DNA from: an uncultured Mycoplasmatota bacterium
GTDB lineage: Bacteria > Bacillota_I > Bacilli_A > RF39 > UBA660
Direction: 5' to 3'
DNA length: 64,000 nt
Assembly (NCBI GenBank): GCA_900550255.1
Contig: URQZ01000004.1
Location: 9,481 to 73,480 of the forward strand
Part shown: positions 1-64,000 of the stretch, one piece after another
Position numbering within the stretch: position 1 is the stretch's first letter
Layout: every line of letters begins with the position of its first letter
The notes under the pieces: model-generated
Told to the model about the DNA's origin: nothing
Seen by the model: the letters and a program-made list of their open reading frames with translations, nothing else
Databases searched by the model: none
Position numbers and translations under genes: made by a program

Positions 1-104
1 AAATGTTTTTAACATAAGTATTATATACATATTATCACCCATTTTATTATGATTGAAGTAATAATGATTTATTCATTATCATAACTTTAATAGGAGGATT
101 TTTT

Positions 105-476
105 ATGAAATATGCAAAAAATTTAGGTTTTTCTTTACTTTTTATTATTGGTAGTTTACTTATTCTTACTTTATTATTAACTCTTTTTAACTATTTTAAT
201 TTATTTTCAAATGGAATTGTTTCTACTTTTAAGATTATTATTCCTATTATTTCTTTATTTGCTGGTGGTTTTTTTATAGGTAAAAAAAGTTCTAAGCAAG
301 GATGGTTAGAAGGTTTAAAGTTAAGTTTAATATTTACTATTATTTTAATTTTATTTAATTTATTAGGATTAGGAAATAAATTAGAATTAAAAAATATTTT
401 ATATTATTTAATCATTATCATATCCTGTATGTTTGGAGGAATGTTAGGAATAAATAAAAATAATTCTGAAAACTAA
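105..476 (+). CDS. small integral membrane protein (about 4 predicted TM helices), function unknown
   Basis: There is an AGGAGG RBS 7 nt before the ATG. The translation is hydrophobic throughout with Gly-containing helices and shows no catalytic motif. Confidence 0.5.
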   Translation: MKYAKNLGFSLLFIIGSLLILTLLLTLFNYFNLFSNGIVSTFKIIIPIISLFAGGFFIGKKSSKQGWLEGLKLSLIFTIILILFNLLGLGNKLELKNILYYLIIIISCMFGGMLGINKNNSEN

Positions 477-498
477 AAAAATAGTTAGACATTTCTAA

Positions 499-2253
499 CT
501 ATTCTTTATTATCTATTACTTCCTTCATCATAGAAATAAATTCATCTTGTGATAAAGTTGTTGTTTCTTGACTTCCAAACTTACGATAACTTATCTCCTT
601 ATTATCTCTTTCCTTATCACCAAGTATTAATGTATAAGGAATTTTTCTTGTTTGACTTTCACGCATACGATAACCAAGTTTTTCATCACGACTATCAAGT
701 TCTACTCTAAAATTATTTTCTCTAAGTAATTCTTCTACTTCTTTAGAATATTCTAAATGATATTCATTATTAACAGGAATAATATTTATTTGTGTTGGTG
801 CAAGCCAAGTTGGGAACGCTCCTTTTGTCTCTTCCATTAAAAAGGCCGTAAATCTATCAAATGTACCAAAAATAGCTCTATGTAATACTACTGGTACTTG
901 TTTTTCACCCTTATTATCAATATAAGATAAATCAAATCTTCTTGGAAGTAAGAAATCTAATTGACATGTTGATAAAGTAACCTCTGGTCCTACAGCTGGT
1001 TTTACTTCTACATCTAATTTTGGTCCATAGAAAGCTGCTTCCCCAACCGCTTCAAAATACTCTACATTTAATTCATTTAATACTTCTCTTAATTTATCTT
1101 CAGCATTATTCCACATTTCATCATCATCGTAGTACTTTTCTTTATCTTCCTTATCTCTTAAGGATAATCTAAATTTATATTCAGTAATTCCAAAATCCTT
1201 ATATACATCTAGAATTAGACTAACAACTTTTTTAAATTCATCTTTTATTTGTTCTGGCATAACAAACAAATGGGCATCATTTTGACACATGCATCTAACT
1301 CTTTCAAGTCCTTTTACAGCTCCTGATGCTTCATATCTAAAATCAGTTGCGAACTCACCTATTCTAATTGGTAAATCTCTATATGAATGCAATTTGTTTT
1401 TAAAAACTAACATATGATGTGGACAATTCATTGGTCTTAAAACAAATTCTTCATCATCAACTTTCATAGATGGAAACATATTTTCTTTATAATGATCCCA
1501 GTGTCCAGAAGTTTTATATAAATCAACAGTACCTACACATGGCGTATATACGTGTTGATATCCTAACTTTTGTTCTTTTTCATATATATAATTTTCTAAT
1601 TGTTTTTTTATTAAAGCTCCATTAGGTAACCATAAAGGCATTCCAGCTCCTACTAATTCATTAGTCATAAAAATATCTAAATCTTTACCTATTTTACGAT
1701 GATCACGAAGTTTTGCTTCCTCTAATTCTTTTAAATAATCATTTAAATCTTCTTCATTTTCAAAACAAACACCATAAATACGTTGTAACATCTTATTTTT
1801 AGCATCATTTTTCCAATAAGCACCACTTACTTTTAAAAGTTTAAAATATTTCATTGATTTAGTTGTAGGCATATGTGGACCACAACACAAATCAATAAAA
1901 TCATCTTGTTTATAAGCAGAAATTACTGTATCATCTTCATCCATTCTTTCAATTAAATCAATTTTATATGGGTCATCTTTAAACATATCTAATGCTTCTT
2001 TTTTTGATAATTCAATACGATTAATATATTTATCTCCTTTAGAGATTTTTTTCATTTCTTTTTCTATTTTAGGTAAATCTTCTTCTTTAATTACATCATC
2101 GCCTAAATCTATGTCATAATAAAATCCACTATCAATTACAGGTCCTACCCAAAATTTAGCATTTGGATATAAGTGTTTTACCGCATGAGCAAGTAAATGC
2201 GCACAACTATGATTTAAAATATTCAATTTTTCATTTTCTTTTATATTTATCAT
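499..2253 (-). CDS. thrS: threonine--tRNA ligase (ThrRS), short form lacking the N-terminal TGS domain
   Basis: The translation starts at the N2 editing-domain block 'HSCAHLLAHAV...VGPVIDSGFYYD'. Class II motifs are present (e.g. 'RVRCMCQNDAHLF', 'FRLSLRD') and the C-terminal anticodon-binding region is intact. The start codon overlaps the upstream ORF stop as TAATG. A T-box leader lies upstream of the operon. Confidence 0.95.
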   Translation of the reverse strand: MINIKENEKLNILNHSCAHLLAHAVKHLYPNAKFWVGPVIDSGFYYDIDLGDDVIKEEDLPKIEKEMKKISKGDKYINRIELSKKEALDMFKDDPYKIDLIERMDEDDTVISAYKQDDFIDLCCGPHMPTTKSMKYFKLLKVSGAYWKNDAKNKMLQRIYGVCFENEEDLNDYLKELEEAKLRDHRKIGKDLDIFMTNELVGAGMPLWLPNGALIKKQLENYIYEKEQKLGYQHVYTPCVGTVDLYKTSGHWDHYKENMFPSMKVDDEEFVLRPMNCPHHMLVFKNKLHSYRDLPIRIGEFATDFRYEASGAVKGLERVRCMCQNDAHLFVMPEQIKDEFKKVVSLILDVYKDFGITEYKFRLSLRDKEDKEKYYDDDEMWNNAEDKLREVLNELNVEYFEAVGEAAFYGPKLDVEVKPAVGPEVTLSTCQLDFLLPRRFDLSYIDNKGEKQVPVVLHRAIFGTFDRFTAFLMEETKGAFPTWLAPTQINIIPVNNEYHLEYSKEVEELLRENNFRVELDSRDEKLGYRMRESQTRKIPYTLILGDKERDNKEISYRKFGSQETTTLSQDEFISMMKEVIDNKE

Positions 2254-2759
2254 TAATATCTTCCTTTTCCTTTAATATGTCTTTGACTATTTAATATATA
2301 TTTCTTTTGTCTATTTACACTAACAGTAATAACTAATTCCTCTTCCTCTGGAATTTTATCTACTACATTACCTAGCCAATCTTCTTCTAAATTTTCTTCA
2401 CTTAAAATTGCTTTTCTAATTAAACGTAATTTTTTATAATCCTTAGTTGTTTGAAGCTCCTTTAAAAGTTTTCCAAATTTTAAAACTAATGGATTTTCAT
2501 AAGCAATCATTTTTCCTTTTTTCTTTTTACTACTTTCTTCTCTTACTAAAACATAAGTTCCATTATTCAACGTTTGATCATTTACTTCTTTCAAACTTAC
2601 TCTAGTTGGTAAAGCCTCACCTTTTTCCATTAAATATTCAAACATTTTATAATGCGTTAATTTACCTGTATTCTCATATTTGACATTTAAATAAGTTTCC
2701 ATAAACTCTCTAATTCCAATTACTTGATTTAAACTTACAATTGTTCTGTTTTTTCCCAT
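2253..2759 (-). CDS. hypothetical 168-aa protein, first cistron of the T-box-regulated thrS operon, translationally coupled to thrS
   Basis: An AGGGAG RBS sits directly downstream of the T-box terminator. The stop codon overlaps the thrS ATG as TAATG. The protein is basic and Lys-rich. I recognise no motif. Confidence 0.6.
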   Translation of the reverse strand: MGKNRTIVSLNQVIGIREFMETYLNVKYENTGKLTHYKMFEYLMEKGEALPTRVSLKEVNDQTLNNGTYVLVREESSKKKKGKMIAYENPLVLKFGKLLKELQTTKDYKKLRLIRKAILSEENLEEDWLGNVVDKIPEEEELVITVSVNRQKKYILNSQRHIKGKGRY

Positions 2760-2774
2760 ACTATCAACTCCCCT

Positions 2775-2990
2775 ATAAAAAAAACACTCCTACTAACCAA
2801 GGAGCGTATAAACGCGGTACCATCCTACCTTATAACTTAATTAAAGTTTTAACGGACCAATCCGGAAATCTCTTTCGAGTTCAATTCATGGGTAGTAATT
2901 ATCAATTATTATATCAGTTTTCACCACCACTGACTCTCTTTAATAAAGTCCTCAATAACCATGTCCCACTCAAAATTTTTAACTATGTCT
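2775..2990 (-). promoter_or_regulatory. T-box riboswitch leader of the thrS operon
   Basis: On the minus strand the conserved T-box sequence reads 'AAGGTAGGATGGTACCGCG' (plus strand 2813..2832 'cgcggtaccatcctacctta'). It is followed by a terminator hairpin (GCTCCT...AGGAG) and a U-run (plus 2777..2808). Upstream there is an AGAGA-containing stem I region that includes an ACU triplet consistent with a Thr specifier. Confidence 0.8.
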
Positions 2991-2992
2991 TT

Positions 2993-3021
2993 ATTTTATT
3001 CTTAAAATTAATTTTTGTCAA
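2993..3021 (-). promoter_or_regulatory. sigma-A type promoter driving the thrS T-box leader
   Basis: On the minus strand the -35 is TTGACA (3021..3016), the spacer is 17 nt, and the -10 is TAAAAT (2998..2993). Confidence 0.6.
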
Positions 3022-3143
3022 TAGAATTTATAGAATCTGTAGTAATGTTATCTAGAAAAATCAACTATATTATTGACTTTTTATTGACATTAAATGTTTG
3101 TAAATAAAAATAATTGGTTTATAATAAAAATAGAGGTGATATT

Positions 3144-4052
3144 ATGAATAATAAAATTGTTATTATTGGATGCGGAAACGTAGGAATGAGTTATGCATAT
3201 GCTCTTTTAAATCAAAATACTAATGTTAATGAATTAGTTTTAATTGATCTTGATAAAGAACGTGCTATTGGAGAGGCTATGGATTTAAATCACGGTATTG
3301 CTTTCGCTCCTGGAAGAATAAATATTAAAGCCGGTGATTATTCAGATTGTAAAGATGCAGACATTGTTTGCATTGCAGCTGGCGCTAATCAAAATCCGGG
3401 TGAAACAAGAATGGATTTAATAAATAAAAACAGTGTTATTTTTAAAAGTATTGTAACAGAAGTTATGAAAAATGAATTCGATGGAATCTTTTTAATTGCG
3501 ACAAATCCCCTTGATGTAATGACTTATTTAACATGGAAATACTCTAATCTACCACATAGTAGAATAATTGGTAGTGGTACAAGTTTAGATACTTCAAGAC
3601 TAAGATTTATGATTGGAGAAAAACTAAATATAAGTCCAAAAAGTGTTCATGCTTATATTATTGGTGAACATGGGGATTCCGAATTTGCGCCTTTTTCAAA
3701 TGCAACTATAGGACTACAAAATATTCACAACTTCTTAAATGATGATGAACTAAACAAAATATACCATAATGTTAAAAATGCTGCTTATGAAATTATAAAT
3801 AGGAAAAAAGCTACTTATTATGGTATTGGAATGTGTTTAGTTAGAATTACAAACGCTATTTTAAATAACGAAAATAGTATAATAACTGTTTCTTCATACG
3901 ATAAAGAAAATGATATATTTATGGGAATTCCATCTATTATAAATAGAAATGGTGTTAGAGAACGTGTATATGTAGAATTAAATGAAGAAGAAACTAAAAA
4001 ACTTCAAAACTGTGTAAATATTATAAAAGATGCTATAAATACTATAAAATAA
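3144..4052 (+). CDS. ldh: L-lactate dehydrogenase
   Basis: The NAD-binding signature 'KIVIIGCGNVGMSYAYAL' and the catalytic region 'GEHGDSE' are present. An AGAGGTGA RBS precedes the ATG at 3144. The first 10 codons of the ORF as listed in the track are probably not translated. Confidence 0.9.
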   Translation: MNNKIVIIGCGNVGMSYAYALLNQNTNVNELVLIDLDKERAIGEAMDLNHGIAFAPGRINIKAGDYSDCKDADIVCIAAGANQNPGETRMDLINKNSVIFKSIVTEVMKNEFDGIFLIATNPLDVMTYLTWKYSNLPHSRIIGSGTSLDTSRLRFMIGEKLNISPKSVHAYIIGEHGDSEFAPFSNATIGLQNIHNFLNDDELNKIYHNVKNAAYEIINRKKATYYGIGMCLVRITNAILNNENSIITVSSYDKENDIFMGIPSIINRNGVRERVYVELNEEETKKLQNCVNIIKDAINTIK

Positions 4053-4084
4053 AAAACATTGAAAATTTCAATGTTCTTTTTTTA
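4053..4084. terminator. bidirectional rho-independent terminator between convergent ldh and tex
   Basis: The hairpin 'aacattgaaaatttcaatgtt' is flanked by A-runs on one side and T-runs on the other. Confidence 0.6.
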
Positions 4085-6238
4085 TACTTCTACTAAACTA
4101 AGTGATACCTTTTCTTTTTCTTTATTAATATCTAAAACATAACAATCAACAATATCACCAACACTAACAATATCAGTTGGATTTTTTATAAATTCATTTG
4201 ACATTTTAGATATATGTACAAGTCCATCATTATGAAGTCCTATATCGATAAATGCTCCAAAATCAACTACATTTCTAACTGTTCCTTGTAATTTCATTCC
4301 AACTTTTAGATCTTTAATGTCCAAAACATCACTTTTTAATACTGGTTGTGGCATTTCATCTCTTGGATCTCTGTTAGGTTTTTTAAGTGATTTAATAATA
4401 TCTTCTAAGGTATATGAATCTATATCTAGTTTTTTCATTATATCGTCAATATCAATTTTATCTAATTTTTGAACTAATGTATCTGTTCCAATTTCGTTAA
4501 TATTACTATCAATTAATTCAAGAAGTTGTAGAGTTTTTTTATAACTTTCAGGGTGAATATCTGTTTTATCTAAAAGATTATCTCCGTCTATTACTCTTAA
4601 AAAACCAATTGCTTGTTCATAAACTTTATCACTTAATAATTTATTTTTTTTCAAGCTCTCACGTGAATTAATTTTTCCATTAGTATTTCTATAATCAATT
4701 ATTTTATCAATATTTCTCTTAGTAAGTCCTGAAATATATTTCAAAATAGAAGGACTAGCTGTATTAATATTTACTCCAACGGCATTAACAGCTTTTGATA
4801 CAACAAAATCTAATGATTCAGATAATTTTTTAGAATTAACATCATGTTGATATAAACCAACGCCTATCCCATCAGGTGGAATTTTAACAAGTTCTGATAG
4901 TGGATCTTGAAGTCTTCTTCCAATACTAACAGCACTTCTTTTTTCGACTGCTAAATCAGGAAATTCTTCAATAGCAATTTTTGATGCACTATAAATTGAT
5001 GCTCCTGCTTCAGAAACTATAACAAATTTACATTTTAAATTATTTTCTTTAATCATATCAGAACAAAACTTTTCACTTTCGCGTGAGGCTGTTCCATTTC
5101 CGATTGCAATAATATCAACTTTATATTTATTTATCAAATCAACTACTATTTTTTTACATTGATTTAATTTTTCTTCAGTTGTATTATTCAAAAATGGTTT
5201 TATAACTGTTGAATCCAAATATTTACCATTTTTATCAATAACAGCTAATTTACACCCGTTTACATATCCAGGATCAAAAGCTAAAACAATTTGTTCTTTC
5301 ATAGGAGGGGTTAAAAGTAAGGCTTCTAAGTTTTTACCAAAATTATCAATTGCAACTTCTTCTGCTTTTTCTGATAATTCGCTTCTTATTTCTCTTTCAA
5401 TTGATGGCTGAATTAATCTTTTATAACTATCTAAAATAGCCATTTTTACAACTGGTGTTGCTTTAGATTTTTCATCTTTTATTATTTTTCCTTCTAAATA
5501 AGAAATGATTTTATCCTTATCAACATCAATATTAACAGTTAGTATTTTTTCTTTTTCACCTCTATTCATTGCAAGAATACGATGTGGTTTTACATACTTA
5601 ACAGCTTCTTTATAATCATAATACATTTCATATATTTTATTTACATCCTCAGCATTTTTCTTCTTTTTTGATGTAATAATTCCATTATGATAAGTAAATT
5701 GTCTAACTGATTTACGATAATAGGCATTATCACTAATCCATTCTGCAATAATGTAGCTAGCTCCCATTATAGCATCTTCTTTTGTTTTTACATTTTCATT
5801 AATAAACTTTTTGGCAACTTCATCTATATCTTGTGATATTTTAAAGGACATAATCATTTTAGCTAGTGGTTCTAATCCATTTTTTATAGCCTCAGTTGCT
5901 TTTGTTTTTTTCTTTTCTTTAAAAGGACGATATAAATCTTCTACTTCTACAAGTTTTGTAGCTTTCATGATTTTATCTCTTAATTCATCTGTCATCAAAT
6001 CTTTTTCTTCTATTAGACGAATAACATCTTCTTTTCTTTTTAATAAATTTACTTGATAAATATATACTTCATTAATTGCTCTTATTTGTTCTTCATCTAA
6101 AGCTCCCGTTGCTTCTTTTCGATATCTTGCAATAAATGGTATTGTATTTCCTTCTTCTAAAAGCGTTAAAACAGTTTCTGCCTGTTTTGGTTTTATATTT
6201 AAATTGTTACTTATTTCCAATATTATATCTTTATTCAT
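4082..6238 (-). CDS. tex: transcription accessory protein Tex (YqgF/RNase H-like, HhH and C-terminal S1 domains)
   Basis: The 718-aa protein has the conserved N-terminus 'ISNNLNIKPKQAETVLTLLEEGNTIPFIARYRKE' and a C-terminal S1 domain 'GMKLQGTVRNVVDFGAFIDIG...GLVHIS'. Confidence 0.9.
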   Translation of the reverse strand: MNKDIILEISNNLNIKPKQAETVLTLLEEGNTIPFIARYRKEATGALDEEQIRAINEVYIYQVNLLKRKEDVIRLIEEKDLMTDELRDKIMKATKLVEVEDLYRPFKEKKKTKATEAIKNGLEPLAKMIMSFKISQDIDEVAKKFINENVKTKEDAIMGASYIIAEWISDNAYYRKSVRQFTYHNGIITSKKKKNAEDVNKIYEMYYDYKEAVKYVKPHRILAMNRGEKEKILTVNIDVDKDKIISYLEGKIIKDEKSKATPVVKMAILDSYKRLIQPSIEREIRSELSEKAEEVAIDNFGKNLEALLLTPPMKEQIVLAFDPGYVNGCKLAVIDKNGKYLDSTVIKPFLNNTTEEKLNQCKKIVVDLINKYKVDIIAIGNGTASRESEKFCSDMIKENNLKCKFVIVSEAGASIYSASKIAIEEFPDLAVEKRSAVSIGRRLQDPLSELVKIPPDGIGVGLYQHDVNSKKLSESLDFVVSKAVNAVGVNINTASPSILKYISGLTKRNIDKIIDYRNTNGKINSRESLKKNKLLSDKVYEQAIGFLRVIDGDNLLDKTDIHPESYKKTLQLLELIDSNINEIGTDTLVQKLDKIDIDDIMKKLDIDSYTLEDIIKSLKKPNRDPRDEMPQPVLKSDVLDIKDLKVGMKLQGTVRNVVDFGAFIDIGLHNDGLVHISKMSNEFIKNPTDIVSVGDIVDCYVLDINKEKEKVSLSLVEV

Positions 6239-6311
6239 AATTACCTCAATTCTATTCTTTCTAATTATAATATATTTAGGTTTTTATTTCAAACAAAAAA
6301 ATAGTTTCACA

Positions 6312-6995
6312 CTATTTTTTAGATTTAAAGTAATCTCTAGGGCATCTATATTTTTTTAATTTTTTTGCAAGTTCATTATCCATATTCGGACCCATTTCAA
6401 GATTAAATAATTCTCCCAAATCCGTAAATGGATTTTTACTATAATCTAAATCTAAGATTTTTTTAACTTCTTCTAAATAAATACTTCTAAAAAGTTGAAG
6501 AAGTCTATTATAATTTGAAATTTTACAGTATTCTACATTATTTGAAAAATAAAATAAATCTGGATCAATCAAAATTAAATTTTTACCATCATATATAGTA
6601 TTATTTCTTTTTACATCCTCAGCTATTATTTTCTTTTCAGAAAATTCATTAAATAATCTCAAATATTCATGAAACATATACAAGGTATACTCCGTATCAA
6701 GATCTAAAATATTTAATTCTTCTGCACTATAATATTTCATTGTATAAGCTGAAAATTCTTGTAAACCTTCTGGATATAACAAATCTTTTAACTTTACAAA
6801 ATAATCAGAATCAATTTCTTTTAATGTTTCAAACACCTTTTTACTTATTTTACCATCTGATAAGGATGAACCATAATATAATTTAACACAATCGTTTTTA
6901 TACTTATAAATTTCTCCGCAACAACCATGATTAATCATATTTTCTCGACTATCATCTATTTCAAACTTTTTACCACTTTCATTATATAAAAACAT
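6312..6995 (-). CDS. small atypical protein-kinase-like fold protein (putative)
   Basis: The translation has a Gly-rich stretch 'HGCCGEIYKY', a VAIK-like Lys at 'CVKLYY', a catalytic-loop-like 'AEDVKRNN' (DxxxxN) and a DFG-like 'LIDPD'. It is about 227 aa, the size of Rio or Kdo-kinase-like minimal kinases. Confidence 0.45.
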   Translation of the reverse strand: MFLYNESGKKFEIDDSRENMINHGCCGEIYKYKNDCVKLYYGSSLSDGKISKKVFETLKEIDSDYFVKLKDLLYPEGLQEFSAYTMKYYSAEELNILDLDTEYTLYMFHEYLRLFNEFSEKKIIAEDVKRNNTIYDGKNLILIDPDLFYFSNNVEYCKISNYNRLLQLFRSIYLEEVKKILDLDYSKNPFTDLGELFNLEMGPNMDNELAKKLKKYRCPRDYFKSKK

Positions 6996-7048
6996 AAATC
7001 CACCCCTTCAGGTGGACTATTATAATACTTTTTTATTTATTTTTCAAC

Positions 7049-8737
7049 TTAATTAACCATTTGAATAAATTGATTCATTGTAGTTGTCTTATGAATAGGA
7101 TATCTTGGAATTTTATACTTATCATCACTTCTCGATGCTTTTCTATATCCACCAATAAATGACATTTTAAATCCTGCTTCCTTAACACCTTCAATAGCAA
7201 CATCACTATAACTATAAAAAGGAAAACAAAATGAATTATTATTATCAACGATTGCTAAAGATTTTTTTAAATCATTAACTAATTCTTCTTTAGTAGCACA
7301 AACAACTTGTCCTTTTCCACAATTACCGTATTGATGCATATCATAAGTATGTGATTGAATATCTAAATTCTTTGAGCGATAATTATTAACATCCCACCAT
7401 CCAGAAATTAAAAATAATGTTGCATGCATATTATATTCTTCTAATATTGGGATTAATTTATTTCCATTATGATTTCCCGTTCCCATTGCACCATCATCAA
7501 TCGTTATTAAAACACTTTTAGCTGGAAGTTCAATTTGACCATACATCCATTTTGTAAATTCATCCATAGTTAGAGTTTTATATCCATTGTTTTTTAAATA
7601 ATCTAGTTGTTGTCTAAAAACAGAAACTTCTAAACATATATTCTCATTACAAGATTCACCTAACGCTGGATCATAAAAGAAATGATAATTTAAAACAGGT
7701 ATTTTTTGACCATTTGCATTACTTACAACCTTTTCTGTTTTTGTTACAGGTTCCTTTACTTCTTCACCTGCACTCATTCTCTTAAAATCATCAAGTGAAG
7801 TTTTATTTTTAATAACGTATCTTGAGAGATTATCTTTTTTACTTTCTTTAGTTGTTTTATTATTTGCATCCACAAATTTCAAATCTTGAACATTTGTTAA
7901 TATCTCTAACTTTAATGCAAATTCATTATTTAAATCAATAACATTTTGATTATTATTAGGAGTAGTAAGTAAAATAGCTTTTTCTTTTAATCTTATTTTT
8001 CCATCTAACCAATTGCGATATTCATCTAAGGTAATTGTATAAAAATTATTTTCTTTTAAATAATTTAATTGTTCTTTAACCTTATCAAAATTAATACATG
8101 TATCATTATTACAATTTTCATCTTTATAAATATTATCATAATTAATAATACTTATATATTCTGATTCTTTATCTGTAGTATTTTCTTTATTTACAAGTTT
8201 TAATTTATCATCTTTTCTTATACCTAAAATTTCATTTAAATAGTTAACATAATAATATTTATCATCCATATATTCAATTGGAAGATTGAATTTATCTTTT
8301 ACCTTTAAAACTTCTTTGTCATTTTTATAAAAAGAAATTATTTCATTAGATTCTAAATTTTGATTAAAAACTATATAATGATTATTTTTTACATTTTCTT
8401 TTTTTTCTGTTTTTTTCAAATCTTTATAATAAACATAAAAATCTTTGTTTTCAATTTTAAAATATTGATCTTTAGAAGTATTAATCCTTTTCTTTTCTAA
8501 TTTCAATATAAAATTTTTTTTGATTATTCCTATTTTTTTATTATTTTTATTATATATTTTAGTATTCCTAGATGTAATTACATAATCATTATAATATGTC
8601 TTTATTTCTTTAATCATTTCCTTTTCTTGTTTTTCAAGATATTGTAAGTAAACTAAAATTCCTATTAAAATAATCAAAATACCAAATAAAATTCCTATTA
8701 ATATTTTTGCTTTTTTTGTATTAAATTTTTCTTTCAT
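7049..8737 (-). CDS. membrane-anchored polysaccharide deacetylase (NodB/CE4 family) with a degenerate N-terminal NodB-like repeat
   Basis: There is an N-terminal TM helix. The C-terminal catalytic block 'LITIDDGAMGTGNH...HTYDMH' has the CE4 Asp-Asp and His motifs. An upstream duplicate module 'LNYLKENNFYTITLDEYRNWLDGKIRL...AILLTT' lacks the DDG motif. Confidence 0.75.
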   Translation of the reverse strand: MKEKFNTKKAKILIGILFGILIILIGILVYLQYLEKQEKEMIKEIKTYYNDYVITSRNTKIYNKNNKKIGIIKKNFILKLEKKRINTSKDQYFKIENKDFYVYYKDLKKTEKKENVKNNHYIVFNQNLESNEIISFYKNDKEVLKVKDKFNLPIEYMDDKYYYVNYLNEILGIRKDDKLKLVNKENTTDKESEYISIINYDNIYKDENCNNDTCINFDKVKEQLNYLKENNFYTITLDEYRNWLDGKIRLKEKAILLTTPNNNQNVIDLNNEFALKLEILTNVQDLKFVDANNKTTKESKKDNLSRYVIKNKTSLDDFKRMSAGEEVKEPVTKTEKVVSNANGQKIPVLNYHFFYDPALGESCNENICLEVSVFRQQLDYLKNNGYKTLTMDEFTKWMYGQIELPAKSVLITIDDGAMGTGNHNGNKLIPILEEYNMHATLFLISGWWDVNNYRSKNLDIQSHTYDMHQYGNCGKGQVVCATKEELVNDLKKSLAIVDNNNSFCFPFYSYSDVAIEGVKEAGFKMSFIGGYRKASRSDDKYKIPRYPIHKTTTMNQFIQMVN

Positions 8738-8793
8738 ATTTGCTCCCTACATTCATCAACTAGTATAAACTAAATTCTTTACGCAATAAAGTT

Positions 8794-10002
8794 TTAATCA
8801 TATTTTTTATTAATTTTTGTTTCAATCATACTAGCCTTTTTAATTATTTTACGTCCAAATTTTTCCTTTAATTTATCAATTGTCTTTTCAACCTGTTCAC
8901 TTTCTTTTTTAGTATTATAATCATCAAACAAAGAAGTTTGAAAATTTACTTTATCTGTAAGTTTATCAAGTCTTATACCAATTAATCTAACAGGATAATC
9001 AGTCCACATTTCTTTTAAGACTTGTCTTGCTACCATATATATATCTTCTGAAGTATTTATAGCATTCATTATCTTTTTTTGATGACTTTTTCTTTTGAAA
9101 AAATTATCTTTTAATACTACAACAATAACATTTGCATATTTATTTTGCTTTCGTAATCTTAAAGCAACACTATCAGAAATAGCAAGTAAATATTTACAAA
9201 GTTCATTATAATCAGTCGCATCATGTGTAAGTGTTATTTCATTACCTATACTCGTAGGATCAACTACCTCACTTATAACCTCACTATTATCTATACCCCG
9301 CGCAATTCGATTTAAATAAATTGCTTGATTTTTAAAATACTTAGTTAATTTTTCAAGATCATAATGAGCTAAATCACCTATTGTCTTTATCCCTAATTTT
9401 TCTAACTTAGGTGCTGTTTTTTTACCTACTCCAAACAATTCACCAATATTAAGAGGATACATCTTTTTTTCTACTTCAAAATCATATAAAGTATGAACCT
9501 TATAAGGTTTAGAAAAATCAGAAGCCATTTTAGCGCATAACTTGTTATTAGCAATTCCAATATTAACCGTAAATCCTAAAGTATTTTTTATTTCTTCTTT
9601 TAATTTATGAGCAAATTTTAACTCATCTCCATATAAACTTTTAACTTTTCCATAATCTAAATAACATTCATCAATAGATGCAATTTCAATATCTGGAGAA
9701 TATTTACTTAAAAGATCGAACATCTTTTTAGACATCATACTATAAAATTTATAATTTGGTGGATAAATCTTTAAAATCCTACATTTTTTTCTAGCACTAT
9801 ATAAAGTTTCAGATGTATAAATTCCTAACTTTTTAGCAGCATTTGACTTAGCTAGAACAATTCCACTTCTTTTTGTTTCATCTCCACCTATAACAGCATA
9901 ACTATTTCTAATATCATATTTATACCCTTTATTTAAAAGATCAATAGCAGTCCATGATAAAAAAGCATTATTTACATCAATATGCATAATAATTCTTTCC
10001 AT
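8794..10002 (-). CDS. dinB: DNA polymerase IV (Y-family translesion polymerase)
   Basis: The N-terminus 'MHIDVNNAFLSWTAID' resembles the Y-family start. The block 'IDECYLD' carries the catalytic acidic residues. There is an HhH or little-finger region. An AGAGGTGG RBS precedes the start. Confidence 0.85.
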   Translation of the reverse strand: MERIIMHIDVNNAFLSWTAIDLLNKGYKYDIRNSYAVIGGDETKRSGIVLAKSNAAKKLGIYTSETLYSARKKCRILKIYPPNYKFYSMMSKKMFDLLSKYSPDIEIASIDECYLDYGKVKSLYGDELKFAHKLKEEIKNTLGFTVNIGIANNKLCAKMASDFSKPYKVHTLYDFEVEKKMYPLNIGELFGVGKKTAPKLEKLGIKTIGDLAHYDLEKLTKYFKNQAIYLNRIARGIDNSEVISEVVDPTSIGNEITLTHDATDYNELCKYLLAISDSVALRLRKQNKYANVIVVVLKDNFFKRKSHQKKIMNAINTSEDIYMVARQVLKEMWTDYPVRLIGIRLDKLTDKVNFQTSLFDDYNTKKESEQVEKTIDKLKEKFGRKIIKKASMIETKINKKYD

Positions 10003-10077
10003 CTAACCACCTCTAATTATATTTTAACACAAACATATGTTTTTAAAAATATAATTATTAATTTTTTTCAAAATTTA

Positions 10078-12999
10078 TTAATTCAAATTCAAATATTTGA
10101 TATTATTAACAATAATTTGATATTTATCAAATCTTTTTTCAACTTTTCCACTTATTAAAACTGTTTTATCTCTTTTTATTTCATTTAAAGTTTTATAAAG
10201 TTGTGGAAAAACAACACCATCGATACTTGCAAGTTCATCTGAAATTTTAATAAAACACATTTTATCTTGCTTTTTAGTTTCAACTTCCTTAACATAATCT
10301 ATTGTTCCTATAATATTAACATTTTTATCAAACCAATGTGAAACATCACAAATATTAAATTTATTATTTAATTTTTGTTTATATTCTGTAATTGGATTAT
10401 CGCTTATATAAAGACCGATAACATCTAGTTCACGTTTTAATAATTCATGTTTACTGTATTCTTCTTTAATCTCTAATTCAGGGAGTAAAACAAACTCTTC
10501 ATCTAAATCTTTAATAAGTTCACCATAGTTAATAATTAGATCAATTCCATCAATCATTGTTCTATGATTTAAATCAAAAGAATCAAAACATCCAGCATCA
10601 ATTAAACTAATTAATGTTTTTTTATTTATATTTTTACGATTTGTTCTTTTAATAAAATCATAAATACTTTTAAAATCACCATTTTTTCTTTCATCTAAGA
10701 TATTATTAACTATCATGCTTCCTAAATTTTTTAAACCAGTTAAAGGATAACGAATACCATCCTTTTCTTTTAAATAATACTTATCACTCTTATTTATATC
10801 AGGTTTTAAAATATTCAAGCCCTCTTTTTTACACTCATATATATATTCTTTTGTTTTATTCACACTATTTAATTCAAAATTTAACAATGTTTTCATAAAA
10901 TCTTCTTTATAGTGGGCCTTTAAATAAGCCATTCTATAAGAAATAGTTGCATACGATACAGAATGAGCTTTATTAAAACCATAAGCTGCGAATTTTAAAA
11001 TTAGATCATAAATTTTACGAGCCAATTCTTCAGAATATCCACGCTTAATACTACCATTTATAAATTTATCTTTTTCTTTAAGAAGAATTTCTTCCTTTTT
11101 CTTACTCATAGCTCTTCTTAAAATATCAGCTTCCCCTAGTGAAAAACCAGCCATAATACTTGCTATTTGCATAATTTGTTCTTGATAAATAATGATTCCA
11201 TAAGTAGGTTTTAAAACTTTTTCAAGTGATTTATCAAAATAATCAATTTTTTCCTTATTTTGTTTTCTTTTAATATATGAATCGATATTATTCATAGGTC
11301 CCGGTCTAAATAAAGCAAGAGCAGCAACTATATCTTGAAAATTACTAGGTCTAAACTTTCTTAAAAAATTCATCATACCAGTAGATTCAAATTGAAAAAT
11401 GCCTAATGTATTAACACTAGTAAAAACATTTGTAGCCTCACTGTCTTCAAAAGGAATATCATCAAAACTAATTACTTTATTTTTTTTATTTACTTCTTTT
11501 AAAACAGTATCAATTAAAGTTAAATTTTTAATTGCCAGCAAATCCATTTTTAATAGTCCCTGCTCTTCTAAATAATCCATTGAATAAGCAGTTAAAAACA
11601 TTCCATCTTTTTTATAAAGAGGTAGGATCTCATCCAAATTTTCATTACACATAACAATTCCAGCTGCATGATTTGAAGTATGTCTTTTTAAACCTTCAAA
11701 TTTTAATGATACTTTGTATAAATTAAAAAGTTCGCTATCCTCATTTAAAATACGTTTTAATTTGCTATCATTGTAATTTTCTCTTAAAGATAAATTAGAA
11801 TCAATTAATTTAGTTAAAGCATCTATCTTATCCAAATTAATATCCATAACGCGTCCAATATCTCTAATTGCCTGTTTTGCTCCTAATGTATTAAAGGTGA
11901 TAATACCTGCGACTTTTTTGTTTCCATACTTATTAACACAATAATTAATAACTTCTTCGCGTCTATCATATTGAAAATCAATATCAATATCGGGCATTGT
12001 TACCCTTTCCGGATTTAGAAAACGTTCAAATAATAAATTATATTTAATAGGATCTATTGTTGTTATATTAAGAAGATAAGACACTAATGAACCAGCAGCA
12101 CTTCCCCTACCAGGTCCTACTAAAATACCATGTTCTTTAGCATACTTAACATAATCATAAACAACTAAAAAATAATTACAAAAACCCATTTTATTAATTA
12201 TATTTAATTCATATTTTAATCTATCAATATATACTTTACCTACACTACTACCAAATCTTTTGCGCATTCCATCTTGACATAATTCTTTTAAATAAGAATA
12301 TGCATCTAAATTATTAGGACATTCATAAATAGGAAGTAAATCTTTATGTAATTCTATTTTTAAATTACACATATCTAAAATTTTTTGATTATTGGAATTA
12401 AAATCATAATTCTTAATTTCCTCTGGTAGTAATAAATGATTATCACCTAAAATATTTATCTCATCTATTTTCTTACCATCTCTAATAGCTATTAAATATT
12501 TTAAATAATTAGAATCTTTTTTTTGTAAATATAAAGTTTCATTCATATAAATAGATATATCTTTATTAATAAGGTCATATTCTTCTTTGTTTTTATAACT
12601 AATAAAAACATTTTGAAACATCTTATTTAATTCATCATAAATAAAGCGATAATTAAAAGGAATAACACAGATTAGATCAGAACTATATTTTTCTAAAATA
12701 TTAATATCTACTTTACTTTCAGACATAATCGTAGATATTTTTAATAAATTTTTATACCCATTATAATTTTTAGCGTACAAAACTAAATTATTATCTAATT
12801 TTACTTCTAAACCGATAATAGGTTTAATATCATTTTGTAAACATTTTTTATAAAATTCCATGACACCAAACATATTATTATCTACAATAGATAATGCCTT
12901 ATAATTATAACTTTTCGCAAATTTAATTAATTCATCTATTTTAATTAAACTTGAAAGAAGCGAATTCTCCGTTTTTATATATAAAGGTACATAGTTCAT
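10078..12999 (-). CDS. dnaE: DNA polymerase III alpha subunit, DnaE-type
   Basis: The 973-aa protein has an N-terminal PHP domain and the polymerase core motifs 'MPDIDIDF' and 'GRGSAAGSLVSY' characteristic of DnaE. Confidence 0.9.
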   Translation of the reverse strand: MNYVPLYIKTENSLLSSLIKIDELIKFAKSYNYKALSIVDNNMFGVMEFYKKCLQNDIKPIIGLEVKLDNNLVLYAKNYNGYKNLLKISTIMSESKVDINILEKYSSDLICVIPFNYRFIYDELNKMFQNVFISYKNKEEYDLINKDISIYMNETLYLQKKDSNYLKYLIAIRDGKKIDEINILGDNHLLLPEEIKNYDFNSNNQKILDMCNLKIELHKDLLPIYECPNNLDAYSYLKELCQDGMRKRFGSSVGKVYIDRLKYELNIINKMGFCNYFLVVYDYVKYAKEHGILVGPGRGSAAGSLVSYLLNITTIDPIKYNLLFERFLNPERVTMPDIDIDFQYDRREEVINYCVNKYGNKKVAGIITFNTLGAKQAIRDIGRVMDINLDKIDALTKLIDSNLSLRENYNDSKLKRILNEDSELFNLYKVSLKFEGLKRHTSNHAAGIVMCNENLDEILPLYKKDGMFLTAYSMDYLEEQGLLKMDLLAIKNLTLIDTVLKEVNKKNKVISFDDIPFEDSEATNVFTSVNTLGIFQFESTGMMNFLRKFRPSNFQDIVAALALFRPGPMNNIDSYIKRKQNKEKIDYFDKSLEKVLKPTYGIIIYQEQIMQIASIMAGFSLGEADILRRAMSKKKEEILLKEKDKFINGSIKRGYSEELARKIYDLILKFAAYGFNKAHSVSYATISYRMAYLKAHYKEDFMKTLLNFELNSVNKTKEYIYECKKEGLNILKPDINKSDKYYLKEKDGIRYPLTGLKNLGSMIVNNILDERKNGDFKSIYDFIKRTNRKNINKKTLISLIDAGCFDSFDLNHRTMIDGIDLIINYGELIKDLDEEFVLLPELEIKEEYSKHELLKRELDVIGLYISDNPITEYKQKLNNKFNICDVSHWFDKNVNIIGTIDYVKEVETKKQDKMCFIKISDELASIDGVVFPQLYKTLNEIKRDKTVLISGKVEKRFDKYQIIVNNIKYLNLN

Positions 13000-13136
13000 C
13001 TAATCACCTCACTAATTTAATTCTACTATATTTTGATTTATTTTTAAAGTTTTAATCATAATTATTTGACTTATTTCATAGTTTATGGTAAAGTTATAGG
13101 GCATAGGACGAAAAAATTTTAAAGGAGGATTTAAAA

Positions 13137-13337
13137 ATGGCTAAAAAAATATCAAGTAAAAAATCTTTATTTGGAAATAGAAGATCTCACTCACTTAGAG
13201 CTACTAGACATGCTCAAAAACCTAACTTTCAAAAAGTTACTTTAGAAAATGGTGAAAAAGTTGTAATGACTGCAAGAGAATTAAGAACTCTAAGAAAAGC
13301 AACAAAAACTGAAGTTGAAACTGAAATAGCTGCATAA
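13137..13337 (+). CDS. rpmB: 50S ribosomal protein L28
   Basis: The 66-aa protein matches the L28 pattern, e.g. 'GNRRSHSLRATRHAQKPNFQKV...ARELRTLRK'. An AAAGGAGG RBS precedes the start. Confidence 0.85.
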   Translation: MAKKISSKKSLFGNRRSHSLRATRHAQKPNFQKVTLENGEKVVMTARELRTLRKATKTEVETEIAA

Positions 13338-13346
13338 GCTATTTTT

Positions 13347-13829
13347 TTGTATATTTCTAAATTTATAAATCATAATAATAATGGTGATAATGTGAATGAA
13401 AATTTAGAAGTAATTAGCCATATCTATAAAGATTGTGATGCCTCTATTTCTTCTTTAACAACAATGTTAAAGGATTTAAAGGATAAAGATAACAAAATAA
13501 AAGAAACAACTCAAAACATCTTAAAGGGATATGAACGCTATTTAAAAGAAACTAAAAATTTATTAAAAAAAGGAAATGTTGAACCTGAAAAAATGGGATT
13601 AATACCTAAAATGATGGCCAAAATGGGTGTTGATAGAGAAGTTAAAAATGATAATAGTGATGCTTCTATGGCTAGCATGTTAATACAAGGTATTCAAATG
13701 GGTGTGTTAGATATTGAAAAAAAATTAAAACAATATGAAAAAACAATTGATAAAAAAACAATTAAATTTGTTGAAGAATTTAAAAACTTTCAACAGGATA
13801 ATATTGAAGATTTAAAAAAACATTTATAA
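13347..13829 (+). CDS. hypothetical protein; the true start may lie downstream of the first ATG
   Basis: The ORF follows rpmB by 9 nt. The protein is Lys- and Asn-rich with no recognisable motif. Confidence 0.35.
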   Translation: MYISKFINHNNNGDNVNENLEVISHIYKDCDASISSLTTMLKDLKDKDNKIKETTQNILKGYERYLKETKNLLKKGNVEPEKMGLIPKMMAKMGVDREVKNDNSDASMASMLIQGIQMGVLDIEKKLKQYEKTIDKKTIKFVEEFKNFQQDNIEDLKKHL

Positions 13830-13870
13830 AAAAACTTTATCGTTTAACTCGGTAAAGTTTTTTATTTTTT
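13829..13870. terminator. bidirectional terminator between the 13347..13829 ORF and paralog 1
   Basis: The hairpin aaaactttatcg/cggtaaagtttt is flanked by A-runs and T-runs. The same hairpin type follows each of the three paralogs. Confidence 0.6.
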
Positions 13871-14754
13871 TGAAACTGTAGAAAAGCTTTTCTATCTTCA
13901 TCATCCATATTATTTTTTTCTCGTTCTAATTCTAATATCAATTTATCTGCTTTTTTATCTTGATGTACTAAAATTAAATTTTTTATATTTTCTAATCTTT
14001 CTTTTAAATTGTTAGACATTTTGGGTTGTTCAAAAATTCCAACATAATTAATATCTTTATTTCCATTATTTTTAATATAATATTCATATGGTAATGGAAG
14101 AGATAAAAATTCAAAATCATCTTCAAAAAATTCAGTAATTTCAAGCATTCTTTCAGAAAAAAATTGTGATTTATTTTTCATTTTTTTAATTCTATATATT
14201 CGATTTAAATACAATAAAGATTTACTAAGTTTTTCCCCACCGTTTTTTATATAGTTTTCTAAATATTCACGTGCTTCTTCAACATATCTATTTTTGTAGC
14301 ACATTTTTCCTAAATAATAATTAAAAATATTGTGTTGTGTAACATACAAACCTGTTAAATAATAATCATAAGCTTCTGCCAGTTTTTCCTTTTTATATAA
14401 AATTTTAGTTTCTATATCACAATTACATTCTTTAACTAAATCACATTTTTTATAAAGTTTCTTACCTTCAGCTTGTAAAAATTTATATTGTTCTTTTTGT
14501 GATCCTGACAAATCTAAATACTTCTTTCTTTCTAAAATCATATTTTTTAAACACCTTAGTTGTCGTTTATAATTAAAAATTGGAAGAGAAGTTATTATAT
14601 AAGAATAAATATATTCAGCTTCATCTATATTAATAGGTATTAATTTATATGCATATCTAGCTAAACTAACTAAATCTAATTTAAAATCCTTATCAAAATT
14701 TTTTCTTAATATATTTATAACCATGTCCTTAGTGTATACTTCTCTATTATTCAT
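13837..14754 (-). CDS. tandem paralog 1 of an unknown protein family (about 305 aa, TPR-like helical repeats), encoded downstream of clpC
   Basis: A GGAGG RBS precedes the start. The ends shared with paralogs 2 and 3 are the N-terminal block 'ILRKNFD..FKLDLVSLARYAYKLIPINID.AEYIYSYII' and the C-terminal block 'HQDKKADK.L.ELE.EKNNM.....LQFQKNKKLYR..R'. Residues roughly 195-260 diverge. Confidence 0.7.
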   Translation of the reverse strand: MNNREVYTKDMVINILRKNFDKDFKLDLVSLARYAYKLIPINIDEAEYIYSYIITSLPIFNYKRQLRCLKNMILERKKYLDLSGSQKEQYKFLQAEGKKLYKKCDLVKECNCDIETKILYKKEKLAEAYDYYLTGLYVTQHNIFNYYLGKMCYKNRYVEEAREYLENYIKNGGEKLSKSLLYLNRIYRIKKMKNKSQFFSERMLEITEFFEDDFEFLSLPLPYEYYIKNNGNKDINYVGIFEQPKMSNNLKERLENIKNLILVHQDKKADKLILELEREKNNMDDEDRKAFLQFQKNKKLYRVKR

Positions 14755-14835
14755 AATAATTCCTCCATAATGTTTCTTATTATAATAAATATTGGTCTTT
14801 TTTTCAAGAAAAAAGACTTACTATTTTGATAAATT

Positions 14836-14870
14836 AAAAAACTCTATCGTCTAGATCGATAAAGTTTTTT
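14836..14870 (-). terminator. terminator hairpin whose loop contains the paralog 2 stop codon
   Basis: The sequence 'aaaaactctatcgtCTAgatcgataaagtttttt' holds the minus-strand stop (plus CTA, minus TAG) in its loop. An identical element lies at 15902..15935 after paralog 3. Confidence 0.55.
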
Positions 14871-15779
14871 ATTTTTTTGAAATTGCAATAATATTTGTTT
14901 CTCTTTCTTATTCATATTATTTTTTTCTTGTTCTAATTCTGATAACATTTTATCAGCCTTTTTATCTTGATGCATTAAAATTAATCTTTTTATATCTTCT
15001 AGTCTTTCTTTTAAATTAATAGATACTTCTTCTTTTATTTCAATTTTTTTTATTTGATTTTCACAAACATTTTTAACAGACTCTTCATTTTCGACTTCAA
15101 AATAAGAATCTGGCATAATCGGACAATTTTTAAATCTAAAATTATTTTCAAAAAACTTATTAATTTCAATCATTCTTTCATGAAATAATTGTGCTTTATC
15201 GTTTACTTTTTTCATTTTATATATTCCACTTAAATATAATAAAGATTTACTAAGTTTTTCTCCGCCATTTTTTACATAAATTTTGAAATAATGAAGGGCC
15301 TCATCAATACAATCATTTTTATAACATATTTTTCCTAAATAATAATTAAAAATGTTAAGTTGCGTAATATATAACCCCATCAAATAATAATCATAAGCAT
15401 TTTCTAATTTTTCTTTTTTATATAAAAGTTTAGCTTCCATATCATAATTATATTTCTTACTTAGCTTATGACTTTTATAAAAACTTCTTCCTTCATTTTT
15501 AAAAAAATTATATCTTTCTTTTTGCGATTCTGACATCCCTAAATATTTCTTTCTTTCTAAAATCATATTTTTTAAACAATTTAGTTGTCGTCTATAATTA
15601 AAAATCGGAAATGAATTAATTATATAAGAATAAATATATTCAGTTTCATCTATATTAATGGGTATTAATTTATATGCATATCTAGCTAAACTAACCAAAT
15701 CTAATTTAATTTCCCCATCAAAGTTTTTTCTTAATATATTTATAACTTTATCTTTGATACGTTTCTTCTCTTCAGTCAT
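14844..15779 (-). CDS. tandem paralog 2 of the unknown family
   Basis: A GTGGGGGA RBS precedes the start. The protein is 311 aa. Its ends match paralogs 1 and 3 and its central segment is variable. Confidence 0.7.
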   Translation of the reverse strand: MTEEKKRIKDKVINILRKNFDGEIKLDLVSLARYAYKLIPINIDETEYIYSYIINSFPIFNYRRQLNCLKNMILERKKYLGMSESQKERYNFFKNEGRSFYKSHKLSKKYNYDMEAKLLYKKEKLENAYDYYLMGLYITQLNIFNYYLGKICYKNDCIDEALHYFKIYVKNGGEKLSKSLLYLSGIYKMKKVNDKAQLFHERMIEINKFFENNFRFKNCPIMPDSYFEVENEESVKNVCENQIKKIEIKEEVSINLKERLEDIKRLILMHQDKKADKMLSELEQEKNNMNKKEKQILLQFQKNKKLYRSRR

Positions 15780-15908
15780 GATAATTCCCCCACTAAAGTT
15801 TAAATAATTATTTTTATTATAATAAATATTATGTCTTTTTTCAAGAAAAAAGAAAATACTACTTTGATAAATTAAAAATAATTATCAAACAGAACAATAT
15901 TAAAAACT

Positions 15909-16838
15909 CTATCGTCTAGATCGATAAAGTTTTTTGTTTTTTTGAAATTGCAATAATATTTGTTTATCTTCTCTATTCATATTGTTTTTTTCTCGTTCTA
16001 ATTCTAATAATATTTTATCAGCTTTCTTATCTTGATGAGCTAAAATTAACTTTTTTATAGTTTCTAATTTTTCTTCTAAATTAATGTCTACATCTTTCTT
16101 TGTATTATCTATTTCATCTTCAGAAACATTTTTAATATTATCTTCACTTTCTATTTCAAAATAGTAATCTTCTATAATTGGAATATTTTTAAATTCAAAT
16201 TCATTATCAAAAAATCTAGTAAGTTCGGTAATCATTTCAGAAAATACTTGGGGTTTATCTTTTATCTTCTTAATTTTATATATTCTATTTAAATACAATA
16301 AAGCTTTACTAAGCTTTTCACCACCATTTTTTATATATTCTTCAAAATATTCACAAGCCTCATCAATATGGCTATTTTTATAACACATTTTTCCTAAATA
16401 ATAATTAAAAATATTGTGTTGCGTAACATATAAACCAGCTAAGTAATAATCATAAGCTTCCTCTAATTTTTCTTTTCTATATAAAAGTTTAGCTTCCATA
16501 TCATAATTATACTTCCTATTTAAATTACAGTTTCTATATAGTCTTCTTCCCCTAGCTTTCAAAAAATTGTATCTTCGTTGTTCTAATCCTGATAATTCTA
16601 AATACTTTTTTCTTTCAATAATCATATTTTTTAAACAATTTAGTTGACGCTTATAATTAGAAATTGGAAATGAATTGATTATATAAGAATAAATGTATTC
16701 AGCAGCATCTATATTGTTTGGTATCAATTTATGTGAATACCTAGCTAAGCTGATTAAATCTAGTTTAAAATTATCATCAAAGTTATTTTTTAATATATCT
16801 ATAACTTTATCTTTACTATACATCTTTTCTTCAAACAT
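15909..16838 (-). CDS. tandem paralog 3 of the unknown family
   Basis: A GGAGG RBS precedes the start. The protein is 309 aa. It lies directly downstream of clpC and its terminator-like hairpin at 16860..16910. Confidence 0.7.
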   Translation of the reverse strand: MFEEKMYSKDKVIDILKNNFDDNFKLDLISLARYSHKLIPNNIDAAEYIYSYIINSFPISNYKRQLNCLKNMIIERKKYLELSGLEQRRYNFLKARGRRLYRNCNLNRKYNYDMEAKLLYRKEKLEEAYDYYLAGLYVTQHNIFNYYLGKMCYKNSHIDEACEYFEEYIKNGGEKLSKALLYLNRIYKIKKIKDKPQVFSEMITELTRFFDNEFEFKNIPIIEDYYFEIESEDNIKNVSEDEIDNTKKDVDINLEEKLETIKKLILAHQDKKADKILLELEREKNNMNREDKQILLQFQKNKKLYRSRR

Positions 16839-16910
16839 AATAATTCCTCCATAATGTTTTTTATTATAATAAATATTAAAATCTTTTGCAAGAAAAAAAG
16901 AGAAATATCA

Positions 16911-19229
16911 CTAAATTTCCACTTTTTCTTGCAATGTTTGAAGATTAATACTTACCTTTCCTTCAATTATTTCATCAATTATATAATTATCTACTTTATC
17001 CTTTATTATTTTATCTAATTTTCTTGCCCCATATTCTTTGTAATTAGATAAATTAACTATTTCATTTATAACTTTATTATTAATTTTAACATTTATATTT
17101 TTCTTTTTATATTTTTCTTTTATTGTATTTATTTTCTTACTAATTAATGTATGAATATCATCCTCTTTTAAATAATTAAAAGTAATAATGTTATCAATTC
17201 TATTTACAAATGGTATTGAAAAATTATCTTTTAATTTACTTAAAACTAAATCTTCTTCTTTTTTATTAAATCCAATATTTATATCATTAAATCCAATATT
17301 AGACGTCATTAAAATAATAACATTATCAAATCTAACGATATTTCCATTACTATCTTTTATTTTACTATCATCTAGAATTTGAAATAACAAATTAATAATA
17401 TTTGGATGCGCTTTTTCTATTTCATCTAAAATTAAAACACTATATGGTTTATTTTTTATTTCCTCTAGGATATTACGATTATCATCATAACCCACATATC
17501 CAGGAGGAGCACCTACTATTTTACTAATAGAATGTGCTTCACTAAATTCACTCATATCTAATTTAATAATATTATTTCCTGTCATACATTTACCAAATGT
17601 TTTAGCAAGTTCCGTCTTTCCAACTCCAGAAGGCCCCATAAACATCATACTATAACATTTATTACTGTCCCTAAATCCTAATTTTATTTTTTTAGCAATA
17701 TGAATTAGTTCTTTTAAAGCATTTTCTTGACCAATTATTTTATCATTTAATTTCTTTTCTAAATCTTTTATTATTTTTACATTATCATTTAATATTTCAT
17801 ATACAGGTATTTTTGTTTTTAAATGAACTACCTCAGCAACATCTTCTTTTGTAACTTCCTTTTTACTTCTATTTCTAACTTTTATTTCTAAATTATTTAT
17901 TTCATTCATAATTAGATTTTCTTTTTCTTTACATTTTGATGCTTCTTTAAAATTACTATTTAAAATATATTCTTTCTTTTTTTTCATTGTATTTGTAAGT
18001 TCTTTTTTTAGCATATTATATTTTTTGATATTTTTATTTTCTTTTAAACTTACTCTTGCACATACTTCATCTAAAATATCAATAGCTTTATCTGGTTGAT
18101 TTCGATCATAAACATATTTTTCTGATAAATCAATTATTAAATCAACAATATCATTATCAACTGTTACAAAGTGATATTTTTCATAAATAGTCTTTAATTT
18201 CATCAAAATTTCTTTAACCGTTTTTTTATCAGGAGCCTCTACTGTTACTTTTTGAAAACGACGATCTAGTGCCCCATCCTTTTCTATATATTTTTTATAT
18301 TCTGAAATAGTAGTAGCACCAATACAACGAAGTTTATTACGAGCAAGGGCTGGTTTAAAAATATTTGAAGCATCAATTGCTCCTTCAGCTCCTCCCGCAC
18401 CAACTAATGTATGTATTTCATCAATAAATAGGATTATATCATCGTTAGATTCTATTTCTTTTAAAATTTTTCTAATTCTATCTTCAAATTCACCACGGTA
18501 TTTGGTTCCAGCTACAGCTGTTGCCATATCTAAACTAATAATTCTTTTATTACGAAGAGACATTGGAACATCACCACTAACAATTAGACGACTTAATTCC
18601 TCCACTATAGCCGTCTTTCCAACGCCTGCCTCCCCAATTAAAATAGGGTTATTTTTAGTTCTTCTAGATAAAACTTCTAAAATACGTTTTATTTCAACCT
18701 CACGACCAATTACAGGATCTAATTTACCTTCCATGGCTTTCTTAGTAAGATCTACTCCTAATTCTTCAAGTAGTAATTTCTTTTTATTTTTTTTCTTTTT
18801 AGGTGTAGATATTTGAATAACAAAATCATTATATAATTCATCTATATCTATATTCATACTAAGCATTATTCTAATTGCGACACCTTCTCCTTCTTCTAAA
18901 AGGCTAGAAAAAAGATGTTCTATTTTAACTTCTCCATTATTATTCTCTTTACTATCTACAATAGCATTTTCAATTACGCGTTTTAAAAGTGGCGTATATA
19001 AAAACCATTCACTTTCTCTTTTACCTATACCAATTGTATTTATGATTTCCTCACGCATTCTATTATAATCTAAATTATAATCCTTTAATTTTTCACTAAC
19101 TATATTATCTTTTTTTAAGATTGCTAAAAGAAGATGTTCACTTCCAACATAAGGATGTTTTAAACTTGTCATTTCTTTTTTTGCCATAACTAAAACTTTT
19201 CTTGCTTCTTCTGTAAAATTTCCAAACAT
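16911..19229 (-). CDS. clpC: ATP-dependent Clp protease ATP-binding subunit, ClpC/ClpE-like class I AAA+ unfoldase
   Basis: There is an N-terminal Clp_N repeat domain and two AAA+ modules (Walker A 'GEAGVGKTA' and 'GPSGVGKTE'). An IGF tripeptide 'NIGFNDINIGF' marks the ClpP-docking loop. An AAAGGAG RBS precedes the start. Confidence 0.85.
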   Translation of the reverse strand: MFGNFTEEARKVLVMAKKEMTSLKHPYVGSEHLLLAILKKDNIVSEKLKDYNLDYNRMREEIINTIGIGKRESEWFLYTPLLKRVIENAIVDSKENNNGEVKIEHLFSSLLEEGEGVAIRIMLSMNIDIDELYNDFVIQISTPKKKKNKKKLLLEELGVDLTKKAMEGKLDPVIGREVEIKRILEVLSRRTKNNPILIGEAGVGKTAIVEELSRLIVSGDVPMSLRNKRIISLDMATAVAGTKYRGEFEDRIRKILKEIESNDDIILFIDEIHTLVGAGGAEGAIDASNIFKPALARNKLRCIGATTISEYKKYIEKDGALDRRFQKVTVEAPDKKTVKEILMKLKTIYEKYHFVTVDNDIVDLIIDLSEKYVYDRNQPDKAIDILDEVCARVSLKENKNIKKYNMLKKELTNTMKKKKEYILNSNFKEASKCKEKENLIMNEINNLEIKVRNRSKKEVTKEDVAEVVHLKTKIPVYEILNDNVKIIKDLEKKLNDKIIGQENALKELIHIAKKIKLGFRDSNKCYSMMFMGPSGVGKTELAKTFGKCMTGNNIIKLDMSEFSEAHSISKIVGAPPGYVGYDDNRNILEEIKNKPYSVLILDEIEKAHPNIINLLFQILDDSKIKDSNGNIVRFDNVIILMTSNIGFNDINIGFNKKEEDLVLSKLKDNFSIPFVNRIDNIITFNYLKEDDIHTLISKKINTIKEKYKKKNINVKINNKVINEIVNLSNYKEYGARKLDKIIKDKVDNYIIDEIIEGKVSINLQTLQEKVEI

Positions 19230-19337
19230 AAAAATCTCCTTTCAATATCATTCTATGTTTATAATGAACAGTTAGTCTTAATTTTAATCAACAAAAAAAG
19301 AGTTATTTCAAGATTTATTATTTTAAATTAAAAAGTA

Positions 19338-19366
19338 GTGCAATAAAAAAGAAAGTCAAAACTTTC
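19338..19366 (-). terminator. rho-independent terminator of dacA
   Basis: The hairpin gaaagt-caaa-actttc lies immediately after the stop codon. On the minus strand it is followed by TTTTTTATT. Confidence 0.6.
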
Positions 19367-20542
19367 TTATACATTTATATTACCACCTAGAATATCACTT
19401 AAGTATCTCCAATATAATTCTATAAAATTGGCCTTTTTTACATCATTTTTTACAGTAACATTTACTTTATTAATTATTTTACCATTTCTTTTAACTTCAA
19501 TATCACCTAAAACTTTACCTTTTTTTACAGGAGCTTTTACTTTTTTTAGATTTAAATTATAAGTTATTTTTCCTATTTTATCTGTTTTTTTAGTAAGTAA
19601 AACAATATCCTCTTTTGGAACAATTTTAACATATTTTGATTTACCTTTTTCTACCTCTTTTTTAGCTATAACACTTTTTTTATTTATCAACTCTTCAACT
19701 TTATATTGTGCGAAAGCATAATCTAACATCGTTGATGTTTCGCTATTTCTTGTTTTAGTATCTGGTTCTCCCATGACAACCGTAATAATACGCATTCCAT
19801 CACGTTTTGCAGTTGATGTAAGACAATATCCAGCTTCCTTAGTATAACCAGTTTTTAATCCATCAACACCAGGATAAAAACGCGTTAATTTATTAGTATT
19901 AGTAAGCCATAATTCCCTTTCAGTTCCTTTTCTTAAATAATCTTCATAAGTTGATGTATATTTTAAAACACGATCATGTCTAACTAATTCTTTAGCAATT
20001 AAAGACATATCATAAGCACTTGAATAATGATTAGCATCATCTAATCCATGAGGATTTTTAAAAACAGAATCTTTTAACCCTAACTCTTTAGCTCTTTTAT
20101 TCATCATTTTGACAAATTCATCTTCTGTACCAGCAACGGCTTCAGCTAAAGCAACAACCGCATCATTTCCACTCATTATAGCAACACCTTTAAAAAGATC
20201 ATCAACGCTCATTTGTTCCCCTGTTTCAAGTAAAATTTGGCTTCCACCCATACCAGAGGCATTTTCACTTACTGTTATTTTTTGATCCCATGAAATAATA
20301 CCATCTTCGACAGCTTCAACAATCAAAAGCATACTCATCATCTTAGTCATCGATGCAGGAGGAAGTTTTTCATGACTATTTTTATCAAAAAGTACTTTTC
20401 CACTGCTAGCCTCAATCATAATAGCACTTTTCGCATTTTCAGCTAAATTAGTTGACGTTTTAACAACAGCTTTTGTTTCTGCAGCCAAAACTATTCCCGG
20501 TATAATTAATAAACAAATCATTAAACTTAAAATCTTTTTCAT
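19367..20542 (-). CDS. dacA: D-alanyl-D-alanine carboxypeptidase (PBP5/DacA-type, S11 family)
   Basis: There is a signal peptide. The SxxK motif is 'SMTKMMS', the SxN motif is 'SGND' and the KTG motif is 'LKTGYT'. Confidence 0.85.
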   Translation of the reverse strand: MKKILSLMICLLIIPGIVLAAETKAVVKTSTNLAENAKSAIMIEASSGKVLFDKNSHEKLPPASMTKMMSMLLIVEAVEDGIISWDQKITVSENASGMGGSQILLETGEQMSVDDLFKGVAIMSGNDAVVALAEAVAGTEDEFVKMMNKRAKELGLKDSVFKNPHGLDDANHYSSAYDMSLIAKELVRHDRVLKYTSTYEDYLRKGTERELWLTNTNKLTRFYPGVDGLKTGYTKEAGYCLTSTAKRDGMRIITVVMGEPDTKTRNSETSTMLDYAFAQYKVEELINKKSVIAKKEVEKGKSKYVKIVPKEDIVLLTKKTDKIGKITYNLNLKKVKAPVKKGKVLGDIEVKRNGKIINKVNVTVKNDVKKANFIELYWRYLSDILGGNINV

Positions 20543-20592
20543 ATTTCACCTCTAATAAAGAGTATGAAAATAAAACAAAAAAAGAATATATT

Positions 20593-21108
20593 TTACTTAA
20601 AATATCCATTTTGGACATATTTTGTTTCATTTACGACAATAAAAGCCTTCTCATCAATTTTCTTAATCATATTTTTTAAATGTGAAATATCCTTTTTATC
20701 TATTTCAATAAATAACATATATTTATCTTTTTTATCATAACGACCTTTTATATCAACAACAGATATACCATAACCTTGTTTTTTTATTTCATCAATTAAT
20801 TTATCATTTTTAGTACTAGTTACAACTTGAACACCAAGATTACCACTAATAAAACGATCTGATAAATAACCTCCAATATAAGTACCGGTCGCAAAACCTA
20901 AAGAATAAGAAATTGCAATCCAAATACTATCAACATCAGTATTTAAAGCCTCTCTTGCAATTATAAACCAAACAAAAACTTCAACAAAACCAACCATACT
21001 TGCAAGCATATTTCTCCCTTTAACCGTAATAATAGTCCTTAAAGTACCAAGTGATACATCTATAATTCTTACTAAAAATATTTTAATACAAAGTATTACT
21101 ATTGTCAT
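20593..21108 (-). CDS. UPF0316/DUF2179-type small membrane protein
   Basis: An N-terminal hydrophobic domain is followed by a C-terminal soluble domain. The size and layout resemble YebE-like proteins. An AAAGGTGA RBS precedes the start. Confidence 0.5.
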   Translation of the reverse strand: MTIVILCIKIFLVRIIDVSLGTLRTIITVKGRNMLASMVGFVEVFVWFIIAREALNTDVDSIWIAISYSLGFATGTYIGGYLSDRFISGNLGVQVVTSTKNDKLIDEIKKQGYGISVVDIKGRYDKKDKYMLFIEIDKKDISHLKNMIKKIDEKAFIVVNETKYVQNGYFK

Positions 21109-21177
21109 TTAATCACCTTTTTTCTAATAATTATTATTATCTTTTAATCACTTTTTATGTTGTAATTTATCATTTTT

Positions 21178-22155
21178 TTGTTTATAATAAAACTAGGTGA
21201 TATTATGTATACTAAGAGAAAATTAAATTATAAACTTATCTTTACAATTATAGTTATAATTATTGCTATTGCAGCTGGAACTATAGGAATTAAAAAATAT
21301 ATTGATTATCGCAATAGTAATGAATTTAAACTAAAACAAATTGGTTATAACGAAACAGAAATAAAAGATATTACAAAATTAAAAGATGATCAAATAAAAG
21401 CTATCTTAAAGAAAAAATATAATCGTTTAAATATTAAATTTATTCGTCAAAAATATTTTATAACTAATAATCTTGATAGATATATTAAATACTATAATAA
21501 TCATAAAGATGATAAAATAAGTCATATTGTAAGTATCGTTAACGTTTGTGCGGATGAAGACTACTATGATAAAGACACCGTTAAAAAAACAGATATATCT
21601 AAAAAAGAATTAATGCTTGTAAATAAATTTAATTACTTAGATGAAAATTATGCCCCAAATGATATTGTTAAAGTTAGTATGCAATTTGCTTATGGCGATA
21701 ATGAAATCAAAAAAGAAGTATATGAAAAATTCCGTTCAATGTATAATGACGCTAAAAAAGAAGGATTATATTTAATTATAACTTCATCATATCGTGATTA
21801 TAATTTTCAAAAAGAACTATGGGATAGTTATGCTAACCAAAAAGGTGATGAATGGGCCGATAGTGTATCTGCACGAGCTGGTTATTCAGAACATCAAACA
21901 GGATATACTTTAGATATTGTTACTTATAACGCTAATATGAGTAGTTTTGAAAAAACTGACGAATTTAAATGGTTACAAGATAACGCTTATAAATACGGAT
22001 TTATTCTAAGATATCCTAAAGATAAAGAAGATATAACAGGATATTCTTATGAATCATGGCATTATCGTTACGTTGGTAAAGATGTTGCTACAAAAATTAA
22101 AAAATTAGGAATTACTTTTGATGAATATTATGCATACTTTATAGAAGGAAAATAG
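21178..22155 (+). CDS. membrane-anchored D-Ala-D-Ala carboxypeptidase, VanY-type (M15B zinc peptidase), paralog A
   Basis: There is an N-terminal TM helix. The translation has 'SEHQTGYTLD' (SxHxxGxAxD-like), 'ESWHYRYVG' (ExxH) and 'SSYRDY'. Confidence 0.75.
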   Translation: MFIIKLGDIMYTKRKLNYKLIFTIIVIIIAIAAGTIGIKKYIDYRNSNEFKLKQIGYNETEIKDITKLKDDQIKAILKKKYNRLNIKFIRQKYFITNNLDRYIKYYNNHKDDKISHIVSIVNVCADEDYYDKDTVKKTDISKKELMLVNKFNYLDENYAPNDIVKVSMQFAYGDNEIKKEVYEKFRSMYNDAKKEGLYLIITSSYRDYNFQKELWDSYANQKGDEWADSVSARAGYSEHQTGYTLDIVTYNANMSSFEKTDEFKWLQDNAYKYGFILRYPKDKEDITGYSYESWHYRYVGKDVATKIKKLGITFDEYYAYFIEGK

Positions 22156-22202
22156 GTTATACCTATTTTTCTTTTATAATCATATAATATAATGGTGATA
22201 GT

Positions 22203-22868
22203 ATGAGTGAAGAAAACTTCAAAAAATGTGTTTATATTGTTTTAGCCCTACTCATATTAGTTTTTTATACAAAGGATATTGATTTCTTTTACAAAAAAGT
22301 TAAAGATATTAAAAATCCCGATAGTTTAATGGTTCTTGTTAATAAATTAAATAGACTTCAAAGTAATTATGTACCACATGATTTAGAGCAAATTTCTCTA
22401 AATTATGCAACAAATAACAAATTTCTAAGAAAAGAAGCTAAAGAAAACTTTGAAAAACTAAGTAGTGATGCTAAAAAAATAGGTTACTCTATTATAGCTG
22501 TATCAGCTTATCGTGACTATGATTATCAAGAAAATCTTTTTAACAATTATGTTAAAGAAAAAGGCGAAAATTATGCCCTAAAATGTTCTGCAAAAGCTGG
22601 TCATTCAGAACATCAAACAGGTCTTTCAGTTGATGTTATGGGTTCTAATAACGATTATGATCAATTTGAAAAAAGTAAAGAATTTGATTGGATGAAAAAT
22701 AATTCATATAAATATGGATTTATTCTAAGATATCCCAAAGGAAAAGAATATATAACTGGTTTTAAATATGAACCATGGCATTATCGTTATGTTGGTAAAG
22801 ATATTGCCAGTATAATTTATACTGAAGGAATAACTTTAGAGGAATATTATAAAAGATATATAAAATAA
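22203..22868 (+). CDS. membrane-anchored VanY-type D,D-carboxypeptidase (M15B), paralog B
   Basis: The translation has 'SEHQTGLSVD' and 'EPWHYRYVG' with the same architecture as the upstream paralog. Confidence 0.75.
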   Translation: MSEENFKKCVYIVLALLILVFYTKDIDFFYKKVKDIKNPDSLMVLVNKLNRLQSNYVPHDLEQISLNYATNNKFLRKEAKENFEKLSSDAKKIGYSIIAVSAYRDYDYQENLFNNYVKEKGENYALKCSAKAGHSEHQTGLSVDVMGSNNDYDQFEKSKEFDWMKNNSYKYGFILRYPKGKEYITGFKYEPWHYRYVGKDIASIIYTEGITLEEYYKRYIK

Positions 22869-22870
22869 AA

Positions 22871-23374
22871 TTATTTAATTTTAAAAATCATGGAAATTAA
22901 ATCCACACTTAATAAAATAAGTAAAATCCAAGTTATTAACTTGGGTATTTTTTTTATAAATTTGTCAACTAATGGTTTTATTAAATAAATCAAAATAACA
23001 GATGCTATTCCCCATATAAAAGCCATTTCTAAAGAAGTATATTTACCAATATTAAATCTCATCGAACTATAATTCCAAAAAACAATATGGAATAAGGTCT
23101 CAATAATAATTCCGCCTACGTATTCTAAAAAACTAAGTGATACAGCCCCAATCATAAACACAGAAAGAAATTTTTTAAATTTTGCATTTTCTATAAATGG
23201 TTTAATTGCATTATAAAAAATAATGATAACAATAACACCTAATCCATATATAGGAGTCCAATAACCATTTAGAATTCCACTATCACCATCACTATAAAAA
23301 AAACCTTCAATAAAGTGTCCAAAAATAGAAAATAAGAAAAAATAATTTAAATAATAATACATAGTTATCACCAA
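22871..23374 (-). CDS. polytopic membrane protein, possibly of the 'putative ABC-transporter type IV' (CmpB-like) family
   Basis: The protein has 4-5 TM helices and a 'FSIFGHFIEGFFY' motif reminiscent of that family. Confidence is low. Confidence 0.4.
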   Translation of the reverse strand: MVITMYYYLNYFFLFSIFGHFIEGFFYSDGDSGILNGYWTPIYGLGVIVIIIFYNAIKPFIENAKFKKFLSVFMIGAVSLSFLEYVGGIIIETLFHIVFWNYSSMRFNIGKYTSLEMAFIWGIASVILIYLIKPLVDKFIKKIPKLITWILLILLSVDLISMIFKIK

Positions 23375-23414
23375 TATTAGTATGCCTCTTTTTTTTAAAT
23401 ATATAAAAAAAGAA

Positions 23415-23843
23415 TTAGTCTTCTAATTCTTCTTCATCAATAATAGCTAAATCTTCAAGTTCATCATCTTCATCAAGATCATCATCCACTACTTCATCAA
23501 TATTCTCTTCTTCATCTTCTGGTTGTTCTTCTTCAGTTGTTTCATCCTCGTCTTCCTCATCTTCATCATCTTCGTCCTCAACTGAAACATCAATAGAATG
23601 ATTATCTCTTATATCCCACTCATTACTATCTAGTAAAACAAATCTTTTATCAATGGTTAAAGATGTATAATAGTCACCTATTTTAGCAGAATATTCATCA
23701 TCACTATATCCTAATAAATCACATATTTTTCTAAATATAGTGGGTGTATTCATAGGTTTCTTGTTTTCTTTTATTAATAAATAAGTCATATCTGTGTATG
23801 AAAGTAACTCTAATTCTTCCACTGGCATATTTTTTAAACTCAT
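23415..23843 (-). CDS. rpoE: DNA-directed RNA polymerase subunit delta
   Basis: There is an N-terminal HARE-HTH-like domain 'PVEELELLSYTDMTYLLIKE'. The C-terminal tail of about 60 residues is strongly acidic and rich in Asp and Glu. Confidence 0.85.
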   Translation of the reverse strand: MSLKNMPVEELELLSYTDMTYLLIKENKKPMNTPTIFRKICDLLGYSDDEYSAKIGDYYTSLTIDKRFVLLDSNEWDIRDNHSIDVSVEDEDDEDEEDEDETTEEEQPEDEEENIDEVVDDDLDEDDELEDLAIIDEEELED

Positions 23844-23854
23844 AATAATTCCTC

Positions 23855-25534
23855 CTACATTTTATTTGGCATCTTTATTCCAAGTAAACGCATTCCTTCT
23901 GTCAAAACAACTCCAACACATTTACTTAGCGCTAAATTAAAGTTTGTTTTGTTATTATTATCATCAATGATTTTAACATTTGCATACATTTTATTAAAAT
24001 CACTACTTAAATTAAGTAAATATTTTGCAATTTCTGATGGGTCATAATTATCTTTTGATTTAACAACCACTTCAGGAAATTCATATAAATCAAATATAAC
24101 ATTCCATATAGTATCATTTATATCTATCTCATCATAATTTATGTCATTTTCTTTATAATGTTCTAACAATGAATTAATTCTTGCATTAGTATATTGAATA
24201 TAAGGGCCAGTATTTCCTGTAAATGATAATGTTTCCTCTAAATTAAAATCAATGTCATTAACACGATAATTTTTAAGATCATTAAATATTACAGCACCAA
24301 CACCAATTTTTTTAGAAACTTCTTCTTTATCTTTTAAAGTTGGATTCTTCTCTTCAATATATTTATTTGCTAAAGAAATAGAGCTATCTAATAAATCTTG
24401 TAAATTTAATCCTGTTCCACCACGAGTAGACATTTTTTTACCATTTTGAAGCATAAGCCCAAAACTTATATGTTTTAATTTATTACTATCATATCCCATT
24501 TTACTTAGAACTCTTTTTAACTGTTCAAAATGTAATGTCTGTTCATTTCCTACAACATACAAAATTTCATCAAATTTGTATTTTTCTAAACGATCAATAT
24601 AAGCAGCTAAATCACGGGTAATATATATTGAAGTACCATCGCTTTTTTGAATTAAAGCAGGCACAATATCGTCACCAATATTTACTACATTTGCACCTTC
24701 GCTTACTTCAAGTAAATTTTTTTTCTTTAGCATCTCTATTACATCATAAGCTTTCTCTTTATAATAAGCTTCTCCATTATATTCATCGAAATCACTAATT
24801 CCTAAAATTTTATAAGTTTTTTTGAAATCTTTTAAAGACTCCTCTTTAAACCAATTCCATAATTTTAAAGCTTCAGGATCATTATTTTCTAATTTTCTAA
24901 ACCAAATTCTTCCTTGTTCATCAAGTTCTGGATTTAATTTTGCCTCTTCATGAAATTTAACATACAAATCTTTAAGTTCCTTAGTTGGATTTTGTTTTAC
25001 CTTTTCTTCATCACCCCAGGTGATATAGGCATAAAGAACCTTACCAAATTGTGTTCCATAATCTCCTAAAAAATCTAAACTATAAACCTTATAACCATTT
25101 TTTTCATAAATATTTTTAAGTGCTTCACCAATAACTGTACTACGTAAATGTCCAATTCCAAATGGTTTAGCAATATTTGGTGATGAATATTCTATAACAA
25201 TATTTTTACTATCTCCAATATTATTTGAACCATAATTATTTAGTTCTGTCATTATTTTATTCAGAATATATGAAACTATAACTTTTTTTTGAACAAAAAT
25301 ATTTAAGTATCCATTAACTACTTCTACTTTTTCGTATTTTTTTTGATCTAAATTATCTTTAATATAGTTTGCTATTTCAATTGGACTTTTTCTTAATACT
25401 TTAGAAAAAGTAAAACATGGAATAGCATAATCTCCCTTTGTCTTATCTTTTGGTTTTTCAATTATAATACTATTAATATCTATATCTTTTAATATTTTAA
25501 AGACATCTTTTTTTATTTCTTCTTTTATATTCAC
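23855..25534 (-). CDS. argS: arginine--tRNA ligase
   Basis: This is a class I synthetase. The HIGH-region block is 'SSPNIAKPFGIGHLRSTVIG'. A C-terminal DALR anticodon-binding domain is present. Confidence 0.95.
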   Translation of the reverse strand: MNIKEEIKKDVFKILKDIDINSIIIEKPKDKTKGDYAIPCFTFSKVLRKSPIEIANYIKDNLDQKKYEKVEVVNGYLNIFVQKKVIVSYILNKIMTELNNYGSNNIGDSKNIVIEYSSPNIAKPFGIGHLRSTVIGEALKNIYEKNGYKVYSLDFLGDYGTQFGKVLYAYITWGDEEKVKQNPTKELKDLYVKFHEEAKLNPELDEQGRIWFRKLENNDPEALKLWNWFKEESLKDFKKTYKILGISDFDEYNGEAYYKEKAYDVIEMLKKKNLLEVSEGANVVNIGDDIVPALIQKSDGTSIYITRDLAAYIDRLEKYKFDEILYVVGNEQTLHFEQLKRVLSKMGYDSNKLKHISFGLMLQNGKKMSTRGGTGLNLQDLLDSSISLANKYIEEKNPTLKDKEEVSKKIGVGAVIFNDLKNYRVNDIDFNLEETLSFTGNTGPYIQYTNARINSLLEHYKENDINYDEIDINDTIWNVIFDLYEFPEVVVKSKDNYDPSEIAKYLLNLSSDFNKMYANVKIIDDNNNKTNFNLALSKCVGVVLTEGMRLLGIKMPNKM

Positions 25535-25902
25535 TATATCGCCTCATATTCAATTTCATAAATATTTAGACCTAAATCTTCATTATTTATATATAATATA
25601 TATTCTATATATATTTTGTTATCTTTTATAATTAATTCCTTTGTTTTTGTTTTTAAATCTAGTATTCCGATATTCTTTATATCATACTTTCCTTCAATTG
25701 TCAAAAATTTTTGAAAATCCATTGTAATTTTATATTCATCAGTACTTCTAATTATTTTAATTTTATCATTTTGAATTTCAATTTTAACTTTTATTTTATC
25801 TTCATAAAAAGTTAATATTTGATTATTCAATATACCATTTATTTTTTTTTCAAAACTATTTTCTTTATTATTTAATTTTGTTTTAAGTCTAATTTTTGAC
25901 AT
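25534..25902 (-). CDS. DUF1934 (YwiB-like) beta-barrel protein conserved upstream of argS
   Basis: The start is reassigned to the ATG at 25900..25902 (MSKIRL...), which has an AAGAGGA RBS. The stop overlaps the argS start. An extended -10 (TGTTATAAT) lies upstream. Confidence 0.6.
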   Translation of the reverse strand: MSKIRLKTKLNNKENSFEKKINGILNNQILTFYEDKIKVKIEIQNDKIKIIRSTDEYKITMDFQKFLTIEGKYDIKNIGILDLKTKTKELIIKDNKIYIEYILYINNEDLGLNIYEIEYEAI

Positions 25903-25989
25903 AACATCTTCCTCTTTACGCAAGTAATTATAACATAATATATATCTTTTTAAAAGAAAAAATGTGAATAATTCACATTTTGTTAACAT

Positions 25990-27786
25990 TTATCTAAATC
26001 CTCCTCCTGAAGATCCTTCAGCAGAGCTTCCTCCACTACTATAACTACTACCACCGCTACCAGAACTTCTACTAGAACCACTATAATCGTGATCTTCTGA
26101 ACTTCTAGAATTAGCAATTTCGTATCCTCTTACCATCCCAGCATAACCAAAGTCAGCCATATTTATTACAGCTAAAGTTGTAAAATCTGAGTTTAAAAGA
26201 CTTTCCTGATTAAAATTAGGATATATTTTACTAAATTGTTCTGCTACCTTATCAGCTATTCCCATTAATTGAGCAAATATTAAATATTCCTCCCATGTTT
26301 TAACTTCAAAGTATTCACGTTCTGGCATAATACTAAAATCAAGTAAAAACTTTTTTAAACCTTTTAGCTGAGCAGCCTCCTCTTTTAACTTTGGATTAAC
26401 ATTTTTAATTGTGATATTTTTACTAGTACCAAACATTCCTTGTGTTGTTTCTTGTGTTAGAGTAATTAGACCTTCTTTTTCTAAATTTAATTCTACCTGA
26501 TCATCAATTGAACTAAACCATGAACTAACTTCACTATAATTTTTTTTACTCCATTTTTTAAATTCTTTAGCCTCAAGAATTTTATTAGGTCCAGCTGCTG
26601 TTATTAATATTTTTAACAAACCATTTTCTATTTCATTATCAACATTTGTAATTTTAGTGAGATCTATCGCATAATTATTATCCTTGAAACTTAAAATTCC
26701 TTTTTCCATTTTTAAAACTGTTATATAACCATTTTTTATCCATTTCAATAAAATTGCCCCTATAATTCCTTGTTTTACTTTTTCTTCAGGAATAACAGAG
26801 TATTTTAAACAAACCCAATATGCTCTTTCTAAATCTTTATTACTAGGTATTTCTCTATAGTAATTTACATCTTCAGGTAACACATTACCATCCAAGCCAA
26901 AATCAAGATCACCAGATCGTTTTCTTGATCCTAATATAAACTCAGTTAATTTTTCAGATTTTTTATTAAATTTATTTATGAAAATCATAAGTAATACTAT
27001 CCAAAGAATAGGATTAAAAAATATAGCTGCAACTAACAAAAGAAATATATCTTTTATTTCAAATGGTTTTTCTATATCTTTAACATCACTCATAGCTGAG
27101 TCATATACATCATCAAATGATTCAGAAGTTATATTTGAAATATTAAATATATTATGTTCAAATCTAACAAGTCCTACTATATATTGTGATTCAGTTAAAT
27201 TTTTAGCTGTTAATACAATTTTTCCATCTTTAAAATTAATTTCCCCATTATTTCCAAAGTCCCATATTTTAGCATTATCTAAAGAAAAAGGTTCATCAGA
27301 ATGTATAGTTATTTTTACACTATCTACCGCTTTTATTGAACTTAAAAAATTAAAATATATTCCTTGATTATCAGTATATTGTTTTACTAAATTACTTATA
27401 TTATATTTCAATGTATAAGTTCTATTTCCATATTGTGAAATTCCCCAACAAAGTTCAATACCATCATCATTATAATTAATTCCATTTTTATAAGCTTTAT
27501 CACTAAAACTACCAGAAATATCCCAATCAGATAAAAATTCATAATTTCTTCCTAAATCATCACTAACAGTAAAATTTGATATGGAATAAGATTTTGCAGC
27601 ATAACCTCTATATATTTCTGTTCCCTCATTTGAAGTAGTTTTCCAAGTTTCAGTAACTGAAGCATCTCCATTTTTTTCAACAAAAACATCCATATTAATA
27701 TTTTTAATTGAATTTGCTTTTACCTGTGGTATAAAAAGAAAAAAAGTAAATAAAATTAAATATTTTGCTTTATTATATTCTTTCAT
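25990..27786 (-). CDS. DUF2207-like membrane protein with signal peptide, mid-protein TM helices and a Gly/Ser-rich C-terminus
   Basis: The protein is 598 aa. Its N-terminus is a signal peptide, it has central TM segments, and its tail reads 'SGSGGSSYSSGGSSAEGSSGGGFR'. Confidence 0.55.
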   Translation of the reverse strand: MKEYNKAKYLILFTFFLFIPQVKANSIKNINMDVFVEKNGDASVTETWKTTSNEGTEIYRGYAAKSYSISNFTVSDDLGRNYEFLSDWDISGSFSDKAYKNGINYNDDGIELCWGISQYGNRTYTLKYNISNLVKQYTDNQGIYFNFLSSIKAVDSVKITIHSDEPFSLDNAKIWDFGNNGEINFKDGKIVLTAKNLTESQYIVGLVRFEHNIFNISNITSESFDDVYDSAMSDVKDIEKPFEIKDIFLLLVAAIFFNPILWIVLLMIFINKFNKKSEKLTEFILGSRKRSGDLDFGLDGNVLPEDVNYYREIPSNKDLERAYWVCLKYSVIPEEKVKQGIIGAILLKWIKNGYITVLKMEKGILSFKDNNYAIDLTKITNVDNEIENGLLKILITAAGPNKILEAKEFKKWSKKNYSEVSSWFSSIDDQVELNLEKEGLITLTQETTQGMFGTSKNITIKNVNPKLKEEAAQLKGLKKFLLDFSIMPEREYFEVKTWEEYLIFAQLMGIADKVAEQFSKIYPNFNQESLLNSDFTTLAVINMADFGYAGMVRGYEIANSRSSEDHDYSGSSRSSGSGGSSYSSGGSSAEGSSGGGFR

Positions 27787-27806
27787 AATTATTCACTTTC
27801 TTTATT

Positions 27807-28775
27807 CTAAAAAAGGCTTATTAAACTATTAATACTACTAATAGCATTAGATAAAATAAGGCATAAAATTAAAATAATAGCCCCAATACAAGATAAATGG
27901 TAATATATTTTCCCATTTTCATTTTCAAAAACAACTTGTTCATTTATACCAAATAGGAAAATGATAAAGGAGTAAAATATTCCAACAAACAAAACAAACG
28001 CTCCTAAAATTGCCGATATTTTAGTTAAAAGAGGGAATAAAATCATCGTTGATATTACCATTGGCATTAATGATAAGGAAGTTATTCCTAATATATGATA
28101 CATTTTTGTATTTTTTTTCATAATCATAGCTCCAATAAAATATATTACAGCTATACCAACTATTGCTATTGCTACATAAAAATAATTTTTAACGATTAAA
28201 TCAAAGAAATTTAATTCTTTCAAATTACTAAAATCCCATTTTGTCTTGGTAGAAAAATCTGACCAGTCGTACGAAGTAGTACGTGCAGCTGATATTATTC
28301 CTTGTATTAAAGTTAAAATTGTTGTTATAGCACATACTAGTGCTGTTGCAATAATTGATTGTTTCATTTTTAAATTGTTAATTTTTTCCTTAGTTGTTGT
28401 TATAGGTTTTATAAATAAACCAATCATAGATGAAAGAACTCCTACATTTTCATCTGTATTATTATTAACAATTTCTCGATTATTACTCATATCATTTCCT
28501 TCAATATTCATTGAATTAACAAATTGATTTGGAATAGCACTCTCAATATTTGAATTATTATTCATAATTCCTTCATTACTAGTCATCACGTTGCTACTTT
28601 CCACATTTAATTGATTTGGAATAGTACTATCTATATTTTGATTATTAATCATACTTTCTGCATTATTTGGTGCAAAATTAATTGTTTCTATTTGACTTTC
28701 TACTAAACCGCTTCCACATTTCACACAAGTTTTTGAACCATCTATATTTTCAAAGCCACATTTTTTACATACCAT
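27807..28775 (-). CDS. zinc-ribbon domain membrane protein (N-terminal CxxC...CxxC ribbon, Asn-rich repeats, C-terminal multi-TM domain)
   Basis: The N-terminus reads 'CKKCGFENIDGSKTCVKCG'. It is followed by degenerate repeats and a hydrophobic C-terminal half. Confidence 0.55.
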   Translation of the reverse strand: MVCKKCGFENIDGSKTCVKCGSGLVESQIETINFAPNNAESMINNQNIDSTIPNQLNVESSNVMTSNEGIMNNNSNIESAIPNQFVNSMNIEGNDMSNNREIVNNNTDENVGVLSSMIGLFIKPITTTKEKINNLKMKQSIIATALVCAITTILTLIQGIISAARTTSYDWSDFSTKTKWDFSNLKELNFFDLIVKNYFYVAIAIVGIAVIYFIGAMIMKKNTKMYHILGITSLSLMPMVISTMILFPLLTKISAILGAFVLFVGIFYSFIIFLFGINEQVVFENENGKIYYHLSCIGAIILILCLILSNAISSINSLISLF

Positions 28776-28861
28776 ACTAACACTCCTATCTATTTTAATA
28801 TTATCAAAAAAAAGTTCATATATAAAGAACTTTTTTTATCACTATACATTAATTTACATTT

Positions 28862-30232
28862 TTAAAATTGAATCTTTTCTTCAATATAATCTTTTACTTC
28901 ATCAAGCGGTAATGTTATTTGTTCCATTGTATCACGATTTCTAATCGTAACTGTATTGTTGTTTAAGGTTTCATCATCTACCGTTAATACAAATGGTGTT
29001 CCCATAATATCTTGACGACGATAACGTTTTCCAATATTTCCAGATTCATCATAATTTACCATAAAATTTTTACTTAATTGTTTATATATTTCCATAGCTT
29101 TTTCTTGATGATATTTTTTAATAAGTGGTAAAACGGCTAACTTATATGGTGCAATAGCAGGATGAAATTTCATTATCTCACGTGTTGTTTTATCTTCTAA
29201 TTCTTCTTCATGATAAGCATCACACAATATTGCAAGTGTCAATCTATCTGCTCCACAAGAAGATTCAATAACATATGGAATGTATTTTTCATTTGTTTCA
29301 GGATCTAAATATTCCATACTTTTTCCTGAAAATTCTTGATGTCTTTTTAAATCATAATCAGTTCTATTATGATTACCATAAATTTCTCCCCATCCCATTG
29401 GGAATAAATATTCAACGTCACAAGCTTCCTTTGCATAATGGGCTAATTTTTCATGATCTTTAAAACGTAATTTTTGATCATTAAGTCCCAAATCAACAAA
29501 GAAATCATGAGCAAATTTTTTATAATAATTATAATAATCACTATCAGTTCCTTCTTTACAAAAGAATTGATGTTCCATTTGTTCAAATTCAATTGTTCTA
29601 AAAGTAAAATTACCAGGTGTTATTTCATTTCTAAAAGCTTTTCCTATTTGACCAATTCCAAAAGGAATCTTAGGACGCATAGTTCTATATACATTTAAAA
29701 AGTTTACAAACTCCCCTTGAGCTGTTTCAGGTCTTAAATAAATTTTACTTAAACTATCTTTTGTAACACCACGATTAGTTTCAAACATTAAATTAAACTG
29801 TCTAATATCTGTGTAATTACTTTTTCCACATTTTGGACAAGGTATTTTCTTTTCTTTAATAAAATTAACCATTTCTTCTTCACTCATAGCATCAGCATTA
29901 ATATCAGGATAATTATCCTCTATTAACTTATCTGCTCTATGTCTTGCCTTACATTCTTTACAGTCAAGTAATGGATCAGTAAATGAACCAACATGTCCAC
30001 TAGCTTCCCAAACACGTGGATTCATCAAAATAGCAGCATCTACACCATAACTATAAGGACTTTCTTGAACAAATCTTTTCCACCACATTTTTTTTATATT
30101 ATTTTTAAGTTCAACTCCAAGTGGACCATAATCCCATGTATTAGCAAGTCCATCATATATTTCACTTCCTTGAAATATAAATCCATATTTCTTACATAAA
30201 TTTACTAAATCTTGCATTGTTAATTCTTTCAT
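28862..30232 (-). CDS. glyQS: glycine--tRNA ligase, dimeric class II GlyQS type
   Basis: The 456-aa protein has class II motifs ('[21 protein letters not shown]', 'GADRL'). A T-box leader lies upstream. Confidence 0.95.
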
Positions 30233-30239
30233 AATTTAT

Positions 30240-30372
30240 TCCTCTTTCTAATAAAAAAATCTCCTAGATTGTAAGGACGAGTATTCCCGCGGTTCCACCT
30301 TACTTATTCTAGAAGAATCAGCTCTTTTCATATTGCTCGTGGTTTTCCACACCAGTCATCACATCTATATTT
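30240..30372 (-). promoter_or_regulatory. T-box riboswitch leader of glyQS (short glyQS-type)
   Basis: On the minus strand the conserved T-box reads 'AAGGTGGAACCGCGGG' (plus 30286..30300). A short hairpin with a U7 run follows it. The stem I region contains a 'GGAA' candidate specifier and an AGAGC motif. Confidence 0.65.
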
Positions 30373-30374
30373 AT

Positions 30375-30403
30375 ATAATATTACATTATTTATAAAGTGT
30401 CAA
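30375..30403 (-). promoter_or_regulatory. sigma-A promoter of the glyQS leader
   Basis: On the minus strand the -35 is TTGACA (30403..30398), the spacer is 17 nt, and the -10 is TATTAT (30380..30375). Confidence 0.55.
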
Positions 30404-30405
30404 TA

Positions 30406-31122
30406 TTAAAGATTTACATTGTGGTAAATATGATTAGCATCATCTACATCATCTAACATTGTAATTAAACGATTAAACAATTCTAAATCTTCTCCACTTA
30501 AATCAATTTTATCTTTTGGTAGCATTGCTATCTCATCTATTTCAAACTCAATATTTGGTTTTATTTTTTCAATTGCTTCTTTTAAAGCATGAGAATCTTT
30601 TGGACTTCCATAAATAACTACCATATCGTCTTCTGTTTCTATATCTTCGATATCTAAACCAGCTTCAATTATAGCATCCATAATTTCTTCTTCATTTACT
30701 CCTTTAACACCAATAATACATAAATGATCATAGTTAAAAGATACTGAACCTTGAACGCCTATTTTACATTTACATTTATTTAAAACAGCCTTTACATCAC
30801 TAATAGAACGATTAACATTATCAGTTAAACATTCAACGATAACAGTTGATCCAGCAGGTCCAAAAACTTCATAACTGACACGATCATAGTTTTCATCTAC
30901 TCCACTATTAACCTTATCAATAGCACGATTGATGATATCAGCTGGTACTTGTTCTTTTTTAGCTCGATCAATCAATCTTTTTAATGTTGCATTTGAATTA
31001 GGGTCTGCTCCACCTTTTTTAGCAACATCATAAATTTCTCTTGCATACATAGAATATAACTTAGCTTTTGCTGCTCCTGTTTTTTGAATATCTTTTTTTC
31101 TTACTTCATAGGCTCTTCCCAC
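30406..31122 (-). CDS. YebC/PmpR family DNA-binding transcriptional regulator
   Basis: The N-terminus 'MGRAYEVRKKDIQKTGAAKAKLYS...' is typical of the family and is conserved over the full 238-aa length. Confidence 0.9.
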   Translation of the reverse strand: MGRAYEVRKKDIQKTGAAKAKLYSMYAREIYDVAKKGGADPNSNATLKRLIDRAKKEQVPADIINRAIDKVNSGVDENYDRVSYEVFGPAGSTVIVECLTDNVNRSISDVKAVLNKCKCKIGVQGSVSFNYDHLCIIGVKGVNEEEIMDAIIEAGLDIEDIETEDDMVVIYGSPKDSHALKEAIEKIKPNIEFEIDEIAMLPKDKIDLSGEDLELFNRLITMLDDVDDANHIYHNVNL

Positions 31123-31263
31123 GATAACACTTCCTTTAAACTAATTAATATTTTACATTATATACATACTTTTTTCAAGGTTAATTTATACTTACATGTT
31201 ATAAATTAAATAATATATTTATTTTAAATACATGATAAAATTGTCAATTTCCAATTACCTTCT

Positions 31264-31611
31264 TTATTTTTCTAAATCGATTAGTTTTATTTCAATTCCA
31301 ACTACTCCATATTTTGCTTGTTCTTCCTTTGAATAGTACTTGTCCATATCTTCAGGATTAGCTATTTCATCAGCTTTATATCCAATAGATATTTTATCAA
31401 AATGTTTATATAATTCAGAAAAACTATCAAAATGGTGTAGTTTAATAACTTCTACTTCTATTTTTTCTAACGTAATTCGATTTTCAAATTCTATGATATC
31501 ATGTTCTTTTATAAGTTTTCTTTTTTCATCATTTAATCTTAGTTCAACTTTCTTTGTGCCACTTTTAATCGCTTTAAATGGGCCATTTTTTAAACGCATT
31601 TTGTATATCAT
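31264..31611 (-). CDS. ASCH (PUA-like) domain protein
   Basis: This small beta-barrel protein is read from the ORF translation. It shares its architecture with the adjacent gene. Confidence 0.5.
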   Translation of the reverse strand: MIYKMRLKNGPFKAIKSGTKKVELRLNDEKRKLIKEHDIIEFENRITLEKIEVEVIKLHHFDSFSELYKHFDKISIGYKADEIANPEDMDKYYSKEEQAKYGVVGIEIKLIDLEK

Positions 31612-31994
31612 TATTTTACCTCACAATTCCATAAACCAAGTTTACCTTTTACCGAAATTGGTTCATCATATTTTTTTATATTTTCAAGTTTCCATGCATA
31701 TTTCATAACATGATTAGCCTTTCCATAAACAATAGGATCAATTTTTAATAATTCTTGATTAAATTTTTCATCTACTAAAATACAATCTGTAAGATTTGCT
31801 TCTCCTATTATTTGACCCTTACTACACTCTAAATTGTAGTTCTCAAATTTTTTTAACATATCTTTTTCTAAAGACATTCCTGCATGTATTAAAATTTTAC
31901 CTCTATATTTAGTTTTCCAACTTCTAAACTCATATTTTTTATAACCATCAATTATAAGTGTTGCCCAAGGTTCTTTTATAGTTAATGCTTTCAT
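31611..31994 (-). CDS. ASCH domain protein
   Basis: The block 'TIKEPWATLIIDGYKKYEFRSW' resembles the N-terminus of the ASCH/YqfB family. Confidence 0.55.
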   Translation of the reverse strand: MKALTIKEPWATLIIDGYKKYEFRSWKTKYRGKILIHAGMSLEKDMLKKFENYNLECSKGQIIGEANLTDCILVDEKFNQELLKIDPIVYGKANHVMKYAWKLENIKKYDEPISVKGKLGLWNCEVK

Positions 31995-32071
31995 ACTAAG
32001 ATCACTCCTAGTCTTAGTTTATATATTGTATTTAGTTTTGTCAACATCAAAAAAAGCAAGAAACTTGCTTT

Positions 32072-32347
32072 TTATTGTACAAATCCAGAACATTTACCAC
32101 AATCTAAATTGCATACTTGTTCTTCTTCTGAGCAAGTATATTGTGGTGTATAAGTATGTTTATAAATATGTTTGTTTATAGTATGTGTATGAATAGGACA
32201 TACGTGTGGAACTTCATGATAGAATTCTTGTTCTACACATTTAGTTATAGTTGGTTCAACAACTGGTTGTTCTGAGCAACAACTATTTTGATTCATTCCA
32301 AATCCCATTCCAAATTGTCTGTTAGAGCAACATCTATTTGAAAACAT
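32072..32347 (-). CDS. Cys/His-rich small protein, CotD-like (possible spore coat protein)
   Basis: The block 'VPHVCPIHTHTINKHIYKHTYTPQYT' and multiple CC/C pairs resemble the His/Pro-rich pattern of CotD. There are hairpin terminators at both ends. Confidence 0.4.
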   Translation of the reverse strand: MFSNRCCSNRQFGMGFGMNQNSCCSEQPVVEPTITKCVEQEFYHEVPHVCPIHTHTINKHIYKHTYTPQYTCSEEEQVCNLDCGKCSGFVQ

Positions 32348-32462
32348 TTTTATTCCCCCTTACCTAATTTATCATATGTAAGTTTATATTATTTGAATAT
32401 GTAATTTGTCTACTTAAAAACAAATTAATTTATTTACATATATAATTAAAATAAAGGTCTTT

Positions 32463-33710
32463 TTAATCATTATTAACAATCTTTATAACAGTATAATTAC
32501 TAAAATCAAATGAATTCATATAATCTTCTAGTTCTTTTAAGCTAAAATCATTTATATCATTAACAGTATCAAAATATTCGTATTCAAAGCTAACAATATT
32601 ATCAATAAAAGGAAGAATCATAGAACTTAAACTATCAGGTCTAATACTTATATTCATTTTACATTGTTTACAATATAAATCAAATAATTCTTTATCAAAA
32701 ATAAAATTACCACTAAATACCTTTTTTATTTCTTTTAAAAATTTATCATCTTCATCAGTATATGCCCCTACCGAAAGAAGATAATAATTATCTAAAACCC
32801 AATAAGTTGAATTAATACTATCAACAATAACTTTTTCCTCAAATAACTTTTGATAAACTGAAGATGTAGTTCCAAAATTCATTCGATTAAAAATACCTAG
32901 ATAAAAATCTAACTTTAATATATCTTTATATGTAAGATTTGATATATCTATTTTATAAGTAATATCAACAAACTGTTTCCCAGTAGGCATTTTAACTATA
33001 TCTGATTTTTTATCTACTTCTTTTGGTTCATTATAATCAATTAATTTAACACTATTAAAATTATTTTCATATTTTGAACAAATATCAATAATAATTTTTT
33101 TTACTTTTTCAACATCAAAATTTCCTGCTACAACAACAATTTGATTATTTGGATTATAAAAAGCATCATAACACAATTTAACCTGTTCATACGAAAAATT
33201 CATTACATTATTCAAATCGCCTAGATTATTAATATAAGGGATTTTTTTAAAAATATTTTTCATTTTAACATCATTTAATAATCTAAATTTATTATCCCTT
33301 TGCATTCTAACTTCTTGATAAATAGCACCTTTTGTTTTTTCAATATCTTCTTGATTAAAATCAGCCTCATTAATAGCTCTAATTAATGTTTCAATTCCAA
33401 TTTCAACATTTTCAACGGCATTAAAATAAAATTGTGTCATATCAGTATAAGTCACACCATTAGTAGACATTTGTTTTTCTCCAAGTACATGAATTAAATT
33501 ACCATACTTACTCGTTTCAATTAAAAGGTGTTCAATAAAATGAGCCATCCCATTTGGAATATTGTATTCTTTATCATCAATTTTAAAATCATTATAAAAG
33601 CCACCATATTTAGTTATAAAATTAACAAACGTTGAATGCTTAGTACTATCTTTATAAAGATATATCTTCATTCCATTTTCTAAAGTTAACTTTTCTAAAT
33701 TATTTTCCAT
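32463..33710 (-). CDS. M16 family zinc peptidase (insulinase-like), active subunit
   Basis: The inverted zincin motif HxxEH appears as 'GMAHFIEHLLIE'. Confidence 0.7.
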   Translation of the reverse strand: MENNLEKLTLENGMKIYLYKDSTKHSTFVNFITKYGGFYNDFKIDDKEYNIPNGMAHFIEHLLIETSKYGNLIHVLGEKQMSTNGVTYTDMTQFYFNAVENVEIGIETLIRAINEADFNQEDIEKTKGAIYQEVRMQRDNKFRLLNDVKMKNIFKKIPYINNLGDLNNVMNFSYEQVKLCYDAFYNPNNQIVVVAGNFDVEKVKKIIIDICSKYENNFNSVKLIDYNEPKEVDKKSDIVKMPTGKQFVDITYKIDISNLTYKDILKLDFYLGIFNRMNFGTTSSVYQKLFEEKVIVDSINSTYWVLDNYYLLSVGAYTDEDDKFLKEIKKVFSGNFIFDKELFDLYCKQCKMNISIRPDSLSSMILPFIDNIVSFEYEYFDTVNDINDFSLKELEDYMNSFDFSNYTVIKIVNND

Positions 33711-34941
33711 TTTTATTTCCCCCTAAAAAATAAATTGTATCTAGATACATGCGACTTGCAAAGTCACTTATATCACTTGGTGTTAAGGTTTTTATAAGTT
33801 GATATTCTTCCTCTAAAGTTTGATCAATTTTTAAGAATTTAGCAATTTGTTCATTTACTAAACCATAATGATTATCTTTAATAGATTCTAAGCTTATTCT
33901 TTTTCTTTCTTTTATATTTTCTAAGAGTGGTTCTATAACTTCCTTATTCTTTAACATTTCAATCGTTTGTTTAATTCTATCTATAGCCTCTTCTTTAGCA
34001 TTCTTATGAATTAAAGCTTTTGTAATAAGAACGGCATTATGACTTAAAGTTGTTGAATAAGTACTATAAACTAGTTTTCCATCATCGCGTAAATTTTTGT
34101 GCAACAAACTAGAAGACTGTGAGGAAAGAAGAGAAGATATAACAAATAATAATACTCTATCTTCTTCCTTCATTTCTTTTATTTTATATATTAAATATAA
34201 AGCTGATTGATGAAATGGACCTTCTTCTTCTATTTTTTGAACTTCATTTCTAAGTGGTAAAAAATAATTATATGATGTTGAAAATTCTTTTTGTATTCTC
34301 TTACTATCAAAAAGATACTTTTTTAAGATTTTTTCTAATTTATTTTTATCACAATTTCCTGATACAAAAACGATTGGTAAATAAGGTTTTATTGTTTTCT
34401 CATAAAATTTATAGACATCGCTTGGGGTCAAAGTATCTAACTGCTCTGCATAATTGTAAAGATCCATTTTCAAATAACCAGTGTCATCTATAAGCTCATA
34501 AACTCGCTGAATACTGTAACCATTAATATTGCGTTTAGAATTGTTAATTCCAATTTTTAAACATTCTTTTTCTCTTGTAAATTGATCTAAATCAAATTCA
34601 CCATTTTTAACATTTGGTTTATAAATTGTTTCAATAAAGAATTTAACTGTATTTTCTAAAAAATCTTCATCTATTTCTTTTGGAGCTGGAACAACAAGAT
34701 TAAAACAATAAAAACATTGTTTTGCCAATTCTATTCGGTTATAAGAAAAATTTAAAATATAGTTTCTTAAAAATTCTTTTTGAAATTCATCTTCCTTTCT
34801 AAATTTCTCACTTGTATTAATAAGTAAGCGAGGTAACATACACATGCAAGCTAAATTTTCTTTACTTATTTCAAATGGATATAAAAATTTAATTATTAAA
34901 GTTTTAAATTTTTTATTGTCCAAATAATTAATATTAGCCAT
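33700..34941 (-). CDS. M16 family peptidase-like protein, probably a non-catalytic partner subunit
   Basis: It overlaps the downstream M16 gene by 11 nt. The length is similar and no HxxEH motif is apparent. Confidence 0.55.
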   Translation of the reverse strand: MANINYLDNKKFKTLIIKFLYPFEISKENLACMCMLPRLLINTSEKFRKEDEFQKEFLRNYILNFSYNRIELAKQCFYCFNLVVPAPKEIDEDFLENTVKFFIETIYKPNVKNGEFDLDQFTREKECLKIGINNSKRNINGYSIQRVYELIDDTGYLKMDLYNYAEQLDTLTPSDVYKFYEKTIKPYLPIVFVSGNCDKNKLEKILKKYLFDSKRIQKEFSTSYNYFLPLRNEVQKIEEEGPFHQSALYLIYKIKEMKEEDRVLLFVISSLLSSQSSSLLHKNLRDDGKLVYSTYSTTLSHNAVLITKALIHKNAKEEAIDRIKQTIEMLKNKEVIEPLLENIKERKRISLESIKDNHYGLVNEQIAKFLKIDQTLEEEYQLIKTLTPSDISDFASRMYLDTIYFLGGNKNGK

Positions 34942-34984
34942 ATCAAATCCTCCAGTCTAATATTTTGAAATTTTCATTGAAATT

Positions 34985-36292
34985 CTAAAATGGCATTTTC
35001 ATCTTACCATTTTGCATCATTTTCATCATTTTTTTCATTTCTTCAAACTGTTTTAACAAACGATTAACTTCTTCAACACTTCGTCCACTACCTTTAGCTA
35101 TACGTTGTTTACGACTAGCCTTTAAAATAGCCGGATTTCGTCTTTCTTCTTTAGTCATAGATAAAATAATAGCTTCAATATGAGCCATATCTTTAGGATC
35201 AACTTTGACATTATTAAGACCCATTTTTTTAGCACCAGGTAACATTTTTAAAATATTTTCAAGTGGTCCTAATTTCTTTATTTGATTTAAAGTTGATAAA
35301 AAATCTTCCAAATCAAATTTTCCTTTTTGCATTTTTTTAGCCGTTTTCATAGCTTCTTCTTCATCAATAACTGATTCAGCTTTTTCAACGATGGACATTA
35401 TATCTCCCATACCTAGAATTCTAGTAGCCATTCTATCTGGATAAAATTCTTCTAGTCCATCTAATTTTTCACTAACACCAATAAATTTAATTGGAACATT
35501 AGTTAAATGTCTAATAGATAGTGCGGCTCCACCTCTTGTATCTCCATCTAATTTTGTTAGTATTGCCCCTGTCAAAGACAGTCTACTGTTAAATCCTTCA
35601 ATAACATTAATTGCATCTTGTCCAGTCATACTGTCTATAACAAGTAATACTTCATCTGGTTTAACTTTTTCATTAATGTTATTTAGTTCATCCATTAATT
35701 CTTCATCAATATGAAGTCGACCTGCTGTATCAATTAAAACATAATCATAATTATTTTCTTTGGCATAAGAAATGGCATTACTAGAAATTTCAACAGGATT
35801 GCCTTTTCCTTCATCATATACTTCAATATTAAGTTCACGTCCTAATTGTTTTAATTGTTCAATTGCTGCAGGACGATAGACATCACATGCAACTAAAAGT
35901 GGTTTCTTTTTATGTTTTTTTCTTAATAAATTGGCAATTTTAGCAATAGTTGTTGTTTTACCACTACCCTGAAGACCAACTAACATTAAGACAGCTGGAT
36001 TTCCCTTTAAATTTAAATCTTCTTTTTCTCCACCTAATAATTCTACTAATTCGTCTTTTACAATTTTAACAAACATTTCTCCCGGCTTTAGTGATTTTGC
36101 TACTTCTTCACCTAAAGCTTTTTCTTTTACATTTGCAATAAATTCTTTTACTACTTTATAATTGACATCTGCTTCTAATAAAGCAAGTCTAATCTCTCTT
36201 GTCATTTCACTAATATTTTCTTCAGTTATTTTGCCATAACCTTTAATTTTATTCATGACATTTTGTAATCTATCACCTAAGTTTTCAAACAT
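34985..36292 (-). CDS. ffh: signal recognition particle protein Ffh
   Basis: The N domain is followed by a GTPase domain with the P-loop 'GLQGSGKTT', 'DTAGR' and 'TKLDG' motifs. A Met-rich M domain lies at the C-terminus. Confidence 0.95.
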   Translation of the reverse strand: MFENLGDRLQNVMNKIKGYGKITEENISEMTREIRLALLEADVNYKVVKEFIANVKEKALGEEVAKSLKPGEMFVKIVKDELVELLGGEKEDLNLKGNPAVLMLVGLQGSGKTTTIAKIANLLRKKHKKKPLLVACDVYRPAAIEQLKQLGRELNIEVYDEGKGNPVEISSNAISYAKENNYDYVLIDTAGRLHIDEELMDELNNINEKVKPDEVLLVIDSMTGQDAINVIEGFNSRLSLTGAILTKLDGDTRGGAALSIRHLTNVPIKFIGVSEKLDGLEEFYPDRMATRILGMGDIMSIVEKAESVIDEEEAMKTAKKMQKGKFDLEDFLSTLNQIKKLGPLENILKMLPGAKKMGLNNVKVDPKDMAHIEAIILSMTKEERRNPAILKASRKQRIAKGSGRSVEEVNRLLKQFEEMKKMMKMMQNGKMKMPF

Positions 36293-36352
36293 TTTATCAC
36301 CTTTCTACATTATATAATAATTTGCTTTAAAAAGCTATAAAAAAGAATAGAT

Positions 36353-37948
36353 TTAATTATCTATTCCATATTTTTCAATGTAATCCTCATATGATATCTG
36401 CTTATCGCGATAAGTTCCATCCTGTTTAATTTCAATTAATCGATTACATACACTTTCTATTATTTCTTGGTCATAAGTTGCTATCACAACTACACCATTA
36501 AATTTTTCTAATCCTAAGTTAAGTGAATTTATTGATTCAATATCTAAATGATTAGTAGGTTCATCTAAAAGCAAAACATTTCCTTTTTCAAGCATTATTT
36601 TAGACATCATAACACGAACCTTTTCACCACCTGATAAAACATTAACTTTCTTTAAAGATTCTTCTCCCGAAAATAACATTCTACCTAAAAAGCCACGAAT
36701 AAAACTCTCATCTTTATTTTCAGAATAATTACGAAGCCAATTTACTAAATCAATTTCTTCTTTAAAATAGTCATCATGGTTTTTAGCAAAATAACTCATG
36801 TTAACAGTCGATCCTATTTTTATCTCACCACTATCTGGTTTTATCTGTCCAGCAATAATTTTAAGTAGTGCTGTTTTAGCTATTTCATTACCACCTATTA
36901 AGGCTATTTTATCATCTGGTCGAATAGTTAAATTTAAGTTTTTAATTATAACTTCTCCATCTAGGCTATAATTTATTTTTTCTAAACTTATTACTTCTTT
37001 TCCTAAATATTTTTCAGGTTCAAAACTGATATATGGATATTTTCTAGTTGATGGTTTTATTTCATCCAAAACGATTTTATCTAATGCTTTTTTTCTTGAA
37101 GTTGCCTGTTTTGATTTAGAAGCATTCGCACTAAATCTAGCAATAAAATCTTGTAATTCTTTGATTTTCTCTTCTTTTCTTTTATTAGAATCACGCATTT
37201 GTTTTTGAATAAGTTCACTAGATTTAAACCAGAAATCATAATTTCCAACAAAAAGAGTTATTTTTTCATAATCAATATCTACCATATGTGTACAAACTTT
37301 GTTTAAAAAATGACGATCATGAGATACAACTAAAACCGTATTTTTAAAATTGATTAAAAATTCTTCTAACCACATTTTACTTTTAGTATCAAGTCCATTA
37401 GTAGGTTCATCTAAAAGTAAAATATCAGGTTCTCCAAATAATGCACGTGCTAATAAAACCTTAACTTTTTCCTTATCTTCTAACTCAGACATAAATTTAT
37501 CATTACATGAATTATCTAAACCAAGTCCAGCAAGTAAAATGGCAGCGTCACTTTCTGCTTGCCATCCATTTTTTTCTTCAAATTTAGCTTCTAATTCACC
37601 AGCTCTAATTCCATCTTCCATACTAAAATCTGGTTTCATATAAATTGCTTCTTTTTCTTTCATAATATCATAAAGTTCCGTATCTCCAGAAATAACAGTA
37701 TCAATTACTTTATATTCATCAAATTCATTATGATTTTGACGCAAAACAGAAATTCTTTCATTTTTTCCGATAATGACCTCACCTTTTGTTGATTCTACTT
37801 CTCCACTAATAATTTTTAAAAAAGTAGATTTACCAGCTCCATTAGCACCAATTATTCCATAACAGTTATCATCTTTAAATTCTAGGTTTACATTTTCAAA
37901 AAGTGTACGTGTTCCAAAACGTAAACTAACATTATTTATCTTTAACAT
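36353..37948 (-). CDS. ABC-F family ATPase (two ABC cassettes, no transmembrane domain)
   Basis: The Walker A motifs are 'GANGAGKST' and 'GGNEIAKTA' (degenerate). There are two signature and Walker B motifs ('LLLDEPTN' twice) and an inter-domain linker of about 80 aa. Confidence 0.9.
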   Translation of the reverse strand: MLKINNVSLRFGTRTLFENVNLEFKDDNCYGIIGANGAGKSTFLKIISGEVESTKGEVIIGKNERISVLRQNHNEFDEYKVIDTVISGDTELYDIMKEKEAIYMKPDFSMEDGIRAGELEAKFEEKNGWQAESDAAILLAGLGLDNSCNDKFMSELEDKEKVKVLLARALFGEPDILLLDEPTNGLDTKSKMWLEEFLINFKNTVLVVSHDRHFLNKVCTHMVDIDYEKITLFVGNYDFWFKSSELIQKQMRDSNKRKEEKIKELQDFIARFSANASKSKQATSRKKALDKIVLDEIKPSTRKYPYISFEPEKYLGKEVISLEKINYSLDGEVIIKNLNLTIRPDDKIALIGGNEIAKTALLKIIAGQIKPDSGEIKIGSTVNMSYFAKNHDDYFKEEIDLVNWLRNYSENKDESFIRGFLGRMLFSGEESLKKVNVLSGGEKVRVMMSKIMLEKGNVLLLDEPTNHLDIESINSLNLGLEKFNGVVVIATYDQEIIESVCNRLIEIKQDGTYRDKQISYEDYIEKYGIDN

Positions 37949-38014
37949 AGAAACCTCCTTATTTTTAAGTTATATAGCCACTTTTTTAATTATATCAAAA
38001 AAATAGGATTTTTC

Positions 38015-39499
38015 CTACTTTTTTACATTAACTTTACCTTTTCTAGACTTTAGTTCTCTTTTTAAAATATTTAAAAATTCTATTCTTTTTATGTCTTTTT
38101 CTACTTTTTCATCTAAATTATTACCATCAATTGTTTTTAAATATTTAACATTATCAAAATAACCATTTATATCATCAAAAATAACCTCTAAAAGTTTTTC
38201 TTCCTGAGATTTTGGAAAATTACAATCAATCATCTTTTTAAAAGAATCAATATCTAGTTTATATTCATTTGGATCTATTAGATATTCTATTCTCTTAATT
38301 TTATATAAAGCTTCTATCATGACATCTTTTTTTATTTTCTTTATAAATAGTTTTTGATATTCTTCATGTATTTTTTGAACCTTTTCAAAATCAATACTAT
38401 CATTTTTAAATTCAGATTCTATTTTTCTACACTTTTGAATAAGTTCTTTATTTCCTATTTTATTTGCTAACTCCATCATTCCTTTTAAATATAATTGAAT
38501 AGAATTCATTGTCAAAATATCCGGAGCAGCTATAGCTTTAAACCTATCAGCCGTATTATATCTATCATTTAATTGTTCTACACCTAATTTATAACCAATA
38601 GTTAAATTATTATATTTTTCTTTTATTCCAACTGCATATTTTAATGGTAACAAAAATAGTTTATAGTTATTAATATAATCATAATCTTTTTCATTTTTTT
38701 TAGTTGCCACTACAGCATCAATCTCAAAAAATTGATGTACATTATAATAATCATCATTTATATATACTAAATTGGATGCATGACCAATATTGCCTTCAAA
38801 AGGTTTCCAAAGTATTTTTTCACAATTAATATTTAAAGCATTACAAACGGCTGAAATAACATTAGCATAACCCTCACATACAACATAATCATTATTTAAA
38901 ACTTCATTAATATCCCTTGAAGTACTTTGATCTTTATCATAAGCTTTATATGGCTTTTTTCTTACTTTATCATATAAAAAAATTATTTGTTCTAATGGCG
39001 TTAAATCATATTTTTTTATTTCTCTCTTCATTTTATCTATTAATTTATAAGAATTTAAAACTTCATTATAACTTAAAAGTGAATAATTATTGTATTTATC
39101 TTTAAATTTAATTTTATCATTAAACTTATTATTACTTAATAATGAATTAATCTCATTATCTTTAACTTTAGTTATATCAATTATACAACCATTAAAAAAT
39201 ACCTCATTTATTCTTTTAAAAGAATTAGAACTAAATGAATCTATACTTATTTCACAATTTCCATCTTTAATTTTTTGATTTAACATTTCCACTACTTTGT
39301 CATATAATTGAAAAATGTCCATACCAGATTCATTATATTTATCATATGCCTCATACTCAAATTTAAGTGTTTTTCTATATTTCTTAGATATTTTAGGATA
39401 AATATCAGAAATACCATTTACCATAACATTAATATCAATTGGATTTGAATAAATACCTAATTTATCTTTTTCATTTTTTATAATTATACTTAGATTCAT
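38015..39499 (-). CDS. transglutaminase-like (papain-fold Cys-His-Asp) domain protein
   Basis: The predicted catalytic residues are Cys in 'CEGYANVI', His in 'IGHASNLVYI' and Asp in 'FEIDAV', with TGase-like spacing. Confidence 0.5.
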   Translation of the reverse strand: MNLSIIIKNEKDKLGIYSNPIDINVMVNGISDIYPKISKKYRKTLKFEYEAYDKYNESGMDIFQLYDKVVEMLNQKIKDGNCEISIDSFSSNSFKRINEVFFNGCIIDITKVKDNEINSLLSNNKFNDKIKFKDKYNNYSLLSYNEVLNSYKLIDKMKREIKKYDLTPLEQIIFLYDKVRKKPYKAYDKDQSTSRDINEVLNNDYVVCEGYANVISAVCNALNINCEKILWKPFEGNIGHASNLVYINDDYYNVHQFFEIDAVVATKKNEKDYDYINNYKLFLLPLKYAVGIKEKYNNLTIGYKLGVEQLNDRYNTADRFKAIAAPDILTMNSIQLYLKGMMELANKIGNKELIQKCRKIESEFKNDSIDFEKVQKIHEEYQKLFIKKIKKDVMIEALYKIKRIEYLIDPNEYKLDIDSFKKMIDCNFPKSQEEKLLEVIFDDINGYFDNVKYLKTIDGNNLDEKVEKDIKRIEFLNILKRELKSRKGKVNVKK

Positions 39500-39575
39500 A
39501 ATATCACTCCATAAATATAGAAATTATAATACAATTAAAAAACTACAATGTCAACAAAAAAATAAGCTTTAGCGC

Positions 39576-40091
39576 CTATTTTTTACTGAATCCGTTTTTC
39601 TCTAAGAATTTTGCATAATCATCATATTCTGAATATCCTACATGGCTATCAACAATTTTATTATCTTTAACTAATAATACAGTTGGTGTAGCACCATAGT
39701 TTTCTTCAAAGAAATCTTTATCTAAATCTACAATCTTAGATTGGCCATCAGAATCTACTGTTGAAATATCTAAATATAATGTTTCATATCCATATTCTTC
39801 TTGGGCTTTTTGTAAGTTTGGTAAGAATTGTACACAATATCCACAAGTTGAACGTCCCATATAAATAACTTTCATTTCACTAGATTTAAATGCATCAACA
39901 ACACCATCTACATCAATACTAGTAAACATACTTACATCATATTCAGTATTTTCTTCTGTATCATCTGTTTTTGTTTCTTCCTTCTTAACACTACCATTTG
40001 TTGTAATAACAACAAGTATATTAATTAAAAGAAGAGCAATTATGACATATAAACATTTTAAAATTTTATTCATTATTTCTTTACTTTCCAT
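39576..40091 (-). CDS. membrane-anchored thioredoxin-fold thiol-disulfide oxidoreductase
   Basis: The CxxC active site is 'STCGYCVQF'. There is an N-terminal TM anchor. The start is reassigned to the ATG at 40089..40091 (MESKEI...), which has a GGGAGGA RBS 6 nt upstream. Confidence 0.7.
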   Translation of the reverse strand: MESKEIMNKILKCLYVIIALLLINILVVITTNGSVKKEETKTDDTEENTEYDVSMFTSIDVDGVVDAFKSSEMKVIYMGRSTCGYCVQFLPNLQKAQEEYGYETLYLDISTVDSDGQSKIVDLDKDFFEENYGATPTVLLVKDNKIVDSHVGYSEYDDYAKFLEKNGFSKK

Positions 40092-40163
40092 CTTTATTCC
40101 TCCCACTAATAAACATATCAAATTTTCAAATTTTTTTCAATCTTTTTCTTCTAATTTTCACAA

Positions 40164-43112
40164 TTACATTTTAATTTCTTCTAGTTTAACACTAACTAAT
40201 TTACTTACACCAGATTCTTGCATCGTAATCCCATATAAAACATCAGCATATTCCATTGTTTTCTTTTTATGGGTAATTAAAATAAATTGTGTTTTTTCTT
40301 TTAAATTTGTCAAATAGCTACCAAAAGCATCTACATTAACTTCATCTAAAGCCGCTTCTACTTCATCTAAAATACAAAATGGAACTGGTCTTGATTTTAG
40401 AATGGCAAATAATAAACTTATAGCTGTAAATGTTTTTTCACCACCCGATAATAATGAGATACTAGTTAATTTTTTACCTGGAGGTGATGCAACAATTTCA
40501 ATTCCTGTTTCTAACATATTTTCAGGTTCTGTAAGTTTCAATACGGCATTACCACCTTTAAATAATTCCTTAAATGTTTGAGTGAAATTTGCTTGAATTG
40601 TTTTAAATGTAGTTTCAAATTCATTTTTCATCACATTATCCATCTCATCAATAATTTCAAGTAAGGTATTCTCAGCTTTAACTAAATCTTCTTTTTGATT
40701 ATTTAAAAATTCATAACGCTCACTTACTTCTTCATATTCTTCAATAGCATTTATATTTACAGGACCTAAATTATTTATTTCTTTTTTAAGTGTACTTACC
40801 AAATTTCTTGCCTGTTCTTCTTCCATATTAAGTTCATATAGTTGAAAAGCTTTTTCATAAGTTAAACTATAAGTTTCATTTAATTTATTTAATAAATTAT
40901 CTAGTTTAACATCCATTCTAGTTACTTCTATTTCTAATTCTTTTAATTCTTTATTTTTTGAATTAAATAAACTATTTTCTCTTTTTAATGAAAATTCAAA
41001 TTCCTCTAATTTAGTATTTAAATCATCACGTTTTTTCACAACATTTTCTAAATCGGTTTCTAATTTTGTTTTCAATTCTAATTCCTCATAGTATTTTTTC
41101 AAAAGTTTCTGTTCTTCATTATCTAAATTATTATTTAGCATTCCTTCTGTTCCACTTATTTCTTTTTGAATGGAATTATATTTTTCTTGATTTTCCTCTA
41201 AATTATTTATTTTATTCAATCTACTTTGTTCTGTTGCAATATAATTTCTATGTTTTGTATATATTTTATCTTCGATATTTTTTAATTCATCGTCATTTTC
41301 ATTAATATGATTTTCTAAATCTTTTATATTATTAATAATATTATCTAACAATTTTAAATTATTTTCTAATTCGTATTTTTCTGTAATTATATTTTTAGAT
41401 TTTATTTGACTACCACCCGTTAGTGATCCACCAACGTGAAGTAAATTTCCATCTAAAGTAACCACCCTATAACGATAATTTATACTTCTACTAATAGTGT
41501 TAGCGCTATCAATATCTTTTGCAACAATAACATTTCCTAGTTGATTTTCAATTATGTTTTTATATTTTAAATCATATTTAACTAAATTTGAAGCAACATC
41601 AACAAAACCATCAACGGTCTTAATTTTTTGAATACTATCTGAATCTATATATTTAGGTTTTATGATATTAAGTGGGAAAAATGTTACTCTACCTAAATTA
41701 TTGCTTTTTAAATAATTAATTGCTTCCTTAGCGCATATTTCATCATCAACTACAATATTAGTTGATGCATACCCTAAAACCGTACTTATTGCAAGCATAT
41801 GTGACTCATCAAATTCAATTAAAGAACCAATAACGTTATGTATACCTCTTAACTTTGGATTATCTAAAACTGTTTTTACAGCATGTGGCAATGAACTATT
41901 ATTATCAATTGATTCTCTAAGATATGTTATTTTGTTTTCAATTATATTTTTTTCTCTTATTTTTTTAGTTAATTCTTGTTCATAAGTATTTTTACGAGTT
42001 GTAATACGATTTTTTTCATTTTCTAATTTTTCTAGTTCTACTTTTATATCATTAACAGCAGTTTCAATACTTTCTATTTCATATTTAAAAATATTAATGT
42101 CTTTACTAAGTTTTAATTCCTGTTCTCTTAATTCAATTAAGTTATTATGAAGCTTGGTATCAGCAACAGCGTATTTTTGTCTTTCAATTAAAATATTCTT
42201 TTCACTATTTATTTTTTCAACTTCTTCTGTTTTTTTAAGCAAATCTTGTTGTAATTTATTTAATTTTAAATTCAACTTATTAAGTTCTACTTTATATTCT
42301 TCTATTTCTACTTCACTATTATTATTAGTTGTTGAAATTGACATTATTTCTTTATTTAATTCTTCTATTTTTTGTTTATTCATTTGATATTTAAAATTCA
42401 AATTAGTAATATCATTTGTAATAACAGCTACTTCTATTTTTTCAAGTTTTTCCTTTTTTTCTTTATAAATAATAGCTTTTTCTTTTTGTTCTCTTAGAGG
42501 ACTAACACGATTATCAAGTTCAGAAATAATATCATTAACACGATTCATATTATCATGAGTTCTTTCTAGTTTTCTTAGAGCTTCTTTTTTCCTTGTTTTA
42601 TACTTTAAAACACCAGCTGCTTCCTCAAAAATAACTCTTCTTTCACTTGGTTTACTACTAATTATTTCTTCTATTTTTCCTTGAGAAATTATATTAAAGC
42701 TTTCCTTAGCAATACCACTATCCATAAGTAGATCTGTTACATCTTTTAATCTACATTTTTCATTATTAATCAAATATTCGTTTGTTCCATCTTTATATAC
42801 ACGTCTTTTAATTGACACTTCCTCATAGGGACTATTTAAATATTTATCTGAATTATCAAAAATTAAATTAACGGTCGCAACATTCATCGGACGTCTGGAT
42901 TTACTTCCGGAGAAAATAACATCTGTCATATTTCCATCACCACGAAGTGATTTTACAGATTGTTCTCCTAAAACCCATCTAACAGCATCTACAACGTTAC
43001 TTTTACCACTTCCATTTGGTCCAACTATTCCCGTTATTGTATTTGGAAGTTCAATTGAAATTTTATCAGCAAATGACTTAAATCCACTTGCTTCAATTTT
43101 CTTTAAATACAT
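40164..43112 (-). CDS. smc: chromosome segregation protein SMC (compact ~980-aa form)
   Basis: The N-terminal Walker A is 'GPNGSGKSN'. There are long coiled-coils and a central hinge. The C-terminal signature 'LSGGEK' and Walker B 'ILDEVEAALD' are present. Confidence 0.9.
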   Translation of the reverse strand: MYLKKIEASGFKSFADKISIELPNTITGIVGPNGSGKSNVVDAVRWVLGEQSVKSLRGDGNMTDVIFSGSKSRRPMNVATVNLIFDNSDKYLNSPYEEVSIKRRVYKDGTNEYLINNEKCRLKDVTDLLMDSGIAKESFNIISQGKIEEIISSKPSERRVIFEEAAGVLKYKTRKKEALRKLERTHDNMNRVNDIISELDNRVSPLREQKEKAIIYKEKKEKLEKIEVAVITNDITNLNFKYQMNKQKIEELNKEIMSISTTNNNSEVEIEEYKVELNKLNLKLNKLQQDLLKKTEEVEKINSEKNILIERQKYAVADTKLHNNLIELREQELKLSKDINIFKYEIESIETAVNDIKVELEKLENEKNRITTRKNTYEQELTKKIREKNIIENKITYLRESIDNNSSLPHAVKTVLDNPKLRGIHNVIGSLIEFDESHMLAISTVLGYASTNIVVDDEICAKEAINYLKSNNLGRVTFFPLNIIKPKYIDSDSIQKIKTVDGFVDVASNLVKYDLKYKNIIENQLGNVIVAKDIDSANTISRSINYRYRVVTLDGNLLHVGGSLTGGSQIKSKNIITEKYELENNLKLLDNIINNIKDLENHINENDDELKNIEDKIYTKHRNYIATEQSRLNKINNLEENQEKYNSIQKEISGTEGMLNNNLDNEEQKLLKKYYEELELKTKLETDLENVVKKRDDLNTKLEEFEFSLKRENSLFNSKNKELKELEIEVTRMDVKLDNLLNKLNETYSLTYEKAFQLYELNMEEEQARNLVSTLKKEINNLGPVNINAIEEYEEVSERYEFLNNQKEDLVKAENTLLEIIDEMDNVMKNEFETTFKTIQANFTQTFKELFKGGNAVLKLTEPENMLETGIEIVASPPGKKLTSISLLSGGEKTFTAISLLFAILKSRPVPFCILDEVEAALDEVNVDAFGSYLTNLKEKTQFILITHKKKTMEYADVLYGITMQESGVSKLVSVKLEEIKM

Positions 43113-43193
43113 ATTACCACTCTTTCATAACTCATTTTTTATTATACTATATTTTAAAGTAATAAGGCAAATAAAAAGATTCCTTTTTGGAAT

Positions 43194-43757
43194 CTAATTA
43201 CATGAATATCCTGCTTTTTCTAAACTTTTTTTCATTGTGTCATAATTATTATCTTCATCAACTGATAAAATTCCTGACATTTTGCTAACTTCGGCTGATA
43301 CTTTAACTTCAATGACATTTCCATTTAAAGACATACTTGCTTTTCCACCATTATCCTTAACTTCTTTTATAGAACTATCAAGTTGTTTTTTAAAGGCCTT
43401 ATATAAAATATCTTTATATTGTTTTTGCTCACTTAAATCAACACTCATATTAAAATTTGCTTTTTTTGCTTTTTCACTGATAAATTTAGCAGTAAATTCG
43501 CCTTTCATTTTCATACCAGATTGTTCTTGTTTAATTGTGCATTTTAAAGTTTTTGGTCTAATTGATATAAGTATTCCACCTACTACAACTATAATTATAA
43601 CAGCTACTATTGCAACTATAATAACAGGATTTGTTCTTTTAGGTTTGTTTTTTGTATTATCACTTGCAGTATTATTTACCTCTTCTAATGCCTCACCACA
43701 GCTTTTACAAAATTTTGCTCCCTCTTCATTTTGAAAATCACATTTTTTACACTTCAT
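43194..43757 (-). CDS. zinc-ribbon domain protein with single TM helix and extracytoplasmic domain
   Basis: The N-terminus reads 'CKKCDFQNEEGAKFCKSCG'. It is followed by the TM helix 'VIIVAIVAVIIIVVVGGILI'. A hairpin terminator lies downstream. Confidence 0.5.
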   Translation of the reverse strand: MKCKKCDFQNEEGAKFCKSCGEALEEVNNTASDNTKNKPKRTNPVIIVAIVAVIIIVVVGGILISIRPKTLKCTIKQEQSGMKMKGEFTAKFISEKAKKANFNMSVDLSEQKQYKDILYKAFKKQLDSSIKEVKDNGGKASMSLNGNVIEVKVSAEVSKMSGILSVDEDNNYDTMKKSLEKAGYSCN

Positions 43758-43829
43758 AACTTTACTCCCTCTATCAATTACAGCATCTAAATACTGTCAC
43801 CGTAAACATAACATTTTTAAATCTTTATG

Positions 43830-44660
43830 TCAAATATCTTTCTGACAATTTTCACAATAATATGTACCTCTTCCACCTATTCTTATCTTAGTTATTTTTT
43901 TATTACATTTTGGACATATTTCTTTATTATGAACTAGAAGTTCATTTTGAAATCTACCATGTACCCCTTCACTAGATTCATAGCTTCTTATTGTTGTTCC
44001 ACCTAATTTTATAGCTTTTTCTAAAACGTTTTTTGTATTATCAATAATTGATTGTAATTCTTTCTCATTTAATTTAAATGCTTGCTTTAAAGGATTAATT
44101 CGTCCTAAAAAAAGAATTTCATCAGCATATATATTTCCAATACCAACTATTATTTTTTGATCTAATAAAACCGTTTTTATAGGTAATTTTTTGTTTTTAT
44201 ATTTTTCTTTTAAATATTTTGTATTTAAATTATTATCCCAAGGTTCAAGTCCTAATTCATTTAATGGTTTTTGATTCAAAATATTTTCTTTCTCTATCAG
44301 ATGCATTCGCCCAAATTTTCGAGTATCACAATATCTTAATTCTGTATTATCATTAAGTAAAAAACTTATATGTTCATGTTTTTCAATTTTAGAACCAATT
44401 TTTCTAATATGATATTTACCTTCCATACGTAAATGACTAAGTAAATAATAATGATCTAGTTCAAACATTAACCATTTACCACGTCTTTTTATATCATTTA
44501 TTTTTTCATTAATAATTTTCTTTTTAAATTCTTCTTGCGTTGGGTATTCAATAATTTTATCATAAATAACATTAACACCTACTATTGTTTTATTTACAAG
44601 TATTTTTTTTAAATTATTTTTAACTGTTTCTACTTCAGGTAATTCTGGCATAATATTCAC
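43830..44660 (-). CDS. mutM: formamidopyrimidine-DNA glycosylase (Fpg/MutM)
   Basis: The N-terminus is 'MPELPEVETV'. A C-terminal zinc finger 'CPKCNKKI...CENCQ' is present. Confidence 0.9.
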   Translation of the reverse strand: MNIMPELPEVETVKNNLKKILVNKTIVGVNVIYDKIIEYPTQEEFKKKIINEKINDIKRRGKWLMFELDHYYLLSHLRMEGKYHIRKIGSKIEKHEHISFLLNDNTELRYCDTRKFGRMHLIEKENILNQKPLNELGLEPWDNNLNTKYLKEKYKNKKLPIKTVLLDQKIIVGIGNIYADEILFLGRINPLKQAFKLNEKELQSIIDNTKNVLEKAIKLGGTTIRSYESSEGVHGRFQNELLVHNKEICPKCNKKITKIRIGGRGTYYCENCQKDI

Positions 44661-44762
44661 CTCATTTATATTTTAGCACAACAATTAAATTTTTTTATTT
44701 TTTTTCTTTGTATTTTTTCTAATAAGTGATATAATCTTTCTATTAATAAAGAAGGTGTAATT

Positions 44763-45443
44763 ATGATTAAATTAAAAGAAAAAGGACAATTAATTGTTTT
44801 ATCTGGACCAAGTGGTTGTGGTAAAGACACAATTTGTTCAGAAGTTTTAAAGAAAAATAAAAATACTTGGTTATCTATCTCTTGTACATCAAGACAACCT
44901 CGTGGAAAAGAAGTAAATGGTAAAGATTACTTTTTCCTTACAAACGAAGAATTTGAAGAAAAAATTAAAAATAATGATTTCTTAGAATATGCAAAGTACA
45001 ACAATTGCTACTACGGAACTCCTAAAAGTAAAATAGATGAATATCTAAATAAAGGAATTGATGTTATTCTTGTAATTGAAGTACAAGGAGCTTTAGAAGT
45101 TAAAGAAAAAGTAAAAGATGCTCTATTTATTTTTATACTGCCACCAAGTATGAAAGAATTAAAACGAAGACTTAAATCACGTGGTACAGAAGATGAAGAA
45201 AAAATTATGAATCGCTTTAAAATAGCATATAAAGAAATAAACCAAATAACAAAATATAACTATGTTGTTGTAAATGACGAAATAGAAGAGGCTGTAACTA
45301 AAGTTAACTCTATTATAATATCTGAAAAATGTAGAGTTGATCGTATTGAAGAAGTATTCTTAAACAATGAAGAAGAATTAATTCATGAAACTCTAATGGA
45401 AAAAGAATTTGATAACAGTGTTGATGAAATAGGAAAAAAATGA
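44763..45443 (+). CDS. gmk: guanylate kinase
   Basis: The P-loop is 'GPSGCGKDT' and the GMP-binding block is 'SCTSRQPRGKEVNGKDYFF'. Confidence 0.85.
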   Translation: MIKLKEKGQLIVLSGPSGCGKDTICSEVLKKNKNTWLSISCTSRQPRGKEVNGKDYFFLTNEEFEEKIKNNDFLEYAKYNNCYYGTPKSKIDEYLNKGIDVILVIEVQGALEVKEKVKDALFIFILPPSMKELKRRLKSRGTEDEEKIMNRFKIAYKEINQITKYNYVVVNDEIEEAVTKVNSIIISEKCRVDRIEEVFLNNEEELIHETLMEKEFDNSVDEIGKK

Positions 45444-45460
45444 TATTCACATATCATTTT

Positions 45461-47272
45461 TTATATATCTAAAATTATTTTATATTTTACAGTCCAAATA
45501 TCAAATTGATATAAATAAGCAAGTAATTCTGGGCCTGTCATTAATTGACCAAACCAAGGAGTTTTAAAACTTTCTCCTCCTGTTTCTATTAAATTCATCA
45601 ATTTATCGTAATCAAAAATTTTATATAAAACAGATTTCTTATTTTTTAACCTTTTCTTTAACAATTTAATCATAATCTTCGTATACTTAGGATTATGTGT
45701 TTTAGGATAAGGATTTTTCTTTCGATCAATTATTTCTTTTGGTAGAATATTTTTAAAAGCATGACGAAGTAAACCTTTTTCTTGATTATTTCTATATTTA
45801 TATTCCCAAGGTACATTCCATAAATATTCTATTAATTTAGTATCTGCGAAAGGAACTCTTGCCTCAAGAGAAGCACGCATTGTCATACGATCTTTACGAT
45901 CTAGTAAAGTTGGCATAAACCAAGTCATATTTAAATAAAATAATTTTTTTAAATTTTCATCATCAGAAACATTAATTTCACTTAGTGTAAGTTCACATTT
46001 TTCTTTCACAAAGTTTTTCAAATCCAATTTTTGAGCTAAATCCTTTTTTATCAAAGATATTCTCTCATCTAAACTATCAATCCAAGGAAAATTTTCACGT
46101 TCTCTAATCTCTTTACGATAAAACCATGGGTATCCACCAAATATTTCATCCGCACATTCACCACTTAAAATAACTTTATGTTCTTTTCTTATCTGTTTAC
46201 TAAACCAAAACAAAGAAGAATCTATATCAGCCATTCCCGGATAATCTCTTGCAATAACACTCTCTTTTAATGTTTTAGCTAATTTGCGCTGACTAATAAC
46301 CTCATATGTATGATTAGTTTTAAAAGCATTTTTCATAATATCAATAAATTTTTTATCTTTAGAAACTTGAAATTTGTTAGCCTTAAAATACTTATCATTA
46401 TCTTCATAATCAATAGAATAAGTATCTAGCACTTGATTTTGTTTTTTTAATTCATTACTAACAACCGCCGTTATAATACTACTATCTAGTCCACCACTTA
46501 AAAAAGTTGAAATTCCTACATCTGATACCATTTGTCTTTTAATGGAATCCATAAGCATTCTTCTTACTTTAGTAGAACATACTTCAAATGTATCATCAAA
46601 CTTTTTATCTTTTACATTCCAATATCTTTTTATATCTATAACTCCTGCTTTATAAGTTAAATAATGAGCTGCCCTAAGTTCCTTAATACCTTTAAAAATA
46701 CCACTACCAGGTATTTTAGATGGTCCAAGTCCTAATAATTCTTGCAAAGATTCTTTATCAATAATAGGTTGTACTAAGTCATTTTTAAGTAAGGCTTTTA
46801 TTTCTGATGCAAATAAAAAATTGCCATCTATTTGCGTATAAAATAAAGGCTTGACTCCTAAACGGTCACGAGCAAGAAAAAGGTCTTTACCATCGTATAT
46901 AGCAAAGGCAAATATTCCTTCTAATTTTTCAACTATTTTTTCCTTGTAACACGCATAACCTTTCAATATAACTTCTGTATCTGATGTTGTATTAAAACTA
47001 TACCCTTTTTTTATCAATTTTTTTCTGATACTATCCGTATTATAAATTTCACCATTATAAACGATAACATAATTATCGTATTTCATTGGTTGTTTTCCTT
47101 TTTCAGGATCAATTATAGCAAGTCTTTTATGACCAAGTAAAACATCATCACTTATAAAATATCCTGTACTATCTGGCCCTCGATATTTTAACGTTTTAGT
47201 CATTTTTTTAATAATTCTTTTTTTGTTTCTTAAATTTTCATTTTTATTCATCCACCCTGTAATTCCACACAT
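45461..47272 (-). CDS. asnB: asparagine synthase (glutamine-hydrolysing)
   Basis: The N-terminus 'MCGITGW' carries the Ntn amidotransferase Cys2. The synthetase domain has the PP-loop 'SGGLDSS'. Confidence 0.9.
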   Translation of the reverse strand: MCGITGWMNKNENLRNKKRIIKKMTKTLKYRGPDSTGYFISDDVLLGHKRLAIIDPEKGKQPMKYDNYVIVYNGEIYNTDSIRKKLIKKGYSFNTTSDTEVILKGYACYKEKIVEKLEGIFAFAIYDGKDLFLARDRLGVKPLFYTQIDGNFLFASEIKALLKNDLVQPIIDKESLQELLGLGPSKIPGSGIFKGIKELRAAHYLTYKAGVIDIKRYWNVKDKKFDDTFEVCSTKVRRMLMDSIKRQMVSDVGISTFLSGGLDSSIITAVVSNELKKQNQVLDTYSIDYEDNDKYFKANKFQVSKDKKFIDIMKNAFKTNHTYEVISQRKLAKTLKESVIARDYPGMADIDSSLFWFSKQIRKEHKVILSGECADEIFGGYPWFYRKEIRERENFPWIDSLDERISLIKKDLAQKLDLKNFVKEKCELTLSEINVSDDENLKKLFYLNMTWFMPTLLDRKDRMTMRASLEARVPFADTKLIEYLWNVPWEYKYRNNQEKGLLRHAFKNILPKEIIDRKKNPYPKTHNPKYTKIMIKLLKKRLKNKKSVLYKIFDYDKLMNLIETGGESFKTPWFGQLMTGPELLAYLYQFDIWTVKYKIILDI

Positions 47273-47325
47273 TTTATTACCTCCATCAATATAACTTATG
47301 CAACAAAATCAATATAGACACAGTA

Positions 47326-47353
47326 ACATTTAAAAATATTTGTTCATATAATA
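47326..47353 (+). promoter_or_regulatory. candidate sigma-K-type sporulation promoter for dpaAB
   Basis: The -35 is 'AC' (47326..47327), the spacer is 17 nt, and the -10 is 'CATATAATA' (47345..47353), which matches the CATAnnnTA consensus. The start codon lies 26 nt downstream. Confidence 0.5.
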
Positions 47354-47378
47354 GAAGTATGAGTCTTGGGGGTAATAT

Positions 47379-48230
47379 ATGAATACATTAATTCTTGGTG
47401 GAGATAAGAGATATTATGAAATTATTGAAGCTTTTAAAAATAAAAAATACAATATTGATTTAGTTGGTTATAAAAACAAAATAGATAAAACAAACAACTT
47501 AAATATAAGTGATGTTGATGTCTCAAAATATGACATCATTTTATTTCCTGTTAACGCAATAGGAGAAGATTATACTATTAATGGTGAAATAAATTTTAAA
47601 ATTAATCCTGATTTTTTAAAACAAGCAAAAGATAATGTTTTAATTTTTTCAGGTATTAAAACACCTAAATTAGATGAAATTTTAAAAAATGGAGAAAAAA
47701 AGGCTTTCTTTCTTATGAAAGATAAAGAGGTTATTAAAGACAATGTTATTCCTACTGTTGAAGGAATTCTTGCTGATATCATTACTAATACTGACATAAC
47801 AATTAAAAATGCTAACATTTTAGTTATTGGCTATGGAAATATTGGAAAATACTTAGTTGAAACTTTAAATCATTTGAAAGCAAATACAATTGTTAGTATA
47901 AAAGAAGATTATGATAAATATCTTTTAGATCAAAAAAATATTTATAATATTTTTTCTAATGATATTCAAAAAATGAATAAGGTTTTAGAAAAAACAGATA
48001 TTATTATCAATACAGTTCCTTCCCTAGTTTTGGATAAGAACTATATTGATAATATTAATAATAATGCTTATATATTAGATGTATCATCACGACCTCATGG
48101 TATTGATAAAGAGGCACTAATAAAAAAAGATATCAATTTCAAAATATATCTTGGTATTCCATCAAAAATTGCTCCTAAAACATCAGGATTAATTTTATCT
48201 AAGAAAATTAATCATATAATAGGAGGTTAA
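47379..48230 (+). CDS. dpaA: dipicolinate synthase subunit A
   Basis: The blocks 'IPTVEGILA', 'INTVPS', 'LDVSSRPHG' and 'GIPSKIAPKTSGLIL' closely match SpoVFA. There is a Rossmann 'GYGNIGK' motif. Confidence 0.9.
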   Translation: MNTLILGGDKRYYEIIEAFKNKKYNIDLVGYKNKIDKTNNLNISDVDVSKYDIILFPVNAIGEDYTINGEINFKINPDFLKQAKDNVLIFSGIKTPKLDEILKNGEKKAFFLMKDKEVIKDNVIPTVEGILADIITNTDITIKNANILVIGYGNIGKYLVETLNHLKANTIVSIKEDYDKYLLDQKNIYNIFSNDIQKMNKVLEKTDIIINTVPSLVLDKNYIDNINNNAYILDVSSRPHGIDKEALIKKDINFKIYLGIPSKIAPKTSGLILSKKINHIIGG

Positions 48231-48231
48231 A

Positions 48232-48816
48232 ATGGCAAAAATAGGATTTGCAATCACTTCTTCTTTTTGTACAGTTTCTAAAATTATAGAACAAATGATT
48301 AATTTAAAAGATTTAGGATATGACATAATTCCAATTGTATCACCAGCTGTTATAGAAAAAGATACACGTTTTGGAAAAGGAGAAAATTTTAAAATTATGA
48401 TTGAAGAAATAACAGGAAATAAAATTGTTTCTGATATTATTGAGGCTGAAAAGTTTGGACCTAAAGAAAAACTTGATTTGTTAGTTATTGCACCTGCAAC
48501 TGGTAATTTTATTGCCAAACTTGCAAATGGAATTACTGATTCAACTGTAACCATGGCTACAAAAGCTTCACTTAGAAATAATATTCCTATCGTAATTGGT
48601 GTTTCAACTAATGACGGTCTTGGAATGAATGGAAAAAATATTATGAATTTAATCAATACTAAAAATATTTATTTTATTCCTTTTGGGCAAGATGATTTTA
48701 TCAACAAACCTAACTCATTAGTTGCTCATTACGATTTACTTATTCCAACTATTGAAAAAGCTTTAGATAATAGTCAAATTCAACCAGTTATTAAAGAATA
48801 TAAAAAAACCAAATAA
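48232..48816 (+). CDS. dpaB: dipicolinate synthase subunit B (flavoprotein)
   Basis: The blocks 'KIGFAITSSFCT', 'LVIAPATGNFIAKLANGITDS', 'VSTNDGLGMNGKNIMNL' and 'IYFIPFGQDD' match SpoVFB nearly residue for residue. The start lies 1 nt after the dpaA stop. Confidence 0.95.
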   Translation: MAKIGFAITSSFCTVSKIIEQMINLKDLGYDIIPIVSPAVIEKDTRFGKGENFKIMIEEITGNKIVSDIIEAEKFGPKEKLDLLVIAPATGNFIAKLANGITDSTVTMATKASLRNNIPIVIGVSTNDGLGMNGKNIMNLINTKNIYFIPFGQDDFINKPNSLVAHYDLLIPTIEKALDNSQIQPVIKEYKKTK

Positions 48817-48830
48817 TTGGTTTTTTTTGT
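48800..48830. terminator. bidirectional terminator after dpaB and the 48839 gene
   Basis: The hairpin 'aaaaaaaccaaataattggtttttttt' is flanked by A-runs and T-runs. Confidence 0.6.
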
Positions 48831-48838
48831 CAATATTT

Positions 48839-49858
48839 TTAAATAATTATTCCATCTATATCATCAGTTATAACAAAATTAAAAACATCATTAACTTTTT
48901 TTATTTTATTTTTACTAATTAAATAAATTTCTGTACTAAGATTTTCCTCATTTATAACATCACCTAATATTGTTCCTATTTTTACTGTTTTCATCTCAAT
49001 TTTAGAATTATTTATAATGGTGGTGATAATTTTATTAGTTTGAAACTTATTAAACTTTAATCCTGTGTATAACTTATAAATAGTATCTAAATTGTGATAA
49101 ATTATTTCTTTTTCCTGTGGATAATTTTTATGTTTTATCCTTTTTATTAACTTTTTTTCAAAGTTTTTTCTAGGTAATTTGTTTATTTCTATTATTTTAA
49201 TCTCAGGGTACGTACCTATAAATCGATTTAGAAGCTTTTTTATTTCTTTGTTTTTTTTAGGAATTATTAGATAACTTTCTTTCATTTTATTGGCTTGCAT
49301 AATAGCATCTATTGTTTCTAATATTTCACTTAGATATTTTTTTAAAATAAAGACACCATTATATATGTATCTTCTATAATCTAGAACATTAACAAGCATT
49401 ACTTTTGGAAAAACGTCTTCATATTTACATACGAGTGGAATTTCATTTTCAGTATAAGTAATATTTTTTAATATTTCTAAGAATTCATTTTTAGAATATT
49501 TTCCAATATCATTACATGTATCTTTATCTATCAATTTATTTTCTTTATAATCATTTTCAATTTCAATACATTTTATTTTTTGATTAAAAAAAGTTTCTTT
49601 TTCAACAAAATTAGTCACTATTCCACTTACACTTGAATAAATATAGGTTTTATATTTACCTTTTGTTTTTCCAATTACCATTCCTTTTAAAACATAATCA
49701 CCTTTTTTTACTAATAAGGTTATATCTTTATCACTATTAATACTCAAAGGAATATAAATATACTTACTACATACAGCTAACAAACGACTATCAGATATAT
49801 CATTATATCCTAATAATTTTGAAGTCATAAGCTCACCTATCCTACTTAAATTATACAC
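48839..49858 (-). CDS. hypothetical protein with a possible barrel-sandwich hybrid (biotin/lipoyl-like) segment
   Basis: The segment 'LLVKKGDYVLKGMVIGK' resembles the hybrid motif. I recognise no other signatures. Confidence 0.35.
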   Translation of the reverse strand: MYNLSRIGELMTSKLLGYNDISDSRLLAVCSKYIYIPLSINSDKDITLLVKKGDYVLKGMVIGKTKGKYKTYIYSSVSGIVTNFVEKETFFNQKIKCIEIENDYKENKLIDKDTCNDIGKYSKNEFLEILKNITYTENEIPLVCKYEDVFPKVMLVNVLDYRRYIYNGVFILKKYLSEILETIDAIMQANKMKESYLIIPKKNKEIKKLLNRFIGTYPEIKIIEINKLPRKNFEKKLIKRIKHKNYPQEKEIIYHNLDTIYKLYTGLKFNKFQTNKIITTIINNSKIEMKTVKIGTILGDVINEENLSTEIYLISKNKIKKVNDVFNFVITDDIDGIII

Positions 49859-49906
49859 TATATCTAAAGAAAAAAAAAGCTCCGATACCGTAGTACCAAA
49901 AGCTTT

Positions 49907-51169
49907 TTATTTAATCATAAAATTCACGCCTTTTCTTTCATTTTTAACACTTATTTTATAACCACACAAATCAACTGATTTTTTGATAATAGATAATCCT
50001 AGTCCAAATTGGCCTTTGATACCTTTTTTGTAGGGAGTAAAGATTTGATCAAAGATTTTATCATCGATAGGATCTCCATCATTATAAAAATTAATTGTGT
50101 TGTTTTTTATAGTGATTTTTATATTTTTATTTGCATATCTAATAAAATTATTGAAGAAGTTATCAACAATTGTTTCCCATATATCTTTTGTTCCATTATA
50201 AATCGTATTTTTATCTTTAACAATTAATTTCCAATTTAAATCGGAACGATGAAATTTAAATTTTTCCATCGATGATTTTATAATAGGAACTATGTCTATT
50301 TTTTCTGTTGATAAATCATCCATTTCTTTTAAGTAGTCTAATTTATTTAAGTATAGTAGGGAGTGTACTTTTAATTCTAAGTTTTCTAATTGTTCTTTTA
50401 TTACTTTTTTTGTTTGTTCAGAATCAATCATATTATCATCGAACGCTTCTAAATATGATTTCATTACTGTAATAGGAGTTTTAAAATCGTGAGAAATGTT
50501 TTGATACATTTGGTTTTTGTATTCTTCCTCTTTTATTAGATTTAAATGCATATTATCAATAGCATCTGATAGAATTTTTAATTCATCATCAAAGTGATAT
50601 TGATATTTTGTTTCATAATCATCACTATCTATATTATCGATTTTCTTTTTTAAGTATTCTATTTTCATTACTAATCTTCTTGACCATGCTATAAGTAATC
50701 CTGAAATAATTATTAATGTTATAAATAAAACAGGAATTATTTTAGATAGAATGTCTTCTCTTATTTCATGGACATAGTTATCGTTAGTAATTGAAATCTT
50801 TAATTCATACTCATCATATGAAGTGTAGTAATAGTATTTAGTTCCTTTATAAATAAAATTACCATATGGCTTATTTATTCTTTTTAGTAGTTTTTTAGGA
50901 GTAGTATTGATTATTTCTAAAAAGTTTTTAGAAATTCTAGTAGAATTATCTGTAATATATATATAAGCTATATTGTTTTCAATTTTATTTTCTAAAGTAT
51001 CATCATTTATAAATGATAGGGGTTGTTTTAGGTATTCATATATATTTTTTTCATATATAGGAAATAGTAATTTAGGTAGTAGAAAATACAAGCTTGTTAG
51101 TATAATTAAGAATATTACTAATACTATTGATAGTAATTGTTTATCTAGATCTTTTTTAAATATTCTCAT
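49907..51169 (-). CDS. sensor histidine kinase (two TM helices, HisKA and HATPase domains)
   Basis: The H-box is 'ISHDFKTPIT'. The N-box is 'DNFFNNFIRY' and the G-boxes are 'DGDPID' and 'GLGLSI'. Confidence 0.85.
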   Translation of the reverse strand: MRIFKKDLDKQLLSIVLVIFLIILTSLYFLLPKLLFPIYEKNIYEYLKQPLSFINDDTLENKIENNIAYIYITDNSTRISKNFLEIINTTPKKLLKRINKPYGNFIYKGTKYYYYTSYDEYELKISITNDNYVHEIREDILSKIIPVLFITLIIISGLLIAWSRRLVMKIEYLKKKIDNIDSDDYETKYQYHFDDELKILSDAIDNMHLNLIKEEEYKNQMYQNISHDFKTPITVMKSYLEAFDDNMIDSEQTKKVIKEQLENLELKVHSLLYLNKLDYLKEMDDLSTEKIDIVPIIKSSMEKFKFHRSDLNWKLIVKDKNTIYNGTKDIWETIVDNFFNNFIRYANKNIKITIKNNTINFYNDGDPIDDKIFDQIFTPYKKGIKGQFGLGLSIIKKSVDLCGYKISVKNERKGVNFMIK

Positions 51170-51825
51170 GTTAATCTATATCCAAATCCATAAATTGTAT
51201 TTATACTTAACTTTGGCATTTTTCGTCTTAATCTTCTAACTAAGTCATCCACTACTCGATCACTTCCAAAGTAATCATCACCCCATACTATTTTTAATAT
51301 GTCTTCACGACTAAATGATTTATTTTTATTATCTAAAAACATAATTAACAAATCATATTCTAAGGTAGTTAAATTTATTATTTTTTCATTTTCATATACT
51401 AGTCGTTTATTTTTGTCAATTATATACGTTTCATATACAAATTTGTTTTCTGTTTTAGAATAAACTCTTTTTATGATATTGTTGACTCTTAGGACTAATT
51501 CTTTTGGAGAGTATGGTTTTGTGATGTAGTCATCACTTCCTAATTCTAGTCCTATTATCTTATCTAAATCTTGATCGCGAGCTGATGTAAATATAACAGG
51601 AACATTTACATTTGTTTTACGAACTTCTTTTATAATATCATAACCACTTACTGAATCGCCTAACATTATATCCAAAATCCAAAGTTTTATTTCTGTATCT
51701 TGAATTTTATCTATGGCATCACGCCCATTATAACAGCTTATAACTTCATACCCTTCTTTCTCTAAATATGATTTTATTAGGCTATTTAAGTTTTTTTCAT
51801 CTTCAACTAAACAAACTTTATACAT
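51166..51825 (-). CDS. OmpR-family response regulator
   Basis: The receiver domain has 'LDIMLGD' with the phospho-Asp. The C-terminal winged helix ends in 'YGFGYRL'. It overlaps the histidine kinase gene by 4 nt. Confidence 0.9.
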   Translation of the reverse strand: MYKVCLVEDEKNLNSLIKSYLEKEGYEVISCYNGRDAIDKIQDTEIKLWILDIMLGDSVSGYDIIKEVRKTNVNVPVIFTSARDQDLDKIIGLELGSDDYITKPYSPKELVLRVNNIIKRVYSKTENKFVYETYIIDKNKRLVYENEKIINLTTLEYDLLIMFLDNKNKSFSREDILKIVWGDDYFGSDRVVDDLVRRLRRKMPKLSINTIYGFGYRLT

Positions 51826-52000
51826 AATAACACCTCATATAATATTATAACATAATAATTAATCTTTGTTCGGAGTGTTTACTATTTGTTTTACCACCTC
51901 CATTTCTATTACGATTTCATTATACAAAGTAAATGTGTATATAATTTGATAAAATTATGGGAAATTGTGGAAAAGAAAAACCTTAATAGAAATTAAGGTC

Positions 52001-52534
52001 TTAATTATATCTTTTTAAATAATAGTTATTTCTTTTTTCTTCTGCTAAAGTGGAAAAATCACCATGTCCTGGATAAATTTTAATCGTATCAGGATAATTA
52101 CTAATCTTTATTAAACTTTGTTCCATTTCTTTAGAAGATCCTGTTTCCAAATCAGTTCTACCAATTGTTCCTTTAAATAAAAAGTCACCAGTAAACATAA
52201 AATTATATTCATAAAAATAAATACTGATGGAATCACTCTTATGACCTGGTGTATATATTATTTCAAATTTATATCCATCAATATCATATCTTTTTTCTTC
52301 TAAATTATTTCTATCATAAACTTTAGCGTTATAATTTTTAGAAAGCTCATCTAAAGCTCCTACATGATCAAAATGATGATGTGTTACTAATATAAATTTA
52401 ACTTCGTTCGTTCCTATTTCCTTTACAATTTTATCATAATCATCACCAGGGTCTACAACAACACAACCATTACCATTTGTTAATATATAACAATTAGTTT
52501 CAAGCTCTCCAACTTTAATATTTCTTATTTGCAT
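52001..52534 (-). CDS. MBL-fold metallo-hydrolase (small, single domain)
   Basis: The motif 'THHHFDHVGA' is the HxHxDH zinc-binding signature. Confidence 0.75.
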   Translation of the reverse strand: MQIRNIKVGELETNCYILTNGNGCVVVDPGDDYDKIVKEIGTNEVKFILVTHHHFDHVGALDELSKNYNAKVYDRNNLEEKRYDIDGYKFEIIYTPGHKSDSISIYFYEYNFMFTGDFLFKGTIGRTDLETGSSKEMEQSLIKISNYPDTIKIYPGHGDFSTLAEEKRNNYYLKRYN

Positions 52535-53172
52535 TTTTCACCCTCCAATATTTCTCTAACAGGTCCATAAGTTTTTCTATACCCATCAATTAGTCCATAT
52601 TTATGAATTGCTTCTAAATGTTTTTTTGTAGGATATCCTTTATGTGAGGCATATCCATATTGTGGATACTTTTTATCAAGTTCATACATCATACTATCAC
52701 GAGTCACCTTAGCAAGTACACTTGCAGCCGCAATACTTATACTTTTAGAATCACCTTTTATAATAGAAGTTGTGGGAATATCTAAATCAAGTGGCATAGC
52801 ATCAATTAATACATGCTCTAAATCTATTTGCTCTTCTACTTTTGATATAGCTTGTTTCATTGCAATTTTAGTTGCTTGATAAATATTTACTTCATCAATT
52901 ATTTCAGGTTCAACTATACCTATTCCATAGCAAATACAGTTATCTTTTATATAATCAAAAAAAACATTTCTTTTTTTTTCACTTAATTTTTTAGAATCTG
53001 TAAGTCCTTCTAAAACAAAATTTTTAGGAAGTACACAACAAGCAGCTACTACAGGTCCTACTAATGGACCTCTTCCAACTTCATCAACACCACCAATATA
53101 ATTAATACCTTGTTTATATAATTTATTTTCATATTCCCATAAATCCATATTATCACCATATAAATTATACAC
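52525..53172 (-). CDS. rnhB: ribonuclease HII
   Basis: The block 'GGVDEVGRGPLVGPVV' carries the DEVGRG catalytic motif. The C-terminal conserved region is present. Confidence 0.9.
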   Translation of the reverse strand: MYNLYGDNMDLWEYENKLYKQGINYIGGVDEVGRGPLVGPVVAACCVLPKNFVLEGLTDSKKLSEKKRNVFFDYIKDNCICYGIGIVEPEIIDEVNIYQATKIAMKQAISKVEEQIDLEHVLIDAMPLDLDIPTTSIIKGDSKSISIAAASVLAKVTRDSMMYELDKKYPQYGYASHKGYPTKKHLEAIHKYGLIDGYRKTYGPVREILEGEKCK

Positions 53173-53219
53173 TAATTATTCTCTTTTGCATATACTTAAT
53201 ATAGATAGGAGAGTGTGTC

Positions 53220-53528
53220 ATGAAAAAAGATAGAAACTGTGGAGCAAATCCATACCCAATATATCCTGCTTACCCAGGAATGAATATGTTACCAGGAATA
53301 CCTGGTATGCCAAATCCTAATATGGGAATGTATAATCCTATATCATATGGCGTAAATACTAGCGATAGTTCTGTAAGTACAAATACCATTGAACAACAAT
53401 TAAATAATTTAGAACAACAAATTAATTTATTAGATAAAAGAATTACTAACTTAGAAACTATGTATAACAATAATAATTCTATTTCTTATAATAATAAATA
53501 TAATAGTTCAAATTATCAAATGATGTAA
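53220..53528 (+). CDS. small Pro/Gly/Met/Asn-rich protein with a C-terminal coiled-coil (possible spore surface-layer protein)
   Basis: An AGGAGAG RBS precedes the start. The N-terminus is 'NPYPIYPAYPGMNMLPGIPGMPNPNMGMYNP' and the coiled-coil is 'LNNLEQQINLLDKRITNLE'. A bidirectional terminator follows. Confidence 0.4.
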   Translation: MKKDRNCGANPYPIYPAYPGMNMLPGIPGMPNPNMGMYNPISYGVNTSDSSVSTNTIEQQLNNLEQQINLLDKRITNLETMYNNNNSISYNNKYNSSNYQMM

Positions 53529-53532
53529 TTAT

Positions 53533-53562
53533 AAAAAGGAGCGATTTTAAATTGCTCCTTTT
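53533..53562. terminator. bidirectional terminator between convergent small genes
   Basis: The hairpin is 'aaaaaggagcgattttaaattgctcctttt'. Confidence 0.6.
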
Positions 53563-53965
53563 AATCTTGTAAATATTCTTTTATTTTATCAACTGATATT
53601 CCTGATGCCAAAGCTACTTGATCAATTCCAAAATCATTTACCATTAAAGCGATAATTGATTGTAAAGAATTTACTTTACTCTTATAAGTTAAGATTGTTT
53701 TCCTAAGTACTTGAACCTCAGATTGAAGATTTTCTACTTCTTCTTCCATATTTTTACTTTGTTCTTGATATTTTTTTATTACTTCTTTTGTTTCTCTTTC
53801 TAAATTATTATATTTCATTTTTAAAACATCTAAATTTTTAACTTTATTTTCATACTCTTTTATTTTTTTATTATGAATAAACATATTTTGTTCTAACTCT
53901 TCTAAGATATTATTTCTTTCATCTGATTCTTTCTTAATCATTTCGGTTAAATTGTTGTTATTCAT
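53561..53965 (-). CDS. hypothetical coiled-coil protein
   Basis: The 134-aa protein is largely heptad-repeat coiled-coil. It has a short C-terminal helical segment 'DFGIDQVALASGISVDKIKEY'. Confidence 0.4.
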   Translation of the reverse strand: MNNNNLTEMIKKESDERNNILEELEQNMFIHNKKIKEYENKVKNLDVLKMKYNNLERETKEVIKKYQEQSKNMEEEVENLQSEVQVLRKTILTYKSKVNSLQSIIALMVNDFGIDQVALASGISVDKIKEYLQD

Positions 53966-54044
53966 AATATCATCCCCAATTAATATTCTAACACTATTGT
54001 ACCATATATATTTTTATAATGATACAAAAATCTTATTTATAAAC

Positions 54045-54068
54045 AAAAAAACAGTTAAAAAACTGTTT
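54045..54068 (-). terminator. terminator of the YfcC-like transporter gene
   Basis: The hairpin 'aacagttaaaaaactgtt' plus a T-run lies immediately after the stop codon. Confidence 0.55.
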
Positions 54069-55532
54069 TTAAACTAATATCATAATTGTAATTATTATTA
54101 TAACTGCAATTAAAGCTATAAGTAAATATTTCCAAATATTTTTAAACCATTCTTTGTAAGAAACATCAAAATATTTAAGACCAATTACTAAGATAACACT
54201 TGTTGGTGCGACTAGCATAACAAGTCCATGAACACTTTGAGTTAACATACCTACTAAAGCATAATCTTTAGTTAAAGAATTGATTGGTTCAAGTAAAGAA
54301 TTTACCATATAAGGGAAATCATTGTAAAGAATACTTCCTACAATTGACGCAAATCCAAATGTTAAGACATTAAATTTCTTAGTCATTGATAAGAAGAAAT
54401 TTGCAATTGTTGGGAAAATTGTAGATCCACTATCACCAACATGACTATTGATAATAAAGAATAGAATGTTAGCAATAAATACATAAATAGCAACTGGAAC
54501 CATTTCTTTTACACCATTTACAAAACCTTCAAATGCATCACTTAATTTAATGTTATAAAGCCATTTAATTAATAAGATAGCAATAACAATTAACATGCAG
54601 AATTCAGTATTTGTCCAATATCCCATAGAATCAATATTTCCTAAAATATTGGCAAATAATGGATATCCATTCAATTCAAATTTTGTAATTGTATTATATA
54701 TATTTGTAAATAATTTTACATTTAAAACGCTTTCCCAGTTAAACATTCCAACTAATGTTGCGACTAATGTTATAGCACAAATTACTACTAATGCAGTAGG
54801 GCTTTGTTTTTTATCAACATTTTTTTCATATAAAGGAATAACAATTTCTTCTTTTGTTTCTGATTTAGTTGTTTTTTTAGTTTCTGACTTAGTTGCTTTT
54901 TTAGTTGTTTTTTTCTTTTCTATTTTTGCTGTTTTAACAACAAAAATAATTAAAGATACAATAACTAATGCAAATAAACCTAATCTAAACCAAATTGAAT
55001 CATTGATTTTATTTTGGAAGAAATAAACAATATATCCGTTTATATTAAATGCATAAGTTGATCCTAAATTACCAACTAAAATAGCTCCTACAGTTGATAA
55101 CATTGCAGTTAATTTATTATAACCTAAAGTTAAAATAACAGCTGCAAAGAATGGAACTAAAATAAATAGTGGTAATACTAATCCTGTTAATGAAGATAAA
55201 ATTCCTAATACTAAAATAGTTATAATTAAGAAGTTTTTCTCTTTACCTTTAAATTTTTTAGCAAGTCCTTCTACAATATTTGAATAAACTCCTGTTTTAT
55301 TAATTACACCATAAAGTCCACCAATTAATAAAACAACTAAAGCACTTGTTATAAAAATTGAAGTTAAGGCTGTTTGGATTGGATATTTAAAAATATCAAG
55401 TAATCCAATTGGATTTGTTGTCTCAGTTGTTACGTTTGTTCCTGAAAATGAACCTGTTGGTATTAACCATGTAAGTACTACAAAAATACCTAATACAATT
55501 CCTATAGCTTTTAATATGTCTTTCTTTTTCAT
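54069..55532 (-). CDS. polytopic membrane transporter, YfcC/DcuC-like (putative amino-acid or C4-dicarboxylate carrier)
   Basis: The protein has more than 10 TM helices. Its start resembles the YfcC family, 'MKKKDILKAIGIVLGIFVVLTWLIPTG'. A hydrophilic loop holds a repetitive KKTTKKATKSETKKTTKSETK insert. Confidence 0.5.
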   Translation of the reverse strand: MKKKDILKAIGIVLGIFVVLTWLIPTGSFSGTNVTTETTNPIGLLDIFKYPIQTALTSIFITSALVVLLIGGLYGVINKTGVYSNIVEGLAKKFKGKEKNFLIITILVLGILSSLTGLVLPLFILVPFFAAVILTLGYNKLTAMLSTVGAILVGNLGSTYAFNINGYIVYFFQNKINDSIWFRLGLFALVIVSLIIFVVKTAKIEKKKTTKKATKSETKKTTKSETKEEIVIPLYEKNVDKKQSPTALVVICAITLVATLVGMFNWESVLNVKLFTNIYNTITKFELNGYPLFANILGNIDSMGYWTNTEFCMLIVIAILLIKWLYNIKLSDAFEGFVNGVKEMVPVAIYVFIANILFFIINSHVGDSGSTIFPTIANFFLSMTKKFNVLTFGFASIVGSILYNDFPYMVNSLLEPINSLTKDYALVGMLTQSVHGLVMLVAPTSVILVIGLKYFDVSYKEWFKNIWKYLLIALIAVIIIITIMILV

Positions 55533-55664
55533 ATTTACCTCCCATATAATTATATCAAAATATATTAATTATATAAAGATTTTTGGTGTTTTTTTCCAAA
55601 TTTCATTATTTTTTCACAATTCTTATTTCAAATACGTTATAATTAAGTTATGGATGTGAGGCTT

Positions 55665-57131
55665 ATGAATCTTTTTTCTAACACAAATTCTAATAAAAGA
55701 TATTATACATTAGATTACTTTTATAAACAAAAATTTAACTCAAAGGTGTTTAAAGTTAGTTTAAATGCCGGTTTTAGTTGTCCTAATATCGATGGAACAG
55801 TTGGAACCGGTGGATGCATATATTGTTCTAATACCGGTAGTGGTGAATTTGCTGGTAATAAAAATGATGATTTAGTAAAACAATTCAATGAAGTTAAAGC
55901 TATTCTTCATAAAAAATGGCCTAATGCCAAATATATAGGTTACTTCCAAGCTAGAACTAATACTTATGCTGATGTTGAAACATTAAAAGAAAAATATGAA
56001 ACTATTTTAAAGCTTGATAATGTTGTAGGTCTTTCAATTGCAACTAGACCCGATGCCATAAGTCCTGAATGTCTCAAATATTTAACTGAACTAAATAAAA
56101 AGACTTTTTTAACTATTGAACTTGGTCTACAAACAATTCATGAAAAAACAACTAAATTGATAAATCGATGTCATAGTTTAGAATGTTTTGATGAATGTGT
56201 TAAAAAGTTAAGAAAAAATAATATAAATGTTGTTGTTCATATTATAAATGGACTTCCTTACGAAACAAAAGAAATGATGCTTGATACTATTAAACATCTA
56301 AATAAGTTAGATATTCAAGGTGTAAAAATACATATGCTACACATTTTAAAACAAACTAAATTAGGTAAAATGTATGAAGAAAATCCTTTTAAAATTTTAA
56401 CAAAAGAGGAATATGTGGATATTGTATGTGATCAATTAGAAAATCTCAAATCAAATATTGTTATCAATCGTATTACAGGTGATCCTAAAATTGATGATTT
56501 AATTGAACCAAATTGGTTAACTAAAAAATTTGGTGTTATGAATGATATTGATAAAGAATTAGCAAAAAGAGATACTTATCAAGGATTTAATTTAAGTATT
56601 TTAAATCGCAGTAAACAAATAATCAGCAATTTAGTTAAAAAAAATGATATTGTTGTTGATGCTACCATTGGAAATGGAAATGATACATTATTTTTAGCTG
56701 ATTTAGCACGCGAGGGTAAAGTAATTGGTTTTGATATTCAAAAAGAAGCAATTGAGAGGACAAAAAAATTGCTAGATAAAAATAGTATTAAAAATTATCA
56801 ATTGTTTGAAAAGAATCATGCAGATATTTTAAAAGTATTAAAAAACTATGAAAATAAAATAAGTTTAATTCTTTTTAATTTAGGTTATCTTCCAAATGGT
56901 GATAAAAGTATTACAACTAATTACAAAACTACTATTAAAGCTATTAATGATTCCCTAAAATTATTAAATAACAAAGGAAATATTTTAGTTGTTATATATC
57001 CTGGTCATAACGCAGGATTACTTGAAAGTAAAGAAATTAAAAAATATTTAAAAACTAATAATATTAAATATAAGGAATATCATAATACAGATAATAAAAT
57101 AGCTCCTTATTTAATCCAAATAAAAAAGTAA
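55665..57131 (+). CDS. fusion protein: N-terminal TIGR01212-type radical SAM domain (YtqA-like) plus C-terminal class I SAM-dependent methyltransferase (YtqB-like, putative rRNA/tRNA methylase)
   Basis: The Cys cluster 'CPNIDGTVGTGGCIYC' is a radical SAM-like CxxxCxxC variant. The C-terminus has 'VVDATIGNGNDTLFLA' (a GxGxG-type AdoMet site) and 'LILFNLGYLPNGDKSITT'. A GTGAGG RBS lies before the ATG at 55665. Confidence 0.7.
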   Translation: MNLFSNTNSNKRYYTLDYFYKQKFNSKVFKVSLNAGFSCPNIDGTVGTGGCIYCSNTGSGEFAGNKNDDLVKQFNEVKAILHKKWPNAKYIGYFQARTNTYADVETLKEKYETILKLDNVVGLSIATRPDAISPECLKYLTELNKKTFLTIELGLQTIHEKTTKLINRCHSLECFDECVKKLRKNNINVVVHIINGLPYETKEMMLDTIKHLNKLDIQGVKIHMLHILKQTKLGKMYEENPFKILTKEEYVDIVCDQLENLKSNIVINRITGDPKIDDLIEPNWLTKKFGVMNDIDKELAKRDTYQGFNLSILNRSKQIISNLVKKNDIVVDATIGNGNDTLFLADLAREGKVIGFDIQKEAIERTKKLLDKNSIKNYQLFEKNHADILKVLKNYENKISLILFNLGYLPNGDKSITTNYKTTIKAINDSLKLLNNKGNILVVIYPGHNAGLLESKEIKKYLKTNNIKYKEYHNTDNKIAPYLIQIKK

Positions 57132-57146
57132 TTCAAAATTACTTTT

Positions 57147-57806
57147 TTATATTTTCTTTCCACAAATAAAACAAACTTGAGCATCTTCTTTTAATCTAGC
57201 ACCACAATGTGGACAAGTTTTAAAAGTCTGATTATTATAAAAATTCTGATCAAAACTAGTTGTTTTAACATTATCATCAAAATTATTATTACTTACTTTT
57301 GTTTTTTTATTCATTTTTAATTTTCTTACTATTATTAACATTAAAAGAATTATAACAACAGCAATTAAACCAAACACAAAATAATTATGTGTCGTTTTTT
57401 TATCTGTTACTTGTTCGCTAGGTGTTTCTATTTTTCCATCATACCCTATTACATTAACACCAGTATCAGTATATAAATAAATTACCTTAGGATTTGGTGT
57501 TAAATCAAGTTCTTTAATATTATTACCTTCAAAATCAACATAAGTAATACTTGTAAGTTTTTCTAAGCCTTTAACAGAATTAATATTATAAGAAACACAG
57601 GCTAAGGTTGGCATTTTAGAAAGCTCTTCATCAGTTGCCACATAAGTTTTGGAATCCCTATTATTTATTCCATTAATTTCATCCTCATTTAAATTCATAA
57701 TAATGCAATCATAAAAATTATCATCATCAAAATTAGGATTAACTGGTTGTGCTTCTACCTTACCAATAAAAATAAATAAAAAGATAAAGCAAAATAATTT
57801 TTTCAT
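57147..57806 (-). CDS. type I membrane protein with LRR-like ectodomain, one TM helix and a C-terminal cytoplasmic zinc ribbon
   Basis: There is a signal peptide. The LRR-like segment is 'LEKLTSITYVDFEGNNIKELDLTPNPKV'. The TM helix is 'FGLIAVVIILLMLIIV'. The C-terminus reads 'CPHCGARLKEDAQVCFICG'. A GAGGGTGA RBS precedes the start. Confidence 0.45.
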   Translation of the reverse strand: MKKLFCFIFLFIFIGKVEAQPVNPNFDDDNFYDCIIMNLNEDEINGINNRDSKTYVATDEELSKMPTLACVSYNINSVKGLEKLTSITYVDFEGNNIKELDLTPNPKVIYLYTDTGVNVIGYDGKIETPSEQVTDKKTTHNYFVFGLIAVVIILLMLIIVRKLKMNKKTKVSNNNFDDNVKTTSFDQNFYNNQTFKTCPHCGARLKEDAQVCFICGKKI

Positions 57807-57894
57807 TTTATCACCCTCTACATTAATTTTATTTTAACATTTACAATTGAATTTAACAATATAAAGAAAAAAAGAAATCACAAAATAGTGATCT

Positions 57895-58176
57895 CTAAAG
57901 TCTCCAAAAGAGTGTTGAACAACTATTATTATCTTCATAACGTTTATTTATAGGACTTATAACCATAACAGAATTACTTTGTTTTTCTAAACTACCGTTT
58001 GTAATAATATTTTCAGATCCTTTGTAGTTTTCACCACGACCTGCATTTGTACATTGTGGTACTGCTTGAAATAAAGCTGCTGTTGCTGGAACCCCTTGTC
58101 TTGGTCCGTAAAAATCTTTCCATTGATCAGCAAATGTACCACCTAAGGCACCTGAAAATGCTTTAACAAATCCCAT
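57895..58176 (-). CDS. short 93-aa ORF resembling the N-terminus of SPFH-like ('virion core protein'-annotated) bacterial proteins; possibly a truncated remnant
   Basis: An AAGAGG RBS precedes the start. The N-terminus 'MGFVKAFSGALGGTFADQWKDF' and the segment 'GENYKGSENIITNGS' recall a longer family I know from memory. The ORF stops at 93 aa, and only about 88 nt remain before the next gene. Confidence 0.3.
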   Translation of the reverse strand: MGFVKAFSGALGGTFADQWKDFYGPRQGVPATAALFQAVPQCTNAGRGENYKGSENIITNGSLEKQSNSVMVISPINKRYEDNNSCSTLFWRL

Positions 58177-58390
58177 AATCTACCTCTTTTCCTTCTGAAT
58201 AGTTATTAATACACTTCCTATTATATTTAAGTATAACATACAAAAATTAATTAATACCATTACATCATGTTATAATAAATTAATTTTACACTTTTTATGT
58301 AAAGAAAAAATATTAGTTAAAAATAATTTCATATTTTAATCAATAATATTATAAAAGGATGATTTTTAATCATCCTTCATAATAAGATTT

Positions 58391-58768
58391 TTATCTTACT
58401 TTTAAATTAGTATTAGTTAATTCCATAGTACTTGAAATTATATCAAAAGTTTGATCAAAAGAAGGTTCACTATCCTTAACTAATTGTACTTTTCCATAGT
58501 CTTGTAAAAAACCTGGACTTATTTTTAAATTTTTTTCAGCAATCAATAAATCTGGTACTACTTCTCCAGGTTCTAAACCTATCAAATCTCCTAGAAAACT
58601 TTTTACACTAAATTCCCTATCATCAACATTTTCTATAGACGAAAATTGATCTTGAAATCTAGATAAATATGACACTATTTCTATTTTGCTTAAAAGTTCT
58701 AATCTTGTTTTTGATTTTTCACCTATAGGAAAATTATTTACCATACTAATAATCTTTAAATCATTCAT
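58391..58768 (-). CDS. hypothetical cytoplasmic protein
   Basis: The 125-aa protein has no recognisable motif. A hairpin terminator follows it. Confidence 0.35.
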   Translation of the reverse strand: MNDLKIISMVNNFPIGEKSKTRLELLSKIEIVSYLSRFQDQFSSIENVDDREFSVKSFLGDLIGLEPGEVVPDLLIAEKNLKISPGFLQDYGKVQLVKDSEPSFDQTFDIISSTMELTNTNLKVR

Positions 58769-58825
58769 CCTATTTTTCCTTTCTAATCAATTAAAATTGC
58801 TACCTATCTTACTGAGCAAGAATTT

Positions 58826-59815
58826 TTAAATTCCTAACATTTTTATTTTTTTTCTAACTGCAATTATTGTTGCTGCAGTTAAAATAAATCCTCCACCATA
58901 TATTAGTCCTTTATCACTTGTTTTTGGATTTACTTCTGAATTTGTTTCTTTACTTGAAACAGATTTTTCTGAACTCTTAATTGACTTGAATTCCTGTGAT
59001 GCATAAGTAGTATCACCATCATCTGTCACTAGCATTACCCATAACACATAATCTTCCTCTGTATCTGAAGTTGGTTTTTCGATAATTTGATCATCGGTTT
59101 CAATCCAATTATCATCATTATATTTTATCACTTCATAATAATTATTTTTTAATTGAAATAATTTTGTCATATATGATTGTATTTGATTTTCTAAAGTTGC
59201 TTTACCACTTATTTGTTTCTTATATGTATTTATATCATTATTTTTGGCATCTATTTTATTACTAATAGTTGCTAAATTAGTTTCTTTTCCATTTTCTAAA
59301 ATAGCCAATTCTTGTTCCAAAGATTTTATTTTGTCATTATGATTAGACTTTATTTCCTCAATACTATTATACTGTGACATACATCCGCTATCATTAAAAC
59401 AACTTAGTTCTTGATCATAATTCTGATTTTCTCTTTTTATCTCAGCATTTTTATTTGCAATCTTAGCACTATATTCATTTTCTATCTGTATTTTTTCATT
59501 TTTTAATTCACTCAACTCAGATTGAGCACGATTTAATTTTTCTTCTACTTTTTGTATTTTTGATAATTCTTTTTTTGCGTCTTCCAAAGAACTATTATTT
59601 TTTGTAATTTCATTATTAATAGTCTTGATACTTTTTTTCATTTCGTCAGTTAATTTTATCCATTGATAATAAATTTTACCACTCGTTGATGGAGTTACCC
59701 TTACCCCTTGATTTCCTAAATCAGTAATAACAATACTATTTGCAGCCGAAACATTAATAAACGACAACATACAACCCACAACCACTAATTGAAATATTTT
59801 TTTCATTACACTCAC
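58826..59815 (-). CDS. secreted or surface coiled-coil protein with N-terminal signal peptide and C-terminal hydrophobic anchor
   Basis: The signal peptide is 'MKKIFQLVVVGCMLSFINVSAANS'. Long heptad repeats follow. The C-terminus is 'GGGFILTAATIIAVRKKIKM'. Confidence 0.5.
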   Translation of the reverse strand: MSVMKKIFQLVVVGCMLSFINVSAANSIVITDLGNQGVRVTPSTSGKIYYQWIKLTDEMKKSIKTINNEITKNNSSLEDAKKELSKIQKVEEKLNRAQSELSELKNEKIQIENEYSAKIANKNAEIKRENQNYDQELSCFNDSGCMSQYNSIEEIKSNHNDKIKSLEQELAILENGKETNLATISNKIDAKNNDINTYKKQISGKATLENQIQSYMTKLFQLKNNYYEVIKYNDDNWIETDDQIIEKPTSDTEEDYVLWVMLVTDDGDTTYASQEFKSIKSSEKSVSSKETNSEVNPKTSDKGLIYGGGFILTAATIIAVRKKIKMLGI

Positions 59816-59907
59816 CTATCCTGACCTAATCGTACAATATTATTTTAATGATAGCAATAACTTTTATATCTTTTATTTTAATTTTACACTCTAAAATGTA
59901 AAGTTTA

Positions 59908-59934
59908 ACAAAAAAACATGAGACTTTTCTCATG
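59908..59934 (-). terminator. terminator of serS, overlapping its stop codon
   Basis: The hairpin catgaga-cttt-tctcatg is followed by a U-run on the minus strand. Confidence 0.55.
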
Positions 59935-61213
59935 CTTTTTCTATTTTTTCTTTACCACCCATATAAGGTCTTAAAGCTACAGGTATTTTAATACTTCCAT
60001 CCTCTTGATAATTATTTTCTAAAAACGCAATCAATCCTCGTGGAGTTGCAAGAACGGTATTATTTAAAGTTGAAACTAAATAATTTCCATTTTCACCCTT
60101 AGCTCTAATAGATAGACGTCTAGCTTGTGCATCACCTAAAGTAGAACAAGAACCAACTTCAAAATATTTCTTTTGTCTTGGACTCCATGCTTCAACATCG
60201 CATGATTTTACTTTAAGATCTGCAAGATCTCCTGAACAACATTCAAGAGTTCTAACAGGAATATCTAAGCTTCTAAAGAAATCTACAGTAAACTTCCACA
60301 TTTTGTTATACCAATCCATGGCATCTTCTTGTTTACAAATAACAACCATTTCTTGTTTTTCAAATTGATGAACTCTATATAGACCTCTTTCTTCAATTCC
60401 ATGAGCTCCAACTTCTTTTCTAAAACATGGTGAATATGAAGTAAGAGCAATAGGTAATTCTTTTTCATTTAAGATTTGATTTTTAAATTTTCCTATCATT
60501 GAATGTTCACTAGTTCCAATTAAATATAAATCTTCATTTTCAATTTTGTACATCATTTCATCCATTTCTTCAAATGACATAACACCATCTACAACATCAC
60601 TTCTTATCATAAACGGAGGTATACAATAATTGAATCCTCTATCGATCATAAAATCTCTAGCATAAGATAACATAGCACTGTGAAGTCGTGCGATATCACC
60701 CATTAAATAATAAAAACCATTCCCACTTGTTCTTCCAGCCGCTTCTTTATCAAGACCACATAATGATTCACAAATATCTGCATGATATGGAATTTCATAA
60801 CTTGGAACAAATGGCTCTCCAAATTTCTCAACTTCCACATTTTCACTATCATCCTTACCAATTGGAACAGAACTATCAATGATTTGTGGAATAACTAACA
60901 TTTTCTTTCTTAATTCAGCATTTAAAACATTTTCTTCTTTTTCAATATCAACAAGTTTTTTATTTATCTCTACAACTTGTTGTTTTCTTTCATTTGCTTC
61001 ATCAACCTTTTTATCACGCATTAAAGATCCAATTTCACTACTAATCGTATTACGATCTTTTCGCATACTATCCCCTTGTTGTTTTAAACTTCTAATTTTT
61101 TCATCTAATTCTAATACCTCATCTACTAATGGGAGTTTTTTATCTTGAAACTTCTTTTTAATATTTTCCTTAACCAATTCTTTATTCTCTCTAACAAATT
61201 TAATATCTAACAT
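59930..61213 (-). CDS. serS: serine--tRNA ligase
   Basis: There is an N-terminal coiled-coil arm. Class II motif 2/3 blocks are present ('FRKEVGAHG', 'GSCSTLGDAQARRL'). Confidence 0.95.
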   Translation of the reverse strand: MLDIKFVRENKELVKENIKKKFQDKKLPLVDEVLELDEKIRSLKQQGDSMRKDRNTISSEIGSLMRDKKVDEANERKQQVVEINKKLVDIEKEENVLNAELRKKMLVIPQIIDSSVPIGKDDSENVEVEKFGEPFVPSYEIPYHADICESLCGLDKEAAGRTSGNGFYYLMGDIARLHSAMLSYARDFMIDRGFNYCIPPFMIRSDVVDGVMSFEEMDEMMYKIENEDLYLIGTSEHSMIGKFKNQILNEKELPIALTSYSPCFRKEVGAHGIEERGLYRVHQFEKQEMVVICKQEDAMDWYNKMWKFTVDFFRSLDIPVRTLECCSGDLADLKVKSCDVEAWSPRQKKYFEVGSCSTLGDAQARRLSIRAKGENGNYLVSTLNNTVLATPRGLIAFLENNYQEDGSIKIPVALRPYMGGKEKIEKA

Positions 61214-61214
61214 T

Positions 61215-61625
61215 TTATTTCTTCTCCTTCTTCTTTATTTTTTTATTATCATAACTAAATTCAACTAATTTTACTTTTAAAGCAATCAAATTATTACTAT
61301 TTATAATTCTTTCAATAAACATCTTTTTTGTTTCATCCTTTTCTTGTGTAAGTATCTTTATCGTGTTTACTATATCATCAGAAAAACCTACATCAAGTAA
61401 TTCCTCTGGAAAAATATTTATCTCTGTAATTATATCTTTTAGTAAAAAAACTATCTTTTCGGTAACAGAGTTCATCATATCACAATTAGAATATAATTTA
61501 TCTATATATTCATCTTTACTTTTATATACTCTATCAGTAATAATTAAAGCTTTATGATACATATCATCTTCTGTTTTCAGCATTCTATAACCTAATAGAT
61601 CAAAATAATTCAATAATCCATTCAT
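61215..61625 (-). CDS. small degenerate HD-domain (RelA/SpoT-hydrolase-like) protein, translationally coupled upstream of serS
   Basis: The start is reassigned to the ATG at 61623..61625, which has a GGAGG RBS. The stop lies 1 nt before the serS ATG. The blocks 'YHKALIITD', 'LLKDIITEI' and 'LIALKVKLVEFSYDN' align in order with the H / HD / 'LADRLHN' blocks of RelA/SpoT HD domains. HD is replaced by KD. Confidence 0.45.
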   Translation of the reverse strand: MNGLLNYFDLLGYRMLKTEDDMYHKALIITDRVYKSKDEYIDKLYSNCDMMNSVTEKIVFLLKDIITEINIFPEELLDVGFSDDIVNTIKILTQEKDETKKMFIERIINSNNLIALKVKLVEFSYDNKKIKKKEKK

Positions 61626-61639
61626 TTGATAACCTCCTA

Positions 61640-61835
61640 AAAAGAAAAAAAGACTAATTATAGGAGCAAAAATATGCGGTACCATCCTAATTAGTCTTAA
61701 TTTAAATAACGGTATTAACCGGAAATGTTTGCATTTCACTCAAGAGTAGATTCATAAAAGATTAATGTAAGTTTCCATCAACCACTTACTTTCTATAAAA
61801 AATTACTTTTATTACTATTCTCTATCAACGCTTTC
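61640..61835 (-). promoter_or_regulatory. T-box riboswitch leader of the (HD-like ORF)-serS operon
   Basis: On the minus strand the conserved T-box reads 'AATTAGGATGGTACCGCAT' (plus 61669..61688). It sits inside a long terminator hairpin agactaatta...taattagtct followed by U7. An AGAGAAAG stem I start lies upstream. Confidence 0.75.
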
Positions 61836-61841
61836 TCTTAA

Positions 61842-61870
61842 ATATTAACACGTTTTAATTATTTAGTCAA
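61842..61870 (-). promoter_or_regulatory. sigma-A promoter of the serS T-box leader
   Basis: On the minus strand the -35 is TTGACT (61870..61865), the spacer is 17 nt, and the -10 is TAATAT (61847..61842). Confidence 0.5.
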
Positions 61871-63458
61871 TCCTTTTATATTTTTTGGCTATCATCTCAG
61901 CCATTTTAATCCCATCCATAGCCGAAGTCGTAATTCCTCCTGCATATCCTGCGCCTTCACCACATGGATAAATGCCCAAAATATTAGAATTGTATTCTTC
62001 ATTACGAATTATTTTAACCGGTGATGAAGTACGACTCTCAACGCCAGCCAAAATTGCATCATCACTACCAAATCCTTTTATTTTTGTATCAAAATAAGCA
62101 ATTCCTTCCTTTAATGAATCAGATATGTAACTAGGAAAAATATCATTTAAATTAGCAAATGTATAATTTCCCTTAAAAACTGGTTTTATACTCTTAAATT
62201 CTTTTGATACTTTATTGTTACAAAAATCTTTATATAGTTGAATGGGAATTTTACCTTGACCAATCTTATATGCTTTTTCTTCTAAAGTACGTTGAAATTT
62301 AATTCCGTCTAAAGCATTAGGCCCAAAATCTTTTGGTGATATGGTAACAATAATTGCACTATTAGCATTACTACTATCCCTTTTATAATTACTCATTCCA
62401 TTAATAGCTAAACGATTATGTTCAGAAGATGCATCAACAACATATCCACCTGGGCACATACAAAAAGAATAAACACCTCTTGTACCTGCTTTATATGTTA
62501 ATTTATAACTTGCAGGTTCTAACATATCACTAAAATTACCATACTGGGATTTATTAATTAGTTCTTGAGAATGTTGGATTCTAATTCCTACAGCAAAAGG
62601 TTTAGACGTCATTTCAAGATTATTTTTATATAACATTTCAAAAGTATCACGAGCACTATGTCCAATGGCAAGAACAAGAACATCACAATTAATTATTTCT
62701 TGATTATTTACTTCAATAGACTCAAGTTTATTATTACTAAAAATGATATTAGTAAGCTTAGTATCATATCTAAATTCTCCACCATTTTTTATTATTTCAT
62801 TTCTAATATTTATAATTACATCCCTTAAAATATCAGTACCTATATGCGGTTTATTTACATACATTATTTCTTTAGGTGCGCCATGTTTTACAAAAATTTC
62901 AAATACTTTTTTCATTCTAAATTCTTTATCTTTAACAAGCGTATTAAGTTTTCCATCAGAAAAAGTTCCTGCTCCACCTTCACCAAATTGTACATTAGAA
63001 TTAAGATCAAGTTTACCTGTTTTCCAAAATTCTTCTATCGATTTTACCCTTTCTTCTACTTTTTTACCACGTTCAATTATGATTGGTTTATATCCATACT
63101 GAGCTAAAAGGTATGCTGTAAAAAGGCCTGCTGGCCCACTTCCAACTACTATTGGGCGGTTATTTAGTTTTTCTTTTCCACAAGCATTAAAATGATATTT
63201 TTCAATTGGTGATTCAAAAACATCTTTGGATATGTTTTTTTTCAAAATGTTTTTTTCATTTTCGATTTCAGCATCTACTTCATATATGTAGCAAATATTA
63301 TTCTTTCTTCTAGCATCTAATGATTGTTTATTAATTTTTATCGTTTTTATAGCACTATCTTTTATTTTTAATTTATGAGCTATATATTTTTTTATTTCAT
63401 TTAGATTATTTTTAGTTATTTCTACTTTTATTTGTCTTATTCTAATCATTATTTTCAC
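61863..63458 (-). CDS. FAD-dependent protein (COG2509-type uncharacterised dehydrogenase)
   Basis: The dinucleotide-binding motif is 'VVGSGPAGLFTAYLLA'. The C-terminal 'GEGAGYAGGI' is typical of this family. Confidence 0.65.
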   Translation of the reverse strand: MKIMIRIRQIKVEITKNNLNEIKKYIAHKLKIKDSAIKTIKINKQSLDARRKNNICYIYEVDAEIENEKNILKKNISKDVFESPIEKYHFNACGKEKLNNRPIVVGSGPAGLFTAYLLAQYGYKPIIIERGKKVEERVKSIEEFWKTGKLDLNSNVQFGEGGAGTFSDGKLNTLVKDKEFRMKKVFEIFVKHGAPKEIMYVNKPHIGTDILRDVIINIRNEIIKNGGEFRYDTKLTNIIFSNNKLESIEVNNQEIINCDVLVLAIGHSARDTFEMLYKNNLEMTSKPFAVGIRIQHSQELINKSQYGNFSDMLEPASYKLTYKAGTRGVYSFCMCPGGYVVDASSEHNRLAINGMSNYKRDSSNANSAIIVTISPKDFGPNALDGIKFQRTLEEKAYKIGQGKIPIQLYKDFCNNKVSKEFKSIKPVFKGNYTFANLNDIFPSYISDSLKEGIAYFDTKIKGFGSDDAILAGVESRTSSPVKIIRNEEYNSNILGIYPCGEGAGYAGGITTSAMDGIKMAEMIAKKYKRID

Positions 63459-64000
63459 CCTTTATACTTCTACCTGCCAACATACCACTAATCCAAGCAA
63501 AGCCTAAATTATATCCACCACAATCTCCATCAACATCTAAAATTTCCCCTGTTAAGTACAATCCTTTTATTTTTTTTGTTTCAAATGTTTTTATATTTAT
63601 CTCATCTAATGACACTCCTCCACTACAAACTTGAGCACTATCAAATGATTTAGTGTCAGTGATTTTTAATTTAAAACGATAAAGGTTATTGATCAATTTT
63701 TTCTTTTGAATTTGTGTTAGTTCATTTAGGTTTAGGTTATTATTTATTTTGGCTTCTTTTAATAAAACAGATACTAATTTATAATTTAGAACGCCTTCTA
63801 AAAGTTGTGAAATAGTTCTGTTTTTAACGATTTTATTTCTTTTTAGAAGAAAGTTTAAAACTTCTTCTTCATTTTTAAGCCATGGCAAAAAATTGATTTT
63901 AACACTAACTTTATGTTTTAGGCTTAAATATTTAGAAGCATATCTACTTAAGTTAAATACACATATTCCACTTATTCCATAGTTAGTTAATTGAATTTCT
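63442..64000 (-). CDS. HI0933/YhiN-like FAD-binding enzyme, C-terminal part; the gene continues beyond the window end
   Basis: The C-terminal block is 'GLYLTGEILDVDGDCGGYNLGFAWISG'. The reading frame stays open to the window edge. Confidence 0.6.
   Translation of the reverse strand, partial: EIQLTNYGISGICVFNLSRYASKYLSLKHKVSVKINFLPWLKNEEEVLNFLLKRNKIVKNRTISQLLEGVLNYKLVSVLLKEAKINNNLNLNELTQIQKKKLINNLYRFKLKITDTKSFDSAQVCSGGVSLDEINIKTFETKKIKGLYLTGEILDVDGDCGGYNLGFAWISGMLAGRSIKGENND

What the first reader, a model, noticed from the sequence alone, without database searches (positions are those of the whole stretch)
2253..3021. thrS T-box operon carries an extra coupled 168-aa ORF, and ThrRS lacks its TGS domain
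A sigma-A promoter and T-box leader (conserved GGTAGGATGGTACCGCG, terminator plus U-run) precede an unknown 168-aa basic protein, not thrS itself. That protein's stop overlaps the thrS ATG (TAATG). The ThrRS encoded here begins at the N2/editing-domain block (HSCAHLLA...GPVIDSGFYYD). It lacks the roughly 60-aa N-terminal TGS domain present in canonical bacterial ThrRS. The coupled upstream ORF might be a trans-acting accessory module, for example a replacement for a lost N-terminal function, or it might be an unrelated passenger under amino-acid control.
Basis: partly seen in the sequence, partly recalled or inferred. Interest (0 to 1): 0.55.

Follow-up and report, generated by a model that had tools for sequence, protein, structure and literature searches.

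The report
Optional fast-evolving gene ahead of thrS
A real but unannotated small protein gene sits between a threonine-sensing RNA switch and a shortened threonyl-tRNA synthetase gene, but relatives show this position is a swappable slot, so the protein is an optional, fast-evolving add-on and not a stand-in for the enzyme's missing domain.

Summary
On the minus strand there is a promoter, then a Thr-specific (ACU) T-box leader with terminator, then a 168-aa ORF (2759..2253). The ORF's stop overlaps the ATG (TAATG) of a 584-aa thrS that lacks the N1/TGS domain.

The ORF ("X") is a real gene. It is under purifying selection and gives a confident AF2 model (pLDDT 84.5). It has 129 representative relatives among 1.84 billion proteins. 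It matches nothing in Pfam, NCBIfam, PHROGs, PADLOC, PDB, or the phage and plasmid collections.

The TGS-replacement idea is not supported. I sampled 80 metagenomic loci using the thrS N-terminus alone. All encode the same TGS-less ThrRS with intact editing motifs. Of the 74 classifiable loci, 23 have no ORF between T-box and thrS and about 16 have X. The rest carry unrelated ORFs: small basic proteins, a nucleotidyltransferase, a dUTPase and an MBL hydrolase. X diverges far faster than ThrRS (median identity 31% vs 74%). In two lineages X lies outside the T-box unit.

Best reading: X is a lineage-specific, dispensable accessory gene that stays next to thrS. Here it is co-expressed with thrS when tRNA-Thr is uncharged. 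Its biochemical role is unknown, and any nucleic-acid or ThrRS-associated role is inference only.

The parts
2993..3021 (-). Sigma-70/SigA-type promoter: TTGACA (3021..3016), 17-nt spacer, TAAAAT (2998..2993)
   Evidence: Consensus scan, 11 of 12 matches. Coordinates. Function inferred; similar-looking sites are common in this 26% GC DNA (10 found, 6.3 expected).
2797..2982 (-). T-box leader RNA with Thr specificity
   Evidence: Rfam RF00230, 85.7 bits, E 2.6e-19, full-length model match. This is below the gathering score of 93. Orthologous leaders occupy the same position in relatives.
2894..2896 (-). Specifier codon ACU (Thr) followed by the conserved purine A
   Evidence: Read from the Rfam alignment. 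Invariant AUUACUACC in four aligned leaders. Coordinates.
2813..2829 (-). Conserved T-box sequence GGUAGGAUGGUACCGCG. It contains the UGGU bulge that would pair with the tRNA ACCA end.
   Evidence: The same motif was found upstream of thrS in 73 of 80 metagenomic loci.
2774..2807 (-). Intrinsic terminator: hairpin 2807..2784 plus U-run. Its 5' arm is shared with the antiterminator.
   Evidence: Terminator scan: 8 pairs, 4 G-C, then TTTTTTTATA; 1 found against 0.1 expected. Antiterminator pairing is visible in the alignment.
2253..2759 (-). Gene X: 168-aa basic protein of an unannotated family. Folded domain ~10-135, acidic linker 123-145, basic tail 146-168 with a conserved NRxK motif.
   Evidence: ORF list. 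SD GGGGAG at 2773..2768. Homologues. dN/dS 0.18-0.55. AF2 pLDDT 84.5. Charge profile.
2253..2257 (-). TAATG overlap of the X stop with the thrS start (translational-coupling junction). The thrS SD AAGGAAG lies inside the last X codons.
   Evidence: Sequence. TATTAATG is conserved in L001, L004, L007, L008 and L011.
499..2253 (-). thrS: 584-aa threonyl-tRNA synthetase lacking the N1/TGS domain. Editing motifs HxxxH and CxGPH are intact.
   Evidence: Pfam and NCBIfam. PDB alignments start at residue 60-67 of full-length ThrRS. Editing motifs present in all 82 clade members checked.

Best explanation
SHOWN:
- A Thr-specific T-box leader gates one transcript that carries gene X and then thrS.
- Only about 24 nt (containing the SD) separate the terminator's U-run from the X start, and the X stop overlaps the thrS ATG. 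X and ThrRS should therefore both be made when uncharged tRNA-Thr stabilises the antiterminator, and thrS translation is coupled to X translation.
- X is a genuine protein-coding gene of a lineage-restricted, unannotated family. It evolves much faster than ThrRS.
- The position between the T-box terminator and thrS is a variable slot in this clade. It can be empty, hold X, or hold unrelated ORFs.
- ThrRS is TGS-less with intact editing motifs in every case. X is therefore not a required substitute for the lost domain.

INFERRED:
- X is an old occupant of the thrS neighbourhood that has been lost, displaced or replaced repeatedly.
- Its architecture is a compact basic domain with helix / helix / helix / beta-hairpin / two-helix topology, an acidic linker, and a lysine/arginine tail with a conserved NRxK motif. 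This suggests a binding or adaptor protein for nucleic acid or for ThrRS, made during tRNA-Thr shortage. The logic would resemble the T-box-controlled anti-TRAP protein.
- I put only about 0.25 on that functional part. The operon, slot and dispensability part I put at about 0.8.
For: Regulatory anatomy.

X is a real gene:
- 21 close clusters and 129 representatives at E<=1e-3.
- dN/dS is 0.18 for the unsaturated pair L001/L004, against 0.04 for thrS.
- Between strains, X has 30 synonymous and 16 non-synonymous codon differences.
- The AF2 model from 47 sequences has pLDDT 84.5.

Linkage to thrS:
- 11 of 12 contexts chosen by X homology have X directly upstream of a TGS-less thrS (gap -7 to +9 nt), with T-box features wherever enough upstream sequence is held (10 of the 11; only the terminator is on the contig in L100).
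- The 12th context has X 2.7 kb upstream.

Variable slot:
- The distance from the T-box motif to the thrS ATG ranges from 57 to 1111 nt across 73 loci.
- Slot classes: none 23, X ~16, Y 13, nucleotidyltransferase 6, small helical ORFs 6, Z 5, dUTPase 3, MBL 1, orphan 1.
- Rfam confirms the T-box upstream of each class in 9 of 10 loci tested.
- X is scattered over the whole ThrRS tree, interleaved with the other states.
- The empty-slot loci have no X homologue anywhere in the sequence held, which is at most 3 kb on each side of the thrS N-terminal match and often less.

Fast evolution:
- Median X identity is 31% against 74% for ThrRS.
- Within one species X DNA is 89.7% identical, against 98.0% for thrS and 98.6% for the flanks.
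Against: - Dispensability is inferred from at most 3 kb of flank held per side (less in many loci). L098 and L026/L028 show that X can lie outside the slot. A copy elsewhere in the 'empty' genomes is therefore not excluded.
- The metagenomic sample is redundant: 76 loci collapse to 44 clusters at 95% identity.
- The neighbour-joining tree uses only 300 residues, so the number of independent losses is uncertain.
- No experimental expression data were available.
- The fold resemblance to winged-helix proteins is not significant. The best Foldseek hits are E 0.68 against PDB and E 0.17 against BFVD, with probability <=0.2.
- The basic C-terminus is partly forced by the purine-rich thrS Shine-Dalgarno sequence and by the A-rich genome.
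Confidence: 0.6

Rival explanations
1. X is a pure hitch-hiker. The stretch between the T-box terminator and thrS is simply a permissive, well-expressed landing site, and X's function has nothing to do with threonine, tRNA-Thr or ThrRS.
For: - The slot also holds a dUTPase, an NTP_transf_2 nucleotidyltransferase and an MBL-fold hydrolase, none with an obvious link to threonine.
- The slot is empty in 23 loci.
- Strains of the window's species differ by gene insertions on both sides of the operon.
- In this same window a Ser T-box is followed by an unrelated 136-aa ORF and then serS.
Against: - X was next to thrS in 12 of 12 contexts chosen by X homology.
- In the thrS-sampled loci L026/L028, X also stays next to thrS while lying outside the T-box unit.
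- X is spread across the whole clade.
- It has no relatives in phage, plasmid or viral-contig collections.
This looks like long-term vertical retention beside thrS, not repeated insertion.
Confidence: 0.27
2. One reading: X is a trans-acting accessory subunit that replaces the function of the lost N1/TGS domain of ThrRS.
For: - X is seen only beside TGS-less thrS.
- Translational coupling would give co-production.
- The basic tail could contact tRNA.
Against: - TGS-less ThrRS with intact editing motifs occurs without X in 58 of 74 classifiable loci sampled by thrS. Of these, 23 have no slot ORF at all.
- X diverges to ~31% identity where ThrRS stays at ~74%.
- Pfam finds no TGS match at E<=1.
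- The predicted fold is helical plus one hairpin, not a beta-grasp.
- In L098 and L026/L028, X is not co-transcribed from the T-box.
Confidence: 0.06
3. X, and perhaps the small basic Y and Z proteins, is a conflict or immunity-type modulator of ThrRS or tRNA-Thr, for example protection against a ThrRS-targeting toxin or antibiotic. That would explain the rapid divergence and turnover.
For: - X evolves very fast compared with the adjacent essential gene.
- A divergent allele exists inside one species. Synonymous differences occur in 30 of 168 codons in X, against 30 of 584 in thrS.
- The slot occupant turns over repeatedly.
Against: - No PADLOC defence-model hit and no phage or plasmid relatives.
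- dN/dS stays well below 1.
- No partner toxin gene is seen.
Confidence: 0.06
4. The 168-codon ORF is a chance open frame in an extended leader and makes no protein.
For: No annotation or family match anywhere.
Against: - The frame is conserved down to ~30% identity with invariant residues.
- dN/dS is below 1.
- It has a strong SD.
- The AF2 model is confident.
- A 168-codon open frame is very unlikely by chance in 26% GC DNA.
Confidence: 0.01

Closest known systems
T-box-regulated aaRS operons in Firmicutes, including those where the synthetase is the second gene or where the first gene is hypothetical (Wels et al. 2008, PMC2494555)
   Same: - A specifier-codon T-box with terminator/antiterminator controls a synthetase gene. 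thrS is one of the most consistently T-box-regulated genes.
- In that survey, 8% of T-boxes precede genes of unknown or unrelated function.
- cysS and asnS are often second in their operon.
   Different: - The promoter-proximal gene here belongs to a family with no annotation and is translationally coupled to thrS.
- The position is hypervariable among close relatives (empty, X, Y, Z, enzymes). I did not find that described.
rtpA (anti-TRAP) of Bacillus subtilis: a small regulatory protein whose synthesis is gated by a Trp T-box
   Same: The logic matches: a small non-enzymatic protein is produced only when a specific tRNA is uncharged. It is cited in Wels et al.; the mechanism is from my own knowledge.
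   Different: - Anti-TRAP is a much smaller (~53 aa) Cys-rich zinc protein (from memory). X is 168 aa and contains no cysteine (sequence).
- No target of X is known.
- X is followed by the synthetase gene itself.
N1/TGS-less threonyl-tRNA synthetases
   Same: The domain order is N2 editing, catalytic core, then anticodon-binding domain, without the ~60-aa N1 domain. From memory, ThrRS of about 560-590 aa in some Mollicutes have the same truncation. I could not verify this with the tools.
   Different: The editing site is intact here (HxxxH and CxGPH in all 82 sequences). The literature notes that Mycoplasma ThrRS are exceptions regarding serine misactivation and editing.
Winged-helix DNA-binding proteins with a C-terminal helix (PadR, RTP, MarR)
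   Same: They are the recurrent top Foldseek hits for both AF2 models. The secondary-structure order is similar: three helices, a beta-hairpin, then long helices.
   Different: - All hits have E>=0.68, probability <=0.11 and TM <=0.29.
- The putative recognition helix is only ~6 residues.
- There is no sequence-profile match.

Membership tests
T-box leader (Rfam RF00230) | Stem I with a specifier loop presenting a codon followed by a purine | tested here: met
   ACU followed by A, in the GAUAAUUACUACCCAUGA context, aligned to the specifier region of the model. Invariant in four orthologous leaders.
T-box leader (Rfam RF00230) | Conserved T-box sequence with a UGGN bulge in an antiterminator that competes with a terminator hairpin plus U-run | tested here: met
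   AGGAUGGUACCGCG...ACGCUCCU forms the antiterminator in the Rfam alignment. ACGCUCCU is also the 5' arm of the terminator at 2807..2784, which is followed by T8.
T-box leader (Rfam RF00230) | Score at or above Rfam's curated gathering threshold (93 bits) | tested here: inconclusive
   85.7 bits, 7 bits short, so it is not reported at 'gathering'. However E is 2.6e-19 with a full-length match, and orthologous leaders reach 92.7-102 bits.
Threonine-tRNA ligase (TIGR00418 thrS equivalog) | Whole-protein score above the curated cut-off, with editing, class II core and anticodon-binding domains | tested here: met
   711.7 bits against a cut-off of 383.65. Pfam finds tRNA_SAD, tRNA-synt_2b and HGTP_anticodon. 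781 bits to S. aureus ThrRS 1nyq.
Canonical bacterial ThrRS architecture (N1/TGS + N2 + core + ABD) | N-terminal TGS (beta-grasp) domain of ~60 residues | tested here: not met
   No TGS hit in Pfam. The alignment starts at residue 60 of E. coli ThrRS and residue 67 of S. aureus ThrRS. All 120 closest homologues are 518-587 aa without TGS.
TGS domain (as a stand-alone replacement encoded by X) | Sequence or fold similarity of X to the TGS beta-grasp domain | tested here: not met
   No TGS match at E<=1. The AF2 model is mainly helical with one hairpin. No beta-grasp proteins appear among the Foldseek hits.
Winged helix-turn-helix regulators (PadR/RTP/MarR-like) | Significant structural or profile similarity to a wHTH domain | tested here: inconclusive
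   wHTH proteins are the recurrent top hits, but with E 0.68-4, probability <=0.11 and TM <=0.29. No profile hit in PDB or Pfam.
Integron-like gene cassette in the slot | An attC recombination site (imperfect inverted repeat of 60-140 nt) at the 3' end of each cassette | tested here: not met
   Slot ORFs end from 7 nt inside thrS to 17 nt before its ATG, which leaves no room for an attC site.
Known anti-phage defence proteins (PADLOC-DB) | A match to a defence-system protein model | tested here: not met
   No hit for X. Only marginal hits for the nucleotidyltransferase occupant of other loci.

The most novel reading that the evidence does not exclude
The stretch between the Thr T-box terminator and thrS in this low-GC gut Bacilli clade is a previously undescribed kind of hot spot. 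It is a single-gene 'guest slot' that puts diverse, rapidly turning-over small proteins under uncharged-tRNA-Thr control and couples their translation to an essential synthetase. Occupants include X, Y, Z and short helical ORFs. X, the oldest occupant, would be a starvation-induced factor that binds ThrRS or nucleic acid.
Probability: 0.25. Interest if true: 0.65.

Novelty: new variant of a known kind. Interest (0 to 1): 0.45.

Why it matters
T-box control of thrS is textbook, and a TGS-less ThrRS on its own is a modest curiosity. Two things are new.

1. An unannotated protein family, with 129 representative clusters. In every context examined it lies next to thrS. It folds confidently but matches no known structure or family.

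2. The T-box-to-thrS spacer behaves as a swappable slot among close relatives of a very common human-gut bacterium.

If the slot proteins act on ThrRS, tRNA-Thr or the starvation response, they would be a new class of tRNA-charging-gated effectors. If they do not, the locus is still a clean natural example of how new genes are recruited into, and lost from, a riboswitch-controlled essential operon.

The work also settles a practical point: loss of the N1/TGS domain in this clade needs no dedicated trans-acting replacement encoded in the operon.

Tried and rejected
- Family searches for X all gave nothing significant: Pfam, NCBIfam, PHROGs, PADLOC, and PDB sequence profiles. Pfam was also run on all 47 aligned members.
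- The first AF2 model, from 8 sequences, was poor (pLDDT 59). It was replaced by the 47-sequence model.
- Foldseek against PDB (both models) and BFVD gave no hit better than E 0.17. I therefore do not file X as a winged-helix protein.
- The profile search with A3 through the word-indexed database returned few distant members.
- The full-length ThrRS search returned only near-identical sequences. It did not reveal where TGS-containing relatives begin.
- The listing of cluster members gave no organism names.
- I tested whether the small Y family is a truncated X. hhalign gave probability 0.5%, so this is rejected.
- I tested whether the serS-leader ORF is related to X. It is not.
- I tested whether the 515-, 610- and 707-aa upstream proteins contain an X domain. 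They do not.
- I considered an integron-cassette origin of the slot and rejected it, because there is no room for attC.
- I considered a phage or plasmid origin. There were no matches.
- Literature searches for N1-less bacterial ThrRS, or for ORFs between a T-box and thrS, found nothing specific.
Full report
**1. What is in the window**

The feature lies on the minus strand. A near-consensus promoter (TTGACA, 17 nt, TAAAAT; 3021..2993) precedes a full-length match to the Rfam T-box model at 2982..2797. That match scores 85.7 bits with E 2.6e-19 in a local search, 7 bits under the curated gathering score, so it is missed at default thresholds.

The specifier loop presents ACU (Thr) followed by A, at 2896..2894. 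The conserved GGUAGGAUGGUACCGCG box sits at 2829..2813. The 3' arm of the antiterminator (ACGCUCCU) is also the 5' arm of a terminator hairpin (2807..2784), which is followed by a run of T.

About 24 nt after the T-run, and behind a GGGGAG Shine-Dalgarno, a 168-codon ORF starts at 2759. Its TAA overlaps the ATG of thrS as TAATG at 2257..2253.

The thrS product is 584 aa. It scores 711.7 bits on the thrS equivalog model and has the editing (tRNA_SAD), class II core and anticodon-binding domains. It has no TGS domain. Its residue 7 aligns with residue 67 of S. aureus ThrRS, and its residue 2 with residue 60 of E. coli ThrRS.

**2. The ORF is a real gene of an unannotated family**

A word-indexed search found only 21 clusters at 59-99% identity, none of them named. 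An exhaustive profile search of 1.84 billion representatives found 129 relatives at E<=1e-3 and 66 at E<=1e-10. Most are 140-185 aa; a few are 263-302 aa with an extra N-terminal helical part.

An alignment of 47 members has invariant H36, Y87 and R115. S9, F19, V72, N89, P90, L119 and R150 are nearly invariant.

Evidence for selection:
- dN/dS is 0.18 for the only unsaturated pair, against 0.04 for the adjacent thrS.
- Between two strains of the window's species, X shows 30 synonymous and 16 non-synonymous codon changes.

With the 47-sequence alignment, AlphaFold2 gives a confident model (mean pLDDT 84.5; residues ~10-135 mostly above 90). Its order is a short strand, three helices, a beta-hairpin, two long helices and a small hairpin, followed by a low-confidence tail.

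The protein has three charge zones: a basic domain (pI 9.7), an acidic linker at 123-145 (pI 4.1), and a basic tail at 146-168 (pI 11.2) that carries the conserved NRxK motif.

No library recognises it. This covers Pfam (also run on all 47 members), NCBIfam, PHROGs, PADLOC and PDB sequence profiles. Foldseek against PDB and BFVD gives nothing better than E 0.17. The recurrent winged-helix proteins (RTP, PadR, MarR) among the top hits have probabilities <=0.11, so I treat them as a lead only. There are no relatives in phage genomes, plasmids or IMG/VR contigs.

**3. X is tied to thrS**

I fetched 12 independent contexts, chosen only by homology to X, spanning ~99% down to profile-only similarity.

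- In 11 of them, X lies directly upstream of a TGS-less thrS, with spacing from -7 to +9 nt. These are 581-594 aa where complete and start M[IL/K]NIKE..LNHSCAHL.
- A Thr T-box precedes X wherever enough upstream sequence exists. It was detected by Rfam, or read directly in L009 and L012.
- The TATTAATG junction is conserved in the closer relatives.
- The exception is L098 (GCA_016297695.1). There the order is yqeY, X, a 707-aa protein, T-box, a 75-aa ORF, thrS.

**4. TGS-less thrS is not tied to X**

To sample without bias towards X, I scanned metagenome contigs with the ThrRS N-terminus alone. The best 80 loci all encode the same TGS-less enzyme, at 73-98% identity over the first 150 residues.

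The distance from the T-box motif GGATGGTACCG[CT]G to the thrS ATG falls into discrete classes from 57 to 1111 nt. Of the 74 classifiable loci:

| Slot content | Loci |
|---|---|
| No ORF (57-85 nt) | 23 |
| X (one assigned by eye; three by BLAST linkage, not the profile) | ~16 |
| 'Y': unrelated 78-96-aa family with a basic tail | 13 |
| 258-aa NTP_transf_2 nucleotidyltransferase | 6 |
| Short helical ORFs, 48-65 aa | 6 |
| 'Z': ~109-aa family | 5 |
| dUTPase | 3 |
| MBL-fold hydrolase | 1 |
| 142-aa orphan | 1 |

Supporting checks:
- Rfam confirmed the T-box immediately upstream of the slot in 9 of 10 loci representing these classes.
- All 82 ThrRS sequences keep the HxxxH and CxGPH editing motifs, whatever the slot holds.
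- No X homologue occurs anywhere in the sequence held for the empty-slot loci, which is at most 3 kb on each side of the thrS N-terminal match (9 of the 23 have the full 3 kb upstream).
- On a neighbour-joining tree of ThrRS, X-bearing loci are scattered over all major branches and interleaved with the other states. This fits an old occupant that was lost or replaced repeatedly.
- In L026/L028 an X-like gene sits just upstream of the T-box, while a ~50-aa ORF occupies the slot. T-box control of X is therefore frequent but not universal.

**5. Rate of evolution**

Across 21 X-bearing loci, the median pairwise identity is 31% for X and 74% for the first 300 residues of ThrRS. Pairs with 88% identical ThrRS have ~40% identical X.

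Within the window's own species, X DNA is 89.7% identical between two strains. thrS is 98.0% identical and the flanking 3 kb 98.6%. The excess is largely synonymous, which points to a divergent allele or local recombination rather than relaxed constraint alone.

**6. Interpretation**

The regulatory mechanism can be stated with confidence. When tRNA-Thr is uncharged, the antiterminator forms, transcription reads through into X and thrS, and thrS translation is coupled to termination of X.

The idea that X stands in for the lost N1/TGS domain is not supported, for four reasons:
- The same truncated, editing-competent enzyme exists without X in most sampled lineages.
- X shows no TGS similarity.
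- X evolves several-fold faster than its supposed partner.
- X is sometimes outside the T-box unit.

A purely accidental passenger is also not a full description. X is under purifying selection, is restricted to the thrS neighbourhood in every case seen, is absent from mobile-element collections, and is spread across the clade.

My best reading is a lineage-specific, dispensable accessory gene occupying a variable slot. What the protein does remains open. A compact basic domain, an acidic linker and a conserved basic C-terminal motif suggest a binder of nucleic acid or of ThrRS, produced under tRNA-Thr shortage. This would be analogous in logic, not in sequence, to the T-box-gated anti-TRAP protein noted in the T-box survey of Wels et al.. 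That part is inference.

**7. Comparison with what is known**

T-box control of thrS is nearly universal in Firmicutes. About 8% of T-boxes precede genes of unknown or unrelated function, and some synthetases are second genes in their T-box operons. What I did not find described is a hypervariable single-gene slot between the T-box and the synthetase, or this protein family.

I therefore rate it a new variant of a known kind, of moderate interest.

**8. Limits**

- The organism is known only as uncultured 'Tenericutes'/'Bacilli' gut MAGs.
- Only up to 3 kb of flank per side was available for the metagenomic loci, and less for many.
- The sample is redundant: 44 clusters at 95% identity.
- The tree is rough.
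- No expression or interaction data exist.

Noticed in passing
window 59930-61837 (- strand): There is a second 'T-box, small unknown ORF, synthetase' operon in the same window. It has a Ser-specific (UCU) T-box at 61837..61659 (94.3 bits), a 136-aa ORF with no family match (61625..61215), and then serS (61213..59930) starting 1 nt after the ORF's stop. The 136-aa protein is unrelated to X. Unlike X, its exact sequence is found in 1260 index blocks of the collection, so it is not polymorphic.
   Followed up: partly
L016-L095 (metagenome loci), slot between the T-box and thrS: Besides X, the slot holds several other things. There are at least three further unannotated small-protein groups: Y (78-96 aa), Z (~109 aa) and short helical ORFs (48-75 aa), many with lysine/arginine-rich C-termini. 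There are also recognisable enzymes: dUTPase, NTP_transf_2 nucleotidyltransferase and an MBL-fold hydrolase.
   Followed up: partly
window 2253-2759 vs L096 4001-4507: Within one species, the X gene is a local divergence peak: 89.7% DNA identity, against 98.0% in thrS and 98.6% in the flanks. Synonymous changes are also in excess, which suggests an imported or long-maintained divergent allele.
   Followed up: yes
L096/L097 3001-3693 and 6527-7714, compared with window ~3022-3113 and ~477-498: Other strains of the same species carry two genes the window lacks. One is a 230-aa sigma-70-family gene between ldh and the thrS T-box promoter. The other is an LRR/Big_2 surface-protein gene just downstream of thrS. 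Both flanks of this operon are therefore insertion-prone.
   Followed up: no
L098 3001-6233; L026 1918-2589; L028 1915-2439: X-family genes can lie outside the T-box-controlled unit while still close to thrS. In L098 the order is X, a 707-aa protein, T-box, a 75-aa ORF, thrS. In L026/L028 an N-terminally extended X-like gene ends ~50 nt before the T-box.
   Followed up: partly
L009 2435-4267; L098 3583-5706: A large (610-707 aa) unannotated protein family with no Pfam hit is a recurrent upstream neighbour of the thrS region. The two examples are 24% identical (E 4e-8).
   Followed up: no
L037 4814-5003: A second, stronger T-box (98.6 bits) lies just downstream of thrS in the nucleotidyltransferase-bearing loci. 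It presumably controls the next gene.
   Followed up: no
window 2505-2531 (X residues 77-85, SKKKKGKMI): The lysine-rich loop KKKKKGK at the tip of the predicted beta-hairpin is an insertion specific to the window's X subfamily and a few others. Most family members lack it.
   Followed up: no

Follow-up and report, generated by a model that had tools for sequence, protein, structure and literature searches.

Three diverged, tandemly arranged genes lie immediately downstream of clpC in the window, the 64,000-nucleotide stretch of contig URQZ01000004.1 analysed here, which comes from an uncultured, low-GC bacterium of the human gut. They probably go back to tandem duplication of a single gene for a cytoplasmic TPR-repeat protein restricted to its lineage; each is laid out as a self-contained cassette, and its product would be a two-module adaptor or scaffold. 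The array is polymorphic in copy number between strains of the species. The TPR core of the proteins is kept under purifying selection, while an acidic linker evolves neutrally.

The tandem array and its reality

The three minus-strand open reading frames have exactly the coordinates and lengths first noted for them. Together with their context genes they are arranged as follows (paralogs and orf160 from the ORF list, clpC from the ORF list and domain scans):

13137-13337: rpmB, upstream neighbour of orf160 (context)
13347..13829, plus strand: orf160, 160 aa, conserved, convergent with the array and 3' of rpmB (context)
13837..14754, minus strand: paralog a, 305 aa, convergent with orf160
14844..15779, minus strand: paralog b, 311 aa, the middle copy
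15909..16838, minus strand: paralog c, 309 aa, the copy adjoining clpC
16911..19229, minus strand: ClpC-type AAA+ unfoldase gene, 772 aa (context)

At the protein level the paralogs are 63-69% identical (b and c 69%, a and either of the others 63-64%), and the DNA units are 77-79% identical across about 1,000 bp, which is far above chance. All of the conserved blocks quoted for the family in the first-pass annotation were found in a, b and c. The three-gene array recurs on many independent metagenome contigs and is therefore not an assembly artefact: the exact protein of paralog c was present on 105 contigs, that of b on 21 (its 90% cluster holds 83 allelic variants), and that of a on 186. The neighbouring ClpC contains Clp_N, two AAA modules, AAA_lid_9 and ClpB_D2-small domains, and IGF loop motifs were read directly from its translation. 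The protein encoded by orf160 had no family match in Pfam or NCBIfam.

Predicted expression signals of the units

The following elements were located in and around the three units:

16894..16928, minus strand: weak A/U-rich hairpin across the clpC stop codon, surrounding 92 nt at z = -0.71, not called by the terminator scan
16863..16891, minus strand: promoter-like site for c, TTGCAA-17-TATAAT
16845-16850, minus strand: ribosome-binding site for c, GGAGGA
15902..15934, minus strand: terminator-like hairpin running across the last codons of c (KKLYRSRR*), -12.6 kcal/mol, z = -4.7, with 0 of 200 shuffles as stable
15816..15844, minus strand: promoter-like site for b, TTGAAA-17-TATAAT, 11/12 matches
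about 15786-15792, minus strand: ribosome-binding site for b, G-rich
14837..14869, minus strand: terminator-like hairpin running across the last codons of b, -14.7 kcal/mol, z = -6.0
14779..14807, minus strand: promoter-like site for a, TTGAAA-17-TATAAT, 11/12 matches
14761-14766, minus strand: ribosome-binding site for a, GGAGGA
13830..13862, no strand assigned: hairpin running across the last codons of a, with A and T runs on its flanks, scored on the plus strand, z = -2.1

The spacers of 72, 129 and 89 bp are taken up by terminator, promoter and ribosome-binding site, and each unit of about 1 kb is shown to have the layout of a self-contained cassette of predicted elements: the coding sequence is preceded by a sigma-A-like promoter site and a strong ribosome-binding site, and a hairpin overlaps its end. 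The promoter-like sites of a, b and c share one register, and a TTG-17-TATAAT arrangement was also recognised by eye upstream of the orthologues in three relatives (loci L001, L007 and L017). All support for the promoter-like calls comes from this common register and these similar orthologue sites, as a promoter scan returned 61 sites against 55.9 expected from shuffles and hence no enrichment in such AT-rich DNA. The hairpin at the end of a is probably a bidirectional terminator common to a and the convergent orf160, and in L007 both of its arms carry paired changes. An inverted repeat that covers the -35 box in units a and b (GTCTTTTTTCTTGAAAAAAAGAC) was considered as an operator and rejected, given its z scores of -2.1 and -0.8 and its absence, by eye, upstream of the orthologues; it is probably an upstream T-run meeting the TTGAAAAAA box.

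A hairpin had been described as separating clpC from the first copy, with read-through from clpC as a possible source of expression. The hairpin is indeed present, but it is weak (z = -0.7 against shuffles of the 92 nt), and read-through is unneeded, each copy having its own promoter-like site.

Protein architecture

In paralog c an N-terminal helical region is followed by a TPR core and then by a linker that is acidic and predicted to be disordered; a basic module of three helices makes up the C-terminus, which ends in KNKKLYRSRR. Its two central parts map as follows:

16272..16499, minus strand: TPR core of paralog c, aa 114-189, with the invariant motif NIFNYYLGKMCYK and KNGGEKLSK
16086..16202, minus strand: variable linker of paralog c, acidic and with predicted disorder, aa 213-251, pLDDT below 50; its counterpart in a and b is the hypervariable patch

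The AlphaFold2 model of paralog c, built on a 15-sequence alignment, is all-helical with a pLDDT of 75.6, a moderate confidence. The central helical repeats reported earlier can be refined to a recognisable TPR pair, since two consecutive repeats were aligned between the family profile and consensus TPR (CTPR) proteins with an E value of 6.9e-14. Pfam TPR families matched 17 of 34 family members (best E 2e-10, TPR_2), whereas the window paralogs taken alone stayed below threshold, at 14-15 bits against a cutoff of 27. Measured against the TPR consensus of tandem 34-residue helix-turn-helix repeats with W4, L7, G8, Y11, A20, F24, A27 and P32, the family shows both the tandem sequence pattern and the all-alpha fold, wound into a right-handed superhelix around a concave groove, at an identity to solved TPR structures of only about 10-22%. 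Neither a transmembrane segment (maximum Kyte-Doolittle value 0.72 over 19 residues) nor, when the three paralogs were scanned against Pfam and NCBIfam, an HTH or catalytic domain was found, in agreement with what had been read from the letters. The TPR fold and the lack of a catalytic domain likewise support the earlier view that these are binding-type, non-enzymatic proteins.

In the CTPR alignment, F144, Y147, K150, Y153 and K154 fall on TPR positions 2, 5, 9, 12 and 13, and K117, Y120 and N142 fall on positions 9, 12 and 34. Positions 2, 5, 9, 12, 13 and 34 line the concave, ligand-binding face of TPR domains (PMC1261162). All eight residues are invariant or nearly so in the family alignments, in which the predicted concave-face residues of the TPR core are the best-conserved part of the family. 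The register of a third TPR, and hence the placement of K175, is extrapolated and lies outside the aligned part. At the other end of the protein, a [KR]N[KR]K[LI]Y motif occurs at most 12 residues from the C-terminus in 51 of 137 proteins of at least 200 aa obtained from the searches. That KNKKLY is kept solely as the coding sequence of a terminator stem was rejected, as KCKKLY in L010 stands nine codons before the stop, outside the downstream hairpin.

Variable regions and selection

Over the whole gene, dN/dS between paralogs was 0.34-0.49. It fell to 0.16-0.26 in the TPR core, indicating purifying selection, and rose to 1.1-1.26 in the linker, which evolves neutrally. With dS values of 0.49-0.64 between paralogs, all three copies are therefore old and maintained. 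The linker has a pI of 4.0-4.7, and 10-20% of its columns are identical across all three copies. A divergent stretch had been placed at residues 195-260; the divergence is real, but its true bounds are aa 213-252, and b and c can still be aligned there. A second variable patch covers aa 81-120. The proposal that the hypervariable patch determines binding specificity found no support, as the patch is predicted to be disordered with a dN/dS of about 1 and the putative TPR groove is the most conserved part.

Proposed function and comparison with known systems

The arrangement of these parts suggests that the protein would link other proteins as an adaptor or scaffold built from two modules. In its TPR groove, which is conserved, basic and aromatic, a conserved and probably acidic peptide would be bound, and the C-terminal module, on an acidic tether about 40 aa long, would recruit another partner. 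The paralogs differ in their N-terminal region and tether; the same groove is found in all three, and they therefore probably share one ligand class. The case for this role is built from the fold and the conservation pattern.

The canonical TPR pattern and fold are common to the paralogs and to generic three-repeat TPR domains, such as Hop/Sti1 TPR1/TPR2A and CTPR. Hop binds peptides via positions 2, 5, 9, 12 and 13 (PMC1261162), and the conserved lysines and tyrosines of the paralogs stand at the same positions. In contrast to these generic domains, the paralogs add N-terminal helices, a long acidic linker and a basic three-helix module ending in KNKKLY, and their family is confined to uncultured low-GC Bacilli. 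Bacillus subtilis YrrB (2q7f) is, like the paralogs, a stand-alone cytoplasmic Firmicutes TPR protein, although the match is generic (Foldseek E 0.047, 12% identity) and YrrB is without their linker and C-terminal module.

Family distribution and the link to clpC

Clustered at 50% identity, the family falls into about 164 groups, whose sources are uncultured low-GC Bacilli, a widespread human-gut species among them. Sources name its members only 'hypothetical protein', and Pfam and NCBIfam offer no model of their own for it beyond generic sub-threshold TPR matches, so that the earlier failure to recognise a described family is borne out. Scanning genomes with a profile from a nine-sequence alignment yielded 7 loci, and a metagenome scan yielded 5 more; word-indexed searches with diverse alignments added few new members, K/N-rich low-complexity words having probably saturated the candidates. 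GTDB representative genomes scanned with patterns from close relatives gave no match, and the window species may therefore be missing from them.

Genomic context, known for a minority of the 164 cluster representatives, differs between members. Adjacency to clpC occurs only where the block dacB-clpC-X-orf160-rpmB-dnaE is syntenic, that is, in the window species, in L001 (clpC, orf160, rpmB and dnaE) and in L007 (the same genes plus dacB); on the short contig of L017, clpC and orf160 are visible, consistent with synteny of the block. Relatives have one copy of the family gene at this locus; it is 33-46% identical to the window genes, as against 67-82% for ClpC, and orf160 is 67-73% identical in L001, L007 and L017. 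The first-pass annotation had named absence of conserved clpC linkage in related genomes as evidence against an association with ClpC, and such absence was found in part: linkage is kept in the close syntenic relatives and is absent near distant members at ten loci, within up to 10 kb on each side (the loci without it fall in the ranges L008-L015 and L028-L030). The family-wide adjacency, beyond general synteny, that a clpC-linked accessory gene would display was not observed. The position after clpC is inherited local synteny and provides no evidence of a dedicated ClpC partnership. As nothing links the genes to ClpC in particular, they form a lineage-specific, fairly ordinary gene family.

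These data bear directly on the suggestion that the paralogs serve ClpC as adaptors or select its substrates, in which the TPR domain would bind substrates and the linker and C-terminal module would tether them to ClpC. MecA/YpbH, the ClpC adaptors of Bacillus, and the ClpX adaptor SspB join a folded domain for binding, through a flexible linker, to a conserved docking element at the C-terminus, and the paralogs, which also stand beside clpC, may be likened to them in their succession of folded domain, disordered acidic linker and basic C-terminal module. In the window species, as in the diverged relatives L001, L007 and L017, the gene directly follows clpC on its 3' side, clpC is without a strong terminator after it, and the clpC neighbour has been kept in at least four separate lineages despite the divergence of the family gene itself, which a functional tie could also explain. 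However, the whole neighbourhood is syntenic in L001 and L007, where adjacency therefore carries no independent weight, and the distant-member loci are without clpC within up to 10 kb on each side. Each copy has its own promoter-like site, the fold is that of a TPR protein, and no paralog matched MecA/YpbH, McsA, McsB, ClpS or any other Clp adaptor family in Pfam or NCBIfam at E values up to 1. A literature search on Firmicutes found no TPR-type ClpC adaptor, returning only plant and chloroplast work or reviews. We therefore regard a ClpC adaptor role as unlikely. Slightly more doubtful still is its extended form, in which gut Bacilli with small genomes would possess a new class of tethered adaptors for ClpC: the TPR groove or the KNKKLY module would provide the docking site for ClpC, and the diverged N-terminal regions and linkers of the paralogs would each select different substrates.

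Other genomic neighbours could suggest a different association. At five loci from uncultured Bacilli (L008-L012) a homologue lies beside sigG and iagA, directly after or close to the gene scoring best as SigG (353-363 bits for three full-length genes, E down to 1e-108), and SpoIIIAH, GerE and GerM-type genes occur nearby in L001, as might be expected if the family were a sporulation or forespore-associated factor with a functional tie to SigG. Yet L008-L012 form one syntenic clade (SigG 74-91% and IagA 65-91% identical) and count as a single observation, and in L010 the gene adjoins iagA, away from sigG. Other family members adjoin cysS/hisS, ABC transporter genes or an XRE-type gene, sigG is absent from the window, and the window promoter sites are sigma-A-like, unlike the SigF/SigG promoter consensus used for comparison. 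A sporulation function thus appears very unlikely.

Within-species polymorphism

The first-pass annotation had raised the question whether homologues vary in copy number; within the species they do, strains carrying one, two or three copies of the array gene. The haplotypes comprise c-b-a, c-b-a-KilA-N, c'-KilA-N-CutA1, a c/b chimera followed by a, and c-a, in addition to a fourth allele type. We infer that this copy-number-polymorphic array was produced by recombination between units.

Tandem diverged paralogs with strain-level gain, loss and chimeras would also be expected of an immunity or anti-phage family in a defence islet, diversified by an arms race. Such a family would fit a gene that evolves much faster than its neighbours, and sister strains carry, inserted at the same spot, a KilA-N gene that matches the PADLOC candidate PDC-S22 (E 2.7e-111). 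Pseudomonas aeruginosa has three tandem PldB immunity genes, which encode Sel1/TPR-like paralogs of a polymorphic toxin system, and the window array resembles them as three tandem diverged helical-repeat paralogs. In contrast to the PldB immunity proteins, the window proteins are without a signal peptide, an adjacent toxin gene or a Sel1 match, and relatives have a single copy of the gene at this locus. Neither the three paralogs nor three further members (two long forms and one sigG-linked) had a match in PADLOC or PHROGs, which removes support from the earlier suggestion of an immunity family, and an effector or toxin partner is absent nearby. Moreover, the gene is at the locus in every syntenic relative examined and is thus core there rather than accessory; purifying selection acts on its folded parts, what varies is a disordered linker at a dN/dS of about 1 and not a structured surface, and the likely binding groove has stayed conserved instead of diversifying. 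We give a defence function slightly less credence than one in sporulation. The possibility that the paralogs are peptide-sensing TPR receptors of the RRNPP type (Rap/NprR/PlcR-like) is largely refuted and scarcely credible, as their structural score is no better than that of dozens of unrelated TPR domains, no HTH or Rap N-terminal domain was matched, although receptors of the Rap/NprR/PlcR/PrgX kind carry an HTH or three-helix effector domain at the N-terminus, and the spacers of 72-129 bp hold no ORF and leave no room for an adjacent pro-peptide gene.

Implications

Reduced-genome Bacilli may be without the classical MecA/McsB adaptors. If the paralogs proved to be Clp adaptors, the finding would gain in importance for ClpC targeting in these organisms, and strain-level change in copy number would retune regulated proteolysis; the present evidence does not require this. 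Read as diverged duplicates of a lineage-restricted TPR protein, the array extends the list of TPR families by one that is lineage-specific and uncharacterised, and it documents the clpC-rpmB interval as a small recombination hot-spot with strain-level copy-number variation, which could serve as a strain marker.

Three tandem TPR genes downstream of clpC

Three minus-strand open reading frames lie directly 3' of a ClpC-type gene in this stretch of about 25% G+C, at exactly the coordinates reported in the first-pass annotation:

13837-14754, minus strand, paralog a (305 aa)
14844-15779, minus strand, paralog b (311 aa)
15909-16838, minus strand, paralog c (309 aa)
16911-19229, minus strand, clpC-type gene (772 aa), directly 5' of the three-gene array

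The 772-aa product carries Clp_N, two AAA+ modules, AAA_lid_9 and ClpB_D2-small, with IGF loop motifs visible in the translation, which together identify it as a ClpC-type unfoldase. Protein identity between the paralogs is 63-69%, and that between their DNA units 77-79% over about 1 kb. Since the array recurs on many independent metagenome contigs and each window protein is found unchanged on 21-186 contigs (the longest of 1.05 Mb), the array is real; the contigs matching the window come from human-gut metagenomes. In agreement with the earlier description, the paralogs have no hydrophobic segment (maximum Kyte-Doolittle value over 19 residues, 0.72), and domain-family scans detected neither an HTH nor a catalytic domain.

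A conserved probable binding groove and an apparently unconstrained linker

The central helical-repeat region noted earlier is borne out by profile comparison as a genuine TPR pair. The family profile matched consensus TPR proteins (CTPR) in the PDB at E 6.9e-14 with two consecutive repeats aligned, and half of the family members scanned (17 of 34) score with Pfam TPR families, the window paralogs alone being sub-threshold. The proteins are laid out as follows:

aa 9-104, N-terminal helices
about aa 114-210, TPR core
aa 213-251, acidic linker (pI 4.0-4.7), predicted to be disordered
C-terminal end, basic three-helix module (pI about 10) ending in QFQKNKKLYRxxR

In the profile-to-CTPR alignment, K117, Y120, N142, F144, Y147, K150, Y153 and K154 fall at TPR positions 9, 12, 34, 2, 5, 9, 12 and 13, respectively, and positions 2, 5, 9, 12, 13 and 34 line the concave ligand-binding face (PMC1261162). 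Since these residues are invariant or nearly so in family alignments, the probable binding groove is conserved between the paralogs as well as throughout the family. Nei-Gojobori estimates of dN/dS between paralogs were 0.34-0.49 overall, 0.16-0.26 in the TPR core and 1.1-1.26 in the linker. The hypervariable patch, which the first-pass annotation had compared to a diversified binding surface, is thus unlike one; its dN/dS and predicted disorder are best accounted for by a tether under no constraint. The duplicates are old, as indicated by a dS between paralogs (0.49-0.64) far above that of clpC and dnaE between strains (0.04-0.08).

Candidate expression signals of the individual units

Each gene is bracketed by its own candidate signals:

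16891-16863, minus strand, promoter-like TTGCAA-17-TATAAT, unit c
15844-15816, minus strand, promoter-like TTGAAA-17-TATAAT, unit b
14807-14779, minus strand, promoter-like TTGAAA-17-TATAAT, unit a
15902-15934, hairpin at the 3' end of c (z = -4.7)
14837-14869, hairpin at the 3' end of b (z = -6.0)
13830-13862, hairpin at the 3' end of a (z = -2.1)

The promoter-like sites occupy the same register in all three units, each with a GGAGG-type ribosome-binding site downstream, and similar TTG-17-TATAAT sites were seen by eye upstream of the orthologues in three diverged relatives (L001, L007 and L017). The TTGAAA sites of b and a were the two best matches in a 6.6-kb promoter scan. In DNA this rich in A and T, the scan as a whole was not enriched relative to shuffled sequences, and the promoter evidence therefore consists of the shared register and the orthologue sites.

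Intrinsic-terminator-like hairpins are present at the 3' ends in the window and also at the equivalent 3' ends of L001, L007 and L017. Each paralog's terminal hairpin, AAAAACTTTATCG-N7-CGATAGAGTTTTT, overlaps the last codons (KKLYRSRR*), and because it is built from these codons and the stop, peptide motif and RNA stem are encoded by the same bases. In L007 the two arms of the hairpin have changed together, a K-to-R substitution being matched by a change in the 3' arm. In L010, the locus of a more distant family member, KCKKLY lies nine codons ahead of the stop and is not part of the downstream hairpin, so the peptide motif is under a constraint separate from that on the RNA stem. The hairpin after paralog a probably serves the convergent gene orf160 too. 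The hairpin said to separate clpC from the array does exist at the clpC stop but is weak (z = -0.7 for the 92-nt stretch containing it), and read-through from clpC is therefore possible, though not required.

Copy-number polymorphism within the species

Array haplotypes were compared between loci whose flanking genes are 98-100% identical, except in L026, where clpC differs:

c-b-a: window, L018-L020, L022, L023
c-b-a-KilA-N-truncated CutA1: L021
c'-KilA-N-CutA1: L002-L006, L025
c/b chimera, then a: L016, L026
c-a: L024
fourth allele type adjoining clpC (like protein P0010, 71% identical to a): L027

The single-copy haplotype retains the c-b spacer, including b's promoter-like site, and the right boundary of the KilA-N cassette is an orphan 50-bp TPR-gene 3' end with its hairpin; recombination between repeated units is therefore the best explanation of these variants.

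Chimeric alleles were observed at L016 4207-5142 and L026 3429-4361, and among the proteins in P0005 and P0002. In P0005 the N-terminal ~155 aa of paralog c are fused to the remainder of b, followed by paralog a, the product expected from unequal crossing-over, while P0002 combines parts of a, b and c on a contig of 1 kb and may have arisen in assembly. The clpC 5' half of L026 (1-1500) has no DNA-level match to the window and its downstream TPR genes are 88-100% identical in protein; the mismatch may stem from recombination within clpC or from a contig that is itself chimeric.

Further differences and conserved genes surround the array:

L002 11388-12564, L021 12401-13394, L025 1651-2824, KilA-N (289 aa) and CutA1 genes between the TPR array and orf160
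13347-13829, plus strand, orf160, conserved 160-aa protein, 9 bp after rpmB (13137-13337)
19367-20542, PBP5/DacB-type gene just upstream of clpC, near the VanY-type pair
21178-22155 and 22203-22868, plus strand, two adjacent VanY-type D-Ala-D-Ala carboxypeptidase paralogs (for these and the PBP5/DacB-type gene, Pfam labels taken from the L002 and L018 counterparts)
L002-L005 6892-7470, extra 192-aa ORF between dacB and clpC in single-copy strains

The window has no KilA-N/CutA1 cassette between 13829 and 13837, and the presence or absence of the cassette probably results from recombination between TPR 3'-end repeats. Its KilA-N gene gave a full-length match to PDC-S22, a phage-defence candidate in PADLOC (E 2.7e-111), and also matched a PHROG transcriptional-regulator family. 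The gene orf160, which has no family assignment, is probably co-transcribed with rpmB. Its counterparts in related genera show 67-73% identity, and in every case orf160 and the TPR gene converge. The 192-aa ORF, without a Pfam match and missing from the 137-bp dacB-clpC gap of the window, adds a further small indel polymorphism to this neighbourhood.

The wider family and its linkage to clpC

When 1.84 billion representatives were searched exhaustively with HMMER, 164 family clusters were found at E <= 1e-3, most of them either about 200-320 aa or about 400-540 aa long, the window proteins corresponding to the C-terminal half of the long forms. Among 137 proteins of at least 200 aa, 51 have the motif [KR]N[KR]K[LI]Y no more than 12 residues from their C-terminus, and 'hypothetical protein' is the sole name given by any source.

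Among family loci whose contexts could be recovered, the family gene has clpC as its neighbour in the window species, L001, L007 and L017; in L001 and L007 the shared gene order extends to rpmB and dnaE. The proposed clpC linkage stands for these loci but fails in 10 loci with more distant members, where no clpC was found in the examined flanks (up to 10 kb each side), and is thus explained by local synteny. An absence of conserved clpC linkage, which the first-pass annotation had named as grounds for rejecting its reading, is therefore partly borne out. Identity of L001, L007 and L017 to the window is 67-82% for ClpC, 68-73% for orf160, 67-70% for DnaE and 33-46% for the TPR gene, which by this measure is evolving much faster than its neighbours. 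The paralogs might act as ClpC adaptors, given an architecture resembling MecA or SspB and a clpC adjacency that persists in close relatives, but this is unlikely, as domain-family scans gave no adaptor-family match and the linkage is not conserved across the family.

In L008-L012 (uncultured Bacilli MAGs; e.g. L009 8285-11666), a member of 236-442 aa lies between genes for a SigG-type sporulation sigma factor and an IagA/BgsA-type glycolipid glycosyltransferase, the latter followed by an ApbE-like gene; in L010 iagA precedes the TPR gene. The remaining distant loci place the gene between cysS and hisS, or beside ABC transporter, AMP-ligase or XRE-type genes. A link to SigG or sporulation is very unlikely, since L008-L012 represent a single syntenic clade.

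Proposed function of the TPR family

An immunity or defence role would fit the copy-number variation and the neighbouring PDC-S22 candidate, but it is less probable still, because the paralogs themselves match neither PADLOC nor PHROG, no effector is present and the groove is conserved. With no adjacent peptide gene, an RRNPP receptor is extremely improbable.

While the observation made in the first-pass annotation is confirmed, its interpretation is supported in part, and the reading with the most support is that of a cytoplasmic TPR scaffold or adaptor specific to the lineage. The conserved basic-aromatic groove would bind a conserved, probably acidic peptide, and the flexible acidic tether would join the TPR domain to the conserved basic C-terminal docking module. 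Unequal recombination would have amplified the gene into self-contained cassettes, which appear partly redundant because strains lose or fuse copies. Such tandem copy-number polymorphism is interesting rather than unusual; what is new is an unnamed member family within the very well-known TPR proteins.

Follow-up and report, generated by a model that had tools for sequence, protein, structure and literature searches.

The locus considered here raises the question of what is encoded by a small ORF lying between a T-box leader and serS, and of why it has been retained. In the textbook T-box arrangement the leader is directly followed by the synthetase gene, whereas here, as in related uncultured Bacilli, the two are separated by a small alarmone hydrolase gene with apparent translational coupling to serS. 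The leader, the ORF and serS all lie on the minus strand of the window (the whole 64,000-nt stretch of DNA that was analysed), at the positions given by the original prediction, which had described the ORF as a degenerate RelA/SpoT-type HD-domain mini-protein co-regulated with serS:

61842..61870, minus strand: promoter-like site upstream of the T-box leader (TTGACT, 17-nt spacer, TG-extended TAATAT), from a consensus scan only
61659..61837, minus strand: T-box leader, a tRNA-sensing transcription attenuator (Rfam RF00230)
61748..61750, minus strand: specifier codon UCU (Ser) in the specifier loop of Stem I, with GAA-UCU-A read from the sequence and from the cmscan alignment
61644..61698, minus strand: intrinsic terminator hairpin and U-tract enclosing the T-box core, from folding (hairpin itself 61698..61650)
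61633..61638, minus strand: ribosome-binding site AGGAGG, 7 nt 5' of the ATG of the ORF, from the sequence
61215..61625, minus strand: 136-aa ORF, degenerate Aph1-family homologue (ATG 61625, TAA 61217..61215)
61224..61229, minus strand: serS ribosome-binding site AAGGAG, within the 3' end of the ORF, from the sequence
59930..61213, minus strand: serS, seryl-tRNA synthetase, 427 aa (ATG 61213, 1 nt past the ORF stop)

The leader passes the RF00230 gathering threshold (94.3 bits against 93, E=1.7e-20, full-length model, cmscan), and matches those of the conspecific contigs L004 and L008 at 100% identity. Its specifier matches serS, and the specifier context UCUACUCUU is also found in the leaders of related loci. 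The T-box core, AAUUAGGAUGGUACCGCAU, lies at 61692..61674 within the terminator hairpin (MFE -15.5 kcal/mol, z=-3.2, with equally stable folds in 0/200 shuffles), and is predicted to form the competing antiterminator. In its T-box score, Ser specifier, core and terminator the leader resembles those of the Firmicutes class II T-box synthetase operons (serS, thrS and others). The proposed co-regulation of the ORF with serS is supported.

The originally assigned start and ribosome-binding site of the ORF are correct, but its length is 136 rather than 137 aa, the latter figure counting the stop codon. As a Met-Asn-(Gly/Asn) start is common to most of the closest homologues, the true start by this comparison is ATG 61625 and not the upstream GTG at 61739. 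The window SerS shares 99% amino acid identity with those of L004 and L008, and near-identical conspecific SerS homologues carry the Pfam domains Seryl_tRNA_N and tRNA-synt_2b. A stop-to-start gap of 1 nt, as had been described for the window, is also present in 14 of 17 serS-linked homologous loci, the rest having an overlap or a 44-nt gap. This spacing, together with the serS Shine-Dalgarno sequence inside the ORF, suggests translational coupling, and it is likely that the two cistrons are both co-transcribed and coupled.

No match to the 136-aa protein was found in Pfam or NCBIfam, and it would otherwise remain annotated as "hypothetical". Searched alone against the PDB with phmmer, however, it matches 7SMG, a "(p)ppApp hydrolase" (E=1.7e-4), and with a family profile the match reaches E=2e-15. 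The AF2 model (pLDDT 85.7, pTM 0.81, nine short helices) predicts a compact all-alpha HD-domain fold, for which the top Foldseek match is again 7SMG (TM 0.67, prob 1.0, rmsd 2.3 A across 112 columns), ahead of Mesh1, RelH and Rel hydrolase domains. P0015, an intact operon homologue, matches 7SMG far more strongly (E=1.9e-19), as well as Mesh1 and Rel hydrolase domains, and intact homologues match positions 4-149 of 687 of TIGR00691 (spoT_relA), far under the model cut-off. An exhaustive profile search returned 7823 relatives; the HD and ED motifs are kept in ~130 of the 162 that were tabulated, these being the top 150 profile hits together with the hits of the first search.

The structure 7SMG is that of Aph1, adenosine 3'-pyrophosphohydrolase 1 of Bacteroides caccae, a member of a (p)ppApp-specific family (Ahmad et al. 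2023, PMC10083569). The sequence similarity of the window ORF to Aph1 and to other members of this family is significant, and on these grounds the ORF is genuinely homologous to HD-domain small alarmone hydrolases of the Aph1 family. The predicted superfamily therefore holds, as does the HD fold, whilst "RelA/SpoT-type" needs narrowing: a long RelA/SpoT homologue (Rel, RelA, SpoT) was rejected, the protein being a 136-aa single domain without the hydrolase-synthetase-TGS-ACT/RRM architecture. Besides being the best match in sequence and fold, Aph1 is of similar size and shares R96, a GF(S/P)xxI(V/I) helix and a (V/I)K(L) motif with the window protein. In contrast to Aph1, the window protein is extended by 20 aa at the N-terminus and carries an inserted "IINSNN", both features being typical of the serS-linked clade, and ends about 30 residues early; Aph1 also adjoins a MuF toxin, whereas the window gene stands in a T-box/serS operon. 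Mesh1, RelH/CgSAH, PaSAH and ATfaRel have the same superfamily fold (Foldseek TM 0.56-0.61), but share only 13-19% identity with the window protein, have at least nine helices and are catalytically active.

The four peptide blocks from which the HD assignment was originally drawn are all present in the translation, but their line-up with the hydrolase motifs is only partly right. The block "YHKALIITD" is not the metal His block, and instead aligns with helix 1 of Aph1 (LLEKALQIA); the first metal His (H33 in Aph1 numbering, PMC10083569, used throughout for the residue map) corresponds to K43 in "YIDKLYS". The equivalent of "LADRLHN" is V-E122-FSYD-N127, in which Glu takes the place of the metal Asp, while close to N114 there is still an Asn/Asp. 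Overall, the metal and catalytic set H33, H53-D54, E57-D58 and D110 reads K43, K63-D64, T67-E68 and E122 in the window protein (H33K, H53K, E57T, D58E, D110E), so that both metal-binding His are Lys, the ED pair is T-E and the distal metal Asp is Glu. The base-contact loop with D24/K25 is deleted, and in place of the C-terminal ~30 residues, with D116, R119, K133 and Y134, there is a short Lys-rich tail. The specificity signature defined for (p)ppApp (D24, R96, D116, R119, K133, Y134; PMC10083569) is thereby reduced to R96 (R106 here).

Because of these losses, the protein probably keeps a helical HD fold that cannot bind metal and, probably, not nucleotide either. Mutation of HD to AA abolishes Aph1 function (PMC10083569), and the residue pattern makes it highly probable that the window protein has no hydrolase activity, as the idea of an impaired pseudoenzyme had anticipated. 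A still-active hydrolase with a non-canonical, metal-independent or Lys/Glu-based site is extremely improbable: acidic D64, E68 and E122 persist in one allele (A) and a general statement in PMC10211241 has it that pseudoenzymes sometimes relocate catalytic residues, but at least six catalytic or substrate residues have been substituted or removed, and the other allele (B) has in addition Asn for D64 and Glu for K117.

The position of the gene is shared well beyond this species. Aph-like genes occur directly 5' of serS in 22 related loci (L001-L003, L010-L022, which are 13 genome-collection MAG loci, and L027-L032), mostly from uncultured gut Bacilli or Firmicutes, and a Ser T-box leader is visible upstream in most of them. 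This bears out the expectation that the gene would be conserved in relatives. The majority of the 22 loci keep all catalytic and specificity residues of Aph1, and homologues with an intact HDxxED motif occupy the same operon position as the window ORF; intact operon homologues carry D24, R96, D116, R119, K133 and Y134 as well as H33, HD, ED, D110 and N114, and are presumably active (p)ppApp-type hydrolases. We found no description of a conserved T-box-Aph-serS operon in the literature, and this operon is of more interest than the dead copy in the window. It bears on the physiology of (p)ppApp hydrolases beyond toxin-immunity pairs, since in a lineage of uncultured gut Bacilli uncharged tRNA-Ser would directly control an Aph-type hydrolase; in the Aph1 paper, "translation" is named only as one among several neighbourhood themes (PMC10083569). 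It also offers a concrete, testable connection of tRNA charging to adenosine 3'-pyrophosphate chemistry, be it that of an alarmone or of the pyrophosphorylated CCA end of tRNA.

Several other homologues are degenerate. Genomic context was checked for P0068 (H33C, D54N, D58A), P0029 (H53R, E57G, D58N, D110Y), P0039 (H33D, H53Q, D54N, D110S) and L015 (ED to KE), all of which are linked to serS, and P0121 (H33Y, H53Y, D54N) is degenerate as judged from its residues only. The degenerate copies fall in different SerS clades of an NJ tree without branch support, from which it may be claimed that catalysis has been lost recurrently, through different substitutions, three or more independent times. 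The window copy and at least three other lineages, in which catalysis is lost and the gene stays in place, provide a natural experiment on a non-hydrolytic role. A related case is the pseudo-hydrolase domain of gammaproteobacterial RelA, also an HD domain of the RelA/SpoT superfamily that has lost catalysis and been retained, with a documented regulatory role (PMC8012599). That domain is, however, part of the same chain as a synthetase, on which it acts in cis, whereas the window protein stands alone with no synthetase partner in view; the window copy arose within the Aph1 family, independently of RelA.

Comparison of conspecific contigs shows the ORF to be an island of divergence, with 81% nucleotide identity between alleles against 98-100% in the flanks, and dS of 0.43-0.50 against 0.06-0.12. 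Mosaic haplotypes exist at the ORF, and intact Aph/serS pairs elsewhere have no such divergence excess. The 4-5-fold synonymous excess over the flanks is left unexplained by descent from a dead Aph1-type enzyme. Both alleles are 134-136 aa and share every degenerate feature, so the loss predates their split (dS about 0.43). The N-terminal 10 residues, DDMYHKAL, EINIFPEELL, GFSDDIVNTIKILT, FIER and SSNNL are identical in alleles A and B and also in intact homologues, whilst the former HDxxED helix is among the most variable stretches (LLKDIITE against LLKNVIME). The frame is open in 13 of 15 contigs; the other two have frameshifts beside an intact serS (a 2-nt deletion in L033, T7 to T8 in L034), which, if not due to assembly errors, suggests that some strains can do without the protein.

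The reading that we favour, and consider likely, is that the ORF derives from an Aph1-type adenosine 3'-pyrophosphohydrolase but is catalytically dead, and that it is resident in the serS operon of AT-rich uncultured gut Bacilli. The operon would run from promoter through the Ser (UCU) T-box leader, in some cases a gene for an M19 dipeptidase or a DUF1653 gene, and the Aph-like gene to serS; with tRNA-Ser uncharged, the T-box antiterminator would allow readthrough into both cistrons, and the 1-nt junction with the serS Shine-Dalgarno sequence inside the ORF would couple their translation. A non-catalytic role could then consist of delivering ribosomes into serS, of a clade-specific protein or RNA contact, or of both, the contact being suggested by the surviving motifs, namely the N-terminal MNxLLNYF..EY..LK..DDMYxKA extension, GFSDDI and FIERIINSNN. 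Whether weak selection for such a role has retained the ORF is evenly balanced. Between alleles its dN/dS is 0.34-0.43, against a median of 0.74 in neutral simulation (p=0.024 for 0.43), and the simulated chance of the frame staying open at this divergence is 0.037; these values (p about 0.02-0.04) come from a single allele pair, and the simulation shows NG86 to be biased downwards here. Intact family members range from 0.13 to 0.53, so the ratio does not discriminate dead from intact copies.

The strongest rival, possible but less probable than the favoured reading, is that the ORF is a decaying relic without function at the protein level, its frame open only because ribosomes have to traverse it to the 1-nt junction for efficient initiation of serS, or its deletion still pending. 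The loss of catalytic and substrate residues and the truncation would agree with this, as would the spread of substitutions over codon positions between alleles (33/18/28) and the frameshifts, the 53-aa residual ORF of L033 still ending 1 nt before serS. The ORF also evolves faster than its neighbour, with Aph-like identity of 40-44% where SerS is at 82-83%, against 58-75% for intact pairs at a similar SerS distance. Selection for an open frame alone, however, predicts a dN/dS near the simulated 0.74 rather than the observed 0.43. Moreover, a decaying gene would not be expected to hold clade-specific motifs invariant, to remain at 134-136 aa since before the allele split, or to be retained in degenerate form in several other lineages.

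It is also conceivable, but unlikely, that the function of the serS-linked clade is tied to tRNA-Ser or SerRS and that dead copies keep the binding half of it. Some small alarmone hydrolases act on 3'-pyrophosphorylated CCA ends of tRNA, linking the class to aminoacylation (bioRxiv 10.1101/2021.04.30.441581). The clade might recognise or repair such ends, with uncharged tRNA switching on its expression via the T-box, and dead copies might serve as a non-catalytic partner of the tRNA end or SerRS, or as decoys for toxins that pyrophosphorylate tRNA or ATP. If true, this would account for repeated catalytic loss despite a persisting gene and clade-specific motifs, for the lasting linkage to serS, and for the unusual allele divergence within one species.

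The divergence island and mosaic haplotypes, and the lack of such an excess in intact pairs, would likewise be accounted for if diversifying or balancing selection acted on a decoy or immunity protein, which neutralises an incoming (p)ppApp synthetase or tRNA-CCA pyrophosphokinase toxin or binds pyrophosphorylated tRNA ends. [quoted passage not shown] We regard this as quite improbable, as overall dN/dS is below 1, the ORF has no linked toxin gene, its context is chromosomal, housekeeping and lineage-conserved rather than mobile, frameshift alleles exist, and recombinational import of a diverged allele could suffice for the excess.

The original suggestion of an alarmone- or nucleotide-binding module fares worse. 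A receptor for (p)ppApp, (p)ppGpp or another nucleotide, co-expressed with SerRS, would fit the retained fold, the acidic D64, E68 and E122, the invariant R106 and the precedent of RelA as a regulatory switch (PMC8012599). It is nevertheless very unlikely, given that the base and pyrophosphate contacts of Aph1 and Rel (the D24/K25 loop, D116, R119, K133, Y134) are deleted or replaced, both metal His are lost, D64 is Asn in allele B and the former HDxxED helix varies so strongly between alleles.

Lastly, the serS operon had been said to mirror that of thrS. The two leader ORFs have no homology to each other and encode unrelated proteins, but thrS does have a leader cistron: downstream of a T-box at 2982..2797 (85.7 bits) lies an ORF of 168 aa (2759..2253) that overlaps the thrS start.

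The ORF between the serine-specific T-box leader and serS is encoded on the minus strand, and the layout of leader, ORF and serS put forward in the original prediction is borne out by the coordinates, by the match of the leader to Rfam family RF00230 and by the positions of the ribosome-binding site and of the start and stop codons. The ORF is real, but it encodes 136 aa and not the predicted 137, a figure that counts the stop codon. The features of the operon are:

61870..61842, minus strand: promoter-like site upstream of the T-box leader, TTGACT with a 17-nt spacer and a TG-extended TAATAT
61837..61659, minus strand: T-box leader (RF00230, 94.3 bits against a gathering score of 93, E = 1.7e-20)
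61750..61748, minus strand: specifier codon UCU (Ser), in the context GAA-UCU-A in the specifier loop
61698..61650, minus strand: terminator hairpin, then a U-run (fold -15.5 kcal/mol, z = -3.2)
61692..61674, minus strand: T-box core AAUUAGGAUGGUACCGCAU, embedded in the terminator hairpin
61625..61215, minus strand: the ORF, with its ATG at 61625, 7 nt after AGGAGG, 136 codons and a stop at 61217..61215
61213, minus strand: ATG of serS, whose AAGGAG lies within the last codons of the ORF

The T-box of this operon is ordinary. A start at GTG 61739, which would give a 174-aa ORF, was rejected because the first 38 codons of that frame would merely translate the T-box leader; it is also opposed by the homologues, which start near the ATG, mostly with Met-Asn among the closest.

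The product had been described as a degenerate RelA/SpoT-type HD pseudoenzyme, with a Pfam HD match as the proposed check. Pfam and NCBIfam scans of the ORF itself gave no match, even at E up to 10, and weak HD, HD_4 or spoT_relA matches were given only by its intact homologues. A plain sequence search of the PDB with the ORF gave one significant match (E = 1.7e-4), the “(p)ppApp hydrolase” 7SMG, which is adenosine 3'-pyrophosphohydrolase 1 (Aph1) of Bacteroides caccae, a (p)ppApp-specific small alarmone hydrolase characterized by Ahmad et al. (2023; PMC10083569); with a profile from the ten closest relatives of the ORF, the match rises to E = 2e-15. The structure prediction that had also been proposed yielded a confident AlphaFold model (pLDDT 85.7, pTM 0.81), which matches the four 7SMG chains best (TM 0.65–0.68, probability 1.0), ahead of Mesh1, RelH (the small alarmone hydrolase of Corynebacterium) and Rel hydrolase domains. 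An exhaustive profile search returned 7823 relatives, and the canonical HD...ED motif is found in ∼130 of the 162 that were tabulated (the best 150 of the 7823 profile hits, together with what the first search had found). Taken together, the sequence and profile matches, the modeled fold and the motif-bearing relatives indicate that, by descent, the window protein truly belongs to the Aph1 branch of the small alarmone hydrolases, in the RelA/SpoT HD superfamily. The pseudoenzyme reading is thus supported by the 7SMG matches and by the residue losses described below, with the family refined to the Aph1 type. No second Aph-like gene was found within the window.

Residues were compared using Aph1 numbering checked against the 7SMG alignment, with roles as given previously (PMC10083569):

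Aph1 H33: K43 in the window protein
Aph1 H53-D54: K63-D64
Aph1 E57-D58: T67-E68
Aph1 R96: R106 (kept)
Aph1 D110: E122
Aph1 D24/K25, base-contact loop: 5-residue deletion
Aph1 D116, R119, K133 and Y134: gone, with a Lys-rich tail and a chain that ends ∼30 residues early

The block “YHKALIITD”, which had been read as carrying the first metal-binding His, aligns instead with Aph1 helix 1, and the position of that His is occupied by K43, in “YIDKLYS”. Mutation of HD to alanine abolishes Aph1 function (PMC10083569). Hydrolysis by the window protein is very unlikely, judging from its residues, because both His and the ED pair are lost. The alternative offered originally, an alarmone- or nucleotide-binding module, is also unlikely, because the residues for holding base and pyrophosphate have been lost as well. 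The protein belongs to the Aph1 family by descent but lacks its catalytic and specificity residues, and is best classed as a putative Aph1-derived pseudo-hydrolase and not as a (p)ppApp hydrolase. A parallel is the inactive pseudo-hydrolase domain of gammaproteobacterial RelA, which is likewise retained and has a documented regulatory role, but which acts in cis inside a multidomain enzyme (PMC8012599).

Conservation of the gene before serS, which had been raised as a further check, was confirmed in six conspecific contigs (L004–L009), three more distant metagenomic contigs (L001–L003) and 13 MAG loci (L010–L022), the last labeled mostly “uncultured Bacilli” or “Firmicutes.” Within the clade of the ORF, serS is directly downstream of every relative that could be placed on a contig, and the distance from the Aph-like stop to the serS start is 1 nt in most loci, with the genes overlapping in others. 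Rfam was run on the loci, and leaders missed by its filters were found by eye; wherever upstream sequence sufficed, a T-box leader precedes the Aph-like gene or an extra first cistron, except in L010 and L011, where another coding gene lies directly 5' of the Aph-like gene and no T-box leader was found in the 330 nt upstream. The extra first cistron is an M19-family (membrane) dipeptidase in L001, L002 and L027, in the order dipeptidase, Aph-like gene, serS (three-gene Ser T-box operons at L001:1662-3874 and L027:1889-4729), and a DUF1653 gene occupies the first position in L029. The Aph homologues of Proteobacteria, Bacteroidales and Ruminococcus (L023–L026) are not linked to serS, and are without the 20-residue N-terminal extension and the “IINSNN” insertion of the serS-linked clade. 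All Aph1 catalytic residues and nearly all signature residues are kept in 12 of the 13 MAG proteins, as well as in L001 and L003. The shared serS linkage, the T-box leaders and the residues kept by relatives suggest that the ancestral state was an apparently active Aph-type hydrolase in a serS operon controlled by a Ser T-box.

This operon plan, in which a whole lineage has a small alarmone hydrolase gene between a T-box and serS, appears to be new. Searches of the literature for a small alarmone hydrolase under T-box control, or for an Aph pseudoenzyme, gave nothing relevant, and no description of the arrangement was found in the literature searched; the text of the Aph1 paper goes no further than naming “translation” among its neighborhood themes (PMC10083569). 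One of the MAG loci (L022:4479-7147) is labeled “uncultured Muribaculaceae” but is probably mis-binned, because its SerS is 78–83% identical to that of the window; it has two tandem serS copies after the Aph-like gene, the first of them shorter (412 aa).

The window species is not the only case of degeneration. Among serS-linked proteins, P0068 (L027) has H33C, D54N and D58A and is C-terminally truncated, P0029 (L029) has H53R, E57G, D58N and D110Y, and P0039 (L031) has H33D, H53Q, D54N and D110S, whilst ED has become KE in L015 and P0021. Each degenerate copy is altered by different substitutions, the window species being a separate case, and all four degenerate copies whose context was checked are still immediately 5' of serS. 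A neighbor-joining tree of SerS places the window clade together with L027, adjoining the intact L010 and L011, and puts L029 with L015, and L031, elsewhere. Because the degenerate copies are scattered on this tree, at least three independent losses of catalytic residues are suggested, a number that is tentative as the tree is without support values. Repeated loss of catalysis within a T-box/Aph/serS operon also appears to be new.

Within the window species, the ORF stands out as a divergent island with sharp borders (61215..61625; window against L004, L008, L040 and L041). Compared with L004, the ORF is only 80.6% identical at the nucleotide level, against 100% for the T-box leader and 97.5–98.3% for serS and the FAD-protein gene upstream. 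Synonymous divergence is 0.43–0.50 in the ORF vs. 0.06–0.12 in the flanks (4–5x), and in intact Aph/serS pairs elsewhere dS is comparable for both genes. In L008, the divergence is limited to the N-terminal third of the ORF, and mosaics of the window allele (A) and the divergent allele (B) exist. Import of allele B from a lineage whose gene was closer to the ancestral form was rejected, since the distance to intact homologues is the same for A and B, and the two have all degenerate features in common. Relaxed constraint cannot raise dS. The candidate causes are old alleles kept (balanced) in the population, import by recombination from a relative outside the sample, or something else.

Every degenerate feature is common to A and B, and the loss of catalysis would therefore be older than the split between them. 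Among 15 conspecific contigs, several labeled as human gut metagenome assemblies, haplotype A is carried by five, B by three and C by two; two are A/B mosaics, one is a single variant and two are frameshifted, with serS intact in both. The frameshifts are a 2-nt deletion in GATGATATAG (L033:2501-2909), where a residual 53-aa ORF still stops 1 nt before serS, and a homopolymer change from T7 to T8 (L034:506-835); either may be a genuine pseudogene allele or an error of assembly. Evidence for continuing weak selection on the protein is modest. Between A and B, dN/dS of the ORF is 0.43, vs. a median of 0.74 in a neutral simulation that followed the observed mutation spectrum and avoided stops; only 2.4% of its runs were as low as observed, and only 3.7% of unconstrained mutated copies would remain open. 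The blocks conserved between A and B are motifs common to intact clade members; variation falls in the former HDxxED helix and in the C-terminal helix. Against continuing selection stand the two frameshift alleles and the dN/dS of intact family pairs, 0.13–0.53, a span that also keeps the ratio from showing relaxed constraint relative to them.

Mechanistically, uncharged tRNA-Ser would antiterminate the leader and induce both cistrons, and ribosomes ending the ORF may reinitiate on serS. The presumably non-catalytic protein may be retained for this coupling into serS or for a clade-specific non-catalytic interaction. All 12 Aph homologues tested hydrolyze (p)ppApp (PMC10083569), and other small alarmone hydrolases have been found to remove 3'-pyrophosphate from tRNA CCA ends (bioRxiv 10.1101/2021.04.30.441581); both activities are plausible for the intact relatives.

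Downstream of serS, nucleotide similarity to L004 ends at 59910, just after the gene, and L008 remains collinear, so that the locus looks strain-variable. The next gene (329 aa, 58826..59815, minus strand) may encode a surface protein: by eye, its translation is hydrophobic at the N-terminus and in a segment at the C-terminus, with a middle rich in Lys, Glu and Asn. On its 5' side, the operon is flanked by adjacent genes for two HI0933-like FAD-dependent proteins (61863..63888, minus strand), syntenic in conspecific contigs; one is 531 aa (61863..63458; 528 aa as called in relatives), and the other is cut by the window end and has 409 aa in L004 and L008.

A parallel with thrS had also been drawn. 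The thrS operon (499..2982, minus strand) has the same three-part layout, and its leader cistron is real, but it is unrelated to the Aph-like ORF (BLASTP E = 6.8, rejected as a paralogue):

2982..2797, minus strand: thrS T-box (85.7 bits, below gathering)
2759..2253, minus strand: leader cistron of 168 aa, whose stop overlaps the thrS start

The 168-aa protein has no Pfam or NCBIfam match and is 59–99% identical across 21 database clusters labeled “hypothetical”; AF2 models it poorly (pLDDT 59), and its Foldseek matches, at best weak and winged-helix-like, were judged meaningless. The window ThrRS has 584 aa, ∼60 aa shorter than Bacillus ThrS at roughly 640 aa, and no TGS domain was matched in it by the Pfam scan. 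At the argS locus (23855..25989, minus strand), where no T-box was found at the Rfam gathering score, a DUF1934 gene (151 aa) stands immediately before argS (559 aa), its stop meeting the start of the synthetase gene; this brings to three the synthetase genes of the window that follow a small cistron.
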